Source: Candidatus Egerieisoma sp. (GTDB lineage: Bacteria; Bacillota; Clostridia; UBA1212; UBA1255). From it: a stretch of 64,000 nt of DNA. The stretch lies in NCBI GenBank assembly GCA_045125595.1, contig JBGVNN010000054.1, forward strand, positions 74,182-138,181, in the 5' to 3' direction. Positions 1 through 64,000 of this stretch are shown one piece after another. The notes beneath the pieces are model-generated. The model was not told the origin of the DNA. It saw only the letters and a list, made by a program, of their open reading frames with translations, and made no database searches. Both the position numbers and the translations under genes were made by a program. Each line of letters starts with the position of its first letter. Positions within the stretch are counted from its first letter, which is position 1.

Positions 1-37
1 TTTTAATATAATCGGATATTTTAATTTGCTTTTTCAT
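1..37 (-). CDS. Partial CDS (N-terminus MKKQIKISDYIK...), runs off the window edge
   Basis: Reverse-strand ATG at 37 with an AAGGTGG RBS-like sequence upstream, directly downstream of the radical SAM gene; the frame is open to the edge. Confidence 0.45.
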   Translation of the reverse strand, partial: MKKQIKISDYIK

Positions 38-63
38 TGTTAAATAACCACCTTGCGTTGGAA

Positions 64-1911
64 TTATCGTTTCATTCGCTTCCCATGTTTCTTTACAGGG
101 GTATGTTGTTGTGGCTTTTTGATTACAAGAGGAGCCACGAGACAACCGGGTTTGTTGCCTATTAAATCTTTGCGCCCTGCCTTGGTGAGAGCGGCAATGA
201 CAGCTTGCCTGTTTTCCGGACGGAAGTATTGCAAAAGTGCGCGTTGTTCGGCTTTTTGCTCTTTTGTTTTAGGAACGTAAACCTTTTTCATGGTGTACGG
301 GTCAATTTCCGAATAAAACATACAAGTGGAAATTGTGCCGGGGGTGGGGTAGAAATCCTGAACCTGCTGCGGCCTCAATTTCTGCTCTTTTAAGAAGAGT
401 GCAAGCTCGATAGCGTCCTTTAATGTCGAACCCGGGTGGGATGACATCAAATAGGGAACCAAATATTGTTCTTTCTTTACTTTTTTGCTTATAGCAAAGT
501 ATTTTTGCGCAAATTTCTTGTATGCTTCTATGTGCGGCTTGCCCATTTTGTCCAAAACTGCTGCGGAACAATGCTCGGGTGCTACCTTTAATTGTCCGCT
601 GACATGATGCTCTACAAGCTCTCTGAAAAATTCGTCGTTTTTATCTAATAACAAATAGTCGTATCGTATGCCCGAACGAATAAATACTTTTTTTACTTTT
701 GGAACTTTGCGCAAATCTTTGAGGATAGAGAGGTATTCCGAATGGTCAACCTTAAGCGCTTTACATGGAGTGGGAGCGAGGCACTTTTTCGACGGACACA
801 AACCGTATTTTTTTTGCTTCTCGCATGACGGAATTCTGAAGTTGGCTGTCGGCCCGCCCAAGTCGTGAATATATCCTTTAAAGTTTGGCTTTTGCGTCAG
901 GAGCTCTGCCTCGCGCAAAATCGACTCGCGGCTTCGGCAAGTAACAGCCCGGCCTTGATGAAATGCGATTGAGCAAAAATTACACGCTCCAAAACATCCT
1001 CTGTTGTGAGTTATCGAAAACTCTACTTCGGAAATTGCGGGCACGCCACCGGCTTCGTCGTATGAGGGATGCCAGGTTCGCTCAAATGGGAGCTCATATA
1101 TTGCATCTAATTCTTTAGTTGTAAGAGGAGGCATGGGCTGATTTTGCACAAGCCATCCCGAGCGTTGCTCTTGTATAAGCGGCCTGCCGCGTACGGCGTC
1201 TTGCTCATCAAGCTCGATGCGGCAGGATTCTGCGTATTTTTCTTTACTTTGTGTAATTTCTTTAAATGATGGCAGGTAAATCGCGCCTTTTTTTGTAGGG
1301 CGATTTTTTGTCATGTAGCAAGTGCCTTTGATATCTGTAAGTGATGCAATCGGTTCACCGTTATTTAATCGCCTGACAATCTGACGTGTTTGATTTTCAC
1401 CCATACCGAAAGAAAGCATATCTGCCTTGCAATCTTCTAAAACGGAAGGCATAACCTCGTCTTTCCAGTAATCATAGCCTGCGAAACGTCTTAAAGACGC
1501 TTCCAGTCCTCCTACAATTATGGGGATATTTCCGTATATATCTCTAATCTTTTTGCAGTAGACAGTGAGCGCACGGTCGGGGCGAAGACCCGCCTTTCCG
1601 CCCGGGGAGTAGGCATCTTCACTACGCTTCTTCTTTGCAGCCGTGTAGTGCGCAACCATTGAATCGACATTACCTGAATTTACCATAAAACCCAAACGTG
1701 GTCGGCCGAATCTTGTGAAGTCTTCGTTTGTTTTCCAATTGGGTTGTGCAAGGATAGCAACTCGCATACCTTCATCTTCGAGAACCCTTGAAATAATAGC
1801 AGTGCCGAACGACGGGTGGTCGACATATGCGTCGCCGGTGACAAGGACAAAATCAACCTCATCCCAGCCTCTTTCTTGAACTTCTTTTAATGTAATAGGT
1901 AAAAACGCCAT
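64..1911 (-). CDS. ygiQ: YgiQ/UPF0313 family radical SAM protein
   Basis: N-terminal VTGDAYVDHPSFG, radical SAM motif RGCFGACNFC, QVQDFYPTP. Start placed at ATG 1911 (GAAAGGCGG RBS upstream). Confidence 0.9.
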   Translation of the reverse strand: MAFLPITLKEVQERGWDEVDFVLVTGDAYVDHPSFGTAIISRVLEDEGMRVAILAQPNWKTNEDFTRFGRPRLGFMVNSGNVDSMVAHYTAAKKKRSEDAYSPGGKAGLRPDRALTVYCKKIRDIYGNIPIIVGGLEASLRRFAGYDYWKDEVMPSVLEDCKADMLSFGMGENQTRQIVRRLNNGEPIASLTDIKGTCYMTKNRPTKKGAIYLPSFKEITQSKEKYAESCRIELDEQDAVRGRPLIQEQRSGWLVQNQPMPPLTTKELDAIYELPFERTWHPSYDEAGGVPAISEVEFSITHNRGCFGACNFCSIAFHQGRAVTCRSRESILREAELLTQKPNFKGYIHDLGGPTANFRIPSCEKQKKYGLCPSKKCLAPTPCKALKVDHSEYLSILKDLRKVPKVKKVFIRSGIRYDYLLLDKNDEFFRELVEHHVSGQLKVAPEHCSAAVLDKMGKPHIEAYKKFAQKYFAISKKVKKEQYLVPYLMSSHPGSTLKDAIELALFLKEQKLRPQQVQDFYPTPGTISTCMFYSEIDPYTMKKVYVPKTKEQKAEQRALLQYFRPENRQAVIAALTKAGRKDLIGNKPGCLVAPLVIKKPQQHTPVKKHGKRMKR

Positions 1912-1954
1912 TTGCGAGCCGCCTTTCAAAAAATGCTGCCTATACTATAGCACG

Positions 1955-1986
1955 TTTTGCGCAAAATTGAAAGCTGTGACGCAAAA
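1955..1986. repeat. Spaced inverted repeat TTTTGCG-N18-CGCAAAA (copy 1 of a pair)
   Basis: ttttgcg caaaattgaaagctgtga cgcaaaa, in the ygiQ/gap divergent intergenic region. Confidence 0.9.
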
Positions 1987-2048
1987 CTGCAGTCGGTGTT
2001 TTGATAAAGTTTTGAGAGGTATTATGAGTCTGCTTTTAAAAAATGTGG

Positions 2049-2080
2049 TTTTGCGCAAACAGATGCGATTATGCGCAAAA
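2049..2080. repeat. Spaced inverted repeat TTTTGCG-N18-CGCAAAA (copy 2 of a pair, 94 bp after copy 1)
   Basis: ttttgcg caaacagatgcgattatg cgcaaaa. Confidence 0.9.
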
Positions 2081-2196
2081 CTGTAGCGGCGGGCGGAGAA
2101 GGACTTTCCGTCAGTAAAAATAAAAGGGTTGTTTTTTTTGCAAGCGTGGGGTATAATAGCAAATGGTAAATTTTTATTTTTTTGGAGGTAACAATT

Positions 2197-3210
2197 ATGG
2201 CAGTTAAAGTTGCTATTAATGGTTTTGGACGTATCGGCCGTCTTGCATTCAGACAAATGTTTGGAGCCGAAGGATATGAAGTAGTTGCAATTAACGATTT
2301 GACAAGCCCTGAGATGCTTGCACATCTTTTAAAGTATGATACAGCACAGGGAAGATATGACGGACACACAGTTGAGTGTGACGAGACATCTATCACAGTT
2401 GATGGCAAGAAAATCACAATTTATGCAGAGAAAGACGCTAAAGATCTTCCTTGGGGAGAAATTGGTGTTGACGTAGTTCTTGAGTGTACAGGTTTCTACA
2501 CATCAAAAGCTAAAGCACAGGCTCACATCGATGCAGGTGCTAAGAAGGTAGTTATTTCTGCTCCTGCAGGAAATGATCTTCCTACAATCGTTTACAGCGT
2601 TAACGAGAAAACTCTTACAGCTGATGACAAAATCATTTCTGCTGCTTCTTGTACAACAAACTGCCTTGCTCCTATGGCTAAAGCTCTTAACGACTATGCA
2701 GCTATCCAGAGCGGTATCATGACAACAGTTCATGCTTACACAGGTGACCAAATGGTTCTCGATGGTCCTCACAGAAAAGGCGACAAGAGAAGAGCAAGAG
2801 CTGCTGCAGCTAACATCGTTCCTAACTCAACAGGTGCAGCTAAAGCTATCGGTCTCGTTATTCCTGAGCTCAACGGTAAACTTATCGGTTCTGCTCAAAG
2901 AGTTCCTGTTCCTACAGGTTCAACAACAATTCTTATCGCAGTTGTTAAAGGTGCTGAAGTTACTAAAGAGGGCATCAACGCTGCAATGAAGGCTGCTTCT
3001 TCAGCTTCATTTGGTTACACAGAGGAAGAACTCGTTTCAAGCGACATCATCGGTATCAAATATGGTTCACTCTTCGATGCTACACAAACAATGGTATCAA
3101 AGATTGCTGATGACACATACCAAGTACAAGTTGTTTCATGGTATGACAACGAGAACTCATATACAAGCCAAATGGTTAGAACAATTAAGTATTTCGCTGA
3201 GTTGAACTAA
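2197..3210 (+). CDS. gap: Type I glyceraldehyde-3-phosphate dehydrogenase
   Basis: INGFGRIGR, catalytic [14 protein letters not shown]; GGAGG RBS before ATG 2197; strongly biased codon usage. Confidence 0.98.
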
Positions 3211-3235
3211 TTTTTGAGTTTTTAGAATTTGAAAT

Positions 3236-3280
3236 AAAGCCGGAGTCGACAAATATAAGTCGAACTCCGGCTTTTTATTT
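3236..3280 (+). terminator. Rho-independent terminator of gap
   Basis: aaagccggagtcgac...gtcgaactccggcttt stem followed by a T-run. Confidence 0.85.
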
Positions 3281-3296
3281 TTTCTTTTGCTTTTAG

Positions 3297-3328
3297 TTTT
3301 GCGCATATCATGTGGCTTTTGCGCAAAA
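3297..3328. repeat. Spaced inverted repeat TTTTGCG-N18-CGCAAAA
   Basis: ttttgcg catatcatgtggcttttg cgcaaaa, between the gap terminator and tmcAL. Confidence 0.9.
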
Positions 3329-3401
3329 CTCTTTCTTTAATCAAAGAAACGGTATATAATTATAAAGAAGTGTATTTAATAATTTATCGGTTGGTGACAA
3401 A

Positions 3402-4658
3402 ATGAACAAAACCAAAATTTGCGGGATTATTTGCGAATATAACCCTTTTCACAACGGACACATGCACCAAATAGCAGAAGCGCGTCGACTTTCCGGAGCT
3501 GATTATGTGATTGCTGTAATGAGTGGTGATTTTGTGCAGCGGGGTGAGCCGGCGGTGATTGATAAGTGGGCGAGAACAGAAATGGCCTTGCGTTGCGGTG
3601 CCGATATTGTCCTGGAGTTGCCGACTGTTTTTGCGCTTTCTTCTGCGGAATATTTCGCGACTGGTGCGGTTGATGTCTTGCAGAAAACAGGCATTGTGAC
3701 TCATATTTCTTTTGGAAGTGAAAATTTTGAGGGTCCGGATGGCGCCATTTCATTGAAAAAAATAGCTTCTGAGACAAAAAACGGACCTGTTGTTGATACT
3801 GAATTATTGAAAAAAGGCGCGTCATTTGCGGCTGCCAGCAGAAATTCCGTAGTGACGCTTCCTAACGATGTGTTGGCTACGGAATATTTGCGCGCGATTG
3901 AGAGGCTTGGCGCAAAACTGGAAGTTGTGCCGATAAAACGCATTGGAGATGGCCATGTTGGAAAGGGTAGCGCTATGTTCATACGTGGGCTGCTATCTGA
4001 GGGGAATTTAGCAGAAACGAGAAAATATATGCCAGCAGTTGCGTTTGAAATCTTGCAAAGAGAAATTAATAACGGCAAGGGACCGGTAAAAGCGGAAATG
4101 TTTGGAAATGTTATTTTAGCCGACTTGCGTCGGCTGGGCGTGGAGGGATTGCGCGAAAATCCATTTGTTAGCGAGGGTTTGGAATACAAAATTTATGCTG
4201 CAGCTTGCGAAAGTGGTAGCTTTGGTGAATTTGTATCGCAATGTACTTCAAAGAGATATACATCTTCTCGTATAAGGCGAGCTGCTTTTGCGTCGATGCT
4301 TGGCATAAAGCGCAAAATGCTTAGTGTGCCGGTACCTTATATAAGGGTTTTGGGAATGCGTCGTAGTTGTGGCAAACTTATGGATTTGCTGAATTTAAAA
4401 GCAGAAGTTCCGGTGGTGACATCAAAAGCGAAATTTTTACGTGCTTTAGAGTTGCGTGAGAGAAGTTTTGAAGAAGAGTCTACAAAAATATTTGAGGGTG
4501 GGTTTTGCGCAAATGATGTATCTTATGACGCAAAAATTTCTGAGGATTTTTTCAGAATAGAAAATATCGCAGCAGATTTATATTCGCTTGCTTTTTTGAA
4601 TCCAAAAAGTCGTGTTGCCTCTTCGGAAATGACGCATCCGCTTGTGTTTGCTGATTAA
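3402..4658 (+). CDS. tmcAL: tRNA(Met) cytidine acetate ligase (YlbM/TmcAL, HIGH nucleotidyltransferase)
   Basis: GIICEYNPFHNGH, VMSGDFVQRGEPA, SAEYFA, PNDVLATEY, KRYTSSRIRR, YIRVLG. Confidence 0.9.
   Translation: MNKTKICGIICEYNPFHNGHMHQIAEARRLSGADYVIAVMSGDFVQRGEPAVIDKWARTEMALRCGADIVLELPTVFALSSAEYFATGAVDVLQKTGIVTHISFGSENFEGPDGAISLKKIASETKNGPVVDTELLKKGASFAAASRNSVVTLPNDVLATEYLRAIERLGAKLEVVPIKRIGDGHVGKGSAMFIRGLLSEGNLAETRKYMPAVAFEILQREINNGKGPVKAEMFGNVILADLRRLGVEGLRENPFVSEGLEYKIYAAACESGSFGEFVSQCTSKRYTSSRIRRAAFASMLGIKRKMLSVPVPYIRVLGMRRSCGKLMDLLNLKAEVPVVTSKAKFLRALELRERSFEEESTKIFEGGFCANDVSYDAKISEDFFRIENIAADLYSLAFLNPKSRVASSEMTHPLVFAD
4286..4317. repeat. TTTTGCG-N18-CGCAAAA copy inside the tmcAL coding sequence
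   Basis: ttttgcg tcgatgcttggcataaag cgcaaaa. Near copies in the same gene at 3886-3917 (ATTTGCG-N18) and 4503-4535 (N19). Confidence 0.8.
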
Positions 4659-4735
4659 TCCGATTTTTTCATGCCGAAAGCTGTTCTCAAAAGACAACTG
4701 ATTGGTTTGGGCGGCTTGATAACTATTATTTTCAT
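4655..4735 (-). CDS. spoVM: Stage V sporulation protein M (26 aa, MKIIVIKPPKPISCLLRTAFGMKKSD); not in the supplied ORF track
   Basis: Translated by hand. GAGGTG RBS upstream of the ATG; same length as B. subtilis SpoVM (MKFYTIKLPKFLGGIVRAMLGSFRKD), with the MK-x3-IK-x-PK pattern, Pro9 and an amphipathic helix. Confidence 0.85.
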   Translation of the reverse strand: MKIIVIKPPKPISCLLRTAFGMKKSD

Positions 4736-4780
4736 ATTACACCTCAATTATAAATCGTTAGCTTTTGATATATTATACGG

Positions 4781-4812
4781 TTTTGCGCATAATTGTGTTC
4801 GTGTGCGCAAAA
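4781..4812. repeat. Spaced inverted repeat TTTTGCG-N18-CGCAAAA (copy 1 of a pair)
   Basis: ttttgcg cataattgtgttcgtgtg cgcaaaa, 45 bp upstream of the spoVM start. Confidence 0.9.
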
Positions 4813-4853
4813 CTTTTGTTTTTTTTTGAAAATTTTTTTGGTTAATGAAATGA

Positions 4854-4885
4854 TTTTGCGTAAATTGAAGGTTGCATACGCAAAA
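4854..4885. repeat. Spaced inverted repeat TTTTGCG-N18-CGCAAAA (copy 2 of a pair, 73 bp after copy 1)
   Basis: ttttgcg taaattgaaggttgcata cgcaaaa. Confidence 0.9.
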
Positions 4886-5041
4886 CTGTATGCGGAAAAG
4901 AGAAAGTTGATTGTGAGTGTGAAAATTGATATAAAATTGCTAACAGTTTCCTTATTTGTTATAAATTGTAAAAAATGTACATTTTAGGAAGAATGCGATA
5001 ATAATGTATATAAAAATATTAAAAAAATCAAAAAAAGTATA

Positions 5042-5070
5042 ATGACAAACGTATTAAATGGTGGTATAAT
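5042..5070 (+). promoter_or_regulatory. Sigma-A promoter (extended -10) of the 381-aa gene
   Basis: ATGACA-17bp-TATAAT with TG-n before the -10. Confidence 0.65.
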
Positions 5071-5100
5071 GTCGACACTGAATTTTGAAAGGAAAGTGAT

Positions 5101-6246
5101 TTGATGATTAAGTTGACAAGAGCAGCAAAGACGAAGCAGTTTCCGGATGAGATGAGTGAAAGATTGTATAACCAATATGGTGGATTGAATAATGATTTAT
5201 TTTATGAAAAGCTAAAAAAATTAAAGCAAGCAGTAAAAAATGTCGCAATTTGCATGCTTAAAATCGAGTGCCTTGAAAAGCAGGGATTACCGTCTGATTG
5301 CAATATTGTTTTCAGTAATACTACTCAATTGTATGTAGACAAAAGCGGCAAAAAGAAGATTTATAAGAATACGACAGCGTATATAACGCAAAATTCCCAA
5401 AAATATAATGTTAGTAAAAAATATCCGTATCCGGCGAGATTGACTAGTCATATGGATTATAACGATCCTCAAAATCCGATTTGTAGGTTGTTTTTGCAGG
5501 CAAGATTAGAATTGAAACGAGAAAATGAATATTTGATTGAGTGTGAGACCAAAATTGCGAAACTTTATTGTGATAGTATTAATAGTATGCCACTATCAAA
5601 AAAAGTAAAAAAATTCGATTTGCAGGTTGAAATAAAAAATGCGTACGCAGAATTGATTGCTTCAGATGATCGGCTTTTGATTTTAAAACAACTCCAAGAA
5701 TTTTTGGGAATAGATTATTGTATAATAACGGATTCTTATGATGTTTTGCAAAAAAATACATATCAAAATAAAATTATTGACGAAAATGGACGTCAATTTA
5801 GATCAAAAAATGAAATGATTGCAGCAGGATGTATGGCTGATGCCGGGGTGAGTTGCATTTTTGAACCATTTTATCCGGGAACAAATTGGCGTGCTGACTT
5901 TGCATTGATATGTTCAAGGAATATTGATGTTTTGCCTACGGAAATTAACTGCACTGCCGGAAGTTTGCGGGGGATTTCCGAAGTGAAAGACAGCTATGAG
6001 TTGAAGCAGATTTTTGTAGAAATAACCGGCAAAAGAGGAGAAGAAAAATACGATAAAAAGTTGATTGAAAAACGTAAGTTGTCAAAGGAAAAAGGGATTC
6101 CTTTGGTCTTTGTAGACATGACCGATTATCCGGACGAAGGAGGACAAGTACAGACACATTTGGAGTATAAAAAGTTAATGGAGATTTTTCAGAATTTGTA
6201 TGTCGGATACATAGTTGCGGCAGGCCAATTTGTGACACCTTATTAA
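5101..6246 (+). CDS. Hypothetical protein with a C-terminal PD-(D/E)XK-like (DUF559/Vsr-like) nuclease domain
   Basis: C-terminal FRSKNE...FEP...ADF...FVEITG...Y..K..EK...GIPLVFVD pattern. The N-terminal ~220 aa are helical, Lys-rich and unrecognised; the gene is AT-rich. Confidence 0.55.
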   Translation: MMIKLTRAAKTKQFPDEMSERLYNQYGGLNNDLFYEKLKKLKQAVKNVAICMLKIECLEKQGLPSDCNIVFSNTTQLYVDKSGKKKIYKNTTAYITQNSQKYNVSKKYPYPARLTSHMDYNDPQNPICRLFLQARLELKRENEYLIECETKIAKLYCDSINSMPLSKKVKKFDLQVEIKNAYAELIASDDRLLILKQLQEFLGIDYCIITDSYDVLQKNTYQNKIIDENGRQFRSKNEMIAAGCMADAGVSCIFEPFYPGTNWRADFALICSRNIDVLPTEINCTAGSLRGISEVKDSYELKQIFVEITGKRGEEKYDKKLIEKRKLSKEKGIPLVFVDMTDYPDEGGQVQTHLEYKKLMEIFQNLYVGYIVAAGQFVTPY

Positions 6247-6345
6247 TAAACTTTTTTTGAAAAAACAGAGGTTTATTGTTGAGAATTTGTGTTATATGTG
6301 ATAAAATTGTGCCTGAAATAAAAAAATCAAAAATAGGAGACAAAA

Positions 6346-6963
6346 ATGAACGATTTGACAATAAATGAGTTTTTGGAAAAGCTGAGTGGAGATGCTCCGA
6401 TTCCCGGTGGCGGTGGTGCATCTGCGCTTATAGGCGGTTTAAGTGCGGCGTTGTGTTCGATGGTTGCATCACTTACAACAGGGAAAAAGAAATATGCAGA
6501 ATTTCAAGAAGATATAGAAAGAATTTTATCAGATACAGCGCAAATAATTAAAAATATGCAAAAACTTATAGAAAAGGATGCAGAGGTTTTTGAACCGCTT
6601 TCGAAGGCATATGGCATTCCGAAAGATGACCCGAATAGAGATGAGATTTTAGGAGCTGCCTTGAAACTTGCGTGCAGTGCACCGATGGAAATTGTTTGCG
6701 AAGCATGTCGTATAGTACCTATTTTGGAAGAATTAACCATAAAAGGCTCTAAAATTGCACTGAGTGATGTTGGTGTGGCTGCGACAGCATGCAAGGCAAC
6801 TATACAAGGCGGTGCGCTTAATGTATATATTAACACAAGGTTGATTAAAGATAGAGAGTTTGCGCAAAACGCAGATACAAAAACACAAAAAATATGCGAA
6901 GACTATATTCCGAGATGTGATGCGGTTTATAGCGCTGTTGAAAAATATTTAAGAAATAAATGA
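6346..6963 (+). CDS. fchA: Formiminotetrahydrofolate cyclodeaminase / methenyl-THF cyclohydrolase (FTCD_C family)
   Basis: PIPGGGGASA, MVASLTTGKKKY, SDVGVA, LNVYIN; directly upstream of folD. Confidence 0.85.
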   Translation: MNDLTINEFLEKLSGDAPIPGGGGASALIGGLSAALCSMVASLTTGKKKYAEFQEDIERILSDTAQIIKNMQKLIEKDAEVFEPLSKAYGIPKDDPNRDEILGAALKLACSAPMEIVCEACRIVPILEELTIKGSKIALSDVGVAATACKATIQGGALNVYINTRLIKDREFAQNADTKTQKICEDYIPRCDAVYSAVEKYLRNK

Positions 6964-6980
6964 TCTGTAGGAGGCTATAA

Positions 6981-7844
6981 ATGAGAGAATTGAGAGGTGC
7001 CCCGGTGGCGGCGGCAATTACTGAAGAAAGTAAAGAAAAAATTGCTTTTTTGAAGAAAGAGGGTATAGTACCTACATTAGCAATTATTCGAATTGGAGCC
7101 AGAGCGGACGATGAGTCGTATGAAAAAGGTGCGGAGAAAAGGTTCGCGACTGCAGGCGCCGAAATCAAGAAATTTATTTTACCGGAAGATACAACCCAAG
7201 AAGAATTGGAAGATATAGTAAAAAAAATAAATAATGATGATACTATACATGGTATTTTAATGTTCCGACCATTGCCGGCACATATGAATGAAGAAAAAAT
7301 CAAACAGATTATTTCTATGGAGAAAGATGTAGATGGTATGTCTTATGCAGGACTTGGTAGTTTGATTGCCTCTAAAGCAGGTAAAATACAAGCATATGCG
7401 CCGTGTACACCAACGGCAGTGATTGAAGTTCTTGATTTTTACAATATTGATCTTACAGGCAAAAAAATTGCGGTTGTGGGAAGAAGTGCTGTTGTCGGAT
7501 TGCCATTGGCGGTTATGCTTATACAAAGAAATGCCACAGTAACAGTCTGTCATACGAGAACAAAAAATCTGCCGGATGAATGTCGTGAAGCAGATATAAT
7601 AATTGCGGCAGCAGGTAAGGCAAAGATGATTGGTAAAGAGCACCTTTCAGTTGGACAAGTGTTGATAGATGTCGGTATTAATTTTATTGATGGCAAAATG
7701 TGTGGAGATATAGATTTTGAAGTGGCTGCTGAGTATGCTTCGGAAATTACACCGGTGCCAGGTGGTGTGGGCGCAGTAACTACGTCTGTTTTGTTGAAAC
7801 ACACAGTAAATAGTGCATTTAAGAAATTGAAAAATGAAAAATAA
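6981..7844 (+). CDS. folD: Bifunctional methylene-THF dehydrogenase/cyclohydrolase
   Basis: KDVDG, PCTP, VVGRSAVVG, ATVTVCH, IDVGIN, TPVPGGVG. Confidence 0.95.
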   Translation: MRELRGAPVAAAITEESKEKIAFLKKEGIVPTLAIIRIGARADDESYEKGAEKRFATAGAEIKKFILPEDTTQEELEDIVKKINNDDTIHGILMFRPLPAHMNEEKIKQIISMEKDVDGMSYAGLGSLIASKAGKIQAYAPCTPTAVIEVLDFYNIDLTGKKIAVVGRSAVVGLPLAVMLIQRNATVTVCHTRTKNLPDECREADIIIAAAGKAKMIGKEHLSVGQVLIDVGINFIDGKMCGDIDFEVAAEYASEITPVPGGVGAVTTSVLLKHTVNSAFKKLKNEK

Positions 7845-7867
7845 TAAATGGTGAGGACAGATTTATC

Positions 7868-9664
7868 ATGAAAGAGATAAAGAAAAGAGACGAAATAGAC
7901 GCTAAATATAAATGGAAGTTAGAGGATCTTTTTGAAAATGCAGAAGCATGGCAGAAAGCAGCAGATGCGGCTGAAATAAAAATTTCCGAAATATCTAAAT
8001 TTTCAAAGAAATTCACAAAATCCGGACAGTCGTTATTTGATTGTTTAAAAGCTTTGAATGAACTTGGCGGAGAAATAACAAAGTTATATGTGTATGCTTA
8101 TATGAAAAGAGACGAGGATAACACAAACGCAAAATCGCAAGAAATAGCAGGTAAAGCGGATTATTTGTTGACGAAATATTCAGAGAAAACTGCTTTTTTT
8201 GAACCTGAATTGTTGAGATTAAAGCCGGGAAGATTGGATTCGATGAAAAAAAGAATGACCAAGCTTAAAGAGTATGAATTTTTGATAGACGAAATAATGA
8301 GAAAAAAATCACATATTCTCAGTCTGTCAGAAGAAAAGCTGCTTGCTATGTCCGGAGAAGCTACATCAGTAGGTCAAGATGTTTTTACTATGTTTAATAA
8401 TGCAGATATACAATTTCAGCCTGTTGTAAATGAAAACGGAGAAAAATCGGATCTCACAATAGGTAGGTATATTAAATTTTTAGAGTCGAAAGACAGAAAA
8501 GTAAGAAGAAGAGCGTTTAAATCTATGTATGAGACATACGCAAACCACAAGAATACTTTAGCAGCGGCATATGCCGGTAATGTTAAATCAGATGCATTTT
8601 ATTCTAAAGCACGCAAATTTAGATCGAGCTTTCTTGCTTCTTTGTATCATGACAATATACCTTCAAAGGTATATAACGGTTTATTAAAATCTGTTCACGG
8701 GCATATAGCTCTTCTAACTAAATATTTAAAAATTAGGCAAAAAGTTCTGGGACTCAGAAAAGTTCATATGTACGATTTGTATGTATCTTTGGTTGATGTC
8801 CCTGAAAAAACATACACGTTTGAAGAGGCAAGGACTATAGTAATAGAAGCTTTGAAACCTTTAGGCAAAGATTATGGAAAAGTGTTAAAAAAGGCTTTTT
8901 CTGAAGGTTGGATTGATGTTTGTGAAAATCAAGGTAAACGTGTTGGGGCTTATTCTTGGGGATGCTATGATTGCCATCCGTATGTATTGCTTAATTGGCA
9001 AGGAACAATTAATGATGTATTTACTTTAGCACATGAATTGGGACATGCGCTGCATTCGTATTATAGTAATGCATCACAGCCTATTCAGTATGCAAATTAT
9101 AAAATTTTTGTTGCTGAAGTTGCATCTACTGTAAATGAAAATTTACTTATGGAATATATGCTCAAAAAAAGCAAAGACAATACAGAAAAAGCATTTTTGT
9201 TAAATCATTATCTTGAAGAATTCCGAGCAACTGTTTACAGACAAACTATGTTTGCTGAATTTGAAAAAGATGCTCATAAAATGTATGAGACAGGTGATGT
9301 ACTCACGGCAGAATCTTTATCAGAGTTGTATATGGGACTGCAACATAGGTATTTTAAGAAAGTTGTAAAAATTGACGAAGAAATTGCTATGGAATGGGCT
9401 CGAATACCGCATTTTTATACGTCATTCTATGTCTATAAATATGCGACGGGATTTTCGTCGGCAACACATCTTGCGGCAGGTATTTTAAGTGGAGATAGGG
9501 GGAAAATTGCGTCTTATCTTGAATTCTTAAAGAGTGGTGGCTCTGATTATCCATTGGAAATACTCAAAAAAGCAGGTGTTGATTTGTCTACTACAGAGCC
9601 TATTGATGCAGCATTTGATGTTTTTGAAGAAAAATTAAATCAATTTGAGGCGTTGATGTTTTAA
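7868..9664 (+). CDS. pepF: Oligoendopeptidase F (M3B)
   Basis: TLAHELGHALH zinc motif, AEVASTVNE, WARIPHFY, YVYKYATG. Confidence 0.95.
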   Translation: MKEIKKRDEIDAKYKWKLEDLFENAEAWQKAADAAEIKISEISKFSKKFTKSGQSLFDCLKALNELGGEITKLYVYAYMKRDEDNTNAKSQEIAGKADYLLTKYSEKTAFFEPELLRLKPGRLDSMKKRMTKLKEYEFLIDEIMRKKSHILSLSEEKLLAMSGEATSVGQDVFTMFNNADIQFQPVVNENGEKSDLTIGRYIKFLESKDRKVRRRAFKSMYETYANHKNTLAAAYAGNVKSDAFYSKARKFRSSFLASLYHDNIPSKVYNGLLKSVHGHIALLTKYLKIRQKVLGLRKVHMYDLYVSLVDVPEKTYTFEEARTIVIEALKPLGKDYGKVLKKAFSEGWIDVCENQGKRVGAYSWGCYDCHPYVLLNWQGTINDVFTLAHELGHALHSYYSNASQPIQYANYKIFVAEVASTVNENLLMEYMLKKSKDNTEKAFLLNHYLEEFRATVYRQTMFAEFEKDAHKMYETGDVLTAESLSELYMGLQHRYFKKVVKIDEEIAMEWARIPHFYTSFYVYKYATGFSSATHLAAGILSGDRGKIASYLEFLKSGGSDYPLEILKKAGVDLSTTEPIDAAFDVFEEKLNQFEALMF

Positions 9665-9666
9665 TT

Positions 9667-10386
9667 ATGAGAAAAGAGTTTGATGGTGTTGTAATTGAAA
9701 ATCAGCAAGTTGTTTGCGACGCAGTAAATTGCCACAATTTAAGTATAAAAGGCATTGCAGAGTTCCGTTCTGAAATTGAAGCTGATCTTGTAGATGTTTC
9801 CGGTGAAGCGTGCTTTGAATCTTATGTCACATGTGATAAATTTACAGTAAAAAACAGATGCGTATGCAAAAACTCATTACTTACAATATCAATACGAGTA
9901 CTCGGTGCATTAGCTGTTTATGGTAAAATTAATTCAGAAACGATAATTGTCAATGGTGCTTTGAAATTCAGAGATACGCTTAGAACTGCGGCGCTTCTGA
10001 TACGTGAGGGTTCGCTTGTAAAAGGAAGTGCGAAGCTTCGGGCGCCGCAATGTACAGTTAATGGAGTTCTTAATAATTCCGGTGTTGTAATTTCTGAAAA
10101 CTTAAAAATTTCAAGTAATAAAATGTCGAGAATTCAGGAAATACGTACAGATAAGTTTAATGTAAAATTAAACGAAAATGCAAAAGAAGGTAAATTTGAA
10201 ACCGAATACTTATTGGCTTGTGATTTTGTTGATTGCTTTGAAGCAGATATAGAATATTGTAACATAGACAGATTGTATTGTGATAGCGCAATTATACGAA
10301 AAGGTTGCACTATTCATGAGGTTTTATACAGAGATAGTATTGAAATAGAGCAAGGAGCGCACGTGGAAAGGTTGTCAAGAACATGA
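9667..10386 (+). CDS. Bactofilin / polymer-forming cytoskeletal-like beta-helix protein
   Basis: Repeating (V/I)xG...(I/V)xA beta-strand pattern, Cys-rich, with a C-terminal IRKGCTIHEVLYRDSIEI ending like Bacillus YhbE/F-type proteins. Confidence 0.5.
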   Translation: MRKEFDGVVIENQQVVCDAVNCHNLSIKGIAEFRSEIEADLVDVSGEACFESYVTCDKFTVKNRCVCKNSLLTISIRVLGALAVYGKINSETIIVNGALKFRDTLRTAALLIREGSLVKGSAKLRAPQCTVNGVLNNSGVVISENLKISSNKMSRIQEIRTDKFNVKLNENAKEGKFETEYLLACDFVDCFEADIEYCNIDRLYCDSAIIRKGCTIHEVLYRDSIEIEQGAHVERLSRT

Positions 10387-12479
10387 ATAAAAGAAGTATT
10401 TTTTACATCTCTATATGTATTGTGTTGGCGATTGCTGTTGCTGTCATTCTTTTTGTTAAGTTTGATGACAAAAAAGCTGAATACATTAATATAGTTGAAA
10501 TGAATTTTAATGACCCGCAAAGTAAATATTTCGGATTAAAAACAGACAGTTATGGTCAAAATAAGGCGGAGTTTAAATATCTTGAAAAGGGCGGTATGGA
10601 TGATAGCGGATGCATAACAATATCTGTTCCGGGAGAAGATGATGATGCTCGTTTTAGTTATACTTATAATAAAGCGTTGGAAAACACATATTATAGAATG
10701 AGTGCATGGGTAAAAACAGTTGGTGTCGGACTTGGAGATACCGCAGTAGGTGCCAATGTTTCCGTGTTAAATACATTTGAACATTCTGCGGATTTTAAAG
10801 GTGATACAGATTGGACTTATATAGAGTATTATGGTAAAACTGCCAAAAACCAAACATCGTTTACAGTTTGCTTGAGACTTGGATTTTATAGTGCTACTAA
10901 TACGGGTACTGTTTATTTTGATGATTTTAAGCTTGAACAGTTGAGCGAATTGCCGGCAGGTGCTTCGTGTTCGTCTATGGAAGAGACTCTTAACGGCGGA
11001 TCATCTTCTGGAATTGTCGCACATCCAAGACATTCGGATACTATGTTGACTGCTACAATAATGCTTGGTGTGCTTTTTGCGTATCTGATTGTGGCGTACA
11101 GATATGCATGCATTAGAGAAAACCGAAATGTTGAACAAAGAGGGTTGAATGTACATTTCTCCGTTTTAAATTTGATAATAGTTGCATTCTCTTTAAGAGT
11201 AGTAATGTCAGTTGCAATGCCACAGTGTGATATAGATGTAAATCTTTTCCAATATTGGGCAAATACGGCGGCTGATAAAGGTATACTTAATTTCTATTCG
11301 TATGCAGAACAGATAAACTTGGACTATCCTCCGTTGTTTATGTATTATTTGTATTTTATGGGATTGGTTGGTAAATTTTTAGGTATTACAGGATCAATGG
11401 CATACGATATGCTTCTTAAAATGCCGTCAATGGTTGCAGATTGCGCTATTGCATATATAGTTTACAAGATTGCTCATAAGCGTATGAGTAAAAATTGGAC
11501 GATGTTTGTTGTTGCAATTTGGCTTTTTAACCCTGTAGTTCTTCTTGATTCTGCTTGTTGGGGACAAGTTGACTCGATATTGGCTTTGGCAATCTTGCTC
11601 AGTGCATATTATATTGAAAAAGAAAAGTATGAAATATCAGCAATTGCGATAGCATTTGCAATTACTTTGAAACCGCAAGGTATTTTCTTTGTGCCGATAT
11701 TGGGGTACGCTCTTTTAAGACAGTTGATATACAAGAAAGAAATATCTCTTGCAAAAAGATTACTTAGATTTGTATACAGTATAGCTGCATTCTTGGTTAC
11801 AGCAATTCTTATAGTATTGCCTTTCGGCATAAAAATGGAAGGCAATTTGTTTAGTTGGATATTCGGCTTGTATGTTAATACAGCGGGAGGTTACACTTAT
11901 GCTACTGTAAATTCATTTAACTTCCCATATTTATTGGGATTGAACTGGGTTAATGACAGTAAAGTTGTTATGGGATTATCCTACTTTGCTTGGGGAATGA
12001 TTGCTGTTGTTTTGATCTGTCTTTTGACAGGTTTCTTATATTTGATTGGAAAGAAAAACAAACTTAATATTTATTTGCTTGCAGGAATGTGTATTTATGC
12101 AGTGACACAATTTGCTCCTCGAATGCATGAAAGGTATTTTTATCCTGCGGTAATATTGATACTAATAGCGGTGATATATTCTAATAATAAAGTTATGCTG
12201 GGCATTTATGCGTTGCTCTCGGTATCAAATTTCTATACGGTACTTGAAGTGATGACCGGACTGTCAATAGGCTCTGAACTAATTAATACCGATCGTGCTA
12301 CTGCTGCGTATTATTATTGGCCGCCGCTTAACACGCAAAGAACCGCAATGGCAATTGTTAATGTGCTTTGCGCAGTTGCACTTGTAGTAATTTCTTGTAT
12401 AATGACGTTTAATAAAGATAGAACTTTCGGCATGAAAATTTGGAAAGAAATTGGTGATGAAGATGAAAATAAAGAGTAA
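10383..12479 (+). CDS. GT-C membrane glycosyltransferase (GT87/ALG-like) with an N-terminal extracellular carbohydrate-binding-like domain
   Basis: N-terminal TM helix, jelly-roll-like domain (YRMSAWVKT...VYFDDFKLE), then a polytopic region with DYPP, LLK, NP, WGQVDS, KPQ and MHERY motifs. Confidence 0.75.
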   Translation: MNKRSIFYISICIVLAIAVAVILFVKFDDKKAEYINIVEMNFNDPQSKYFGLKTDSYGQNKAEFKYLEKGGMDDSGCITISVPGEDDDARFSYTYNKALENTYYRMSAWVKTVGVGLGDTAVGANVSVLNTFEHSADFKGDTDWTYIEYYGKTAKNQTSFTVCLRLGFYSATNTGTVYFDDFKLEQLSELPAGASCSSMEETLNGGSSSGIVAHPRHSDTMLTATIMLGVLFAYLIVAYRYACIRENRNVEQRGLNVHFSVLNLIIVAFSLRVVMSVAMPQCDIDVNLFQYWANTAADKGILNFYSYAEQINLDYPPLFMYYLYFMGLVGKFLGITGSMAYDMLLKMPSMVADCAIAYIVYKIAHKRMSKNWTMFVVAIWLFNPVVLLDSACWGQVDSILALAILLSAYYIEKEKYEISAIAIAFAITLKPQGIFFVPILGYALLRQLIYKKEISLAKRLLRFVYSIAAFLVTAILIVLPFGIKMEGNLFSWIFGLYVNTAGGYTYATVNSFNFPYLLGLNWVNDSKVVMGLSYFAWGMIAVVLICLLTGFLYLIGKKNKLNIYLLAGMCIYAVTQFAPRMHERYFYPAVILILIAVIYSNNKVMLGIYALLSVSNFYTVLEVMTGLSIGSELINTDRATAAYYYWPPLNTQRTAMAIVNVLCAVALVVISCIMTFNKDRTFGMKIWKEIGDEDENKE

Positions 12480-14955
12480 AATATGTACAGTTTTTTTGAT
12501 AATTTTAATATTAGTGTTGTCTTTGACAGCTTGCTCATCAAGTGAGGGCTTGATTTCTAACTCTGGTTTTGAGAAGGGTAGTGGTACTTCAATCAATGGT
12601 TGGAAGCAGTATGATTATCACAAAGACTATGAAAATGATTCTTCTCGCACTAAGTTTTCACTGGTTGATATGGGTTTTGATGGACAATGTTTGAAAATTG
12701 AAACTGTAGGAGGTAATGATGCAAGAATTTACCAAGAAATTTCCGTGGAGGGAAGTTCAAAATATAAAGTTCAGTTTGATGCATTGTACCAGAACATAGA
12801 TCCAGTTGAAGGAGAACGAGGTGCCGGTCTTAATATATCAACAAAAGAGGGCTCGCAAAGAACAGGTGGTTTGTATGGTTCGGTTGATTCTTGGCAGACA
12901 ATTACAGCTTATTTTAAGACGGAAAAAAGGCAAGAATCAGTGGAACTTACAATCGGCATAGGTGGTTATAGTGCTGAATCTTCGGGTGTTGTTTATATTG
13001 ATAATGTAAAAGTAGAAAAGGTTAACAGTATTCCGGAGGGTGAGAGTGTTTTTGAAGCTAAGGGAAAAGTGGATACAAGCGCAGTATGGTGGATGAAAGC
13101 AATTTTTGTTATTCTTGCATTGGGTACAATACTTTTTGTGTTTTTTGTATGTACAAAGGCTGATAAAGAAAATGCAGAAAATTCAAATCCGCTTTCACAG
13201 ACAAATCCACGCCTCGGCAAGAAAGATTTGATAGTTTTACTTGTGATGGTAATTTTGTGTTCGGTTATGTCTTTTTGGGATTTAGGTAATGCATATGGAC
13301 CTGAGAATTTCTGGAAGGCACATGAAGTGGGTGAGTATGTAGTTGTCGAGTTTGATAAAGAAACAGAAGTTTCAAGAATTGCCTGTTTGAATAACAGACC
13401 CACAAAAGGTTCATATACTATGTATTATGAAAACGGTGATGGTACAGGTGATTATGTTACGCTTCAATCACTCAAAAAAGGAACTTTCTTCGAGTGGGAA
13501 TTTACGGATAAGACTTTTAAAACCAAAAGAGTCAAAATTATCGCAGATGCACCGGGTCTGGCAATTAATGAAATTGGATTTTTCAGCAAAAATGATGCTA
13601 ATGGATATGATAGAGTAAACCTCAAAGTGGTAGATGTTTCGTACAACAAAGAGCTTAATAAGGATAGTAATCCCGGAATGCTTTTTGATGAACAAAAGTA
13701 TGTTGAACCATATAGCTCGTATAGAAGCTCTACTTACTTTGATGAGATCTATTTCCCGCGTACTGCATATGAAAGCATAAACGGAGACAATATATATGAA
13801 ATAACACATCCGCCTATGGGTAAGAATATTATGGCTTTGGGTATCCAAATATTCGGAATGAATCCTTTTGGTTGGAGATTTATGGGTACACTTTTTGGTG
13901 TGGCGCTTGTGCCGATGATGTATTTGCTCGGTTTGAAGTTGTTTAAAAAGAGAACATATGCTTTTGCAGCTGCGTTCTTGATGATGTTTGACTTTATGCG
14001 TTTGGCACAAACAAGGCTTGCCACAATTGATTCGTATTCAGCATTTTTCATAATTTGCATGTATTATTTCATGTATGATTATTTTACCCAAAAATCATAT
14101 GAAAAGAAGAGCTTCTTGAAATCTTTGGTGCCGCTTCTTTTGTGCGGAATAATGTTTGGCCTTGGTGCGGCTACAAAGTGGGTATGTATTTATACGGGCG
14201 TTGGTCTTGCTTTCTTGTTCTTTATGGCAAAGTATCTTGAGTTTAATGATGTTTTGCAGGGCAGAGTTATTAAGCATACAAAGGCAACATGGTTTGTTGA
14301 AAACATGCTCCCTACATGTTGCGCTTGTGTAATATTCTTTATTGCTATACCATTAATTATTTATACTTTGTCATATGTGCCATATATGGCGTCTTCTGAT
14401 AAGAGTTTGTTTGATATAGTAGTAGATAATCAGGAATATATGTTTAATTATCACTCAGAGCTTACTTCGGATCATCCTTACGGTTCACCATGGTATACTT
14501 GGCCTATTATGGGAAGACCTATTTATTATTATTCAGGTTCTGCCGCTAATTTGCCGGCAGGAATGGCAACCTCGATTGTTTCTTTGGGAAATCCGCTCGT
14601 TTGGTGGACAGGTCTTGCTTGTATTTTCCCGGCAGGATTTTATGCATGGAAAAAACGAGATAAAGGTATGATGATGGCTTTCGTTGGTTTTGCTGTACAA
14701 TTCTTACCATGGGTACTCGTAACAAGAGTTTGCTTTATATACCATTACTTTACAGCAGTACCGTTTATAATATTTATGATAGTATATGTTATTAAAAATC
14801 TTGTAGAAGATGGTATTATAAGTAAAAAAGTTATGTGGATTTATTTGGCTCTTGTTTTTGTGCTGTTTGTTATCTTCTATCCGGTATTGACAGCTCGTGA
14901 GGTTTCAAGAGAGTATATAAATAATCTCAGATGGTTCAGTACTTGGAGCTTCTGA
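12463..14955 (+). CDS. Protein O-mannosyltransferase (GT39/PMT family) with extracellular CBM-like and discoidin-like domains
   Basis: YFDEIY...HPPMGK, PFGWR, R.ATID, ATKW, HPYGSPWYTWP, GNPLVWW, FIYHY; lipobox-like LTAC near the N-terminus. Confidence 0.8.
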   Translation: MKIKSKICTVFLIILILVLSLTACSSSEGLISNSGFEKGSGTSINGWKQYDYHKDYENDSSRTKFSLVDMGFDGQCLKIETVGGNDARIYQEISVEGSSKYKVQFDALYQNIDPVEGERGAGLNISTKEGSQRTGGLYGSVDSWQTITAYFKTEKRQESVELTIGIGGYSAESSGVVYIDNVKVEKVNSIPEGESVFEAKGKVDTSAVWWMKAIFVILALGTILFVFFVCTKADKENAENSNPLSQTNPRLGKKDLIVLLVMVILCSVMSFWDLGNAYGPENFWKAHEVGEYVVVEFDKETEVSRIACLNNRPTKGSYTMYYENGDGTGDYVTLQSLKKGTFFEWEFTDKTFKTKRVKIIADAPGLAINEIGFFSKNDANGYDRVNLKVVDVSYNKELNKDSNPGMLFDEQKYVEPYSSYRSSTYFDEIYFPRTAYESINGDNIYEITHPPMGKNIMALGIQIFGMNPFGWRFMGTLFGVALVPMMYLLGLKLFKKRTYAFAAAFLMMFDFMRLAQTRLATIDSYSAFFIICMYYFMYDYFTQKSYEKKSFLKSLVPLLLCGIMFGLGAATKWVCIYTGVGLAFLFFMAKYLEFNDVLQGRVIKHTKATWFVENMLPTCCACVIFFIAIPLIIYTLSYVPYMASSDKSLFDIVVDNQEYMFNYHSELTSDHPYGSPWYTWPIMGRPIYYYSGSAANLPAGMATSIVSLGNPLVWWTGLACIFPAGFYAWKKRDKGMMMAFVGFAVQFLPWVLVTRVCFIYHYFTAVPFIIFMIVYVIKNLVEDGIISKKVMWIYLALVFVLFVIFYPVLTAREVSREYINNLRWFSTWSF

Positions 14956-14976
14956 TAATAAAGGTCGGTAAATTTT

Positions 14977-15723
14977 ATGGTCGAATTTGATAAAATAGGT
15001 AAAGATAAATTAAGAAGATTGTTAAGCTTGACGCGTAAGGCTGTACAAGATTATGATTTAATTAAAGAAGGGGATCGTGTTTGCGTTGGCGTATCAGGGG
15101 GCAAAGACAGTCTTGCTTTGCTTACTTCATTAGCGAATCTTCGACGATTTTATCCGAAAAGCTTTGAGCTTCAAGCTGTGACTGTTTCGCTTGGATTTGA
15201 AGGAATGGATTTTTCAGAAGTTGCGGCTTATTGTGAGGCTCTTGAGGTGCCTTATAAAGTTATCGAATCTGATATAGCAGAAATTGTTTTTAATATCCGC
15301 AAAGAGCAAAACCCTTGTGCTCTTTGCGCCAATTTAAGGCGCGGAGCGTTGAATGATCATGCCGGACGTTTGGGTTGCAATGTTGTTGCGTTAGGTCATC
15401 ATAAAGATGATGTTATAGAAACTTCTTTATTATCATTATTTTACGAAGGCCGTTTCTATTGCTTTGCGCCTGATACTTGGCTTGAACGTGCACAAGTAAG
15501 GGTTATTCGCCCTTTTTTGTATGTAGAGGAAAGTGATGTGCGTCAATTTGCAAAAGCTGCGAATGTACCTGTTGTACATAATCCTTGTCCAATGGACAGA
15601 GCAGGAAGCCGAGCGGAAATAAAGGAACTTATACGTACTTTAGAAAAAGATAATAAATTTTTGCGTTCAAACATATTTGGCGCAGTTAAAAGGGATATTT
15701 GGGACAAGCAGACAAATCAATAA
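14977..15723 (+). CDS. ttcA: tRNA 2-thiocytidine biosynthesis TtcA family protein
   Basis: PP-loop SGGKDS, PCALCANLRRG, LGHHKDD, IRP, NPCP. Confidence 0.85.
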   Translation: MVEFDKIGKDKLRRLLSLTRKAVQDYDLIKEGDRVCVGVSGGKDSLALLTSLANLRRFYPKSFELQAVTVSLGFEGMDFSEVAAYCEALEVPYKVIESDIAEIVFNIRKEQNPCALCANLRRGALNDHAGRLGCNVVALGHHKDDVIETSLLSLFYEGRFYCFAPDTWLERAQVRVIRPFLYVEESDVRQFAKAANVPVVHNPCPMDRAGSRAEIKELIRTLEKDNKFLRSNIFGAVKRDIWDKQTNQ

Positions 15724-15727
15724 ATCA

Positions 15728-16663
15728 TTATTTCATAGAGTTTTTTAATGTTTCTAAATTATCTCTCATAAGAGAAACATAAGTCACGCCTTTTGAAATT
15801 TGATCCTTTGAAACATTGTGACAAGTATGAAAAAGAGCGGTAGAAGCGCCTGTGGCTTCAGCTAAAGTATCGGCAATATTATGATTTGAAAATTCAATGT
15901 AGTAGACAGTGGAAATTTTTTCACTGTCTATTTTTTGTATTAAGTTTGCGATTGTTGTTGCTCCCGGTTCGGAATGATCGGCGCAACCGGGAAATGCTGC
16001 ATAATACCTTATATCATATTCATTTGCAAAATATACTAATGGAAATCTGTCTCCGAAAACCATTGTTTTATTCTTGACAGTATCGAAAAAATCACGGAAA
16101 TTACTATCTAAAGTAGTTATTTCTTTAATATATTCATTTGCGTTATTTTCATAAAAATTTGCGTTTTCTAGATCGAAATCAGTAAGTTTATCTTTGATTT
16201 TAGTAATAATCTGAATGGCATTGACCGGGGAAGTCCAAACATGTTCGTCGAATTCATCATGTGCGTGTTCATCAAAGTGTGCGTATGAATTTCCGACCGG
16301 AAGTAATGATACACATTCTGTCATTTTGAGTGTACGCACTTTGCTGTCCAATGAATTTAAAATTTTATCTACCCAAACGTCTGATTCTCCACCGGTGTAA
16401 ATGAAAAGATCGCAATTTTGTATCTTAATAATGTCTTGCGCTGTTGGTTCGTATGAGTGACTTTCTGCTCCGGCAGGCAACAACATTGTGACTTCTGCTG
16501 CATCCTTGCAAACATGCGAGGCAAAATCATATGCCGGAAAATTAGTTGTAACCACGGAAGTCTTTCCGCTATCAGAAAAAGTTTTGTCACAAGCAGAATA
16601 TACAAAAAGAAGTGTGAAACTAAAAATAACTACAAATGTTTTTTTTATAAAAGAAAAAGTCAA
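15728..16663 (-). CDS. Zn/Mn ABC transporter substrate-binding lipoprotein (ZnuA/AdcA family)
   Basis: Lipobox YSAC, ESHSYEP, His-rich loop, DEHVWTSP; AAGGAGG RBS before the TTG start. Confidence 0.88.
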   Translation of the reverse strand: MTFSFIKKTFVVIFSFTLLFVYSACDKTFSDSGKTSVVTTNFPAYDFASHVCKDAAEVTMLLPAGAESHSYEPTAQDIIKIQNCDLFIYTGGESDVWVDKILNSLDSKVRTLKMTECVSLLPVGNSYAHFDEHAHDEFDEHVWTSPVNAIQIITKIKDKLTDFDLENANFYENNANEYIKEITTLDSNFRDFFDTVKNKTMVFGDRFPLVYFANEYDIRYYAAFPGCADHSEPGATTIANLIQKIDSEKISTVYYIEFSNHNIADTLAEATGASTALFHTCHNVSKDQISKGVTYVSLMRDNLETLKNSMK

Positions 16664-16745
16664 TGCCGGCGCCTCCTTAAATCGCAGTTATTTTACTATG
16701 AAAGTAAACCAAAAGCAAGAGTAGTACTATTTTAAAGCTTACTAG

Positions 16746-16777
16746 TTTTGCGCAAAACTAATGTGTAAGGCGCAAAA
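16746..16777. repeat. Spaced inverted repeat TTTTGCG-N18-CGCAAAA (copy 1 of a pair)
   Basis: ttttgcg caaaactaatgtgtaagg cgcaaaa. Confidence 0.9.
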
Positions 16778-16839
16778 CTCAATCAATAAAATTTGAGAAG
16801 TGGGGGAAAAGAAGTTTTGGCTTTTTGTGGCATGTTTCG

Positions 16840-16871
16840 TTTTGCGCACGAAGATGGCAATTGGCGCAAAA
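16840..16871. repeat. Spaced inverted repeat TTTTGCG-N18-CGCAAAA (copy 2 of a pair, 94 bp after copy 1)
   Basis: ttttgcg cacgaagatggcaattgg cgcaaaa, just upstream of the spoIIID promoter. Confidence 0.9.
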
Positions 16872-16889
16872 CTCAGCGGTTGTCAAAAG

Positions 16890-16918
16890 GCATATTTTGA
16901 GCATGTACGACATAGAGT
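16890..16918 (+). promoter_or_regulatory. Putative sigma-E promoter of spoIIID
   Basis: GCATATT (-35)...CATAGAGT (-10) fits ATa-N16-cATAcanT; spoIIID is sigma-E dependent in Bacillus and Clostridium. Confidence 0.6.
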
Positions 16919-16953
16919 TTAAATGAAAGTTAAACCAATAAGGGGTTTTATTA

Positions 16954-17241
16954 ATGTTGGTAATCAGAGATTATATAGAAAACCGCGTTTTTGAAATTGC
17001 AAAATATATTTTAGATACAAATTGTACGGTAAGAGCAGCAGCAAAAAAATTCGAAGTCAGTAAATCCACGGTACATAAAGATTTAGTTGAGCGGTTACCG
17101 CAACTTAGTCAATCTTTGGCTGATGATGTGAGAAAAATACTCGACGAAAATAAGGCCGAACGCCACATTCGTGGCGGTTTGGCTACTAAAGCAAAATATG
17201 AAGCTGAAAGAATAAGGGAAAGAAAAAAACTAAATTTTTAA
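16954..17241 (+). CDS. spoIIID: Sporulation transcriptional regulator SpoIIID
   Basis: TVRAAAKKFEVSKSTVHKDL..RL, NKAERHIRGGLATK.KY. Confidence 0.97.
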   Translation: MLVIRDYIENRVFEIAKYILDTNCTVRAAAKKFEVSKSTVHKDLVERLPQLSQSLADDVRKILDENKAERHIRGGLATKAKYEAERIRERKKLNF

Positions 17242-18498
17242 TCGATTAATAATTCTTTCTGCGGTTAAATCGGGAATATCACATGCCACATCGAAGTCTT
17301 TCCAAGCATTGTAAATAGGAAGACGCTCTTGCTCAAGCTTTTCGAGGCTGCAAGACAGAGAAATAGGACGCCCGTCAGTGGCTAGTTCGTTTAAAGGACG
17401 TTTTAACATGACAACAATACCATTTTGACTCATAAGAGGACGATTTTCTGGGTTCTTGATAACACCTCCGCCCGTGGCTATTACGAGGCCGCTTTTGCGC
17501 GCAAATTCATCAAGAACTTCACTTTCTATTTTACGGAAAGCCGGTTCACCTTTTTGGGCGAAGAAGTCGCAAATACTCATTTGAATTCTTTTTTCGATTT
17601 CAAAGTCGATATCAACAAATTCGCGAGAAAGTTTTGTGGCAAGAAGAGCACCTATGGTGCTTTTTCCGCAGCCGGGCATGCCGATGAGTACAATGTTTTT
17701 GGTTTGCATTTCGATTTGCGCCGTTATACTATCGATTGACGCAAAACTCTTTGTGCTTTCAAGGCCATCTGTTGTGATTGTTTCTGTGAAAATTTCACAC
17801 GCTTGCTTTGCTTGAGCAACAAGCATAGGCAAGCCGTTAATAAAAGGTATGCCTAACCTTTCTGCATCTAACAAAAGTTTTGTTTTTGCCGGATTGAAAA
17901 TAATATCGATAACACCTTTGCAAGATGAAAATTTTTCAAGTTCAACAGCAGAAGTGCCATTTTTAGGAAACATTCCTAAAGGAGTTGTGTTAACGATAAA
18001 ACTTGCGTCACTGTGACGCTCGTAAACATTATGGTAGTTATCGTCTCCGCTACGAGAAATTACGACAACTTCAGGACAGCCTAAATCACGCAATGCAGTG
18101 CATGCCATTACAGAACTGCCTCCACTGCCTAAAACAAGCGTTTTTCTTTCAGAAACATTAAAATTGGCTTTTTTTACCAAATAAGTAAAACCGAAATAAT
18201 CAGTGTTATAACCATAAAGCTTTCCGTTTCGGCGAACGACTGTGTTCACACTGCCGATTTTGGCAGCGGTATCAGAAACTTTATCGCAAACAGAAAATGC
18301 AAGTTTTTTATAAGGAATTGTAACATTGATACCATCAAAGTCGCCTGAGCGAAGAAATTCTTCAGCCAAATCAGGTGATTTTTCAAATAAAGTATAGTTG
18401 TAATCAGAAAAATAACCGTGAATTTGCGGCGAAAAGCTGTGCCCAAGCTTTTCGCCTAAAAGTCCGCTTTTAAAATTGCCAAAACCGCATAATTTCAT
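17230..18498 (-). CDS. aroE: Shikimate dehydrogenase-shikimate kinase fusion (AroE-AroK)
   Basis: HSFSP, NVTIPYK, NTDYFG, NTTPLGM (AroE), then GMPGCGKST, FR..E, ATGGG, RP (AroK). Confidence 0.92.
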   Translation of the reverse strand: MKLCGFGNFKSGLLGEKLGHSFSPQIHGYFSDYNYTLFEKSPDLAEEFLRSGDFDGINVTIPYKKLAFSVCDKVSDTAAKIGSVNTVVRRNGKLYGYNTDYFGFTYLVKKANFNVSERKTLVLGSGGSSVMACTALRDLGCPEVVVISRSGDDNYHNVYERHSDASFIVNTTPLGMFPKNGTSAVELEKFSSCKGVIDIIFNPAKTKLLLDAERLGIPFINGLPMLVAQAKQACEIFTETITTDGLESTKSFASIDSITAQIEMQTKNIVLIGMPGCGKSTIGALLATKLSREFVDIDFEIEKRIQMSICDFFAQKGEPAFRKIESEVLDEFARKSGLVIATGGGVIKNPENRPLMSQNGIVVMLKRPLNELATDGRPISLSCSLEKLEQERLPIYNAWKDFDVACDIPDLTAERIINRLKI

Positions 18499-18530
18499 AA
18501 TGTAAACCTCGAAAAATCAAAAGTAATTTG

Positions 18531-19679
18531 TTAAATCATCTCAGAATAGCTGCCGAGATAACGGAATTCTTCACATAAACTATCTAATTCGCAAATGAGC
18601 TGAATGAATTCATCTGAGTAAACAGGTGTGTCAAGATCAAAATAAAACATGAACTCAAAATCGCGATCGGGAATGGGTCGGCTTTCCAATTTTACCAAGT
18701 TTATGCCCAAAGCGTAAAAACGGGCAAGCACTCTGTAAAGAGAACCCGGTTTGTGAGATATAATCATCATAAGACTAGTCCTGTCTGCACCGGGATAAAT
18801 CTCAAGATTTTTAGAAATACAAATAAAACGAGTATAATTATTGCCTTTGTCTTGCACAGAAGAAGCCAAACAATCAAGTCCGTACAACGGAGCACATGAA
18901 CGAGATGAAATAGCAGCTACATCGTCACGGTCAGACTCGGCAACCATTTTAGCTGCAACTGCAGTATTTTCAACGACTGTAACTTTAACATTGCCAAGTG
19001 AATTTATATAATTAGTACATTGAGCCAAGGCATGTTCGTGAGAGAATATTTCACGAACTTTTCGTATATCAGTACCTTTTTTTGCCAAAAGGTTGTGGTC
19101 AACTTTAACGCGCACGCTGCGAACAATGTTGAAATTATAATACATCATCAAATCGTAAATTTGCTTAACAGAACCCGATGTACTGTTTTCGATAGGGAGT
19201 ACGCCGTAGTCACATAAACCTTTATCAATTGATGCAAAAATACTTGCAAAGTTATTAAAATACATTATCCTGGGTATTTGGAAAAGTTTCTCACAAGCAT
19301 GCTGTGAGTACGCCCCTTCAACGCCTTGACAAGCCACTGTTGCGCAAGGAGGGAAGAGCTTGCTCGTATTATCTATGGCCTGAGAAATCTTGCTTTTTAA
19401 ATCTGAAGTAGGATAAAGAATTCTGTCCTGATATGAGCGACTGAGCTCAAATAAAAGAGAATAAAGCACACTTGTATAAGACTTAAAATCATCCTCGGAT
19501 TTTTGTATTAAATCGCTTAATTTTTCACGTTCACGCATTACATCCAAAACAGGCAACTTGTTAGCCTTTTTGTACTCGCCGATTGACGAAGCAATTTTCA
19601 TACGCTCTTGAAATAAACGGATTATATCATTGTCGACGGCGTCGATACGTTCTCTTAAATCTTGTAAATTGTTATTCAT
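18531..19679 (-). CDS. pheA: Chorismate mutase / prephenate dehydratase
   Basis: LRERIDAVD (CM domain), QGVEGAYS, PIENS, NYTRF, ACT domain with LESRP. Confidence 0.93.
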   Translation of the reverse strand: MNNNLQDLRERIDAVDNDIIRLFQERMKIASSIGEYKKANKLPVLDVMREREKLSDLIQKSEDDFKSYTSVLYSLLFELSRSYQDRILYPTSDLKSKISQAIDNTSKLFPPCATVACQGVEGAYSQHACEKLFQIPRIMYFNNFASIFASIDKGLCDYGVLPIENSTSGSVKQIYDLMMYYNFNIVRSVRVKVDHNLLAKKGTDIRKVREIFSHEHALAQCTNYINSLGNVKVTVVENTAVAAKMVAESDRDDVAAISSRSCAPLYGLDCLASSVQDKGNNYTRFICISKNLEIYPGADRTSLMMIISHKPGSLYRVLARFYALGINLVKLESRPIPDRDFEFMFYFDLDTPVYSDEFIQLICELDSLCEEFRYLGSYSEMI

Positions 19680-19707
19680 AAAAAATCACATCCTAAATTA
19701 ATCTAAA

Positions 19708-20793
19708 TTAAATGTCTTCACACAATAAATCAAAAATTGCTATAGCAGCTGCGGCCTCTACACAAGGTACGGCTCTGGGTAAAATACACGGGTCGTGGCG
19801 GCCCTTTACAGAAAGTTTTGTATTCTCTTTTACGGAAAGGTGCACGCTGTCTTGCTCTGTTGCTATAGACGGTGTTGGTTTTACCGCAACACGGAAAATT
19901 ATCGGCATTCCGGAGGAAATACCACCGAGAATACCGCCGTGATTATTAGTATAAGTTTTAACACTGCCATCTTCACAAATGTAATATCCATCGTTGTTTT
20001 GTGAACCCGTCATTTCTGTTACACCAAAACCACTGCCGAATTCAATACCTTTAATGGCAGGAATTCCAAAAACACATTGTGAAAGTCTGTTTTCAACTCC
20101 GTCAAATATCGGATTGCCAATGCCAACCGGCATACCGATGATAGCACATTCGATAGCGCCACCTATGGAGTTTCCAACAGATTTTTGTTCCAAAATCAAA
20201 TCTGACATAGCAGCTTCAGCCTCGGGATTGATAACAGGCAACTCTTTACCCAAAGAAGCTTGTAAATCTTGAACAGATACATTACAAGGGTCGTAGGAAG
20301 CATCGCAGACAGTACCTATTTTGGAAATGTGCGCGCCTATATATATGCCGCGCGCCTTTAAAATCTGAAGAATAATACCGCCGGCGATACAAAGAGGAGC
20401 TGTAAGTCTGCCTGAAAAATGTCCACCTCCGGTGGGATCTTGAAAACCTTTATATTTAACATTTGCAGTATAATCAGCATGTCCCGGACGCGGAGCATCA
20501 GCTAAATTTCCGTAGTCACCCGGGCGTGTATTAGTGTTGCGAATAATAGCCGTCAACGGTGCACCGCAAGTAACACCATTTACCAAACCGCACAAAAACT
20601 CCGGCGCATCAGCCTCTTTTCGCGGCGTGGCAAATTGAGAATTGCCGGGTGCGCGACGAGCTAAAAAAGATAACAACTCATCCATATCAATTTTAAAACC
20701 GGCGGGTAAACCGTCAATTGTTACACCGATTGCCTCAGAATGAGATTGCCCAAATATGGAAATTTTGACATTTTTTCCAAATACAGAAGCCAT
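19708..20793 (-). CDS. aroC: Chorismate synthase
   Basis: GQSHS, RPGHAD, GGHFSGRLT, GGISSG, KPTPS, GRHDPC. Confidence 0.97.
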   Translation of the reverse strand: MASVFGKNVKISIFGQSHSEAIGVTIDGLPAGFKIDMDELLSFLARRAPGNSQFATPRKEADAPEFLCGLVNGVTCGAPLTAIIRNTNTRPGDYGNLADAPRPGHADYTANVKYKGFQDPTGGGHFSGRLTAPLCIAGGIILQILKARGIYIGAHISKIGTVCDASYDPCNVSVQDLQASLGKELPVINPEAEAAMSDLILEQKSVGNSIGGAIECAIIGMPVGIGNPIFDGVENRLSQCVFGIPAIKGIEFGSGFGVTEMTGSQNNDGYYICEDGSVKTYTNNHGGILGGISSGMPIIFRVAVKPTPSIATEQDSVHLSVKENTKLSVKGRHDPCILPRAVPCVEAAAAIAIFDLLCEDI

Positions 20794-20799
20794 AAAAAA

Positions 20800-22149
20800 T
20801 CACTCCTTGTTTATATTTAACATATCATAATCCTGCCAAAAAAGAGGATAAGATTTATTTACTGCCTGCGAATCCATCACTGTGAGCTCATCTGAGCAAA
20901 CAGTCGCGGCAATTGCAGCTGTCATAGCTATTCTGTGGTCGTTGTGACTGCTGACATTACCTCCTTTGAGACGGAATATGTCCGCATCGCCGTTGCTTTT
21001 CCCTTTAATAATCAAACCATCCTCTGTAATTGTGATATCTGCACCTAAAGCGCTAAGCAACTCGCAAACGGTTGCGAGTCTGTCACTTTCTTTTAATCTC
21101 AAGCGTTGCGCATTGTATATCCTCGTCGTACCTTCGGCACAAGTAGCCGCTAATGATAAAATGGGAACCAAATCCGGTATATCCGCGGCATCTATTTCGA
21201 TGCCGCGCAGTTTTGCGCCGTCAACAGTGATGTTGCGCAAAACGCTGCCCGCAACATCACTGTCGCCGGCGGCGCGCCGCTCGCATTCGCTCGCGGCTTC
21301 TATTTCTATCTTCGCGCCAAATCGTTTGAGTATATCAATAACAGCTTTATCTCCTTGCTTGGAATCCTCGCGAAGCCCTGTCATACGAATTTTATTATTT
21401 CCGATTGCTCCGGCAACAAGCCAAAATGCAGCGTTTGACCAATCTCCGTCAGCGTAGAAAGTGAGATTTTCGTCAAAAAGACGATTTTTGTGCGAGCCGT
21501 CGATTGTAATAAGAGAATCGCCTTCAACTACAACATCAACACCGAAGTGTGAAAGAACTTCTAATGTCATATCAACATAAGGGCGAGACTCTAATTTTCC
21601 GATAATGTGAATTTCGCTTTTTGAGTCAAGTAACGGAAGTGCTAAGAGCAAACCTGTTATATATTGAGAAGAAATATTGCCTGCGATCTCGAATTTACCG
21701 CCGCGAAGCTTTCCGTATGTTTTATATGGCAAAGTGCCGACTTCATCCAAAATACATCCGTGTTTGATTAACTCTTCGCGAAGAGGCGACAGGGGTCTTT
21801 GCGGAAGTCTGCCTTCGGGGTGGAATTTTGCGTTAACACCCAATGCACATACAACAGGCAACATAAATCGCAATGTTGAGCCGCTTTCTGCGCAAAACAT
21901 TTCGGCGTCTTCTTGTGGCTCTGATATGCCGTGTACGGAAATTACTCCTTCGCCGGTTGTGATTTTTGCGCCCAACGCTTGCAAACATCTTATTGTTGCA
22001 TTTATGTCGTCGGAAAATTTACCGTCGCAAATGATTTTAGTATATTTGCCATACAAAGCAGCTGCAATGAGAAGTCTGTGTACATGTGATTTAGAAGGTA
22101 TTGCTTTTATTGTGCCTCTTAATTCGGGGCGGTAAAGATTCGTTGTCAT
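20800..22149 (-). CDS. aroA: 3-phosphoshikimate 1-carboxyvinyltransferase
   Basis: PSKSHVHR, ESGSTLRF, ISSQY, PYVDMT, RLKESDR, DHRIAM, KSYP. Confidence 0.95.
   Translation of the reverse strand: MTTNLYRPELRGTIKAIPSKSHVHRLLIAAALYGKYTKIICDGKFSDDINATIRCLQALGAKITTGEGVISVHGISEPQEDAEMFCAESGSTLRFMLPVVCALGVNAKFHPEGRLPQRPLSPLREELIKHGCILDEVGTLPYKTYGKLRGGKFEIAGNISSQYITGLLLALPLLDSKSEIHIIGKLESRPYVDMTLEVLSHFGVDVVVEGDSLITIDGSHKNRLFDENLTFYADGDWSNAAFWLVAGAIGNNKIRMTGLREDSKQGDKAVIDILKRFGAKIEIEAASECERRAAGDSDVAGSVLRNITVDGAKLRGIEIDAADIPDLVPILSLAATCAEGTTRIYNAQRLRLKESDRLATVCELLSALGADITITEDGLIIKGKSNGDADIFRLKGGNVSSHNDHRIAMTAAIAATVCSDELTVMDSQAVNKSYPLFWQDYDMLNINKE
21211..21242. repeat. TTTTGCG-N18-CGCAAAA copy inside the aroA coding sequence
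   Basis: ttttgcg ccgtcaacagtgatgttg cgcaaaa (encodes VLRNITVDGAKL on the - strand). Confidence 0.85.
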
Positions 22150-22179
22150 TGTAATGTCTCCTAATTATTAACAGAATTG

Positions 22180-23154
22180 TCAATTTTTTTTAGCAACATT
22201 ATTTAAGGGTTTGCCATCAAGATATCCTTTTAAATTGTCAAAAACTATGTTAACCAACCTTTGACGAGCTTCTATGGATGCCCAAGCGATATGAGGTGTG
22301 ATTATACAATTCGGAGCGTCAAAAAATGGGTGATCGGCTCGCATCGGCTCGCCGTCAAGTACATCTATACCTGCACCCGCAATTATGCCGTTATGCAAAG
22401 CTTCAGCGAGAGCAGTCTCATCTATAGTACCGCCTCTTGATGTATTTATAATAAAAGCGGAATTTTTCATCTTGGATAAAGAGTCTTTGTTGATAATTTT
22501 TCTTGTTTTATCTGTGAGCGGACAGTGTAAAGTAAGAAAATCCGACTCGGCCAAAAGCTCATCAAAAGACACAACAGGGTAGGGGCAATCCGACGGCTTT
22601 GTGCGTGTGTGAATGATAGGCTGCATACCGAATGCCACACCGATTCTTGCCACTGCTTTACCGATGGCACCATATCCCAGTATGCCTAACTTTTTTCCTG
22701 AAATTTCCATAATAGGGAAATCTAAATATGTGAAAATTTGAGATTTTTTCCAATCGCCGTCATGTACGGATTTGTCATATTTTACAGAATTTGACGCTAA
22801 ATTAAGAATCATAGCAAAAGTATGCTGTGCTACAGAATCAGTAGAATACCCCGGAACATTGCTGACTGTTATGCCTTTTTCAGCTGCTGCGGAGACATCG
22901 ATGTTATCATATCCCGTTGCCCATAAACCGATATATTTGAGATTGGGGCATTTGCTGAGAACATCAGCGGTAAATTTAGCTTTGCTGCAAATAACTGCCT
23001 CGGCATCTTTTACTATATCTTCTAAATTGCCATCCGGAACATTATCAAAGACTGTCACATTACCGAGTTTTTCAAGTGATTCTAAATTAATATCTCCTGA
23101 GGGTGTTACTGAGTTTTTTTCTAATATAATAATCTTTTTATTACTGTATTTCAT
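22180..23154 (-). CDS. D-2-hydroxyacid dehydrogenase (glycerate dehydrogenase/hydroxypyruvate reductase-like)
   Basis: ATGYDNID, GYGAIG, LHCPL, INTSRG, DVLDGEP, TPHIAW. Confidence 0.9.
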   Translation of the reverse strand: MKYSNKKIIILEKNSVTPSGDINLESLEKLGNVTVFDNVPDGNLEDIVKDAEAVICSKAKFTADVLSKCPNLKYIGLWATGYDNIDVSAAAEKGITVSNVPGYSTDSVAQHTFAMILNLASNSVKYDKSVHDGDWKKSQIFTYLDFPIMEISGKKLGILGYGAIGKAVARIGVAFGMQPIIHTRTKPSDCPYPVVSFDELLAESDFLTLHCPLTDKTRKIINKDSLSKMKNSAFIINTSRGGTIDETALAEALHNGIIAGAGIDVLDGEPMRADHPFFDAPNCIITPHIAWASIEARQRLVNIVFDNLKGYLDGKPLNNVAKKN

Positions 23155-23168
23155 AATAGTTATTCTCC

Positions 23169-23903
23169 TTATCTTAATGCCGATTCATTAATAACATCAA
23201 TTGTATGGTTAGCAATGATTCTTTCGGGCATATCGGGTGTATATAAATATGCAGTAAGACGGATTTTTTCGATTTCGGCTTGTTTTTTTGTCGCTGTAAG
23301 TTTTATTGAGGTCATTATTGTTTCGTCTTTCATACTGTTTTCTTCAAGATGGCTGTACCAACCGTTGACATGAATATCGTCATATAAATAAACTTCAATA
23401 TAGTCTCTGTTTTGCTGTGCATCAGCCGGCGATTTTACATCATAAAAAATATTGTTGCCGTTTTTTAAGAAAATTTCAACACTGTATGCAATTTTTACAT
23501 TTGCTGTATTTGTGTAAGAGTTCCAAGCGTGTGTCCATATATCTGCAAATTTGCCGTTGAGAACCTCTTCGGTTGAAGTAATTGCTTCAAAACAATCGAT
23601 GTCTTTTCCCGCAACCCATTCAGAAGAAAAACTGTTTACCAAAGTGCGTGTGCCATTTTCCGCAATGTAAAACCGTAAAATTTCCGGCATACCCGGCTCG
23701 GGAGTAGGAACAGGAACTGGAGTGGGCGTTGAACTGGGGATTTCAGACGGACTCTGCAGATTATTTTCGGGAGAAGTTGTTGCCGCCGGAAATGTCGGAG
23801 GCGTAATTGTCCCATTTGAATTTTGCACACTACCACATGAGGCGCAAAATAAAACAATAAATATGATAACGAAAAAAATAAGTCGATTTTTCATTTTGAA
23901 CAT
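23169..23903 (-). CDS. Hypothetical lipoprotein with a Pro/Thr/Ser-rich linker
   Basis: Hydrophobic signal with lipobox CASC; TPPTFPAATT...STPTPVPVPTP linker, then an unrecognised domain. Confidence 0.65.
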   Translation of the reverse strand: MFKMKNRLIFFVIIFIVLFCASCGSVQNSNGTITPPTFPAATTSPENNLQSPSEIPSSTPTPVPVPTPEPGMPEILRFYIAENGTRTLVNSFSSEWVAGKDIDCFEAITSTEEVLNGKFADIWTHAWNSYTNTANVKIAYSVEIFLKNGNNIFYDVKSPADAQQNRDYIEVYLYDDIHVNGWYSHLEENSMKDETIMTSIKLTATKKQAEIEKIRLTAYLYTPDMPERIIANHTIDVINESALR

Positions 23904-24025
23904 TCCTTCTGCTTAAATGTGTCTGTTTTGACAAACAGAATTGACAGAATTATATCATACTGCAGAAAAAAATGCCATAAAAATATTCAGCTATTGTTCA
24001 GCTGTTATTCATCTATTCTTCATCT

Positions 24026-24274
24026 GAGAGTTTTGCGCACAGGTTACAAGTTTGACGCAAAACATAATAGTTGTGAGAATCGTTTTTCTGGTTTTGCGCA
24101 CACAAGATAAGTTTTGCGCAAAAATAAATGTGTGAGGCATGTGGGTTTTAATAGTAGCTGAGAGTTTTGCGCACAGGTCACAAGTTTGACGCAAAACGAA
24201 ATGTGTGTGTGTGAGATGAGTTTTGTTGATAGCCGTGAGTTTTGCGCACGGGGGGTTAATTTGACGCAAAACTC
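24026..24274. repeat. Tandem array of four TTTTGCG-N18-CGCAAAA units
   Basis: Units at 24031-24062, 24092-24123, 24165-24196 and 24240-24271 (periods 61, 73, 75). Units 1 and 3 are almost identical, and TGTGAG recurs in the linkers. Confidence 0.92.
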
Positions 24275-24323
24275 TTGAGCTTAAAAGCAGATGTTTTTAA
24301 ATCGTGGGCTTTTTTGCAAAAAT

Positions 24324-24348
24324 AAAAACAGCCCGATTAAGGGCTGTT
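24324..24348 (-). terminator. Rho-independent terminator of the mrp / C_GCAxxG_C_C operon
   Basis: aacagccc-gattaa-gggctgtt stem with an A-run on its left (T-run on the - strand). Confidence 0.7.
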
Positions 24349-24389
24349 CGTGAAATTTTGAGTTTTAACAGTTTGTTGCAAATTTCGAT

Positions 24390-24866
24390 TTACTCAATCT
24401 TTAAAAATTGTGACAGAATTTCTGCGGCATCGCCAACGAGTTCACCACAGGGCCTTTTTTGGTAATATTCCGCTGTACGAGGAGCAGGCGGGGTGACTGA
24501 AGACATTTCCGATACGGAAATAGGGTCGCGCCCTGTGAATTCGCCACTAAGAAGTTCACGACAAATATAGCTGCCGTTTTTGTCCTTGAACTGAGATGCC
24601 AACTCTTGTATGCGTTTGTAATGAGCAGCTTTGGCTTCGGGGTCTTTGGGATCTGAGTATCCGGAAATCATTCCGATTGCCATAAACATACCGGAAACTG
24701 CACCGCAAACCTCACGAAGCTTGCCCATGCCGCCTCCAAAAGAAGAAGCGAGCAGTGCGGAAGCTTCGCTGCTAAGACCGGTTAAGTCCTGAAAAGCCAA
24801 GAGTACTGCCTGACAACAGTTGTAACCTTTATTAAAATAATCAACAGCAATTTCGCGTCTGGTCAT
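24390..24866 (-). CDS. C_GCAxxG_C_C family putative redox protein
   Basis: YNCCQAV, FGGGMG, EVCGAVSG, ICRELL, RPC. Confidence 0.9.
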   Translation of the reverse strand: MTRREIAVDYFNKGYNCCQAVLLAFQDLTGLSSEASALLASSFGGGMGKLREVCGAVSGMFMAIGMISGYSDPKDPEAKAAHYKRIQELASQFKDKNGSYICRELLSGEFTGRDPISVSEMSSVTPPAPRTAEYYQKRPCGELVGDAAEILSQFLKIE

Positions 24867-24874
24867 AATATTTG

Positions 24875-25699
24875 TTACAATTTTTCGATGTAATCAGCTA
24901 ATTTGTCAAGCGCAGCATTTTCGAAAAGTTCGATTGTGCCTTTATCGCAGGCTGCCGTCAGCTTGCCGTCTATCGGAATTTTTGCAACCATTGGTATATT
25001 GTGTTTGGCTGCGATTTCATCTATATGGCTCTCTCCGTAAATTTTGTGCTCTTTGCCGCAATCGGGGCAAACATAGTAAGACATATTCTCTACTATACCA
25101 AGAACAGGAATGTTCATAAGATTTGCCATTTTAACAGCTTTTTCAACAATCATAGAAACCAACTCTTGAGGAGAAGTAACTATGATGATGCCGCAAATCG
25201 GTAAAGACTGAAAAACTGTCAAAGGTACATCACCTGTTCCGGGAGGCATATCCACAAACATAAAATCGACATCTTCCCAAACAACATCTGTCCAAAATTG
25301 TTTAACTGTGCCTGCAATAACAGGTCCGCGCCAAACTACTGGATCAGTCTCGTCTTCAAGAAGTAAATTGAGAGACATTGTTTTAATTCCTGTTTTTGTC
25401 ATAACAGGGTAAATGCCGCCTTGATCGCCGGTTGCTTTTTCTTTTAATCCGAAAGCTTTCGGAATTGAAGGGCCTGTTATGTCTGCGTCTAAAATAGCTG
25501 TCTGATATTCTCTGCGACGCATATTAACTGCCATAAGTGATGTCACAAGAGATTTGCCGACACCGCCTTTGCCGCTGACAACAGCGATAACTTTTTTGAT
25601 ATCTGAACCAACATGTGGCTTTTCTAAAAATGATTCAGGCTTTCTGCTTGAACAGTTTGAACTGCAATTTGAACAATCATGATTGCATCCTTCACTCAT
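24875..25699 (-). CDS. mrp: Mrp/NBP35 family Fe-S cluster carrier ATPase
   Basis: N-terminal Cys cluster, SGKGGVGKS, DADITGPS, WRGP, DMPPGTGD, ENMS..CPDC. Confidence 0.93.
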   Translation of the reverse strand: MSEGCNHDCSNCSSNCSSRKPESFLEKPHVGSDIKKVIAVVSGKGGVGKSLVTSLMAVNMRRREYQTAILDADITGPSIPKAFGLKEKATGDQGGIYPVMTKTGIKTMSLNLLLEDETDPVVWRGPVIAGTVKQFWTDVVWEDVDFMFVDMPPGTGDVPLTVFQSLPICGIIIVTSPQELVSMIVEKAVKMANLMNIPVLGIVENMSYYVCPDCGKEHKIYGESHIDEIAAKHNIPMVAKIPIDGKLTAACDKGTIELFENAALDKLADYIEKL

Positions 25700-25796
25700 T
25701 TAAAACATCTCCTTAAAAAATAAAGTACAAGCTATATTATAACACGTGTCTTGACAAAAAGCGAGCCTGTATGAGATAATTTAAAAGGTGATAAAA

Positions 25797-26420
25797 ATGG
25801 ATCAACTTAAGCTCATAGTAGCTCAAAATATAACGGACTTGCGCCGAAAAAATAATATGACACAAGCAGAGCTTGCCGAAAAGTTAAATTACTCGGATAA
25901 AGCAATATCGAAATGGGAGAGGGGAGAATCACTCCCTGATGTAACCGTGCTTAAAAGTATTGCAGATATTTTTAGAGTTACGGTCGATTATCTTTTGAAA
26001 CCTGAACACCACGAAGAAGAAGAACGTTTGCGTAAAAAAAACTTTCTCGACAGGAGAAAAAGACGTAATTGTAAAATAATAATGTGGATGAGTATTTTGC
26101 TCGTTTGGCTATTGGCTACAGTCGCTTTTGTAATTATTAATACTGTATCTAAAAACAATATATGGTCGATTTCGCCGTTTGTGTTTGCTGTGCCGATATC
26201 ATTCATTTTAGGTATTGTTTTTAATACCATATGGTTTAACAAAAGGCATAATTTTTTGATTATTTCGCTTTTGATGTGGTCTGTGATTGCATCCCTTTTC
26301 TTTACATTATTTTGGTGCGGCATTAAGGTTTATTTGCTTTATGCACTCGGTGTGCCCGGGCAGGCAATAATTTTCTTGTGGTCAGGTATGCGCTTTTCAG
26401 GAAATAAAAAGAAAAGATAG
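25797..26420 (+). CDS. XRE family HTH regulator with four C-terminal transmembrane helices
   Basis: LRRKNNMTQAELAEKLNYSDKAISKWERG..PD HTH, then hydrophobic helices; AGGTGA RBS and a TTGACA-18-GATAAT promoter at 25751-25780. Confidence 0.88.
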   Translation: MDQLKLIVAQNITDLRRKNNMTQAELAEKLNYSDKAISKWERGESLPDVTVLKSIADIFRVTVDYLLKPEHHEEEERLRKKNFLDRRKRRNCKIIMWMSILLVWLLATVAFVIINTVSKNNIWSISPFVFAVPISFILGIVFNTIWFNKRHNFLIISLLMWSVIASLFFTLFWCGIKVYLLYALGVPGQAIIFLWSGMRFSGNKKKR

Positions 26421-26446
26421 AGCCTTGAATTTTGCCTATATTCCTT

Positions 26447-26475
26447 GCACTCTACAATAAGTAGAGTGCTTTTTT
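26447..26475 (+). terminator. Rho-independent terminator after the XRE gene
   Basis: gcactctac-aataa-gtagagtgc followed by a T-run. Confidence 0.7.
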
Positions 26476-26598
26476 GTTAATTCTACAGTGCAATCTACTA
26501 ACAGTATACTCGTGGAAGTATGAAGTTTAGTGACTGTTTTGCATTTTTTGGTATACTCATGAATGTATAAAAAATATTGCACACGGAGGATTGCACAG

Positions 26599-27465
26599 AT
26601 GAAAGATTATGTTATATTCACTGATTCCGCTTGCGACATGGAATTATCAACATTAAAGGAATGGAATGTGAAATGTGTTGACCTTACTCTTAAATTTGAG
26701 GGTGAGGATAAGGTTTGGGCAAACAGCGATGTTGAACCCAAAGCCTTTTATCAGAAAATGAGAGACGGCGGTGTTGCGAAGACATCTGCAGTTAATACGG
26801 AAATTTTTAAACAAGCCTTTGAAGAAGAAATAAAAAAGGGTAACGATGTAATTTATATCGCTTTTTCTTCAGGTCTCAGCACAACTTGTAACTCAGGTGC
26901 CTTTGCTTGCAGAGCCCTTTCAGAAACTTATCCTGATTTTAAATTAATCACTGTAGACAGCCTTGCGGCTTCGGCAGGCTTCGGAATGTTGCTGTACCTT
27001 GCAGTTCAAAAGAAAAACGAAGGAGCTACAATAGAAGAGCTTGCAGAATTTGTTAAAGAAACGGTTCCTCACATCTGTCATTGGTTCACAGTTGACGATT
27101 TGGTTTATTTAAAACGCGGTGGCAGAGTTAGTCCGGCAGCAGCATTTATCGGCGGAATGCTCGGCATCAAGCCCGTTCTTCATGTAGATGACGAAGGTCA
27201 CCTCGTTCCCGTTACAAAAGTGCGCGGCAGAAAGGCTTCAATAAAAGCTCTTGCAGACAAATACGGCGAGCTTGCTCAAGATAAGAGTAAAGGTCCGATT
27301 TTTATTTGCCAGGGAGATTGCGCAGAAGATGCACAGCTTTTGGCTGACATCATTAAAGAAGAATACGGACGCGAAATTGATATGACTGTTTACACGGGTC
27401 CTGTAATAGGCGCACATTCCGGCCCCGGAACATTAGCTCTTTTCTTCGTAGGAAAGAATAAATAA
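26599..27465 (+). CDS. degV: DegV family fatty-acid-binding protein (FakB-like)
   Basis: TDSACD, KTSAVN, FSSGLS, LKRGGR, IKPVL, GAHSGPG; GGAGG RBS before ATG 26599. Confidence 0.92.
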   Translation: MKDYVIFTDSACDMELSTLKEWNVKCVDLTLKFEGEDKVWANSDVEPKAFYQKMRDGGVAKTSAVNTEIFKQAFEEEIKKGNDVIYIAFSSGLSTTCNSGAFACRALSETYPDFKLITVDSLAASAGFGMLLYLAVQKKNEGATIEELAEFVKETVPHICHWFTVDDLVYLKRGGRVSPAAAFIGGMLGIKPVLHVDDEGHLVPVTKVRGRKASIKALADKYGELAQDKSKGPIFICQGDCAEDAQLLADIIKEEYGREIDMTVYTGPVIGAHSGPGTLALFFVGKNK

Positions 27466-27475
27466 GGAGATTGTT

Positions 27476-29137
27476 ATGTCAAAACAGATAGATGGTATTG
27501 CATATTCAAATATGTTAAAGCGTGCCGCAATTAATTTGCGCAATCACGCAGGAGAAATCAACGATTTAAATGTATTTCCGATTCCTGACGGAGATACAGG
27601 AGATAATATGTTGCTCACGCTTATGGGCGGAGTTGATGCTTTAAAGAGCGAGAGTGCTTCTTTGGCTGAAGTGTCACGTAACGTTGCAAACGGAATGCTC
27701 TTCAGTGCTCGCGGCAACTCAGGTGTTATTCTTTCACAATTCTTTGACGGAATAGCTGCCGGCTTAAGTGAATCTGATGTTGCAGATTCACGTCAACTCA
27801 GTAAAGCCTTCAGAATGGGTGTTAAACATGCATATAATGCAGTTATGAAACCTACAGAAGGTACAATATTAACTGTTGCACGTGATGCAACCGAGTTTGC
27901 TTACAAAAGTAAAAGCGATAACCCTGAAGAATTCTTCGGTTCATTCATAGAAGAAGGTAAGCGCTCACTCGACAGAACTCCGGAACTTCTTCCTATGCTC
28001 AAAAAAGCAGGTGTTGTAGACTCCGGTGCTGCAGGTCTTATTTGTATAGTAGAGGGTATGTTCAGTGCACTTGACGGGGATACAAGTTACGATTATACAC
28101 AGCTTAATTCTTTACCTAAAGCAAGCGGAGCAGATGAGCTTAACTTAGATGCATTTGATGAAAACAGCGTATTGGAGTTCGGATACTGTACAGAGCTCCT
28201 TGTAAGACTTCAAAATGCAAAGACTGATATAGAAAATTTTGACATTTCTGTCGTTACTGACTTTTTGCAAACATTGGGAGATTCGATTGCAGCTTTTAAA
28301 ACGGGAAGCATCGTAAAAATTCACGTTCATACAAAAACTCCCGATAAGGTTCTTGCTTTTTGCCAGCAATATGGTGAGTTTCTAAAATTAAAGATAGAGA
28401 ATATGACGTTGCAACACAATAATACGATGTCAGCAGAAGAGAGCGACAAACTTTCCGAAGAAGGAAATACGGAGCGCAAAGCATATGCTGTAGTAGCTGT
28501 AGCGTGCGGAGAGGGCATTCAGCAGACATTCCGTGAGATAGGTGCGGATGTTATAGTTGAGGGCGGACAGAGCATGAACCCTTCGTCAGAGGACTTTTTG
28601 AAGGCGTTTGATAAAGTGAATGCGGATACGATTTTTGTTTTCCCGAACAACTCAAATGTTATTATGGCGGCAAAGCAAGCGGCGCAACTTTATAATAAGG
28701 CCGATGTGAGAATAATTAACAGCCGTACTATTGGTGATGGATATGCGGCACTTACGATGACTGATGGAGAGCTTACGAATCCTGATGAAATCGAAGCAGT
28801 ATTTAACATGGGCATGGAGAATGTGGTGACAGCGGAGGTTTCACAGTGCGTTCGTGATGCCGACATGCAAGATGTGCAAGTGCATAAAGGTGACTATATC
28901 GGTTTTGTGGGCAAAGATATTTTGTCTGCTATGCCTGAAAGAAAATCGGCAACTCTTGCTATGTGTGACAAAATTGATTGGAAATCTCACGATATATGTA
29001 TTTTAATCAGAGGCGTTGATTCCACAGCAGAAGAGACAGAAGAAATAAAGAGTTATATTGAAAGTAAACATAAAACAGAAGTTTACACAGTAGACGGCAA
29101 ACAAGAAATTTACAGTTATATCTTGATTGCAGAATAA
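27476..29137 (+). CDS. fakA: DAK2-domain fatty acid kinase subunit (FakA/YloV-like)
   Basis: LNVFPIPDGDTGDNM, ARGNSGVILSQ, GVVDSG, YCTE, KIHVHT, GGQSMNPS, PNNSN. Confidence 0.88.
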   Translation: MSKQIDGIAYSNMLKRAAINLRNHAGEINDLNVFPIPDGDTGDNMLLTLMGGVDALKSESASLAEVSRNVANGMLFSARGNSGVILSQFFDGIAAGLSESDVADSRQLSKAFRMGVKHAYNAVMKPTEGTILTVARDATEFAYKSKSDNPEEFFGSFIEEGKRSLDRTPELLPMLKKAGVVDSGAAGLICIVEGMFSALDGDTSYDYTQLNSLPKASGADELNLDAFDENSVLEFGYCTELLVRLQNAKTDIENFDISVVTDFLQTLGDSIAAFKTGSIVKIHVHTKTPDKVLAFCQQYGEFLKLKIENMTLQHNNTMSAEESDKLSEEGNTERKAYAVVAVACGEGIQQTFREIGADVIVEGGQSMNPSSEDFLKAFDKVNADTIFVFPNNSNVIMAAKQAAQLYNKADVRIINSRTIGDGYAALTMTDGELTNPDEIEAVFNMGMENVVTAEVSQCVRDADMQDVQVHKGDYIGFVGKDILSAMPERKSATLAMCDKIDWKSHDICILIRGVDSTAEETEEIKSYIESKHKTEVYTVDGKQEIYSYILIAE

Positions 29138-29174
29138 TTAAGCATTTTCCTATTACACATAAACCATTCCAAAG

Positions 29175-29220
29175 ACGACAACCGAGCAGACCGCAATCTA
29201 TGCCCGGTTGTTGTTTTTTT
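29175..29220 (+). terminator. Rho-independent terminator after the DAK2 gene
   Basis: acgacaaccg...cggttgttgt stem followed by a T-run. Confidence 0.65.
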
Positions 29221-29303
29221 GTTGAATTTTACAGGTTTTAATGATAATATGTATATCATATTGATAAAAAATAAAGTTAATCTATATGAGGAGAATGAGT
29301 AAT

Positions 29304-30317
29304 ATGAAAAATATACAAGAGTACAGTCAAAAAGATTTACTTCGTCTTGTGGGTTCACAAGACCAAATATACAGTGTTAAGAGATATATGTCCGAAGAGG
29401 GTAAAGGAAAAGGCTCAAGTATTTACCAAGTAACGACAGGTGGTAAGCTTCAATATGATGTTGCTATAGATAACGCGATGGATTTGACAAATTTGTCATA
29501 TAATGGAATTAATGTCAGTTACATAGCCAAAAACGGCAGTATGGTTTCTCCTTATGTGCACGAAAACAGCGGTAGTGTATTTAATCAAACATTTAATGCA
29601 GGTATGCTTTATACATGCGGTTTGAGAAATACGGGAGGTTCTTTGGTTGAAAACGGCGAGTTTTTTGCTACTCACGGCAGAATTCATTCTATTCCGGCGG
29701 AAAATTGCAGCGCTATTTGCGAGGATGGCAATATAACAATTAAAGGTTATGTTCGCGAAACGGCGCTTTTCGGTCATTCTTTAGAACTTAAAAGAACTAT
29801 TACTTCTAAAATCGGCGGTTCTAAAATTGTTATTGACGATGTGGTAACAAACAAAACACCGGCAGATGAAGAATATATGATTATTTATCATATGAATTTT
29901 GGCTTTCCTTTTTTGTCACCTGAGCTTAAAATGACGCTTCCTGAGAATATTGAAACAAAACCGGCTACGGATCATGCTGCCGAATATTTGGGAAGAGAAA
30001 CAGAATTTACAATGCCTATTGACGGAGAGGACGAGACATTATTCTTTCATACTCTTAAAAATAAAAATGGGCTTGCATGTGTTAAATTAGAAAACCCTGA
30101 GGTAGGCATAGGAGCTGTAGTGAAATTTTCCGCAGATACTTTACCGATAATGGCTCAGTGGAGATGTATGAGAAGCGGGGAATATGTACTCGGTATCGAG
30201 CCGACAAACTCATATGTTATGGGAAGAACCAAAGAAAGAGAAAATGGTACAATTGGTGTAATCCCCGCGTTTGAAAGCGTGAAAATGCATATTGAATTGG
30301 AATTTTATGATTTATAA
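29304..30317 (+). CDS. Aldose 1-epimerase-like protein (DUF4432 family)
   Basis: GMLYTCGL, THGRIH, YHMNFGFP, YVLGIEP; start chosen from the GAGGAG RBS. Confidence 0.82.
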   Translation: MKNIQEYSQKDLLRLVGSQDQIYSVKRYMSEEGKGKGSSIYQVTTGGKLQYDVAIDNAMDLTNLSYNGINVSYIAKNGSMVSPYVHENSGSVFNQTFNAGMLYTCGLRNTGGSLVENGEFFATHGRIHSIPAENCSAICEDGNITIKGYVRETALFGHSLELKRTITSKIGGSKIVIDDVVTNKTPADEEYMIIYHMNFGFPFLSPELKMTLPENIETKPATDHAAEYLGRETEFTMPIDGEDETLFFHTLKNKNGLACVKLENPEVGIGAVVKFSADTLPIMAQWRCMRSGEYVLGIEPTNSYVMGRTKERENGTIGVIPAFESVKMHIELEFYDL

Positions 30318-30357
30318 AAAATTGCAAAAAAATATTTTAAATTTGCAAAAATAGGTA

Positions 30358-30386
30358 TTGACAATATGCTGATTAGACATTATAAT
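30358..30386 (+). promoter_or_regulatory. Consensus sigma-A promoter of tRNA-Leu
   Basis: TTGACA-17bp-TATAAT with an AT-rich UP element. Confidence 0.9.
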
Positions 30387-30428
30387 AGCAATCGCTGTTT
30401 GCGAGACAGCTTACAAACAGCGAATAAT

Positions 30429-30512
30429 GCGACCGTGGCGGAATTGGCAGACGCGCACGTTTGAGGGGCGTGTGGTACTCCCGTACGAGTTCAAGTCTCG
30501 TCGGTCGCACCA
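30429..30512 (+). tRNA. tRNA-Leu(GAG)
   Basis: GCGACCG/CGGTCGC acceptor stem, D-loop GGAATTGGCAGAC, anticodon arm CACGT-TTGAGGG-GCGTG, long variable arm, TTCAAGT T-loop, encoded CCA. Confidence 0.97.
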
Positions 30513-30513
30513 G

Positions 30514-30555
30514 AAAAGACCGTAACTTTGATACCAAGGTTACGGCCTTTTTTTA
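30514..30555 (+). terminator. Rho-independent terminator of tRNA-Leu
   Basis: gaccgtaactttg...caaggttacggcc followed by a T-run. Confidence 0.8.
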
Positions 30556-30727
30556 TAAAATAAATTCTTTGTCTTGCTGGTGATATGATCGCAAAGTGCA
30601 CTTTGTCCGACGACTCATAATACTGTAAATATGAGTTGTTTGAAAATGTTAATCTAAATAAGAATTTTTGATGCCTAAAACGGCGAAAGAGAGACGCCTT
30701 GAACCATTACGAAGGGGGCTCTCAATA

Positions 30728-30756
30728 TTGACAAATCGATACTGCCGAGCTACAAT
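30728..30756 (+). promoter_or_regulatory. Sigma-A promoter of the CPBP gene
   Basis: TTGACA-17bp-TACAAT. Confidence 0.75.
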
Positions 30757-30796
30757 CGAAAAAAAGAAATAACAGTTCTACTTTTAGGAGGAATTT

Positions 30797-31639
30797 ATGT
30801 TAAAAAAAATCAGATCTTTGACGTATAAATACGCCATTTCCGCTACATTTATCATTTTCGTCTTGACTGATATGCTACTGCTTGGTATTGGGCAACTCCT
30901 TTCACAATTGCCTCCAACGCTACCAACGCTATATTTGATTGAAATTATTTTGATACTTATTCCCGTAGCCTTAGTATTTTTCTTTGGCTTTTCAAGTGCA
31001 TTCAAGAAGGGAAAACTCTTACGAGGGTTACTCTACTTGCTGCCGTTTATTGTGTTGCAGCTTTTTATATTGATGCTTTTCTTCGTTGGAAATCTGAAAA
31101 ATCCCGAAGCAAACTGGAAGCCGTGGTATTTGGTCGTTTATGGTGTGTTTTCCGTTGTTGGGGTTGCTGTCAGAGAGGAATGCATTTTCAGAGCGACCTT
31201 TCAGAACATACTTGCGAAAAAGTATGCAAATTCGGTGAAGGGAATTTGGATAAGTGCAAGTGTTTCCGCACTTATTTTCGGACTGACTCACGTAACCAAC
31301 GTCTTTTTCGGTATGAATCCTCTTGCGGTTCTCAGTCAAGTAATCTCTGCTACCTGTTTAGGTCTCTTGTTCGGCGCGGTCTATATGAGAAGCGGAAGCA
31401 TCTGGGCGCTCATTATTGTTCACACCTTGACCGATATCGCCGGTCTTGCGGGATCGACGTTCATGTACATCGGTGATATTGAAGACTTGAACCAGCTGTC
31501 TTGGTCATGGAAATGGCTGATTCTCCGTCTGATCTATGTCGGATTCGCAGCCTTCTTGCTCCGTCCCTCCAAGCGTAAGCAGATTTGCGAAAACTTCTGC
31601 TTTGCGGGCGAAGAGTCGGAAACGGCTTCGCACACATAA
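30797..31639 (+). CDS. CPBP (CAAX/Abi) family intramembrane metalloprotease
   Basis: EECIFR, FGLTH and HTLTD motifs; multiple TM helices; AGGAGG RBS. Confidence 0.9.
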   Translation: MLKKIRSLTYKYAISATFIIFVLTDMLLLGIGQLLSQLPPTLPTLYLIEIILILIPVALVFFFGFSSAFKKGKLLRGLLYLLPFIVLQLFILMLFFVGNLKNPEANWKPWYLVVYGVFSVVGVAVREECIFRATFQNILAKKYANSVKGIWISASVSALIFGLTHVTNVFFGMNPLAVLSQVISATCLGLLFGAVYMRSGSIWALIIVHTLTDIAGLAGSTFMYIGDIEDLNQLSWSWKWLILRLIYVGFAAFLLRPSKRKQICENFCFAGEESETASHT

Positions 31640-31670
31640 TTTAAAATCCAACTTACAGACTGTAAAACTG

Positions 31671-31719
31671 AAAAATCCCCGATCGGTACCGCATTCGGAT
31701 GCTGTTCGGGGATTTTTTT
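31671..31719 (+). terminator. Rho-independent terminator after the CPBP gene
   Basis: aaaaatccccga...tcggggattttttt. Confidence 0.75.
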
Positions 31720-31807
31720 ACAACGAGCTGTCGGAGTTGCTTTGAATGTGACCGAGGAATTTGTATTAAAAAAATTGAAAAAATATGAAATTTCAATGAA
31801 TGAATTA

Positions 31808-31836
31808 TTGACTTCTGTTAATCAATCTTGTATCAT
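31808..31836 (+). promoter_or_regulatory. Sigma-A promoter of the first glycosidase-lectin gene
   Basis: TTGACT-17bp-TATCAT. Confidence 0.6.
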
Positions 31837-31879
31837 ATGAGTACAAGTTCAAACTGAAAAAGATAGAGGAGATGCTTTT

Positions 31880-34774
31880 ATGAAAAGTTTATTAAAAAAA
31901 GGCATTGCATTTATTATGGTAAGTGCGATGATCGTTTCTTTGTTGTTGCCCATGAGTTTGTCGGCGTACAGCTTTACGGGACAGGATTATAATGTCACGT
32001 CTAATATTATGATGAATGGCACAGATACAGGTGCTGATTTTACAAGAGTTCATTTGGGAAGCGGAGGATCTTCAGGTTGGGGTGCCAACAGATATATTAA
32101 TATAGTTGAAGCGAACCTTTCTAAACATGATAATCTTGGCTTTGAAGTTATCAACCATGGTTCTTCAACAGGAAGCGCAACAACGCTTACAAGTGAAGTT
32201 GCAAAATACAATGAAGATGACAATACAATTCTCGCAGCAGTAAACGGAGACTGGATGAGTTATGCAAAGAGCATCGGAGTACCTGTTACAAAGAATTACA
32301 GAGTGTCATTCAGTTCAATGCTTGCAGATGGTGAAATTTGGTGCAGTGAAATGTCTTCACAAGAACAAGCCGCTGACTACTATACTTTCGGTGTTTCTTC
32401 TGACAGACAAGTGTTAATAGGTAAACCTTATGTAAGCACAACGATTAAAAATGTTTCTACAGGTAAATCTTTTTCAGCAACAGGTGTTAACAGAGCGCCT
32501 GCAAATAATGGACTTTATGTTTACAACAACAGAATAGGTTCTTCAAACTATGTACCCACAAATGCTTATGAGGTTGCAATCTCCACTTCTTCAAATAAAT
32601 TTATGAATGGTGGTACTGTAACAGGTACAGTAAAGGGAATATATCCTGTTGGCACTACTTCACGTTGTGCTCTTGATAACAATACAATTATTATCACAGC
32701 AAGAGGAACAAAGGTTTCTACAATTAAAGGATATTTCAGTGTTGGACAGACAGTTACGGTTTCAACAAAGCTTACAGCATCTTCAAACAGCTCTTTCTGG
32801 GCAAAATGTGAAGAAGCAATCGGCGGCCAATGTCTTGTTATGAAAAATGGTTCTATAAATAACGACCTTGGTGCAAGTACAGGAGAAAACTCACATCAAT
32901 ATCCTACAAATATCATCGGTTATAAGAGTGATGGTACAGTTATGATGACGATGGTTACTTCTGACAAAAACGGTAATTATGTAGGACTTCGCTTTAACAG
33001 AATAGCAAGTTTCTGTAAATCTGTAGGATACGACACATGCTTGCTTCTTGATGGTGGCGGTTCAACAACAATGGTTACTTTAGAAAATGGTACATATGTA
33101 GAAAGAGCATGTTATTCTGACGGTTCAATCAGATCAGTATGGAATTCTATCGCATTGGTAAATAAAGAGTCGAGTATTGTGCCAAACAGTATAAAATCAG
33201 TTGTATTTGATGCAGCATACTATTCATCAAAACATCCTGATCTTAAGGCTGCATTTGGTACTGATTCTGCTAAACTTTATAATCACTTTATTAACTTTGG
33301 TATAAAAGAAGGACGTCAAGCAAGCCCTAATTTTGACATCAAATATTATGTAAATAATAACGCTGACCTTAAAGCTGCTTTTGGTACAGACTATTTGTCA
33401 GCAATGAAGCATTTTGCAGAATATGGTGTAAATGAGAAACGTCTTACAGCAAAACCTGCTGATATCGGTTCAAAAGTTGAGTTTAGAATTAATGTAAACA
33501 ACCTTGCTGTAGGATTGTCAGGAACAAATGTTGTTACAGCAACAAAAGCACTTAATTCTTCTGAAGTTTGGATATTCACAAAAAATACAAATGGTACATA
33601 CACAATAAAGAATAAAGAAACAGGAAAAGTACTTGACGTATATGCGGCATCAAACAAAGCCGGTGCAAACGTACAAACATATGACGGTAACGGTTCTGAT
33701 GCTCAATGTTGGTTCATGTATGATTGCGGTGACGGCACATACTTAATACAACCTAAATGCAGTACAACTTGCGTTCTTGATGTAGCAGGCGGCAGTACAT
33801 CTGCAGGAGCAAATATTCAAATTTATACAAGTAATGGATCAGCGGCTCAAAAGTTTTCACTTGCTTCTATTTCTAAAATAGAAAGTCTTGTAGCAAACTC
33901 GAAATATGTTGATCTCGGTAACAATTTCTTTGCTCATATTACAGGCGTTGGTTCAGGCAAGAATATTGCTGACTCAAATGCAAGTGTTGTTTTAGCAAAT
34001 AATGCTGTAACAGCATCTCAAATTTGGAAGTTTGAAAAATATTCAGATGGTAGTTATAAAATTATCAACCAAGCATCAGGTAAGGTTTTGGATGTAGCCG
34101 GAGGAAAAGATGTTTCCGGAACAAAAGTTCAAACATATACATCGAATGACAGTAATGCACAAAGATGGTTTGTTTACAGCACATCTAACGGATACGTATT
34201 CCTTCCCAAGAGTTCAACAACATCAGTTCTTGATGTTGCTGCTGCGGGAACAACAGCAGGAACAGCATTGCAAATATATACATTTAATGATACTCCTGCT
34301 CAAAAGTTTACTGTTACAAAATTAAATGGCAGTGACTATATGGATATAGTTGGAAGTACATCAATAGGTACAGGTTTCTACGCTAATATTTCAATCGGAG
34401 CAACAAGCGTTGGTGTTTCCGGCACAAATGTTCAGCTTGTGAAAACATCAAAAACATCTGCCGCACAGACATGGAAATTTGATTTGCAATCAGATGGATC
34501 ATACAAGATAACAAATAAATCTACCGGCAAAGTGTTGGACGTATATGCAGCTCAAGATGCTGACTTTGCTAATGTTCAAGTATATGAGAGCAATAACACA
34601 AGCGCTCAACGTTGGTTCCTTTATGAAAAGGATGGTAAATATATCTTACGTTCAGCAGCATCTAAGACAAGAGTATTGGATGTATATGCAGGAAACGTTG
34701 CAGCAGGAACGAATGTTGATATTTATACTAAAAACTACACAGATGCTCAGATGTTTACAATTACAAAGGTATGA
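31880..34774 (+). CDS. Secreted phosphodiester glycosidase (NAGPA-like) protein with FDxxYY...PDL repeats and three ricin-B lectin domains
   Basis: Signal peptide; AAVNGD and LLDGGGST (NAGPA family); two FD..YY...DLKAAFGTD repeats; repeated GKVLDV...AQ(R/C)W ricin motifs. Confidence 0.8.
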   Translation: MKSLLKKGIAFIMVSAMIVSLLLPMSLSAYSFTGQDYNVTSNIMMNGTDTGADFTRVHLGSGGSSGWGANRYINIVEANLSKHDNLGFEVINHGSSTGSATTLTSEVAKYNEDDNTILAAVNGDWMSYAKSIGVPVTKNYRVSFSSMLADGEIWCSEMSSQEQAADYYTFGVSSDRQVLIGKPYVSTTIKNVSTGKSFSATGVNRAPANNGLYVYNNRIGSSNYVPTNAYEVAISTSSNKFMNGGTVTGTVKGIYPVGTTSRCALDNNTIIITARGTKVSTIKGYFSVGQTVTVSTKLTASSNSSFWAKCEEAIGGQCLVMKNGSINNDLGASTGENSHQYPTNIIGYKSDGTVMMTMVTSDKNGNYVGLRFNRIASFCKSVGYDTCLLLDGGGSTTMVTLENGTYVERACYSDGSIRSVWNSIALVNKESSIVPNSIKSVVFDAAYYSSKHPDLKAAFGTDSAKLYNHFINFGIKEGRQASPNFDIKYYVNNNADLKAAFGTDYLSAMKHFAEYGVNEKRLTAKPADIGSKVEFRINVNNLAVGLSGTNVVTATKALNSSEVWIFTKNTNGTYTIKNKETGKVLDVYAASNKAGANVQTYDGNGSDAQCWFMYDCGDGTYLIQPKCSTTCVLDVAGGSTSAGANIQIYTSNGSAAQKFSLASISKIESLVANSKYVDLGNNFFAHITGVGSGKNIADSNASVVLANNAVTASQIWKFEKYSDGSYKIINQASGKVLDVAGGKDVSGTKVQTYTSNDSNAQRWFVYSTSNGYVFLPKSSTTSVLDVAAAGTTAGTALQIYTFNDTPAQKFTVTKLNGSDYMDIVGSTSIGTGFYANISIGATSVGVSGTNVQLVKTSKTSAAQTWKFDLQSDGSYKITNKSTGKVLDVYAAQDADFANVQVYESNNTSAQRWFLYEKDGKYILRSAASKTRVLDVYAGNVAAGTNVDIYTKNYTDAQMFTITKV

Positions 34775-34805
34775 TTTATAATACAAAGTAATTATATTAA
34801 TTATG

Positions 34806-34840
34806 ATGCCCTAAAGATGTGTTGTCTTTGGGGCATTTAT
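34806..34840 (+). terminator. Possible terminator hairpin
   Basis: atgccctaaaga...tctttgggcat with a weak T tail. Confidence 0.5.
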
Positions 34841-34856
34841 TAAGAGGTGATACGCT

Positions 34857-35705
34857 ATGTATAAATTTCCAATAGGAGCAATGCTTGAATCTTTTAGATT
34901 GCCTTTTAAAGAAGCTGTTGAAAAAGCCGCTTCAATCGGTATAAAAGGATTGCAAATGTATATGACAGGAGGAGAGATGTCTCCTGAAACATTGACACCA
35001 GCTAAAATTAAAGAAATGCTCGATATAATTAAATCAAACGGCTTATGTGTTTCCGCAATTTGCGGAGATTTCGGACACGGTTTTGGTGTTGAAGAAGCAA
35101 ACAAAGAACTCGTGGAGCGTTCAAAAAGGGTAATGGATCTTACAATGTGTTTTGAAACAAATATTGTAACAACTCATATTGGTGTAGTTCCGTCAGATAA
35201 AAATCATCCAAGATACGCAGTAATGCAAAAAGCTTGTAGAGAATTAGCTGATTATGCTTCCTCAATAGGCGGACATTTTGCTGTAGAAACAGGACCGGAA
35301 ACAGCAGTTGTTTTAAAAGAGTTTTTAGATAGTTTAGGTTCTGACGGAGTTGCGGTAAATCTTGATCCTGCAAATTTTGTTATGGTAACAGGGGATGATC
35401 CCGTTAAGGCTGTACACACATTGAACAAATATATTGTACATACCCATGCCAAAGACGGTGTTAAATTGCTTGACAGAGACCCTGAAATAATCTACGGTTT
35501 ACGAAAAGAAGATGAAATGGAGTCTTGGGGTGTGGCTTTTCGCGAGATGCCTCTCGGACAAGGAAACGTAGCCTTTAAAAATTATTTAAAGGCATTGGAA
35601 GATATCGGCTATAAGGGATTTTTAACTATAGAAAGAGAAGTCGGTGAAAATCCTGTTAAGGATATTGAAGAAGCTGTGACTTTCCTTAAATCACAAATGA
35701 ACTAA
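34857..35705 (+). CDS. Sugar phosphate isomerase/epimerase (xylose isomerase-like TIM barrel)
   Basis: AVETGPE, NLDPAN, HTHAKD, PLGQG, LTIERE. Confidence 0.88.
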
Positions 35706-35739
35706 AGTCAATTCCATTTAAGTCAGGAGGAGATATTAC

Positions 35740-37059
35740 ATGAAAATTACATTTATGGGAGCCGGAAGTACAGTTTTTGCACGTAATGTTATTGGCGATT
35801 GTATGTGTACGGAATCTTTAAGAGATAGCGTATTTGCTTTATATGATATTGATGGCGTGCGTCTTGAAGAAAGCCGTGTTATACTTGAGGCAATGCAAAA
35901 GGCAAAAGGCGGATACGGTAAAATCGAGTGTTATTGCGGTGTGGAAAATCGAAAAAAAGCTCTTAGCGGAGCGAATTTTGTAGTAAATGCCATACAAGTG
36001 GGCGGATATGAGCCTTGTACAGTTATAGATTTTGAAGTGCCTAAAAAATACGGTCTGAGACAGACTATAGCTGATACTTTAGGTATAGGCGGCATTATGA
36101 GAACACTTCGTACAGCACCGGTAATGATGGATTTTGCCAGAGATATGGAGGAAGTTTGTCCGGATGCACTTTTTCTTAACTATGTAAATCCTATGGCAAT
36201 GCTTTCAGGCTATATTCAAAGATATTCAGGTATTGCAACCGTAGGCTTGTGTCACAGCGTTCAAGTATGCAGTGAGGGTCTATTAAGAGGCTTGGATATG
36301 GCAGACAAACTTGATGGACGCAAAGAATTAATTGCCGGCATAAATCATATGGCATGGCTTTTGGAGATTAAAGATAAAGATGGCAATGACCTTTATCCTG
36401 AAATCAAAAAAAGAATACAAGCCAAAATTGATGATCCTGCATGTTTTGATAAAGTGCGTTATGATTACATTCGCAATTTCGGCTACTACTGTACAGAATC
36501 AAGTGAACATAATGCGGAATATAATATGTTTTATATAAAAGACAAATACCCTGAAAAAATAAAGCAATTTAACATCCCGTTAGATGAATATCCGAGACGA
36601 TGCGAGATACAAATTGAATCGTGGAAAAAAGAATATAAAGAAATGCTTGAAAAGGGAATAAAAGAACATACTCGTTCGCATGAATATGCTTCAAGAATAA
36701 TGGAAGCGGTAGTTACAAGTACACCATATCAAATAGGTGGCAATGTACTTAATAAAAACAGATTGATATCAAATCTTCCCGAGGAAGCGTGCGTAGAAGT
36801 TCCGTGTCTTGTAAACGGCTCCGGTGTGCATCCTTGCGCTGTCGGAAACTTGCCGGTACAATGTGCTGCAATGAATATGACTAATATAAATGTACAATTG
36901 ATAACGCTTGAAGCAGTAAGAACTCTCAAAAAAGAGCATATTTATCAAGCTGCAATGATGGATCCTCATACAGGAAGTGAACTTGATATTGATACGATAA
37001 AGAAAATGGTTGATGAGCTTATCGAAGCTCATGGAGACTATTTACCTAAATATAAATAA
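35740..37059 (+). CDS. melA: GH4 alpha-galactosidase/alpha-glucosidase
   Basis: GAGSTVF, QTIADTLG, NYVNP, GLCHS, GINH, ESSEHNAEY, VEVPC. Confidence 0.88.
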   Translation: MKITFMGAGSTVFARNVIGDCMCTESLRDSVFALYDIDGVRLEESRVILEAMQKAKGGYGKIECYCGVENRKKALSGANFVVNAIQVGGYEPCTVIDFEVPKKYGLRQTIADTLGIGGIMRTLRTAPVMMDFARDMEEVCPDALFLNYVNPMAMLSGYIQRYSGIATVGLCHSVQVCSEGLLRGLDMADKLDGRKELIAGINHMAWLLEIKDKDGNDLYPEIKKRIQAKIDDPACFDKVRYDYIRNFGYYCTESSEHNAEYNMFYIKDKYPEKIKQFNIPLDEYPRRCEIQIESWKKEYKEMLEKGIKEHTRSHEYASRIMEAVVTSTPYQIGGNVLNKNRLISNLPEEACVEVPCLVNGSGVHPCAVGNLPVQCAAMNMTNINVQLITLEAVRTLKKEHIYQAAMMDPHTGSELDIDTIKKMVDELIEAHGDYLPKYK

Positions 37060-37073
37060 ATAAAAAAAGGGAG

Positions 37074-37625
37074 ATGTATTACATGAAAATTTTATTTGTA
37101 GGTAACAGCCACACATTTAATTATGAAGTCCCGGGACTCATATTAAATATTGCTAAAAAAGAAGGTATTGACTGTTTTGCAGCAATGAACGCTCACGGAG
37201 GCTGGACATTGTCACAGCACACAAGAGAGCCCGATGTGCCATTTAACATAAAAAATGGCGGATACGATTATGTCGTATTGCAAGAACATGCACATCCTTT
37301 TGATTATGACGGCAAAATGATGGAGGCAATTCCACTTTTGAAACAATGGGCAGATGAAGGAGGAGCAAAAACCGTAATTTTCGTACCGTGGGCGCAAAAA
37401 CATGAGCGTTTTAAACAACCCGAAATGACAGCGGCATGCTATGAAGCAGCGCGAATTTACGATTGTCTGGTAGCACCTATAGGAGAACTGTGGTGGGAAT
37501 ACCAAGACGCAAATCCCGAAGTAGAGATGTACAGCCCTGACAGAGGTCACGCTTCACTTATCGGTGCGGAATTTGCCGCGAAAGTTATCTGGGATACAAT
37601 CATGGAAGATTATAATAAAAAGTGA
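37074..37625 (+). CDS. SGNH/GDSL hydrolase family protein (putative carbohydrate esterase)
   Basis: ILFVGNSHT (block I), DYVVLQE, DRGH (DxxH). Confidence 0.75.
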   Translation: MYYMKILFVGNSHTFNYEVPGLILNIAKKEGIDCFAAMNAHGGWTLSQHTREPDVPFNIKNGGYDYVVLQEHAHPFDYDGKMMEAIPLLKQWADEGGAKTVIFVPWAQKHERFKQPEMTAACYEAARIYDCLVAPIGELWWEYQDANPEVEMYSPDRGHASLIGAEFAAKVIWDTIMEDYNKK

Positions 37626-37636
37626 TATTGTTAAAT

Positions 37637-37670
37637 AAAAAAGCCGGTGTGTTCAAACACCGGCTTTAAA
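37637..37670. terminator. Bidirectional Rho-independent terminator
   Basis: aaaaaagccggtgt-gttcaa-acaccggcttt between convergent genes. Confidence 0.85.
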
Positions 37671-37684
37671 TTTTATGTTTTAAA

Positions 37685-39523
37685 TTAAACTCTTCTTATC
37701 CAAACTCTCATATCGCATTCTTCGCGGTTTGCGAAAGTCCAATACGGTCTGAATGTTAATTTTGTTGTATTTGTTTTGAACTGTGCCTTTCTGTAAAGTC
37801 CATCAAAATATTCATCAACAAAACCGTTTGTTTCTATGTTGGGGAGTAAGTAGTCTGTTGTCGGAACTTTAATGGCTGACGCTAATGCATCTTTTATATT
37901 AATACTTGCAGCGCCCAAATCAAAATTGTTATCAAGTCTTTCAAGACAGTAAACTGTAGGACCGTAACACAAAGCAACGAGACCATTGTTTCCTCTGATA
38001 GAGGGATGTGACTCAGCAAAGTATATTTCCATATTGAAATCAACAGAGAATTCTAAGTCAGCGGCACCGTTAATAACGATGTAGCCGTCTTTTTCTGTTG
38101 CATCAATGCTTATTGTGTACGAGTCGCTCCACTCGGGCTTTCTTAAATAAATTGTATCGTATTGATTGCCCGTGATTTTTATATTAACTTTGCCATCTAC
38201 AGGATATGCAGTATCAACAGTAACTGTAGCTTTATCTGTAACTGCAGTCATAGCAGCATACTGATTAATAACGAGCGCATTTCCGTACTCTGCCAAGAAG
38301 AAGTCGCCTATACGTGCGTATGTTCTGTTTATATTGGGAGGACAGCACGAACACTCGAAAACTTCAGCTCTGTGGCGCGGGGGCAAATGTGTCTTGTTTG
38401 AAGGTGCCATTGCCACATCTTTGTTAACTGAAGCCATGTGAATCTCTAATGGATTCTGATAGAAGAAAGATTTGCCGTCCAATGCTGTAGAAACGGGAAG
38501 ACCGTTATAAAGAACTCTTTCGATAATAGCAGGGTATTTTGCATCAAGACCGTATTTTTGCATACCTAAAGAGTAAAATAACATTGAAATCGCAGCGCAA
38601 CTTTCTGAATAAGCTTCAAGGTTGGGCAAATCGTATCTTACGGTAAAAGCTTCGCCTTTGGGTGAAGCACCAATACCGCCGGTTATGTACATTCTGCTTG
38701 TTATGATGTTGTCATAAATTCTTTTAGCTGCTTCAGCGAGCTCTTTGTCATTAGCCAATCTGCCGGCTTCTGCCATTGCAGTGTAAATGTAACCTGCTCT
38801 TACAGCGTGACCTACAGCTTCTGTAATTTCTCTTAAAGGTGTATCGTTTTGGTCGTATGCCTTGTCCAAAATCTTAAGAATGGGTTCGTCGGTTGTGCCT
38901 CTTGTGTCTATGAAGAACATTGCCATGTCAAGATATTTCTTGTCTTGTGTGTATTCGTACATTTTTAAAAGGGCAAGTTCTATTTCTTCATGTCCGGGAG
39001 TAGAAAACTTGGCTGTTTTATCAATAATGAAAGCTTTTTCGATACAATCCATATAACGTTTCATTACATTGAGGAACTTGTGATCTTGTGTTGCATCGTC
39101 ATAAGCGATTGCTGCTTCTAAAAGATGTCCCGCACAGTAAAGTTCGTGGTCTCCGCGACGTGTAAAAATGTTTTCGGGGTCCATTTGTTGGAAATATGAA
39201 TTGAGATATCCGTCTTCGCGTTGGTGTTTCTCCATTGAATCAATGAGTTCTTCGCAAAGTTTGAGCTCTTCTTCACATTTGTTGCCGGATTTTACAAGGT
39301 ATGCTACTGCCTCAATCCATTTGGCTACGTCAGAATCAAAATAAACGTGTGGTCGTAAGTCTCCTTCTTTATATGTGTAGCGAAGGGCTTCAAAACGCGC
39401 AGTTTCTTCAAATCTGTTACGCACGCTTTTAATGCTAACATCACGATTTAATTCGTAACGTTTTTTCCAATAACCTTCGTTAAAAGTTATTTTATCAAAA
39501 CTAATATTATTCACTAAACTCAT
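37685..39523 (-). CDS. GH127 beta-L-arabinofuranosidase family protein
   Basis: DSDVAKWIEA, HELYCAGH, GHEEIELAL, GHAVRA, YSESCAAI, CSCCPPN. Confidence 0.92.
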   Translation of the reverse strand: MSLVNNISFDKITFNEGYWKKRYELNRDVSIKSVRNRFEETARFEALRYTYKEGDLRPHVYFDSDVAKWIEAVAYLVKSGNKCEEELKLCEELIDSMEKHQREDGYLNSYFQQMDPENIFTRRGDHELYCAGHLLEAAIAYDDATQDHKFLNVMKRYMDCIEKAFIIDKTAKFSTPGHEEIELALLKMYEYTQDKKYLDMAMFFIDTRGTTDEPILKILDKAYDQNDTPLREITEAVGHAVRAGYIYTAMAEAGRLANDKELAEAAKRIYDNIITSRMYITGGIGASPKGEAFTVRYDLPNLEAYSESCAAISMLFYSLGMQKYGLDAKYPAIIERVLYNGLPVSTALDGKSFFYQNPLEIHMASVNKDVAMAPSNKTHLPPRHRAEVFECSCCPPNINRTYARIGDFFLAEYGNALVINQYAAMTAVTDKATVTVDTAYPVDGKVNIKITGNQYDTIYLRKPEWSDSYTISIDATEKDGYIVINGAADLEFSVDFNMEIYFAESHPSIRGNNGLVALCYGPTVYCLERLDNNFDLGAASINIKDALASAIKVPTTDYLLPNIETNGFVDEYFDGLYRKAQFKTNTTKLTFRPYWTFANREECDMRVWIRRV

Positions 39524-39712
39524 AATATGTCTCCTTTGTAAAATTTTACATTATTATATAATGTAATTCGTTTTGTAGCAAGGGGAAAAGGAAAATCTTG
39601 TATTGACTTTTGCTTTTAAATGGTTTACTCTTAAACATATTTAAACACTTAATATAATTGAGCGAGAGTGTATAGCTGAATAATTATAATATATGTAGGA
39701 GATGTTTATTTC

Positions 39713-42700
39713 ATGAAAAGAATCATTTCAAAAGGCATTGTGTTTTTGCTCGTTGTAGCAATGATAGCAAGTTTTATGCCACATTTTAGTGTAATTGAAT
39801 CAAACGCGTATTCATTTACAGGACAAGATGTTAATACAACGACTGATATTTTGTATAACGGTACAGATACAGGTGTTGATTACACATATGTTCATTTAGG
39901 CAGTGGTGGCTCATCGGGATACGGAGCAAACAGAAAAATTAATATTGTTGAGGGTAACTTGTCAAGCAATGATGCCCTTGGCTTTGAAGTAATGAACAAC
40001 GGTACATATTTGAAAAACGCGGTTGCTCTTACGCAAGTTGTTGCAGATTTTAACGAGGATAACAAAACCGTCCTTGCAGCAGTAAACGGAGACTGGATGA
40101 CATTTGCAAACAGCCTTGGGGCATCGGTTACAAGTAACTACAGAGTAACTTTCAGTTCAATGATATCGGATCGTGAAATTTGGTGTAGCCAAATGACTTC
40201 TACGGAGCAATCTACAGACTATTTTACGATGGGTGTTACAACAAATAAGCAAGTTGTAATCGGCAAACCTACAATTACTCCTACTATAAAAAATGTAACA
40301 AAAGGTACTTCGTTCTCTGCAATGGGAATAAACAGAGCTCCGAAGAATAATACTTTATTCGTATTTAATAACAGATTAAATGCATCCAACTATGTTAATT
40401 CGGATGCGTACGAAGTTGTAATTACTGCTTCTTCATCACGCTTTATTCTCGGCGAGTCGGTTACAGGTACTGTTACTGCAATATATCCTAAAGGAACAAC
40501 TTCTCGTGCAGATATGACAGATAATACAATCCTCATTACAGCAAGAGGTTCTAAAGTATCTACGATTAGTGGTAAATTTAGTGTGGGTGATACCGTTTCA
40601 ATAAGCACTTCAATATATGACTCAATGGGTAATAATACAAAGTGGGCAAATTGTGAAGAGGCAATCGGAGGTCAGTGCCTTGTAATGAAGAATGGATCGA
40701 TAAACAACGACCTTTCGGGAGGTAACATGGGAAATTATCCCACAAATATTCTCGGTTACAAGAAAAACGGTAATATTATGATGTCTATGGTTACTGCGGA
40801 CCAACATGGTGTACGTACAGGTTTGATTTTTGAAAGAAATATTGACAGCTTCTGTAAAGCAGTTGGTTACGATACATGTCTCCTTCTCGATGGCGGCGGT
40901 TCTACAACAATGGTTACATTAGAGAATGGTAATTATGTTGAGAGAGCTTGCTATTCTGATGGCGTAATCAGACCTACATGGAACTCTTGTGCATTCGTTT
41001 ATGATGTAGGAAATTCTGTTGTACCTTCTTCTATCAAGGGAACAGTTTTTGACCCGCAGTATTACTATGTGAAGAATACAGATTTGCAGAGTGCTATCGG
41101 CCAAAACGAAGGTAAACTCTTTGAACACTTTATCGAATATGGTATTAAAGAGGGAAGACTTTCAAGCCCCTTGTTCTCTATCAATGAATATATAAATGGT
41201 AATGGTGACTTGAAGGCTGCTTTTGGATGGCCCTCCGGAACTTCTGTTGAACAACAAAAAGAAAATCGTTTGGCGGCGATGAAACACTTTGCGCAAAGCG
41301 GTGCTTTTAAAGATGAAACAGACAGACATACATCAAAAGAAACAGCCAAAAGTTTGCCTGATAACTTCTATGCACGTATACAGCTTACTAATGCTTCATT
41401 GAATTTGTCTTTGATGGATTCAGCTGTTATAGCTTATACACCGAGTGAAGCGGCGGCTCAAATTTGGCATTTTGAAAAGCAAACTGATGGCAGTTATAAA
41501 ATAACAAATACAAAGAACGGACTCGTTCTTGATGTAGCGGCGGGAGCAAAAACCTCAGGAGCTGCAATCCAAATATATGAGAGTAATAATACTTCGGCTC
41601 AAAGATGGAATATTTACGAGAAACTTGATTATTCAGGTAATGTTGTAGGATATATATTGCGTTCTGTAGCAACTCCTGCGTGTGTGCTTTCAGTAGCAAG
41701 TTCGTCACCTACTGCAAGTACTGCAGTACAAAATAATGCTTGTACTTTGTCGGCATCTCAAGTGTTTAAATTCCAAATTACTCAAGTAGTGGAAAATACA
41801 CCAAGCCCGACACCTTCCGAAACACCTACGGCAACACCTACTGCGACTGCAACCGTAAAACCTACTGCGACTGCAACCGCAACTGCAAAACCGACTGTAA
41901 CACCTACAGCAACACCTACTGCAACTGCAACACCGACACCTACTCCTTCTGCAACACCGGGTGTGTCACCTGCTGATGTAGGATCCGGTTTCTATGCACA
42001 AATTGTATCAAAGCTTGATGTTAAAAAAGGTGTGTCGATATCAAATTCAAATGTTGTTTTGAGCGATATAAAATCATTGACATCGCAATTTTGGCTCTTT
42101 GAAAAACAATCTGACGGTAGTTATAAAATAAAAAATCAAGAGACAGGAAAATTACTCTCTGTTGAAAGCGGAAGCGGCGCTTCGGGAACGAATGTAGTTG
42201 TTGCTGCTGATAATGGTTCTGTTGGTCAAAAATGGTTCTTGTTTGAAGATGGAGAGTATTATAAGTTTACACCTGCCGGTGCTTTAGATTGTGCATTGGA
42301 TGTTAATGCGGCACAGACAACGAACGGTACAAATATTGGATTGTATTCAAGTAATAACACAGATGCGCAGAGATTTGCGTTCCTTAAAGGCGATTTCTTT
42401 AACATGGTTGAGCCCCAAGACATTGGTACGGACTTTATAGCGCATATTTCAACAAATGATGGTACAAATGGTATTGGTTTTGTAGGTGTAAATGCAATTC
42501 TTGAAAAAGCTGATAAGACTGCCAAAAAGCAATTGTTCTATTTTATTCGCCAAGATGACGGCAGTTACAGAATAACAAATGTTAAGAGCAGATTTGACTT
42601 GGGTATTGAAGGTAACGTTACTTCTGGTAGCAATGTTGTAAGTCTTTGTGAGAATGATATCGAAACTCAAAGATGGTTCGTATATCTTAAGGATGGTAAA

Positions 42701-43198
42701 TATATCATTAAAGCAGCAGTTACAGGCAACTTGGTTTTAGATTCGGCAAATACAGATGTTAAAATTAATTCGTTTAATGACGCTTCGGCTTCACAGTTGT
42801 TTGTTATCTCAAATATGGGCAAAGCTGATTATGATATTCCGGAAGTTTCGAAAACGGGCGTTTTGACAGATGCACAGATTAAGGCGATTTACGAAACTAT
42901 TTGTCTTGCTAACTCAAACAGCGCCAACACAGATGAAGTTCAATTGAAAAAGTTAATTGCTGACTATGTACTTGAAGCATACAATCTTGGTGTAAGAGAG
43001 ATAAAAGCTCTTGCTCTTTGTGCGAATATCAGATATTTGAGCAATTCTTCAGAACTGTCAAGAGTTGTTAATAAAACAAACGGAGAATGCTCTTTGAATA
43101 ATTTGTATGCAGCACTTCTTACTGATACAGGTTCTCAAGTAGGAGCGTACAGAGCAAGTCACTGGATATTCTATAATTTCTTATTTGTTAAGTTTTAA
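39713..43198 (+). CDS. Secreted phosphodiester glycosidase (NAGPA-like) protein with ricin-B domains, a Pro/Thr linker and an extra C-terminal helical domain; paralog of 31880..34774
   Basis: Signal peptide; shares LAAVNGDWM, CEEAIGGQCLVMKNGSINNDL and VGYDTCLLLDGGGSTTMVTLENG with the paralog; ricin QxW motifs. Confidence 0.8.
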   Translation: MKRIISKGIVFLLVVAMIASFMPHFSVIESNAYSFTGQDVNTTTDILYNGTDTGVDYTYVHLGSGGSSGYGANRKINIVEGNLSSNDALGFEVMNNGTYLKNAVALTQVVADFNEDNKTVLAAVNGDWMTFANSLGASVTSNYRVTFSSMISDREIWCSQMTSTEQSTDYFTMGVTTNKQVVIGKPTITPTIKNVTKGTSFSAMGINRAPKNNTLFVFNNRLNASNYVNSDAYEVVITASSSRFILGESVTGTVTAIYPKGTTSRADMTDNTILITARGSKVSTISGKFSVGDTVSISTSIYDSMGNNTKWANCEEAIGGQCLVMKNGSINNDLSGGNMGNYPTNILGYKKNGNIMMSMVTADQHGVRTGLIFERNIDSFCKAVGYDTCLLLDGGGSTTMVTLENGNYVERACYSDGVIRPTWNSCAFVYDVGNSVVPSSIKGTVFDPQYYYVKNTDLQSAIGQNEGKLFEHFIEYGIKEGRLSSPLFSINEYINGNGDLKAAFGWPSGTSVEQQKENRLAAMKHFAQSGAFKDETDRHTSKETAKSLPDNFYARIQLTNASLNLSLMDSAVIAYTPSEAAAQIWHFEKQTDGSYKITNTKNGLVLDVAAGAKTSGAAIQIYESNNTSAQRWNIYEKLDYSGNVVGYILRSVATPACVLSVASSSPTASTAVQNNACTLSASQVFKFQITQVVENTPSPTPSETPTATPTATATVKPTATATATAKPTVTPTATPTATATPTPTPSATPGVSPADVGSGFYAQIVSKLDVKKGVSISNSNVVLSDIKSLTSQFWLFEKQSDGSYKIKNQETGKLLSVESGSGASGTNVVVAADNGSVGQKWFLFEDGEYYKFTPAGALDCALDVNAAQTTNGTNIGLYSSNNTDAQRFAFLKGDFFNMVEPQDIGTDFIAHISTNDGTNGIGFVGVNAILEKADKTAKKQLFYFIRQDDGSYRITNVKSRFDLGIEGNVTSGSNVVSLCENDIETQRWFVYLKDGKYIIKAAVTGNLVLDSANTDVKINSFNDASASQLFVISNMGKADYDIPEVSKTGVLTDAQIKAIYETICLANSNSANTDEVQLKKLIADYVLEAYNLGVREIKALALCANIRYLSNSSELSRVVNKTNGECSLNNLYAALLTDTGSQVGAYRASHWIFYNFLFVKF
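41798..41960 (+). repeat. Low-complexity coding repeat (TPTATPTATAT linker)
   Basis: Repeated (a)cctactgcgactgcaacc-type units encoding Thr/Pro/Ala. Confidence 0.85.
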
Positions 43199-43225
43199 TA
43201 GTTGAGAAAGATTAGTTGATTTTAT

Positions 43226-43262
43226 AAGCAAGTTTGTTTTTTTTAAAGCAAACTTGCTTTTT
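43226..43262 (+). terminator. Rho-independent terminator
   Basis: aagcaagtttg...caaacttgctt followed by a T-run. Confidence 0.75.
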
Positions 43263-43377
43263 GCATATAAAAGAAATTGTTGAATTTTTATAATAAAACT
43301 ATTGCCAAAACTATACCAAATAGGGTAAAATGTAGGCGATACATTAATTGTACGATAAAATTTACGGAGGTAAAAAA

Positions 43378-44565
43378 ATGAAAAAGTCAATTTTAAAAAC
43401 ATTTGCAGTTGTTCTTTCTGTTGCTATGTTAGTTGCTTTCTCAAGTATCACTGCTTTTGCCGGATTTGGCGAGGGTGATTTCTTTGAAATTTATTCTGGC
43501 ATTCCCAACGAAGAAAACGAAGGATTTTGGTTTGATGTAGAAGGTCTTATCGACGAGACAACAGGAGAGCCTGTTGTTGATGGTGGCTCAATGAGAGGTC
43601 ATCCGTATATAGATTATTTAAGAGATCACGGTACTCCCAAGAATATTGTTGGTGATGACCATTCTCCTTTCTACGGTGTAGAGGATGACGGTGAGAATAC
43701 ATTTGTTAACTTAAATCCCGGTTCATACTATGTAGCTGACCATCCTTTTGAAGAATCTTATCAAGCTACTGTTGATATCAAATTAGATGATGCTTTCGTT
43801 GCAGGTTCATTTGCTGCTATTCGTTTCAACGTTGATAGCGACGACGCGGCAACACTTATTGGTAGCACAGCAACCGGTTTGAACATCGCTTTTGATGTAG
43901 CAGACAGCTCAAAAGATACTATTTCAATTGGTGTTGACGGCGGATACTATACTGTAGATCTTCCTGAAGGTGCTCTTTTAACATGGAAAGCTATCGAGAT
44001 TCTTGATAACAATGCAGGCATCATGAAGATTTATTATGAGAACAGCCTTATAGCTACAGTTGAACTTTCAGATGCAAAAGCTGGCGAGTACAAGAAAGTT
44101 GTTGTTAAAGATGCTACAGGTGCAGAAAAAGTTAACAAGACTGATGCTTCTGTTTCAGCAAACTACAATAACATGAACTTTGGTGTTGCTCAAAATGCAG
44201 AAAAGACAACAACAACTGAGGGCGGTTTACATTTTGATAACTGGGGTATCGTTCCTTATGAATTCGATGCAACAAAGAACGATCCTAAGGCTGAGGCTCC
44301 TGCAGATCCGACAGAAGCTCCTGCAGATCCTACAGAAGAACCTGCTGACGAGACAGAGAAACCTGCAGATCCTACAGAAAAACCTGCTGATCCTACAGAG
44401 GCTCCAAAGACAGAAAAACCTGCTGACAAGACAAATGCTCCTGTTGCAGATAACACAGACGATGGCGGTATATCAACAGGCGTAATTATTGCAATTGTAG
44501 CAGCAGTTGTAGTTGTAGCAGCAGTTGTAGTTGTTATTATTGTTCTTAAAAAGAAAAAGGCATAA
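43378..44565 (+). CDS. Acidic secreted protein with a PADPTE repeat stalk and a C-terminal membrane anchor
   Basis: Signal peptide ending AFA, beta-rich acidic domain, PADPTE(A/E/K) repeats, hydrophobic helix followed by KKKKA; GGAGG RBS before ATG 43378. Confidence 0.75.
   Translation: MKKSILKTFAVVLSVAMLVAFSSITAFAGFGEGDFFEIYSGIPNEENEGFWFDVEGLIDETTGEPVVDGGSMRGHPYIDYLRDHGTPKNIVGDDHSPFYGVEDDGENTFVNLNPGSYYVADHPFEESYQATVDIKLDDAFVAGSFAAIRFNVDSDDAATLIGSTATGLNIAFDVADSSKDTISIGVDGGYYTVDLPEGALLTWKAIEILDNNAGIMKIYYENSLIATVELSDAKAGEYKKVVVKDATGAEKVNKTDASVSANYNNMNFGVAQNAEKTTTTEGGLHFDNWGIVPYEFDATKNDPKAEAPADPTEAPADPTEEPADETEKPADPTEKPADPTEAPKTEKPADKTNAPVADNTDDGGISTGVIIAIVAAVVVVAAVVVVIIVLKKKKA
44293..44430 (+). 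repeat. Coding tandem repeat, ~21 nt (PADPTE[A/E/K])
   Basis: Repeated cctgc(a/t)gatcc(g/t)acaga units. Confidence 0.85.
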
Positions 44566-44588
44566 TATCTTAGATTGACAAAAAAATC

Positions 44589-44617
44589 TTGACATAAATA
44601 TATATGTCTTTTATAAT
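44589..44617 (+). promoter_or_regulatory. Consensus sigma-A promoter of the rimP-nusA-infB operon
   Basis: TTGACA-17bp-TATAAT. Confidence 0.88.
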
Positions 44618-44644
44618 TAAAAAGCAATTTGATGTTTTTTACGC

Positions 44645-44674
44645 AAAGAGCGGGTTATCCCGCTCTTTTGTTTT
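44645..44674 (+). promoter_or_regulatory. rimP leader attenuator hairpin
   Basis: aaagagcggg-ttat-cccgctcttt-tgtttt, between the promoter and rimP, where the conserved rimP leader terminator sits. Confidence 0.75.
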
Positions 44675-44723
44675 AGAAATCTTTTTGTAGAAGCAACAAA
44701 AACTTATTTGGGAGGTGTAAGTT

Positions 44724-45200
44724 ATGAAAATTGCAGATGCCGTTAAAGAAATCGTAGAACCGATTATTACCGAACTCAAGGCGAATATTGAACTTATAGA
44801 AGTTGAATATGTCAAAGAAGGTTCTGATTGGTATCTCAGACTTTATATCGATAAGCAAGGCGGAGTTTCTTTGGATGATTGCCAACTTGTAAGCGAAGCT
44901 TTGAATGATATTTTGGATGAGAAAGATATTATAAAGGGTAAGTATATTTTCGAAGTTTCATCTCCGGGAATAGACAGGCCGCTGAAGACAGACAGAGACT
45001 TTGAACGATATAAGGGTCAAGATGTTGAAGTTCATTTGTATGCACCTGTAGATAACAGTAAAATTTTTGTAGGTAAGCTTGTGGGCAGAGATGATTCGCA
45101 TATAATTATCACTGAAGACATAGGCAAGGGGAAAACCAAAGAACGTAGCTTTGGTATTAAAGAAGTTTCATTGGTAAAAAGAACAATTGTTTGGAATTAA
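44724..45200 (+). CDS. rimP: Ribosome maturation factor RimP
   Basis: LRLYIDK.GGVSLDDC, EVSSPGIDRPL; first gene of the operon. Confidence 0.96.
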   Translation: MKIADAVKEIVEPIITELKANIELIEVEYVKEGSDWYLRLYIDKQGGVSLDDCQLVSEALNDILDEKDIIKGKYIFEVSSPGIDRPLKTDRDFERYKGQDVEVHLYAPVDNSKIFVGKLVGRDDSHIIITEDIGKGKTKERSFGIKEVSLVKRTIVWN

Positions 45201-45222
45201 TAATCGGAGGTAATGACAAAAA

Positions 45223-46392
45223 ATGAGTGCAGAATTATTGTTTGCTCTTGACGAGCTCGAAAAGGAAAAAGGAATAGATAAAGAAATTATTATTGCAGCT
45301 ATAGAAGAGGCATTAAACGCTTCTTATGGCAAATCAGAAACTGAGTGCAATACAAGAGTTGAATTTAATCGCGAAACAGGTGAAATCAAAGTATATGCAC
45401 AAAAAGAAGTAGTAGAAGTTGTTGAAAACGATACTGCAGAGCTTTCTTTGACAGAAGCAAGAGAAATCGATCCTGAATTTGAAATCGGTGATATAGCTGA
45501 ATTTGAGATTACACCTAAAAATTTCGGCCGTCTTGCTGCACAAAAGGCAAAACAGATTATTATTCAGAAGTTAAGAGAAGAAGAAAGAACAAGAGTTTAT
45601 GACCAATTCCGTGCAAAAGAGAAAGATATTGTTACGGGTCAAATTCAAAGAATTGAAATGCGTGAAACAAAAGATGGTAAAAAAGAGCGCATTATCCATG
45701 TTGATCTTGGACAAATAGAAGGCATTCTTTTACCGGCAGAGCAGGTAGAAACAGAGCAGTACAAAGTTTATGACAGAATTAAAGCTTATGTACTTGAAGT
45801 TAAAGACAAAGGCGTTAAGAGTAAAGAACCTTGTGTTATGATTTCAAGAAGTCATCCTAATCTCGTTAAGAGATTATTTGAACTTGAAGTGCCTGAAATC
45901 CACGACGGAGTTGTTGAAATAATGAGCATAGCAAGAGAACCCGGCTCAAGAACAAAAATTTCCGTATACTCAAAGGACGAAAATGTTGAGCCTGTAGGCG
46001 CTTGTGTAGGACAAAAGGGAACAAGAGTGCAAGTTATCGTTGATGAGTTAAGAGGCGAACGCATTGATATTATTAAATGGAGTCCTTATGCTGATGATTT
46101 GATTGCAAGCAGCTTAAGTCCGGCAAAAGCATTGAGAGTATTCATTAATGAAGAAGATAAATCAGCTACAGCAATTGTTCCAGACAGTCAACTTTCTTTG
46201 GCAATTGGCAGAGAAGGTCAAAATGTTCGCCTTGCAGCAAAGCTTACAAGCTGGAAAATTGACATTAAGAGCGAAGCTCAAATTCGTGCAAGCGTAGAAG
46301 AAGAGCTCTTTGCTGACGAAGCTGAAGGAACAGCGGATGATACAATAAATCCGTACGACGAGAACGGTGAATTTGATCCTAACCTTCTTTAA
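45223..46392 (+). CDS. nusA: Transcription termination/antitermination factor NusA
   Basis: FGRLAAQ.AKQ, AREPGSRTK, VGACVG, LAIGREGQNVRLAAKLT. Confidence 0.98.
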   Translation: MSAELLFALDELEKEKGIDKEIIIAAIEEALNASYGKSETECNTRVEFNRETGEIKVYAQKEVVEVVENDTAELSLTEAREIDPEFEIGDIAEFEITPKNFGRLAAQKAKQIIIQKLREEERTRVYDQFRAKEKDIVTGQIQRIEMRETKDGKKERIIHVDLGQIEGILLPAEQVETEQYKVYDRIKAYVLEVKDKGVKSKEPCVMISRSHPNLVKRLFELEVPEIHDGVVEIMSIAREPGSRTKISVYSKDENVEPVGACVGQKGTRVQVIVDELRGERIDIIKWSPYADDLIASSLSPAKALRVFINEEDKSATAIVPDSQLSLAIGREGQNVRLAAKLTSWKIDIKSEAQIRASVEEELFADEAEGTADDTINPYDENGEFDPNLL

Positions 46393-46414
46393 TAAAAAAA
46401 GGAAGTGAGGCACT

Positions 46415-46711
46415 TTGAAACAAAAAAAGATACCAATGCGTAGATGTATCGGGTGCTACGAATCTAAGCCTAAAAAAGAATTAATTCGTATAGTAAAAAC
46501 TGTTGAAGGGAAAATACTTCTGGATTTTACCGGCAAACAAAACGGCAGAGGTGCCTATGTTTGTAATAATAGAGAGTGCTTAGATAAAATAGTAAAGGGA
46601 AACAAACTGAGCAAAGAGTTTGAGGTCGAAGTATTAAGAGAAACATACGACAGCCTTAAAAATCAATTTGAGGCTTATGACAGCAAATCAGGAGGTGGCG
46701 CTGTTGAATAA
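46415..46711 (+). CDS. ylxR: YlxR (RnpM) family RNA-binding protein
   Basis: [23 protein letters not shown]; located after nusA. Confidence 0.93.
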
Positions 46712-49700
46712 TAAAATCAGAGTTCACGAGCTTGCAAAACAGCTCAATTCCACTAGCAAAAAGGTATTGGAAAGGCTGAATGAAATCGGTATAAAAGATA
46801 AAAGCTATATGAGTATTTTAGATGAGGATGAATTGCGTAGATTTTACGAGCAGACAGGTGTTAAGGCATCAAAGAAGGTCGAGGAATCGGCAGATGATTC
46901 GGCTGCGAAGAAAGTTTCCGCACAAAAAGAGCAACAGACACAGAGCAAGTCGTCAGGAGTAATTGTAAGAAGAATTATCGTTGACAACAGCAGTTCTGAT
47001 TATAGTGCTGACTCTAAAAATGACTCACAAAAGTCTCGTAAACAGAGCAGAGAAGCAGGTTCTGGACTTCGTTCGGGATATGCGGTAAGAACGGAAAATG
47101 CCGACGATTCTTTTACAGCAGAAAAAAAAGACGCAAAAGAAATTGATGAGAAAGTTCAGGCACAAGCAGCTCAACCTGTGAAAGCAGAACCTACCGTAAG
47201 ACGTGTTAAGCGAGTAAAAAAGGAAGATTTAGAACCTAAAGAAACTGCGCCCGTTGCGGTAAAAGAAGAGCCTAAGGTTGAAATTGTTGAACCTGAAATT
47301 TCACATGAAATTCCTCAAGAAGAAGTAAAAGAGGCAGCTCCCGTAAAAGAATCTGTTGAACCAAAAGAGGATAAAAAAGCAGAGGCTCCGGCTAAATTTG
47401 TATTTAAGCAATATGAGTATTCAGAAACTATTACAATTGAGCTTAAAAACACAGAACCGGCAGAACCTATTGAGATAATCAATATTGCTGAGAAAAAGCC
47501 TGAACAACGTCCTCAAAGACAGCATGTAAGAGATCAAAAAGAATCACCTAAGCGTGATTTCAGAGAAGGTCGAGAAGGCGGACGCGATAATCGTGAAAAC
47601 AGAGAGAACCGTGATAACAGAGAAAATCGCGACAACAGAGAAAGACGTGACAATCGTGACGGATACAGATCACAGATGTCTATTCCTACGATTGATCCTT
47701 CACTTGCGGTTCAGGAAGTGAAGAGAGATTATGCAGGCAAAATGGCGGGCAAACAACAGGAAAGAGAAACTGATAAATACGCCAAAAAGGATAGTGCCGG
47801 ACGTAAAGATTCCGGTAAAAACTCACAAAACAACCAAAAGGACAAATATAAGTCTGCAAGGAAGTTTTTGGGAGAAAAGATGGGCGTTTCAGAGATATAT
47901 TCTGACGACTACAGTGTAGGATATGATATGGATAACATGCCTAAAAAAGGCTCGAAGGGCAAAAAAGATATGATGAAAAAGGCAAAAGAATTTGTTGCTC
48001 AAAATCAAAAGACTCAACCTGTTATAGCAGTGCTTACCAATGTAACATTGCCTGAGTCAATGACAGTTAAGGATTTTGCGGAGAGAATTAAGAAAACTTC
48101 TGCAGATGTTATTAAAAAACTTATGCTTATGGGCGTTATGGCAAGTCAAAACCAAGTAATTGACTTTGATACAGCAGCGTTGATTGCAAGTGAATTTAAC
48201 ATAACAGCAGAGCAGGAAGTTGTTATTACCGATGAGGATATTCTTTTTGAAGATGACCAAATTGATGTTGAGCAAGACGAAACAGCTGTAGAGCGTCCTC
48301 CTGTAGTTGTTGTTATGGGTCACGTTGACCACGGTAAAACTTCACTTTTGGATGCTATCAGAAAAACAAGCGTTACATCAGGAGAGGCCGGCGGTATTAC
48401 GCAGCACATCGGTGCTTATATGGTAAGAATAAACGACCGCAAGATTACATTCTTGGATACACCGGGACATGAGGCGTTTACGGCAATGAGAGCAAGAGGT
48501 GCTCAAGTTACCGACGTTGCAATTCTTGTTGTTGCCGCAGATGACGGCGTTATGCCTCAGACAGTAGAGGCCATTAACCACGCTAAAGCCGCTAATGTAT
48601 CAATCGTTGTAGCTGTGAACAAAATAGATAAGCCCGGAGCAAATCCTGATCGTGTAATGCAAGAGCTTGCAGAACATGATGTCATTACGGAAGCTTGGGG
48701 CGGCGACGTTCCGTTTGTGCCGGTATCAGCAAAGACAGGCGAAAACATTGAGTTGCTTCTTGAAACAGTACTCTTGTCAGCAGACATTTTAGAGCTCAAG
48801 GCAAGTCCTGAGCGTCTTGCTAAGGGTACAATTATTGAGGCTAAACTTGATAAGAATAAAGGTCCCGTAGCTACACTCCTTGTACAAAGAGGTACTCTCA
48901 AAGCAGGAGATGCAATCGTTTCAGGTACAACATTCGGCAGAATCCGTACTATGACAGATGATAAAGGAAATGCAATCAAAAAGGCTACACCTTCGACTCC
49001 TATTGAGATTACAGGTCTTCCCGAAGTTCCCGAGGCAGGTGAGCTTTTCTATGCTGTTAAAGACGAAAAGGTTGCTAAACACCTTGTTGATACACGTAAG
49101 AGCGAGTTGAGAGAAAAAACAATGCAGTCTCACAGCAAAGTATCTCTTGATGACTTGTTTGCTCAAATTCAAGAAGGTAATGTAAAAGACCTTAATATCA
49201 TCGTTAAAGCAGACGTTATGGGTAGTGTTGAGGCCGTTAAACAGTCTCTTGTAAAACTCAGTACAGATGAAGTCAGAATTAAGATTGTACACGGTGCAGT
49301 AGGTGGTATTACGGAGACAGACGTGCAGCTTGCATCTGTATCAAATGCTATTATCATTGGATTTAATGTACGTCCCGGTGCAAACGTTGCTGAACATGCA
49401 GAGGCTGAGGGTGTTGACATAAGAACATACAGAGTTATCTATGATGCTATTGAGGATATTAAAGCTGCTATGGTTGGTATGCTTGATCCTGAATTCAAAG
49501 AGTCTGTTATAGGACATGTAGAGATTCGTCAAACATTCAAGGTTTCAGGTGTAGGTACTATTGCCGGATGTTATGTAACAAGCGGTAAAATCGTAAGAAA
49601 CTGCGAAGCACGTATTGTTCGTGACGGTATCGTTGTATTTGAAGGAAAGCTTGCATCATTAAAGAGATTTAAAGATGACGTAAAAGAAGTTCAGCAAGGC

Positions 49701-49796
49701 TTCGAGTGCGGTCTTTCATTTGAAAAATTCAACGACATCAAAGAGGGCGATAATGTTGAGTGCTATATAATGGAAGAGGTTAAGAGGAATGGATAG
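46704..49796 (+). CDS. infB: Translation initiation factor IF-2
   Basis: [10 protein letters not shown]-domain, [18 protein letters not shown]; start placed at TTG 46704 after GGAGG. Confidence 0.97.
47560..47660 (+). repeat. 9-nt coding repeat (REN/RDN) in the IF-2 linker
   Basis: [33 protein letters not shown]. Confidence 0.8.
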
Positions 49797-50127
49797 AACA
49801 GAGCGAATAGCAGGGGAAATGCGCAGAGCTTTGAGTGATATTATCAGAAATGATCTTAAAGATCCGCGAATTCCTTTAGTCACCAGCATAACTAATATAA
49901 AATTGGCAAAGGATTTGAAATATGCTAAAATTTATATCAGTGTATTTGCCGGTGATGAAGAAAAAAAAGCGGCTATTGAGGCTTTAAAAGGCTCAAGCGG
50001 CTTTATAAGGAGAGCTTTGGGACAAAAAATGATCATAAGAGCATTGCCTGAGCTCACCTTTGTGCTCGATGAATCTCTTGAATACGGTTCATATATGAAC
50101 AAAAAGATTGACGAGCTCAAAAAATAA
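49789..50127 (+). CDS. rbfA: Ribosome-binding factor A
   Basis: [27 protein letters not shown]; follows infB. Confidence 0.95.
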
Positions 50128-50139
50128 AAATAAGAAAAG

Positions 50140-51171
50140 GTGATTTATATGCAAGATTGGAAGCAAGTAAGAGAAGCGATATCTGATGCGAGTATAATTA
50201 ATATATTTACTCATATACACGCTGATGGGGATTGTTTGGGCTCGGCTTTCTCTCTTGCATATTTTTTATGCGATCTCGGCAAACAAGTAAACATAATCAG
50301 CGAAGAAATTCCTCCGGAAAATCTTTCATTTATTTACAACGAGGCTTTGCCGGAAAAAATGAAATTTTTTGTATGGGATGATATAAAGAATAATTGTAAC
50401 ACAGAGCTTAAATCTGACCTTTCTGTTGCTGTTGATGTAAGCGATGTGAAACGTCTCGGAGATAGGGACGAGTTGTTTTATAAAGCTCCCAACAATGTAA
50501 GAATAGACCATCATCTTGCTACAGAAACATTCGCCGAAATTACAGTGTGTAACCCTGCTTGGGCAGCAACGGCCGAAGGTATATGGGAATTACTTAAAAC
50601 TTATGACGATTTTAAAGATTTACCTCATTTGACAGAAATTGCCAAAAATGTATATACGGGTATATTGACAGACACAGGGTGCTTTGCGTACTCAAATGTA
50701 ACGGCTGATACACATATGATAGCGTCTGAAATACTTTCGCTCACCGGCAGTTTGGCGTGGATTTATTCTGCTGTTTATGAAAATATTTCAAAAAATGAAA
50801 TTGCGCTTAAAGCCAAAGCTTATAACAAGGTGGAGTATTATGCAGACGGCAGAATTGCTTTTTTGCAAATAAGCAAAGAAGATATGGCAGAAACCGCTAC
50901 AAATGATGACGATTTAAGTGGATTGGCACCATTTTTAAGAACTATTAAGGGCGTGAGTGTGGGAATTCTTGTAAAACCCGGCAAACTTTACGGACAATGC
51001 AGAATAAGTTTGCGTTCGGATGAACATTGTGATGTGAACGCAGTTGCTACTGCTTTTGGAGGGGGAGGCCATAAAAGAGCTGCAGGATTGGTATATTCTC
51101 CTGAAAATGGCATGTTGTTTGAAGAATATAAAGAAAAGTTGATTGGTGAAGTGCGAAAATGGATGGTGTAA
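50140..51171 (+). CDS. nrnA: DHH/DHHA1 family phosphoesterase (NrnA-like)
   Basis: H..DGDCLGS, IDHH, TDTG, SLRS, GGGGHKRAAG. Confidence 0.88.
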   Translation: MIYMQDWKQVREAISDASIINIFTHIHADGDCLGSAFSLAYFLCDLGKQVNIISEEIPPENLSFIYNEALPEKMKFFVWDDIKNNCNTELKSDLSVAVDVSDVKRLGDRDELFYKAPNNVRIDHHLATETFAEITVCNPAWAATAEGIWELLKTYDDFKDLPHLTEIAKNVYTGILTDTGCFAYSNVTADTHMIASEILSLTGSLAWIYSAVYENISKNEIALKAKAYNKVEYYADGRIAFLQISKEDMAETATNDDDLSGLAPFLRTIKGVSVGILVKPGKLYGQCRISLRSDEHCDVNAVATAFGGGGHKRAAGLVYSPENGMLFEEYKEKLIGEVRKWMV

Positions 51172-52106
51172 TTAATGTTTATAAACCGGCCGGAATGACT
51201 TCTTTTACTTGTGTTTCTAAAGTAAGAAGGGCTCTTGGTGAGAAAAAAGCAGGCCATGCAGGCACTTTAGACCCTGAGGCTTCAGGTGTGCTTCCTGTTT
51301 GTATTGGAAAAGGTACTAAATGTGTCGATGAATTTTTAAACATGCCCAAGAGATATACGGGAGAAGTAACATTTGGCTTTAAAACGGATACTTGCGACAT
51401 ATGGGGAGCAAAAACAGATTCTATAGAAGTCGATGATAATAAATTAAAAAGTCTTGATATTAATAAAGTGATAGAGGCTGCAGAGCATTTTCGTGGAGAA
51501 ATAGAACAGATACCTCCCGATTATGCCGCAATCAAAATAGGCGGTGTACCTGCTTATAAACTGGCAAGACAAGGTAAAGAATTTGAAATGAGAAGCCGTA
51601 AGGTTACGGTATATGAGATAACTGTTAAAGATTTTGTGGCAAAAGAGGGAGAATATCCCAAAGCTGTAATTGATGTTAAGTGTTCGAGAGGTACGTATAT
51701 CAGGTCGATTTTCAGAGATTTGGGTGAATATCTCGGTGTGTTTGGCTGTATGTCAGCTTTAGAACGTACGGAATATGGCTTTTTAAGTGCCCCAAAAGGT
51801 GTCCGTATTGAAGATATAGAAAAAGATACGGTGGTATGTTATACTCCGGATTATATATTGAGAGATTATAAAAAGATAATTCTTGACAAGAAAGAAGAAA
51901 AGAAATACCGAAACGGTGTATCTTTTGATATAAAAAATATTGCAGAGCGTGTAGGCGCTGATGTTGAAAACGGAGAATTGTTAAGGGTTTATACTATGGA
52001 TAAGAAATTTTTAGCTACAGCAAAGGCAGAAATTTCAGAAGACCATATAATGAAGCTTAAAACCGATAAGTTTTTTGACTGCGAGGAGGTAATGTGTTTT
52101 GAATAA
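51159..52106 (+). CDS. truB: tRNA pseudouridine(55) synthase
   Basis: KPAGMTS, GHAGTLDP, Q.PP.Y.AIK..G, CSRGTYIR. Confidence 0.96.
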   Translation: MDGVINVYKPAGMTSFTCVSKVRRALGEKKAGHAGTLDPEASGVLPVCIGKGTKCVDEFLNMPKRYTGEVTFGFKTDTCDIWGAKTDSIEVDDNKLKSLDINKVIEAAEHFRGEIEQIPPDYAAIKIGGVPAYKLARQGKEFEMRSRKVTVYEITVKDFVAKEGEYPKAVIDVKCSRGTYIRSIFRDLGEYLGVFGCMSALERTEYGFLSAPKGVRIEDIEKDTVVCYTPDYILRDYKKIILDKKEEKKYRNGVSFDIKNIAERVGADVENGELLRVYTMDKKFLATAKAEISEDHIMKLKTDKFFDCEEVMCFE

Positions 52107-53154
52107 AAGCATAAAATATGCAGTACTTATACCGGCGTACAAGCCGGATGAAAAATTTGTGGATTTTGTTACATTGTTGACAACAAAAAACATCCCGGTT
52201 GTTGCTGTGGACGATGGTAGCGGAGAGGCATGCTCTGAGTTCTTTAATGCGGCAGAACGTTTGGGGTGCGTTGTTGTTCATCATGATGTTAATAAAGGCA
52301 AAGGACAGGCTTTAAGGACGGGATTTGAGGAAATTATTCGTCTTAACTCAAAAGGCGCAGGATATAACTACGTTGTTACTGCCGACTGTGACGGTCAACA
52401 CGATCTTCAAGCAATAAATACTGTTGTTGAAGCTGCAGAAGAATCTTTGTTGAGCGAAAAAGGACCTGCTTTTGTAATAGGCGGCAGATTTCGTGATGAT
52501 GGAGAGAAAATACCATTTAAGTCAAAACTTGGCAACGGATTTACAAGACTTATTTTTAAATTGGCAACGGGCTTGTCGATACATGATACCCAAACGGGGT
52601 TGAGAGCTGTACCGGAGTGCCTGTTTGAGGAAGTGCTTAAAGTAAAAGGCGACAGATATGAGTATGAAATGAATATGCTTTTGCAAATAAAAACGTGGCA
52701 TGTACAATACAAAGAAGTACAGATAAAGACTATTTATTTTGATAATAATGCAGGCACACATTTCCATCCATTCAGGGACTCATTCTTGGTAATTTCTCAA
52801 ATACTGAAATTTGCATTGTCGTCGATGCTTTCATTTGCATTCGATTATGCGCTTTTTACAGTTTTTACTATGGCGCTTGGTTGGCAATACTCTTTGGCAT
52901 ATGCTTGTGCACGAGTTTTAAGCGGTATTTTTAATTATATATTAAATGCTAAAGTTGTTTTTGGCAAAGCATCAGGAAAAAGCTTTATAAAATACATGTG
53001 CTTGTGGGCTGTGATTCTTGTTCTCGGTTCATGGGGTGGTCAATTTATAAACGACTATTTAAATTTGCCGAAAATTGTATGTAAACTTATTGTTGACTTG
53101 CCGCTTTTCTGTTTGAGCTATTGGGTTCAAAAAATATTTGTATTTAAAAGGTGA
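52099..53154 (+). CDS. GT2 (polyprenol-phosphate glycosyltransferase-like) fused to a GtrA-like flippase domain
   Basis: LIPAYKP, VDDGS, NKGKG, TADCDGQH, DTQTGLR, RYEYEM; C-terminal 4-TM GtrA-like region. Confidence 0.88.
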   Translation: MNKSIKYAVLIPAYKPDEKFVDFVTLLTTKNIPVVAVDDGSGEACSEFFNAAERLGCVVVHHDVNKGKGQALRTGFEEIIRLNSKGAGYNYVVTADCDGQHDLQAINTVVEAAEESLLSEKGPAFVIGGRFRDDGEKIPFKSKLGNGFTRLIFKLATGLSIHDTQTGLRAVPECLFEEVLKVKGDRYEYEMNMLLQIKTWHVQYKEVQIKTIYFDNNAGTHFHPFRDSFLVISQILKFALSSMLSFAFDYALFTVFTMALGWQYSLAYACARVLSGIFNYILNAKVVFGKASGKSFIKYMCLWAVILVLGSWGGQFINDYLNLPKIVCKLIVDLPLFCLSYWVQKIFVFKR

Positions 53155-53159
53155 TTTAA

Positions 53160-53837
53160 ATGAGCAATCGTGTTTATATTTTTACAGGTCATTATGGCAG
53201 CGGTAAGACTGAAACTGCCGTTAATTTTGCTTTGAAATTAAAGCAAAAAGAAAATAATGTGGCATTAATTGACCTTGATATAGTAAATCCGTTTTTTCGT
53301 TCTGCCGATGCAGTGGACTTATTGAAAGAAGCAGGAGTGCGCGTGGAATTTCCGTTATTTGCAAATACGAATGTGGATATTCCCGCACTTACAGGAAATA
53401 TGGCAGCACTTATCCGAGACGAAGAATGGAATGTTATACTTGATGTCGGCGGTGATGATTTGGGTGCGAAGGCAGTAGGCAGATACAGCGATGATATTAT
53501 GTCGAGAGATTATGTGCACTACTTTGTGATGAATCCTAACAGACCTTTTACAAAAGATATGGAGTCGGCAACTAAAATTTTCAATGAAATTGAAGATGCT
53601 TCTTGTATAAAATGTACAGCAATAGTGGGCAGCACCAATTTACTTGATGAAACTACGGCAGAGACAGTTATGAATGGTTTGCCATTATTGGAAGAATTTG
53701 CCAAATCAAGAAACATCCCCATTGCTTATCACGCTGTAACTGCAGGAGCAGTAGAGGAGCTTCTGGATAAGCATCCGGACTTATTTAATGAGGAAAATAT
53801 TATAAAAATTAACAGAACTGTAAAAAGGCTGTTTTAA
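53160..53837 (+). CDS. MinD/CobQ-like P-loop ATP-binding protein
   Basis: GHYGSGKTE, DLDIVNPFFRS, DVGGD. Confidence 0.75.
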   Translation: MSNRVYIFTGHYGSGKTETAVNFALKLKQKENNVALIDLDIVNPFFRSADAVDLLKEAGVRVEFPLFANTNVDIPALTGNMAALIRDEEWNVILDVGGDDLGAKAVGRYSDDIMSRDYVHYFVMNPNRPFTKDMESATKIFNEIEDASCIKCTAIVGSTNLLDETTAETVMNGLPLLEEFAKSRNIPIAYHAVTAGAVEELLDKHPDLFNEENIIKINRTVKRLF

Positions 53838-53856
53838 TAGTTAATTTAGGAGATTT

Positions 53857-55677
53857 ATGGCTGATAATAAAATTATTTACGGTAATGTATCTGCGGTTAA
53901 AACGTCGATTCTGGAGCGTATGAAGGCATTTATTGACAATGTATACGAGCCCGGATGTTTTGTGCCGACAGAAATTTCCGAAATGATGAAAGAAGTTACA
54001 ATTGATACGAATAAAGAAGTGGCAGTTTTTCTTGACAGAAAAAACAGGGTACTCGCAGTGTCTTTAGGTGATGACAGAAGTGTATCATTGCCTGAACTCG
54101 AAGGCAGAAGAAGCAATCTGCGTTTGTGCGGAGTTCGTTGCATACACACTCACCCAAACGGGGGTGTCAGACCTTCTGATGTGGATATTCAGTCGCTGAA
54201 AACTATGCGCTACGACGCTATGGTTGTAATCGGTGTTGATACTGAACGGAAAATTGCGACGGGTGTTTCTGCTGCGGTTTTAAGCAGAAATGATACAGGT
54301 TTGTTTGTTGATTTTGAGCTTTATGGGCCGTATGCTTATTGGAAAAAACATAATTTAGACAGTCTTTTTGATGAACTTGCAATAAAAGACCGTGAGGCAG
54401 CAGAGTTTTCAAGTAATTCTCAAAAAGTAAAAGAAGATACAGAACGGGCAATTCTCGTGGGAGTTGTGCCTGACGGTATGCATGTTATAGGCAATCCCTT
54501 GGCTGAACTTCAGGAATTGGCGGAGTCTGCCGGCGCTGTTGTTGTTGGTTCATTTACTCAAAGGCGTGAGACACCCGAGGCAAAGACATATATAGGCAGA
54601 GGTCTTGCAGAAGATTTGGCATTAAGAAGACAAGGGCTGAATGCGGATATAGTGATTTTTGATGATGAACTTTCAGCGTCGCAAATAAGAAATCTTGAAA
54701 ATATAATTGGTGCCAGAGTAATAGACAGAACAGCTCTTATTCTTGATATTTTCGCCGCTCGTGCAAAATCAAGAGAAGGTAGGCTTCAAGTTGAATTGGC
54801 ACAGCAAAAGTACAGACTTCCTCGTTTGATGGGGCAGGGTACTGCACTTTCTCGTCTTGGCGGCGGAATAGGTACGCGCGGCCCCGGTGAAACGCAGCTT
54901 GAAACAGACAGACGCCACATTAAGAGAAAAATAAATTTTTTGGAAGCTCAACTTCGTGAAGTAAAAGAAAGACGAAGCGTACTTCGAAAAGAAAGACAAA
55001 AGAAAGAAATACCTACTGTTGCTGTGGTAGGATATACCAATGCAGGTAAATCTACATTGGTGAATGCTTTGTGCGAATCTGATGTTTTGGCAGAAGATAA
55101 ACTGTTTGCTACTCTTGATACATCAGTAAGACGTCTTGTAACACCTGAAAACAGAGACTTTTTGCTCATAGATACTGTTGGCTTTATACGAAAATTGCCT
55201 CATGACTTGGTAGAGGCTTTTAAATCTACACTTGAAGAGACGGTTTATGCAGATTTGCTTTTGCATGTTGTGGATTGCAGTAATCCTGATTTTGAGGCGT
55301 GCATAGATACGGTTGAAGGTATATTAAAAGAAATCGGCGCAGAGAATCGTCCTCGATATCTTGTTTTAAATAAAATTGATAAAGCACCTGCTGATGTTTT
55401 CCCTTCGCCGAGAATTGTACAAGGCTATGGCAAGGTTTTTAGGGTTTCAGCAGTTAACGGAGACGGCCTTGACGAGCTTCGTGAACAGACAATTAATTAT
55501 TTTGTCAGAGCAGATAAAAAGTTCGATATAGTAATACCTTACAGTAATGGTGGGTTGTTGTCATATTTGCATAACCACGGTAAAGTTGAATTGGAAGAAT
55601 ATACAGAATCCGGCATTCATGTAAAAGGTAAAATACCTCCTGAACATTACAGCAAAATTACTCGGGAGGGTATATGA
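53857..55677 (+). CDS. hflX: GTPase HflX, long form with an N-terminal extension
   Basis: DRTALILDIF, GGGIGTRGPGE, GYTNAGKS, LFATLD, DTVGFI, NKID. Confidence 0.95.
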   Translation: MADNKIIYGNVSAVKTSILERMKAFIDNVYEPGCFVPTEISEMMKEVTIDTNKEVAVFLDRKNRVLAVSLGDDRSVSLPELEGRRSNLRLCGVRCIHTHPNGGVRPSDVDIQSLKTMRYDAMVVIGVDTERKIATGVSAAVLSRNDTGLFVDFELYGPYAYWKKHNLDSLFDELAIKDREAAEFSSNSQKVKEDTERAILVGVVPDGMHVIGNPLAELQELAESAGAVVVGSFTQRRETPEAKTYIGRGLAEDLALRRQGLNADIVIFDDELSASQIRNLENIIGARVIDRTALILDIFAARAKSREGRLQVELAQQKYRLPRLMGQGTALSRLGGGIGTRGPGETQLETDRRHIKRKINFLEAQLREVKERRSVLRKERQKKEIPTVAVVGYTNAGKSTLVNALCESDVLAEDKLFATLDTSVRRLVTPENRDFLLIDTVGFIRKLPHDLVEAFKSTLEETVYADLLLHVVDCSNPDFEACIDTVEGILKEIGAENRPRYLVLNKIDKAPADVFPSPRIVQGYGKVFRVSAVNGDGLDELREQTINYFVRADKKFDIVIPYSNGGLLSYLHNHGKVELEEYTESGIHVKGKIPPEHYSKITREGI

Positions 55678-56333
55678 AAGATATTTATGCAACGTTGAAA
55701 ACACCCGGAGAAGCTGAATTTGAGGAGAAAAAGTCGAGATTTATAGGATGTGCGGCTCCGGTGACAACCGAAGAAGAAGCTCTTGCTTTTATAAAAGAAG
55801 TTAAGAATAAATATAAAAAAGCTCGTCATTATGTTTATGCATATAATTTGTGTTCTGAAGATGGCATTGTTATAAGCAGATACAGTGATGACGGTGAGCC
55901 GCAAGGGACAGCGGGGATGCCGACTCTTAATGCAATTCAAAGTCAGCATGTCGAAAATGCCGTAGTGGTTGTTGTCAGATATTTCGGTGGCATACTCTTA
56001 GGTGCCTCAGGATTGACTCGTGCTTATCGCAAAGCGGCGTCAATGGGAATAAGTGCTTGCGAGACAGTTAAAAAGATACTTTATGATGAGGTTTATGTAA
56101 GTGTCGACTATCAAATGTATAATTCTGTTCGCTATTTACTGACAAGCGGTACGAATGAAGATATAGTAAATGCAAGCTTTAAAATAGTAGAAGAAGAATT
56201 TGCAGAGGATGTTCTGATTCATATGTATATTGCAGTCGGTGATACTGCCATGATTTGTGAGTTGTTAACGGAGTTGACTCAAGGTAGGGCTGAAATCATA
56301 ATCGAAGAGAAAAAGGGGCGCTATACAGTTTGA
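55674..56333 (+). CDS. yigZ: YigZ/IMPACT family protein
   Basis: KKSRFIG, SDDGEPQGTAG, VVRYFGGILLGASGL.RAY. Confidence 0.93.
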   Translation: MKDIYATLKTPGEAEFEEKKSRFIGCAAPVTTEEEALAFIKEVKNKYKKARHYVYAYNLCSEDGIVISRYSDDGEPQGTAGMPTLNAIQSQHVENAVVVVVRYFGGILLGASGLTRAYRKAASMGISACETVKKILYDEVYVSVDYQMYNSVRYLLTSGTNEDIVNASFKIVEEEFAEDVLIHMYIAVGDTAMICELLTELTQGRAEIIIEEKKGRYTV

Positions 56334-57661
56334 TTAAAGATTATTATGCGGATGAAATTATACGTATATTAAACGAAAACGGATATGAAGCATATTATGT
56401 AGGAGGCTGTGTAAGAGATGCTCTTTTGGGGTTAATTCCGCATGATTTTGATATTACCACAAGTGCGAAACCTGAAGAGACAGCGCGGATTTTTCGTGAT
56501 ATAGGATATACTGTGATTGAAACGGGCATTAAGCACGGCACTGTTACAGTGGTTTGCGACAAGAAGCCGTATGAAGTGACAACTTTCCGTATGGACGGAA
56601 AGTACAGCGACAGCCGACACCCTGAAAGCGTTGAGTTTGTAACTTCTATTAGGGAAGATTTAGCAAGGCGCGATTTTACCGTAAATGCCATGGCGTACCA
56701 TCCCGAATATGGCGTGGTAGATTATTTTGGCGGGCAAGAAGATTTGAAAAGTAAAATTATACGCTGTGTGGGAGAACCTGTTAAACGCTTTGAAGAGGAT
56801 GCTTTGAGAATTTTAAGAGCATTGAGATTTGCAGGCAGATTTAATTTTACAATAGAGGAAAAAACTTCCATTGCTGTAAAAGATTGCAGAGAATTGTTGA
56901 AAAATATATCTGCAGAGAGAATTTATATTGAACTTTGCGGCATATTGATGTCTGCTGATGCGTCCGATATTATAAGAAAATACATTGATGTTATAGGTGT
57001 TTTTTTGCCGGAATTGTTGCCGATGGTTGGTTTTGAGCAAAAATCACGGTGGCATATATATGATGTTTTTGAGCATACTTTAGTGGCTCTGAAAAATTCT
57101 CCGCGAGATTTGATTACGAGGCTTGCGGTACTTTTTCATGATGTGGCAAAGCCTTTGGTTTGTACGGAGGATGCAGAGGGCTTCCGTCATTTTAAGGGAC
57201 ACCAAAAGGCGGGAAGCGATATAGCTGATGTAGTGTTGAAAAGGCTGAAAGCAGACAATGATACGCGTAAGCGTGTGTGTAATTTGATTCTTCACCACGA
57301 TGACAGAATACCGGCGCAGGAAGTTTCTGTTTTAAGACTTATGAGGAGAATGGGAGAGGATACACAGCGTGCGATAGATGTGGAGAAGGCTGATCATTCT
57401 GCTCAAAATCTGTTGATGGTTTCAGATCGCTTTAATGAATTGATTGAAATAGAAAATATTTACAGAGATTTGCATAATGCCAAAGATCTTTGCTTAAATT
57501 TGTCTGATTTGGATATTTCAGGTAATGATATTATTGCTTGCGGCGTGGAAAAAGGTCGCAAAGTAGGCGAAATATTAAATATTTTACTCGATGAAGTGAT
57601 AGAAAAAAGGCTCCCCAATAAAAGGGAAGCCCTTGTGGATTTCGTTAAAAATTTAATTTGA
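56330..57661 (+). CDS. cca: CCA tRNA nucleotidyltransferase family protein with an HD domain
   Basis: VGGCVRD, DFDITT, RRDFTVNA, EDALRILR, ERI; HD motif LFHDVAK. Confidence 0.85.
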   Translation: MIKDYYADEIIRILNENGYEAYYVGGCVRDALLGLIPHDFDITTSAKPEETARIFRDIGYTVIETGIKHGTVTVVCDKKPYEVTTFRMDGKYSDSRHPESVEFVTSIREDLARRDFTVNAMAYHPEYGVVDYFGGQEDLKSKIIRCVGEPVKRFEEDALRILRALRFAGRFNFTIEEKTSIAVKDCRELLKNISAERIYIELCGILMSADASDIIRKYIDVIGVFLPELLPMVGFEQKSRWHIYDVFEHTLVALKNSPRDLITRLAVLFHDVAKPLVCTEDAEGFRHFKGHQKAGSDIADVVLKRLKADNDTRKRVCNLILHHDDRIPAQEVSVLRLMRRMGEDTQRAIDVEKADHSAQNLLMVSDRFNELIEIENIYRDLHNAKDLCLNLSDLDISGNDIIACGVEKGRKVGEILNILLDEVIEKRLPNKREALVDFVKNLI

Positions 57662-58144
57662 TTATTTTTCTTCTTTTTTAAGTAAATCACGAATTTCAAT
57701 GAGGAGCTTGTCTGTTGAGCTGATTTCGGGCTCTGCGGGAGCTTCTTCTGCTTTTGCTTCCTCTTCTTGTTTCTTAAGACGCTTTGCTGCGGCTTCTGCT
57801 TTGTTGTGTACTGCCATGGCAACTTTGATAACAACAAAAATTGTGAATGCAATTATCAAGAAGTCGATTATTGTTTGGAGGAAAGCACCCCATAAAACAG
57901 CGTTTTCGGGAGTAACTACTGTTTCTACACCGTCAACAATTTCTACTACTTCTTTTTGAAGTATGTATTTTTGGTCAGCAAGACTTGAACCACCCAAAAG
58001 AAGACCGATTAATGGTGTGATGATGTTGCTTACCAAAGCATTAACGATATCTTTGAAAGCGCCGCCTACTACAACACCGATAGCCATATCTACAACATTG
58101 CCTTTTGTTATAAATGCTTTAAAATCACTAAAAAACTTTTTCAT
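57662..58144 (-). CDS. mscL: Large-conductance mechanosensitive channel
   Basis: FKAFITKGNVVDMAIGVVVGGAF, LLIEIRDLLK; start placed at ATG 58144. Confidence 0.95.
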   Translation of the reverse strand: MKKFFSDFKAFITKGNVVDMAIGVVVGGAFKDIVNALVSNIITPLIGLLLGGSSLADQKYILQKEVVEIVDGVETVVTPENAVLWGAFLQTIIDFLIIAFTIFVVIKVAMAVHNKAEAAAKRLKKQEEEAKAEEAPAEPEISSTDKLLIEIRDLLKKEEK

Positions 58145-58270
58145 TTTAATTTCATATCCTTTCACCGAAAATTTATCTTGTTGCATTTTATCATATGGCG
58201 GAATATTTTACTATACCTAAAAATAAAATATTATTAATTGCTTTAAAGAATCGGAGTGCGATTTAATAAT

Positions 58271-58963
58271 ATGGGAATTTTAAGCAGAATAAAAGCTCTT
58301 TTCAGTGGTTTTTTGGGCACGACAGCTGATAAACTCGAGGCTAAAAATCCGCAACTTTTGATAAAAGAGGCTGAAGAAAAAATTCAAAAAAGCAGAAAAG
58401 AGGCGCAAAAACAACTTGTAGAGATACAAACTTGGGCAGAAACGGTTCGCATTGATGTGAAAGAGGCTGAAGTTAAATTGACAGATGTAAAAACAAAAAT
58501 TACCATTGCAACAGACGAAAGAGATAAAAAGTTACTTACAGAGCTTTTGATGGCAGAAGAACAATTGGAAAATGAACTTGAAGAAAAAAAGCGTCTTCAC
58601 AAGGCTGCCGTTGAAGAAGCAATCAGAGTTCGTGATAATTACAAATGCTTTGAATCGGAAATGCACTCTCGCCTCAGAGAGCTTGATGCAATCAAAACGC
58701 AAAGCGAGATAGTTGCAATGAGAGAAAAAATTTCCGCAACGAATTATCGCTACGGAAATGACTACGATGACAATATTAATGCTGTGCGCCGCTCTTTAAA
58801 TCAAAGGTGCGCAAAAATAACAGCAATGGAGCAGCTTCAAACAGACAGCTCTGATTTAAATATTAAAATGCTTGTTGATAAAGCTGCAGTGAAAAGGGCA
58901 GAAGCTAAAGCAACAGCCCTGTTAGAATCAAGTATTACAGCAGAAATTCCAGCATTTCACTGA
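58271..58963 (+). CDS. pspA: PspA/IM30 family coiled-coil protein
   Basis: MGILSRIKALF amphipathic N-terminus, ENP-like (KNPQ) motif, long coiled coil. The start could instead be GTG 58256. Confidence 0.7.
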   Translation: MGILSRIKALFSGFLGTTADKLEAKNPQLLIKEAEEKIQKSRKEAQKQLVEIQTWAETVRIDVKEAEVKLTDVKTKITIATDERDKKLLTELLMAEEQLENELEEKKRLHKAAVEEAIRVRDNYKCFESEMHSRLRELDAIKTQSEIVAMREKISATNYRYGNDYDDNINAVRRSLNQRCAKITAMEQLQTDSSDLNIKMLVDKAAVKRAEAKATALLESSITAEIPAFH

Positions 58964-59594
58964 TACTGCTGCCTGCCATATCTGCACCCAACTCCTCAAA
59001 AAATGCCTTGTCAAATGTAGTAGTGACGCCGAAGCAATACATTCCGGCTGCTTTTGCGGCTTGTACACCGCTGATGGCGTCCTCTGCTACAAGGCAATTC
59101 TCAGGATTAAGACCGAGTCTTGCGGCCGCTGTGAGAAAAATTTCCGGGTCGGGCTTCCTGTTTTTTACATCTGAACCGCAAACTACGGCATCGAGGCTGT
59201 TGAGGTCAATTTTTGCGGAAGTGATATTAACGTCAAGCTTTCTTTTTATTGAACTTGATGCGATTGCCGTTTTATAGCCTCTGTTGTGAAGCTCTTTAAG
59301 TGTCTCCGGTACTTTTGGGAAAGTGAAAATCTGCGAAGGTGCGATTTCACAATATATATCATATATACGTTCGGCAATTTCTTTAGTGTATACACCGCCG
59401 TGCATTCTAACGACAGAACCGAAATATGTTTCTTCGTTTGTGCCGAAAAAAGGCACAAAGTCTTCGGGCTTCGCATATATTTTATAATCTGCCATACCCA
59501 TTACAGAAGCGTTTGCCATAACTGCTTCAGAATCAACCAAAACGCCGTCCATATCAAATATAATACCTTTTATCTTAGAAAAATCTATTGCCAT
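58935..59594 (-). CDS. HAD family phosphatase (beta-phosphoglucomutase-like)
   Basis: FDMDGVLVDS, KPDPEIF, ED...GV.AAKAAG. Confidence 0.9.
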   Translation of the reverse strand: MAIDFSKIKGIIFDMDGVLVDSEAVMANASVMGMADYKIYAKPEDFVPFFGTNEETYFGSVVRMHGGVYTKEIAERIYDIYCEIAPSQIFTFPKVPETLKELHNRGYKTAIASSSIKRKLDVNITSAKIDLNSLDAVVCGSDVKNRKPDPEIFLTAAARLGLNPENCLVAEDAISGVQAAKAAGMYCFGVTTTFDKAFFEELGADMAGSSISEMLEFLL

Positions 59595-59612
59595 TTTTTT
59601 ATCCCTCTTTTG

Positions 59613-64000: not shown

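Follow-up and report, generated by a model that had tools for sequence, protein, structure and literature searches.

We propose that a 30-base palindromic DNA site, here named family E, is the recognition palindrome of P0002, the product of an unannotated gene that sits among its copies, and that the two belong to a system resembling the REP/RAYT partnership on a different enzyme fold. We put the probability of this reading at about 60%, inferring binding and function from the adjacency of gene and motif, their co-occurrence across genomes and analogy with the paralogues of P0002. The pair seems to be one of several gene-and-palindrome pairs in this gut bacterium.

Family E: build, distribution and spacing

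Scored as exact TTTGCG-N16-20-CGCAAA, the motif occurs in the window (the whole 64,000-nucleotide stretch of DNA analysed) only with spacers of 17 to 19 letters, and TTTGCG-N17-19-CGCAAA has 18 copies there (Table 1), whereas 100 dinucleotide-preserving shuffles average 0.07 and never exceed 1. The genome under study (G000) holds 40 copies, of which 33 are N18, 6 N19 and 1 N17; other spacings from -5 to 59 are found 0-2 times each, except for an overlapping TTTGCGCAAA form (27) and N58 (3). Oriented and extended, the family reads GTTTTGCG(C/T)AAAA..TGTGCGCAAAACT. Scoring of 14-letter arms gives 28 perfect sites, 8 with one mismatch and a two-mismatch count equal to background, and reversed control patterns give 0 matches. 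The spacers differ from copy to copy. No Rfam family matches the motif at gathering thresholds, where the window and locus L001 yield only a tRNA and a THF riboswitch, and a literature search for the letters of the palindrome returned, among the matches listed, only primers or papers unrelated by title and abstract.

The copies are strongly regional: 31 of the 40 lie on contig C54 and 29 inside 42 kb of it (C54:56.9-98.4 kb), with P0002 at C54:79.3-80.4 kb and 9 sites within the 5 kb upstream of the gene. Three copies fall in tmcAL probably because tmcAL adjoins P0002 and the upstream site cluster extends into its coding sequence. With about one site per 1.4 kb in the cluster, the pair of sites upstream of P0002 carries no significance by itself. 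Non-coding DNA, about 10% of a 90%-coding genome, carries 23 of the 40 copies, and the other 17 are intragenic. The 42-kb cluster also contains the sporulation gene spoIIID, and its neighbourhood is rich in folate genes (folC, folT with a THF riboswitch, thyA, folA, fchA, folD).

Across the 46 genomes of the order, TTTTGCG-N18-CGCAAAA is found 28 times in G000, 26 times in a sister species (G001) and 0-1 times in each of the other 44. The motif and a P0002 orthologue occur together in these 2 genomes and neither occurs in the others, which include 8 of 9 congeners. Site positions are kept between G000 and G001, and about half of the G001 sites lie outside the region syntenic with the G000 cluster. 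Among contigs from different strains, changes inside sites fall in the spacers. The arrays hold 4-7 sites, and copy number varies between species and strains. Some strains lack a 3-kb two-component segment, and the joints lie at or beside two family-E sites.

Table 1. Family-E palindromes and associated genes; positions refer to the window unless a locus is named, and site starts lie one base after those of the first-pass annotation, which had counted one extra leading T.
Feature	Position	Strand	Build and context	Comparison
N17 palindrome	891..919		inside ygiQ (64-1929, minus), residues 337-347; exact match	G001: N17 too, arms 12/12, spacer 13/17
Palindrome	1956..1985		between ygiQ (minus) and GAPDH (plus)	in ~112-bp block absent from the same G003 spacer
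Palindrome	2050..2079		intergenic; 94 bp (9 helical turns) after 1956 site	
Palindrome	3298..3327		between GAPDH terminator and tmcAL promoter	in ~50-bp extra block relative to G003; G001 site displaced ~22 bp
tmcAL	3402..4658	+	HIGH_NTase1 (Pfam, E 3e-102); hosts three sites; directly upstream of P0002	
tmcAL site 1	3887..3916		N18, frame 2, peptide EYLRAIERLGAKL	no indel; G001 arms 12/12, spacer 10/18; G003 right arm two letters short
tmcAL site 2	4287..4316		N18, frame 0, peptide AFASMLGIKRKM	in place; G001 arms 12/12, spacer 13/18; G004 near-miss TTTGCA..CGTGAA
tmcAL site 3	4504..4534		N19, frame 1, peptide GFCANDVSYDAKI	G001 arms 12/12, spacer 8/19
Palindrome	4782..4811		intergenic, 319 bp upstream of P0002	conserved in G001
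Palindrome	4855..4884		intergenic, 246 bp upstream of P0002; 73 bp (7 turns) after 4782 site	
P0002	5101..6246	+	unannotated 381-aa gene just downstream of tmcAL; proposed cognate binder	
Palindrome	16747..16776		between znuA (minus) and spoIIID (plus)	two family-E sites in this spacer in G001
Palindrome	16841..16870		intergenic; 94 bp after 16747 site	
N19 palindrome	17715..17745		inside aroE-aroK fusion, residues 252-262, between the two enzyme domains	G000-specific; G001 arms 5/12 identical, spacer 14/19
Palindrome	21212..21241		inside aroA; peptide VLRNITVDGAKL	G000-specific; G001 arms 4/11 identical, spacer 10/18
Four-palindrome array	24032..24270		starts 24032, 24093, 24166, 24241 (spacings 61, 73, 75); upstream of minus-strand lipoprotein/aro operon and co-directional with it	one site here in G001
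Palindrome	59969..59998		inside 700-aa ORF; peptide GFCVIAIDFAQN	G001 arms 12/12, spacer 14/18
4x93-bp array	L001:4519-4826			coincides with contig ends in strain contigs

Neighbouring sites are set whole helical turns apart. The 80 centre-to-centre spacings below 260 bp, drawn from five palindrome families, fall on a ladder of 42/53/62/73/84/94/105/126, with 137.5, 139 and possibly 217.5 off it; for a period of 10.4-10.5 bp they give a resultant of 0.89. The three tmcAL sites, spaced by 400 and 217.5 bp, are not mutually phased. Intergenic sites point with local transcription at about 8 of 10 loci, and 16 of the 23 lie upstream of at least one gene start; the genes concerned are folT/response regulator, focA, cysE, ygiQ/GAPDH, tmcAL, P0002, znuA/spoIIID and the aro operon. 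Convergent genes flank four sites (C54:58718-58996). The orientation of sites to replication is inseparable from that to transcription, as the array upstream of the aro operon alone precedes a lagging-strand operon.

Copies inside coding sequence

The first-pass annotation had listed seven intragenic copies in the window, in different frames and encoding unrelated peptides. All seven are present as exact matches (starts 891, 3887, 4287, 4504, 17715, 21212 and 59969), they use all three frames, and the five peptides quoted were reproduced. Searches of the hosts against Pfam gave Radical_SAM_N and DUF3362 for ygiQ, Shikimate_dh_N and SKI for aroE-aroK and EPSP_synthase for aroA, whereas the label 'GH106-like' found no confirmation, the 700-aa ORF having no Pfam match at E<=0.01. 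Genome-wide, the 17 intragenic sites compare with 1.13 +/- 0.98 in 100 synonymous-codon shuffles (largest 4), an excess rather than the equality by which the first-pass annotation had proposed to refute its own reading, and the N18 sites alone number 10 against 0.28 expected.

Comparison with the sister species separates the arms of these sites from their surroundings. Fourteen G000 intragenic sites have a match among the fetched G001 loci, one of them only 26% identical and a doubtful orthologue, and 8 of the 14 keep 12/12 arm letters (96/96 in all). At the same 8 sites the spacers are identical at 89/144 letters and the third codon positions of the host genes at 41-57%. The suggestion that selection acts on the DNA site is thus strengthened by an intragenic excess of about 15-fold, by the use of all three frames and by the retention of arms in G001, and these results, together with the codon changes in tmcAL described below, support a constraint on DNA letters, not on protein. 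To a chance origin of the intragenic copies, as by-products of the codons and amino acids that an AT-rich genome favours, we give almost no credence. The arms do read as common dipeptides (FA, LR, FC with RK, AK, AQ) and motif-less orthologues already hold near-misses, but the codon-shuffle excess, the sharply peaked spacer distribution, the silence of the reversed patterns and the 8 orthologous sites with fully kept arms all argue against it.

How such copies arose is best seen in tmcAL, whose codons were aligned with orthologues that carry the motif (G001) and orthologues from two motif-free congeners (G003, G004). No motif variant was seen at the tmcAL loci of G003 and G004, which hold near-miss sequences at the positions of sites 1 and 2. 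Relative to these congeners, the right arm of both sites was completed by Glu-to-Lys codon changes. The earlier view that the copies were point-mutated into place rather than inserted holds for sites 1 and 2, which show no indel against the G001, G003 and G004 orthologues; it does not extend to site 3, which lies in poorly conserved protein, in a segment that G000 and G001 share and that G003 and G004 lack, and which may have been inserted.

The accompanying comparison with uptake-type or genome-wide architecture sequences did not survive. DUS and USS uptake sequences are expected in hundreds to thousands genome-wide, whereas family E has only 40 copies, most of them on one contig and in one 42-kb region, with 23 in non-coding DNA and the motif confined to 2 of 46 genomes of the order.

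P0002 and its paralogues

Among the 46 genomes P0002 has an orthologue only in G001 (64% identity, syntenic); the gene is missing between tmcAL and fchA in G003 and G004, and the remaining matches in the order are at most 50% identical over partial lengths. Further orthologues, P0005-P0007, are 78-89% identical. Of two metagenome scans for relatives, one returned none and the other only paralogues of 36-37% identity. By sequence, P0002 has no usable match in Pfam (E<=5, noise only), in PDB sequences (E<=5) or in the protein atlas. Its structure model (pLDDT 79, pTM 0.77) gave no Foldseek match in the PDB at E<=0.001. With VIA-align, residues 221-381 match Vsr (1cw0) at Z 10.1 over 113 residues with an rmsd of 3.1, followed by the homing endonuclease I-Bth0305I (3r3p, Z 9.3), NGO0050 (3hrl, Z 8.0) and TnsA (1t0f, Z 7.0); RAP-domain proteins also match the fold (Z 9.1 and 8.1). 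On the predicted model, the C-terminal domain is a Vsr-like PD-(D/E)XK restriction-endonuclease fold joined to an unassigned N-terminal domain, a call that rests on Z values of 8-10, a range where unrelated best matches also occur. The likeness to Vsr and I-Bth0305I is one of predicted fold only: P0002 has no detectable sequence similarity to either, its N-terminal domain is different, and no mismatch-repair or intron/intein context is seen for it.

E238, E255, D266, E307 and K324 are invariant in 19 sequences, and two places after E307 the family has T or A, not K, so that the classical (D/E)xK lysine is off its usual place. These five may be catalytic residues, and whether the protein is catalytic is uncertain. 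The full-length family comprises about 24 clusters at 50% identity, whereas the nuclease core has 3354 relatives and also ends RecD-like helicases.

P0002 belongs to a set of at least four close and three distant paralogues in G000, and 4 of these 7 family genes adjoin arrays whose palindromes share one build (TTTT-core ... core'-AAAA) but differ in core. The C49 gene adjoins four copies of TTTCGT-N21-ACGAAA and the C56 gene four of TTTCTG-N19-CAGAAA; the C14 gene has TTTCTC-N21/22-GAGAAA doublets on both sides, within 164-nt direct repeats. At least two sites within 500 bp are found at 4/7 family genes, each with another palindrome family, against 81/1823 genes overall. The remaining three (C67a, C67b, C43) lack any exact match to the patterns within 500 bp, C67a having imperfect palindromes only. 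Paralogues elsewhere repeat the arrangement: each has its own palindrome at G003:C4, G003:C52, G008:C1 and G008:C10 and at 3 of 5 metagenome loci (L051, L053, L054); none was seen at L050 and L052, whose contigs stop about 210-230 bp past the gene.

Gene and palindrome also tend to vary together. Of family A, G000 contains 57 copies and G001 none, and no C49-type gene was recognised, typing by alignment, among the G001 matches listed. G007 has 12 family-A-like copies, yet no C49-type gene was recognised among its matches listed. The family peculiar to G008 has 23 copies there against 0-1 in four other genomes, with arrays directly behind four copies of the gene. No family gene lies close to the 8 copies of family D. 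By count, 86-91% of the copies of families A-D are intergenic, and their intergenic arrays are scattered over the whole genome. At one intergenic spot the family present is A in G000 but E in G001.

Proposed partnership and competing readings

REP-like repeats are common. To our knowledge, the only enzyme class firmly linked to them is the RAYT transposase, and most repeat families of Firmicutes are without a known partner. As set out in the excerpted text of PMC5581495 (citing Nunvar, 2010; Bertels and Rainey, 2011; Ton-Hoang, 2012), REP/REPIN families are tied to one gene flanked by its repeats; the repeats are short palindromes, numbering in the tens, that lie chiefly outside genes and frequently in tandem; and several gene/repeat pairs may share a genome, with repeats absent where the gene is absent and copy number varying between strains. 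Family E has much of this character: tens of copies, arrays, a probable tie to one gene, joint absence of gene and repeat, and strain variability. The extragenic bias recurs (86-91% in families A-D, 23/40 in family E, in a 90%-coding genome), as does the flanking of a gene by its own repeats, found at 4/7 genes in G000 and again in G001, G003, G008 and 3/5 metagenome loci. With its own palindrome beside each of four paralogues, the family therefore behaves like a REP/REPIN-RAYT partnership with another enzyme.

The differences from REP/RAYT are equally instructive. P0002 is not an HUH/Y1 (IS200/IS605-like) transposase, having a predicted Vsr-like fold and no Pfam family. In family E conservation is limited to the arms, and the sequence between them varies freely; the family is regional, 17/40 of its copies are intragenic, at least two of those were made in place without insertion, and its spacings follow the helical repeat. 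REP copies are expected to spread by insertion and to keep the entire unit; the intergenic family-E sites do stand in extra blocks relative to G003, but spacers vary from copy to copy and tmcAL sites 1 and 2 show no indel. The GTAG or CGTC tag of REPs described in the available portion of PMC3733652 (Di Nocera et al., 2013) is not seen in the listed family-E sites. The same portion describes palindromic repeats that also lie inside coding sequence and are translated; those are insertions that add residues, whereas tmcAL sites 1 and 2 add nothing and overwrite codons.

We propose that a dimer, or dimer of dimers, of P0002 would read both arms about two helical turns apart and ignore the spacer. 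Proteins on adjacent sites may touch along one face of the DNA, and such contacts would account for the whole-helical-turn spacings. Sites would accumulate close to the gene that encodes the protein, the non-coding ones appearing as extra blocks. The intragenic ones would have arisen where they stand through single-letter substitutions, some of which altered amino acids, with the arms then held. The complex could serve in self-regulation, in local chromosome organisation or in promoting rearrangement at cassette borders.

It is also possible, if unlikely, that P0002 and its paralogues make up a class of repeat-associated nucleases not described before, counterparts of RAYTs built on a Vsr fold, each of which propagates and maintains its own palindrome family. 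Such an enzyme would insert copies into non-coding DNA and also write sites into nearby coding DNA at unchanged length. For the latter it would nick sequences close to its site, and short-patch repair would be skewed in favour of the cognate arms, mostly near its own gene. Such site-writing would explain why the sites have an all-or-none character, why they gather within some 25 kb to each side of the gene, why substitutions are concentrated in the arms of the G000-only aroA and aroE-aroK sites and why tmcAL accepted Glu-to-Lys changes.

Other readings dispense with P0002 or with DNA recognition. The sites could serve as operators for an ordinary transcription factor that has nothing to do with P0002, with a clustered regulon (folate/one-carbon, aromatic amino-acid, glycolysis, zinc) and intragenic copies as auxiliary or roadblock sites; the 16/23 intergenic sites upstream of a gene start, the folate-gene-rich neighbourhood and the prevailing direction of the sites, which also fits an RNA-level or promoter-linked role, agree with this. 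We consider it a poor bet all the same: four sites lie between convergent genes and 17/40 are intragenic rather than confined to promoters; arrays of 4-7 sites vary by species and strain; there is nearly no tail of weaker sites (28 perfect, 8 with one mismatch); and the distance of the site from the tmcAL promoter differs by about 22 bp between species. Moreover, the sites stand in added blocks when compared with G003, a genome that operates the same genes with none of them; four other families of the same build exist, beside P0002 paralogues save for family D; and the intergenic spot that family E occupies in G001 is taken by family A in G000. A hairpin formed in the transcript, a REP-like mRNA stabiliser, processing site or attenuator read or cut by P0002, is less probable still. 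Each site can fold (9-10 bp stem, 12-14 nt loop, -9.4 to -14.1 kcal/mol), the sites point with transcription at about 8/10 intergenic loci, and the RNA-binding RAP-domain proteins stand among the P0002 fold matches. Whole-helical-turn spacing, however, is a property of duplex DNA; the position beside the invariant core is unpaired, C opposite A, in 5/24 N18 sites on C54; the fold z-scores are modest (-0.9 to -4.0), 3/5 tested sites being equalled by at least 10 of 200 shuffles (10, 40, 10); and the sites lack a U-tract and match no Rfam family.

The 42-kb cluster might instead be a centromere-like or chromosome-organising zone (parS/ParB, ram/RacA, matS/MatP) for segregation or sporulation capture, bound by P0002 or another protein. 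ParB with its parS clusters, and KorB with its operator sets, involve palindromes in coding and non-coding DNA around the gene of the binder, at positions conserved between species. Family E shares these traits: its 29 sites in 42 kb fall in coding and non-coding DNA alike around a candidate binder gene, with positions kept across species, and helical phasing suggests a higher-order complex; spoIIID within the cluster would also suit sporulation capture. We nevertheless regard this reading as improbable. Motif and P0002 are absent from 44/46 genomes of the order, including 8/9 congeners, about half of the G001 sites lie outside the syntenic region, the sister palindrome families are spread genome-wide in intergenic arrays, and array copy number differs between strains. 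No ParB_N protein is encoded nearby and the sequence is unrelated to canonical parS; both ParB_N genes lie on contigs without sites (C6 and C4), which sets aside canonical ParB/parS. An origin or terminus signal was likewise rejected: GC skew is uniformly positive along all of C54, with no switch in the cluster or elsewhere on the contig, and dnaA is on C6, also without sites (the contigs are unordered). A methylation or VSP-repair reading from the GCGC core is not general, families B, C and D having no CpG in their arms.

If P0002 does recognise family E, a second, unrelated protein family would be paired one-to-one with palindromes, and the partnership would have evolved more than once; our literature search found only RAYT/REP papers and none linking a Vsr-fold or restriction-endonuclease-fold protein to palindromic repeats. 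It would also give a testable role to an unnamed protein family. Copies made in place and conserved between species are unusual in housekeeping genes, and they point to a DNA-level constraint strong enough to fix amino-acid changes, while the helical-turn ladder points to a defined nucleoprotein structure. Since family-E sites border a strain-variable two-component cassette, the system may shape gene content in an abundant livestock-gut lineage.

Distribution of the family-E palindrome

The family-E palindrome, TTTGCG-N17-19-CGCAAA, is a real motif: exact matches in the window number 18, where dinucleotide-preserving shuffles predict 0.07. Aligned with one another, the 27 N18 sites on contig C54 give a longer consensus of about 34 bp, (A/C)GTTTTGCG(C/T)A.AA ... 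T..TGCGCAAAACT. The motif is regional, not genome-wide. Just 40 sites occur in the whole assembly of the window's genome, G000 (2.16 Mb, 68 contigs, 36.9% GC), and C54 carries 31 of these, 29 of them clustered within 56.9-98.4 kb. Spacers are N18 (33 sites), N19 (6) or N17 (1); remaining lengths occur 0-2 times each, save an overlapping TTTGCGCAAA form (27) and N58 (3). With 14 arm letters, 28 sites are perfect, 8 have one mismatch and those with two are no commoner than background.

Among 46 genomes of the order, TTTTGCG-N18-CGCAAAA occurs 28 times in G000, 26 times in its congener G001 and 0-1 times in each of the other 44. The G001 sites favour TTTGCGTA..TACGCAAA, and about half lie inside the region syntenic with C54:55-100 kb. 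The cluster genes belong to the ordinary housekeeping repertoire of a Clostridia-like spore-former, among them folC, folT, a two-component pair, focA, cysE-cysS-sigma-thyA-folA, GAPDH, tmcAL, fchA-folD, znuA, spoIIID and the aro operon. GC skew is positive over the entire contig, and dnaA and both ParB_N genes lie on other contigs.

Copies inside genes

Gene calls made for this analysis (1823 genes, 90% coding) place 17 of the 40 sites within genes. Synonymous-codon shuffling within each gene, repeated 100 times, yielded 1.13 ± 0.98 such sites (maximum 4); for genes within the cluster, 7 were observed against 0.22. The first-pass annotation had claimed that the motif is written into coding sequence, three times in tmcAL alone, and had named this null beforehand as the refuting test; the counts lie far above the shuffled expectation, and the claim therefore survives. 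All seven intragenic copies that it named were found, one base further on, with their reading frames and peptides reproduced, and Pfam backs the identities of ygiQ, tmcAL, the aroE-aroK fusion and aroA. Its GH106-like label finds no support in Pfam, the 700-aa ORF in question having no match at E ≤ 0.01.

It was also proposed that the copies were point-mutated into place. When the tmcAL genes of G000, G001 (about 70% identity), G003 and G004 are aligned codon by codon, sites 1 and 2 lie within conserved protein segments free of indels, G003 and G004 have near-misses there (e.g. TTTGCG..GTGCAGAA), and each right arm is completed by a synonymous change together with a Glu-to-Lys change. The proposal holds for these two sites; the segment containing site 3 is present in G000 and G001 only. 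Sites occupy the same three codon positions in G001. Intragenic copies have been conserved, and the alignment at tmcAL sites 1 and 2 indicates that they arose in place. The GAPDH protein is 98-99% identical to its G001 and G003 counterparts and the adjoining tmcAL only 62-68%, a contrast unusually steep for adjacent genes.

Fourteen intragenic G000 sites were matched among the fetched G001 loci, one match being a doubtful, 26%-identical orthologue. At 8 of the 14 all 12 arm letters are kept (96/96 in total), with 89 of 144 spacer letters identical and an identity of 41-57% at third codon positions in the host genes. Sites without a counterpart include those in MBOAT, aroE-aroK and aroA; arms are less conserved than spacers in aroA (4/11 against 10/18 identical) and in aroE-aroK (5/12 against 14/19). 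One intragenic G001 site aligns with a near-miss in G000, the two differing by one transition per arm (CG in G001, TG in G000), and this pair is another in-place gain or loss.

P0002 and its paralogues

The motif co-occurs with P0002, an unannotated gene downstream of tmcAL. In G003 and G004 tmcAL is directly followed by fchA, and P0002 is therefore absent there. The protein had no match among Pfam and PDB sequences and was matched by only six clusters in a 5.8-billion-protein database. Its AlphaFold2 model (16 input sequences; pLDDT 79, pTM 0.77) gave no significant Foldseek match. Exhaustive structural alignment of this predicted model placed residues 221-381 with Vsr endonuclease (Z 10.1), the homing endonuclease I-Bth0305I (9.3), RAP domains (9.1 and 8.1), a DUF559-like protein (8.0) and TnsA (7.0); among 19 family members, no variation occurs at E238, E255, D266, E307 or K324. 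When 1.84 billion representatives were searched with a profile, 24 full-length-type matches were obtained at E ≤ 1e-30 and 3354 core matches at E ≤ 0.001. In 2 of 10 sampled profile matches the core forms the C-terminus of RecD-like helicases; helicases with a P0002-type nuclease core include P0067 and P0094 (AAA_30/UvrD_C_2; 514 and 1220 residues), and further core matches are ~1150-1260 residues long.

Close paralogues in G000 number four (C54, C49, C56, C67); more distant ones lie on C14, C43 and, as a second copy, C67, with contig-end fragments on C21 and C45. These paralogues have their own palindrome arrays, of the same build (TTTT-core..core'-AAAA) with differing cores: four TTTCGT-N21-ACGAAA before the C49 gene, four TTTCTG-N19-CAGAAA behind the C56 gene, and, to either side of the C14 gene, doublets of TTTCTC-N21/22-GAGAAA. 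Across G000 the four extra families are TTTCGT-N20/21 (family A; 59 copies, period-73 arrays), TTTCTC-N21/22 (family B; 54 copies, doublets about 84 bp apart), TTTCTG-N19 (18) and TTTCAG-N19 (8), and they are 86-91% intergenic. Outside the window they occur on C2, C7, C8, C9, C10, C13, C24, C25, C30, C32, C49 and others. At least two such sites lie within 500 bp of 81 of the 1823 genes, compared with 4 of 7 family genes, each with a different palindrome family. Family genes on G003:C4, G003:C52, G008:C1 and G008:C10 also have their own palindrome alongside, as do 3 of 5 metagenome loci; behind four gene copies in G008 there is a private family (23 copies), with 0-1 copies in four other genomes. 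Family A, counted at 57 copies in G000, has none in G001, and no C49-type gene was recognised among the G001 matches listed. Direct repeats of 164 nt, 95% identical and 1260 bp apart, bracket the C14 gene, and each contains one family-B doublet.

Site spacing, strain variation and a proposed system

Sites are spaced in helical turns. Eighty centre-to-centre distances below 260 bp between neighbouring sites of five families, many from tandem copies and not independent, fall at 42-43, 52-54, 61-63, 72-75, 83-85, 92-94, 104-105, 126 or 199 bp, with 137.5, 139 and possibly 217.5 bp off the ladder; a period of 10.4-10.5 bp gives a resultant of 0.89. Such discrete distance classes nevertheless argue that proteins line up along a single face of duplex DNA.

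Site-bearing blocks of ~112 bp (ygiQ-GAPDH spacer) and ~50 bp (GAPDH-tmcAL spacer) are shared by G000 and G001 and missing from G003. At one intergenic start point, G000 has a four-copy family-A array where G001 has a single family-E site; the spot serves as a shared landing place. Four animal-gut and metagenome runs supplied contigs for comparison with C54:54.2-74.2 kb. Some strains lack a ~3-kb response-regulator/kinase segment, with joints at or a few bases from the two bracketing family-E sites; G001 is without these genes at the corresponding place. Array copy number differs among strain contigs, and, among the best-supported rows, differences inside sites are confined to spacers. Many loose strain-contig ends fall at the borders of a tRNA gene, which so marks a variable junction.

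Coordinates of the features discussed (L001, C54 locus starting at ~54.2 kb)
Feature	Location	Strand	Remarks
Window	G000:C54:74182-138181
GAPDH	window 2182-3210
P0002 (381 aa)	window 5101-6246		preceded by sites at 4782 and 4855
700-aa ORF	window 59613-61715	minus
THF riboswitch	L001:6965-7075	minus	Rfam RF01831, 48.5 bits; precedes folT-folC operon; family-E site 74 bp further upstream
Response-regulator/histidine-kinase pair	L001:7149-10150 (C54:61348-64349)		bracketing family-E sites in same orientation; strain joints 7161/10119 and 7103/10115; in one contig 10160 runs back into 7148, the pattern expected of a tandem copy or circle junction
tRNA gene	L001:11154-11225	minus	adjoins five-site array before cysE
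Distant family gene	C14:210-1259		within L044 (G000:C14:1-1700)
Family-A array	G000:C10:91729-91980
Single family-E site	G001:C27:13013
Intragenic family-E site	G001:C37:6402
Near-miss	G000:C40, about 34.1 kb

Sites of an ordinary regulator, or a parS-like organising zone, would each fit part of these data, as would sites acting as RNA hairpins, whose predicted folds range from -9.4 to -14.1 kcal/mol; yet all three leave the paralogue-specific arrays unexplained. On the simplest account, the family-E motif would be the recognition palindrome of P0002. The protein would then bind these sites, probably as an oligomer, and may be enzymatically active; the purpose of the P0002-site complex, too, we can only infer. 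The three copies in tmcAL would be there because the site cluster upstream of P0002 extends into that gene. We propose that P0002 may form part of a REP/RAYT-like system whose protein component has a Vsr fold.
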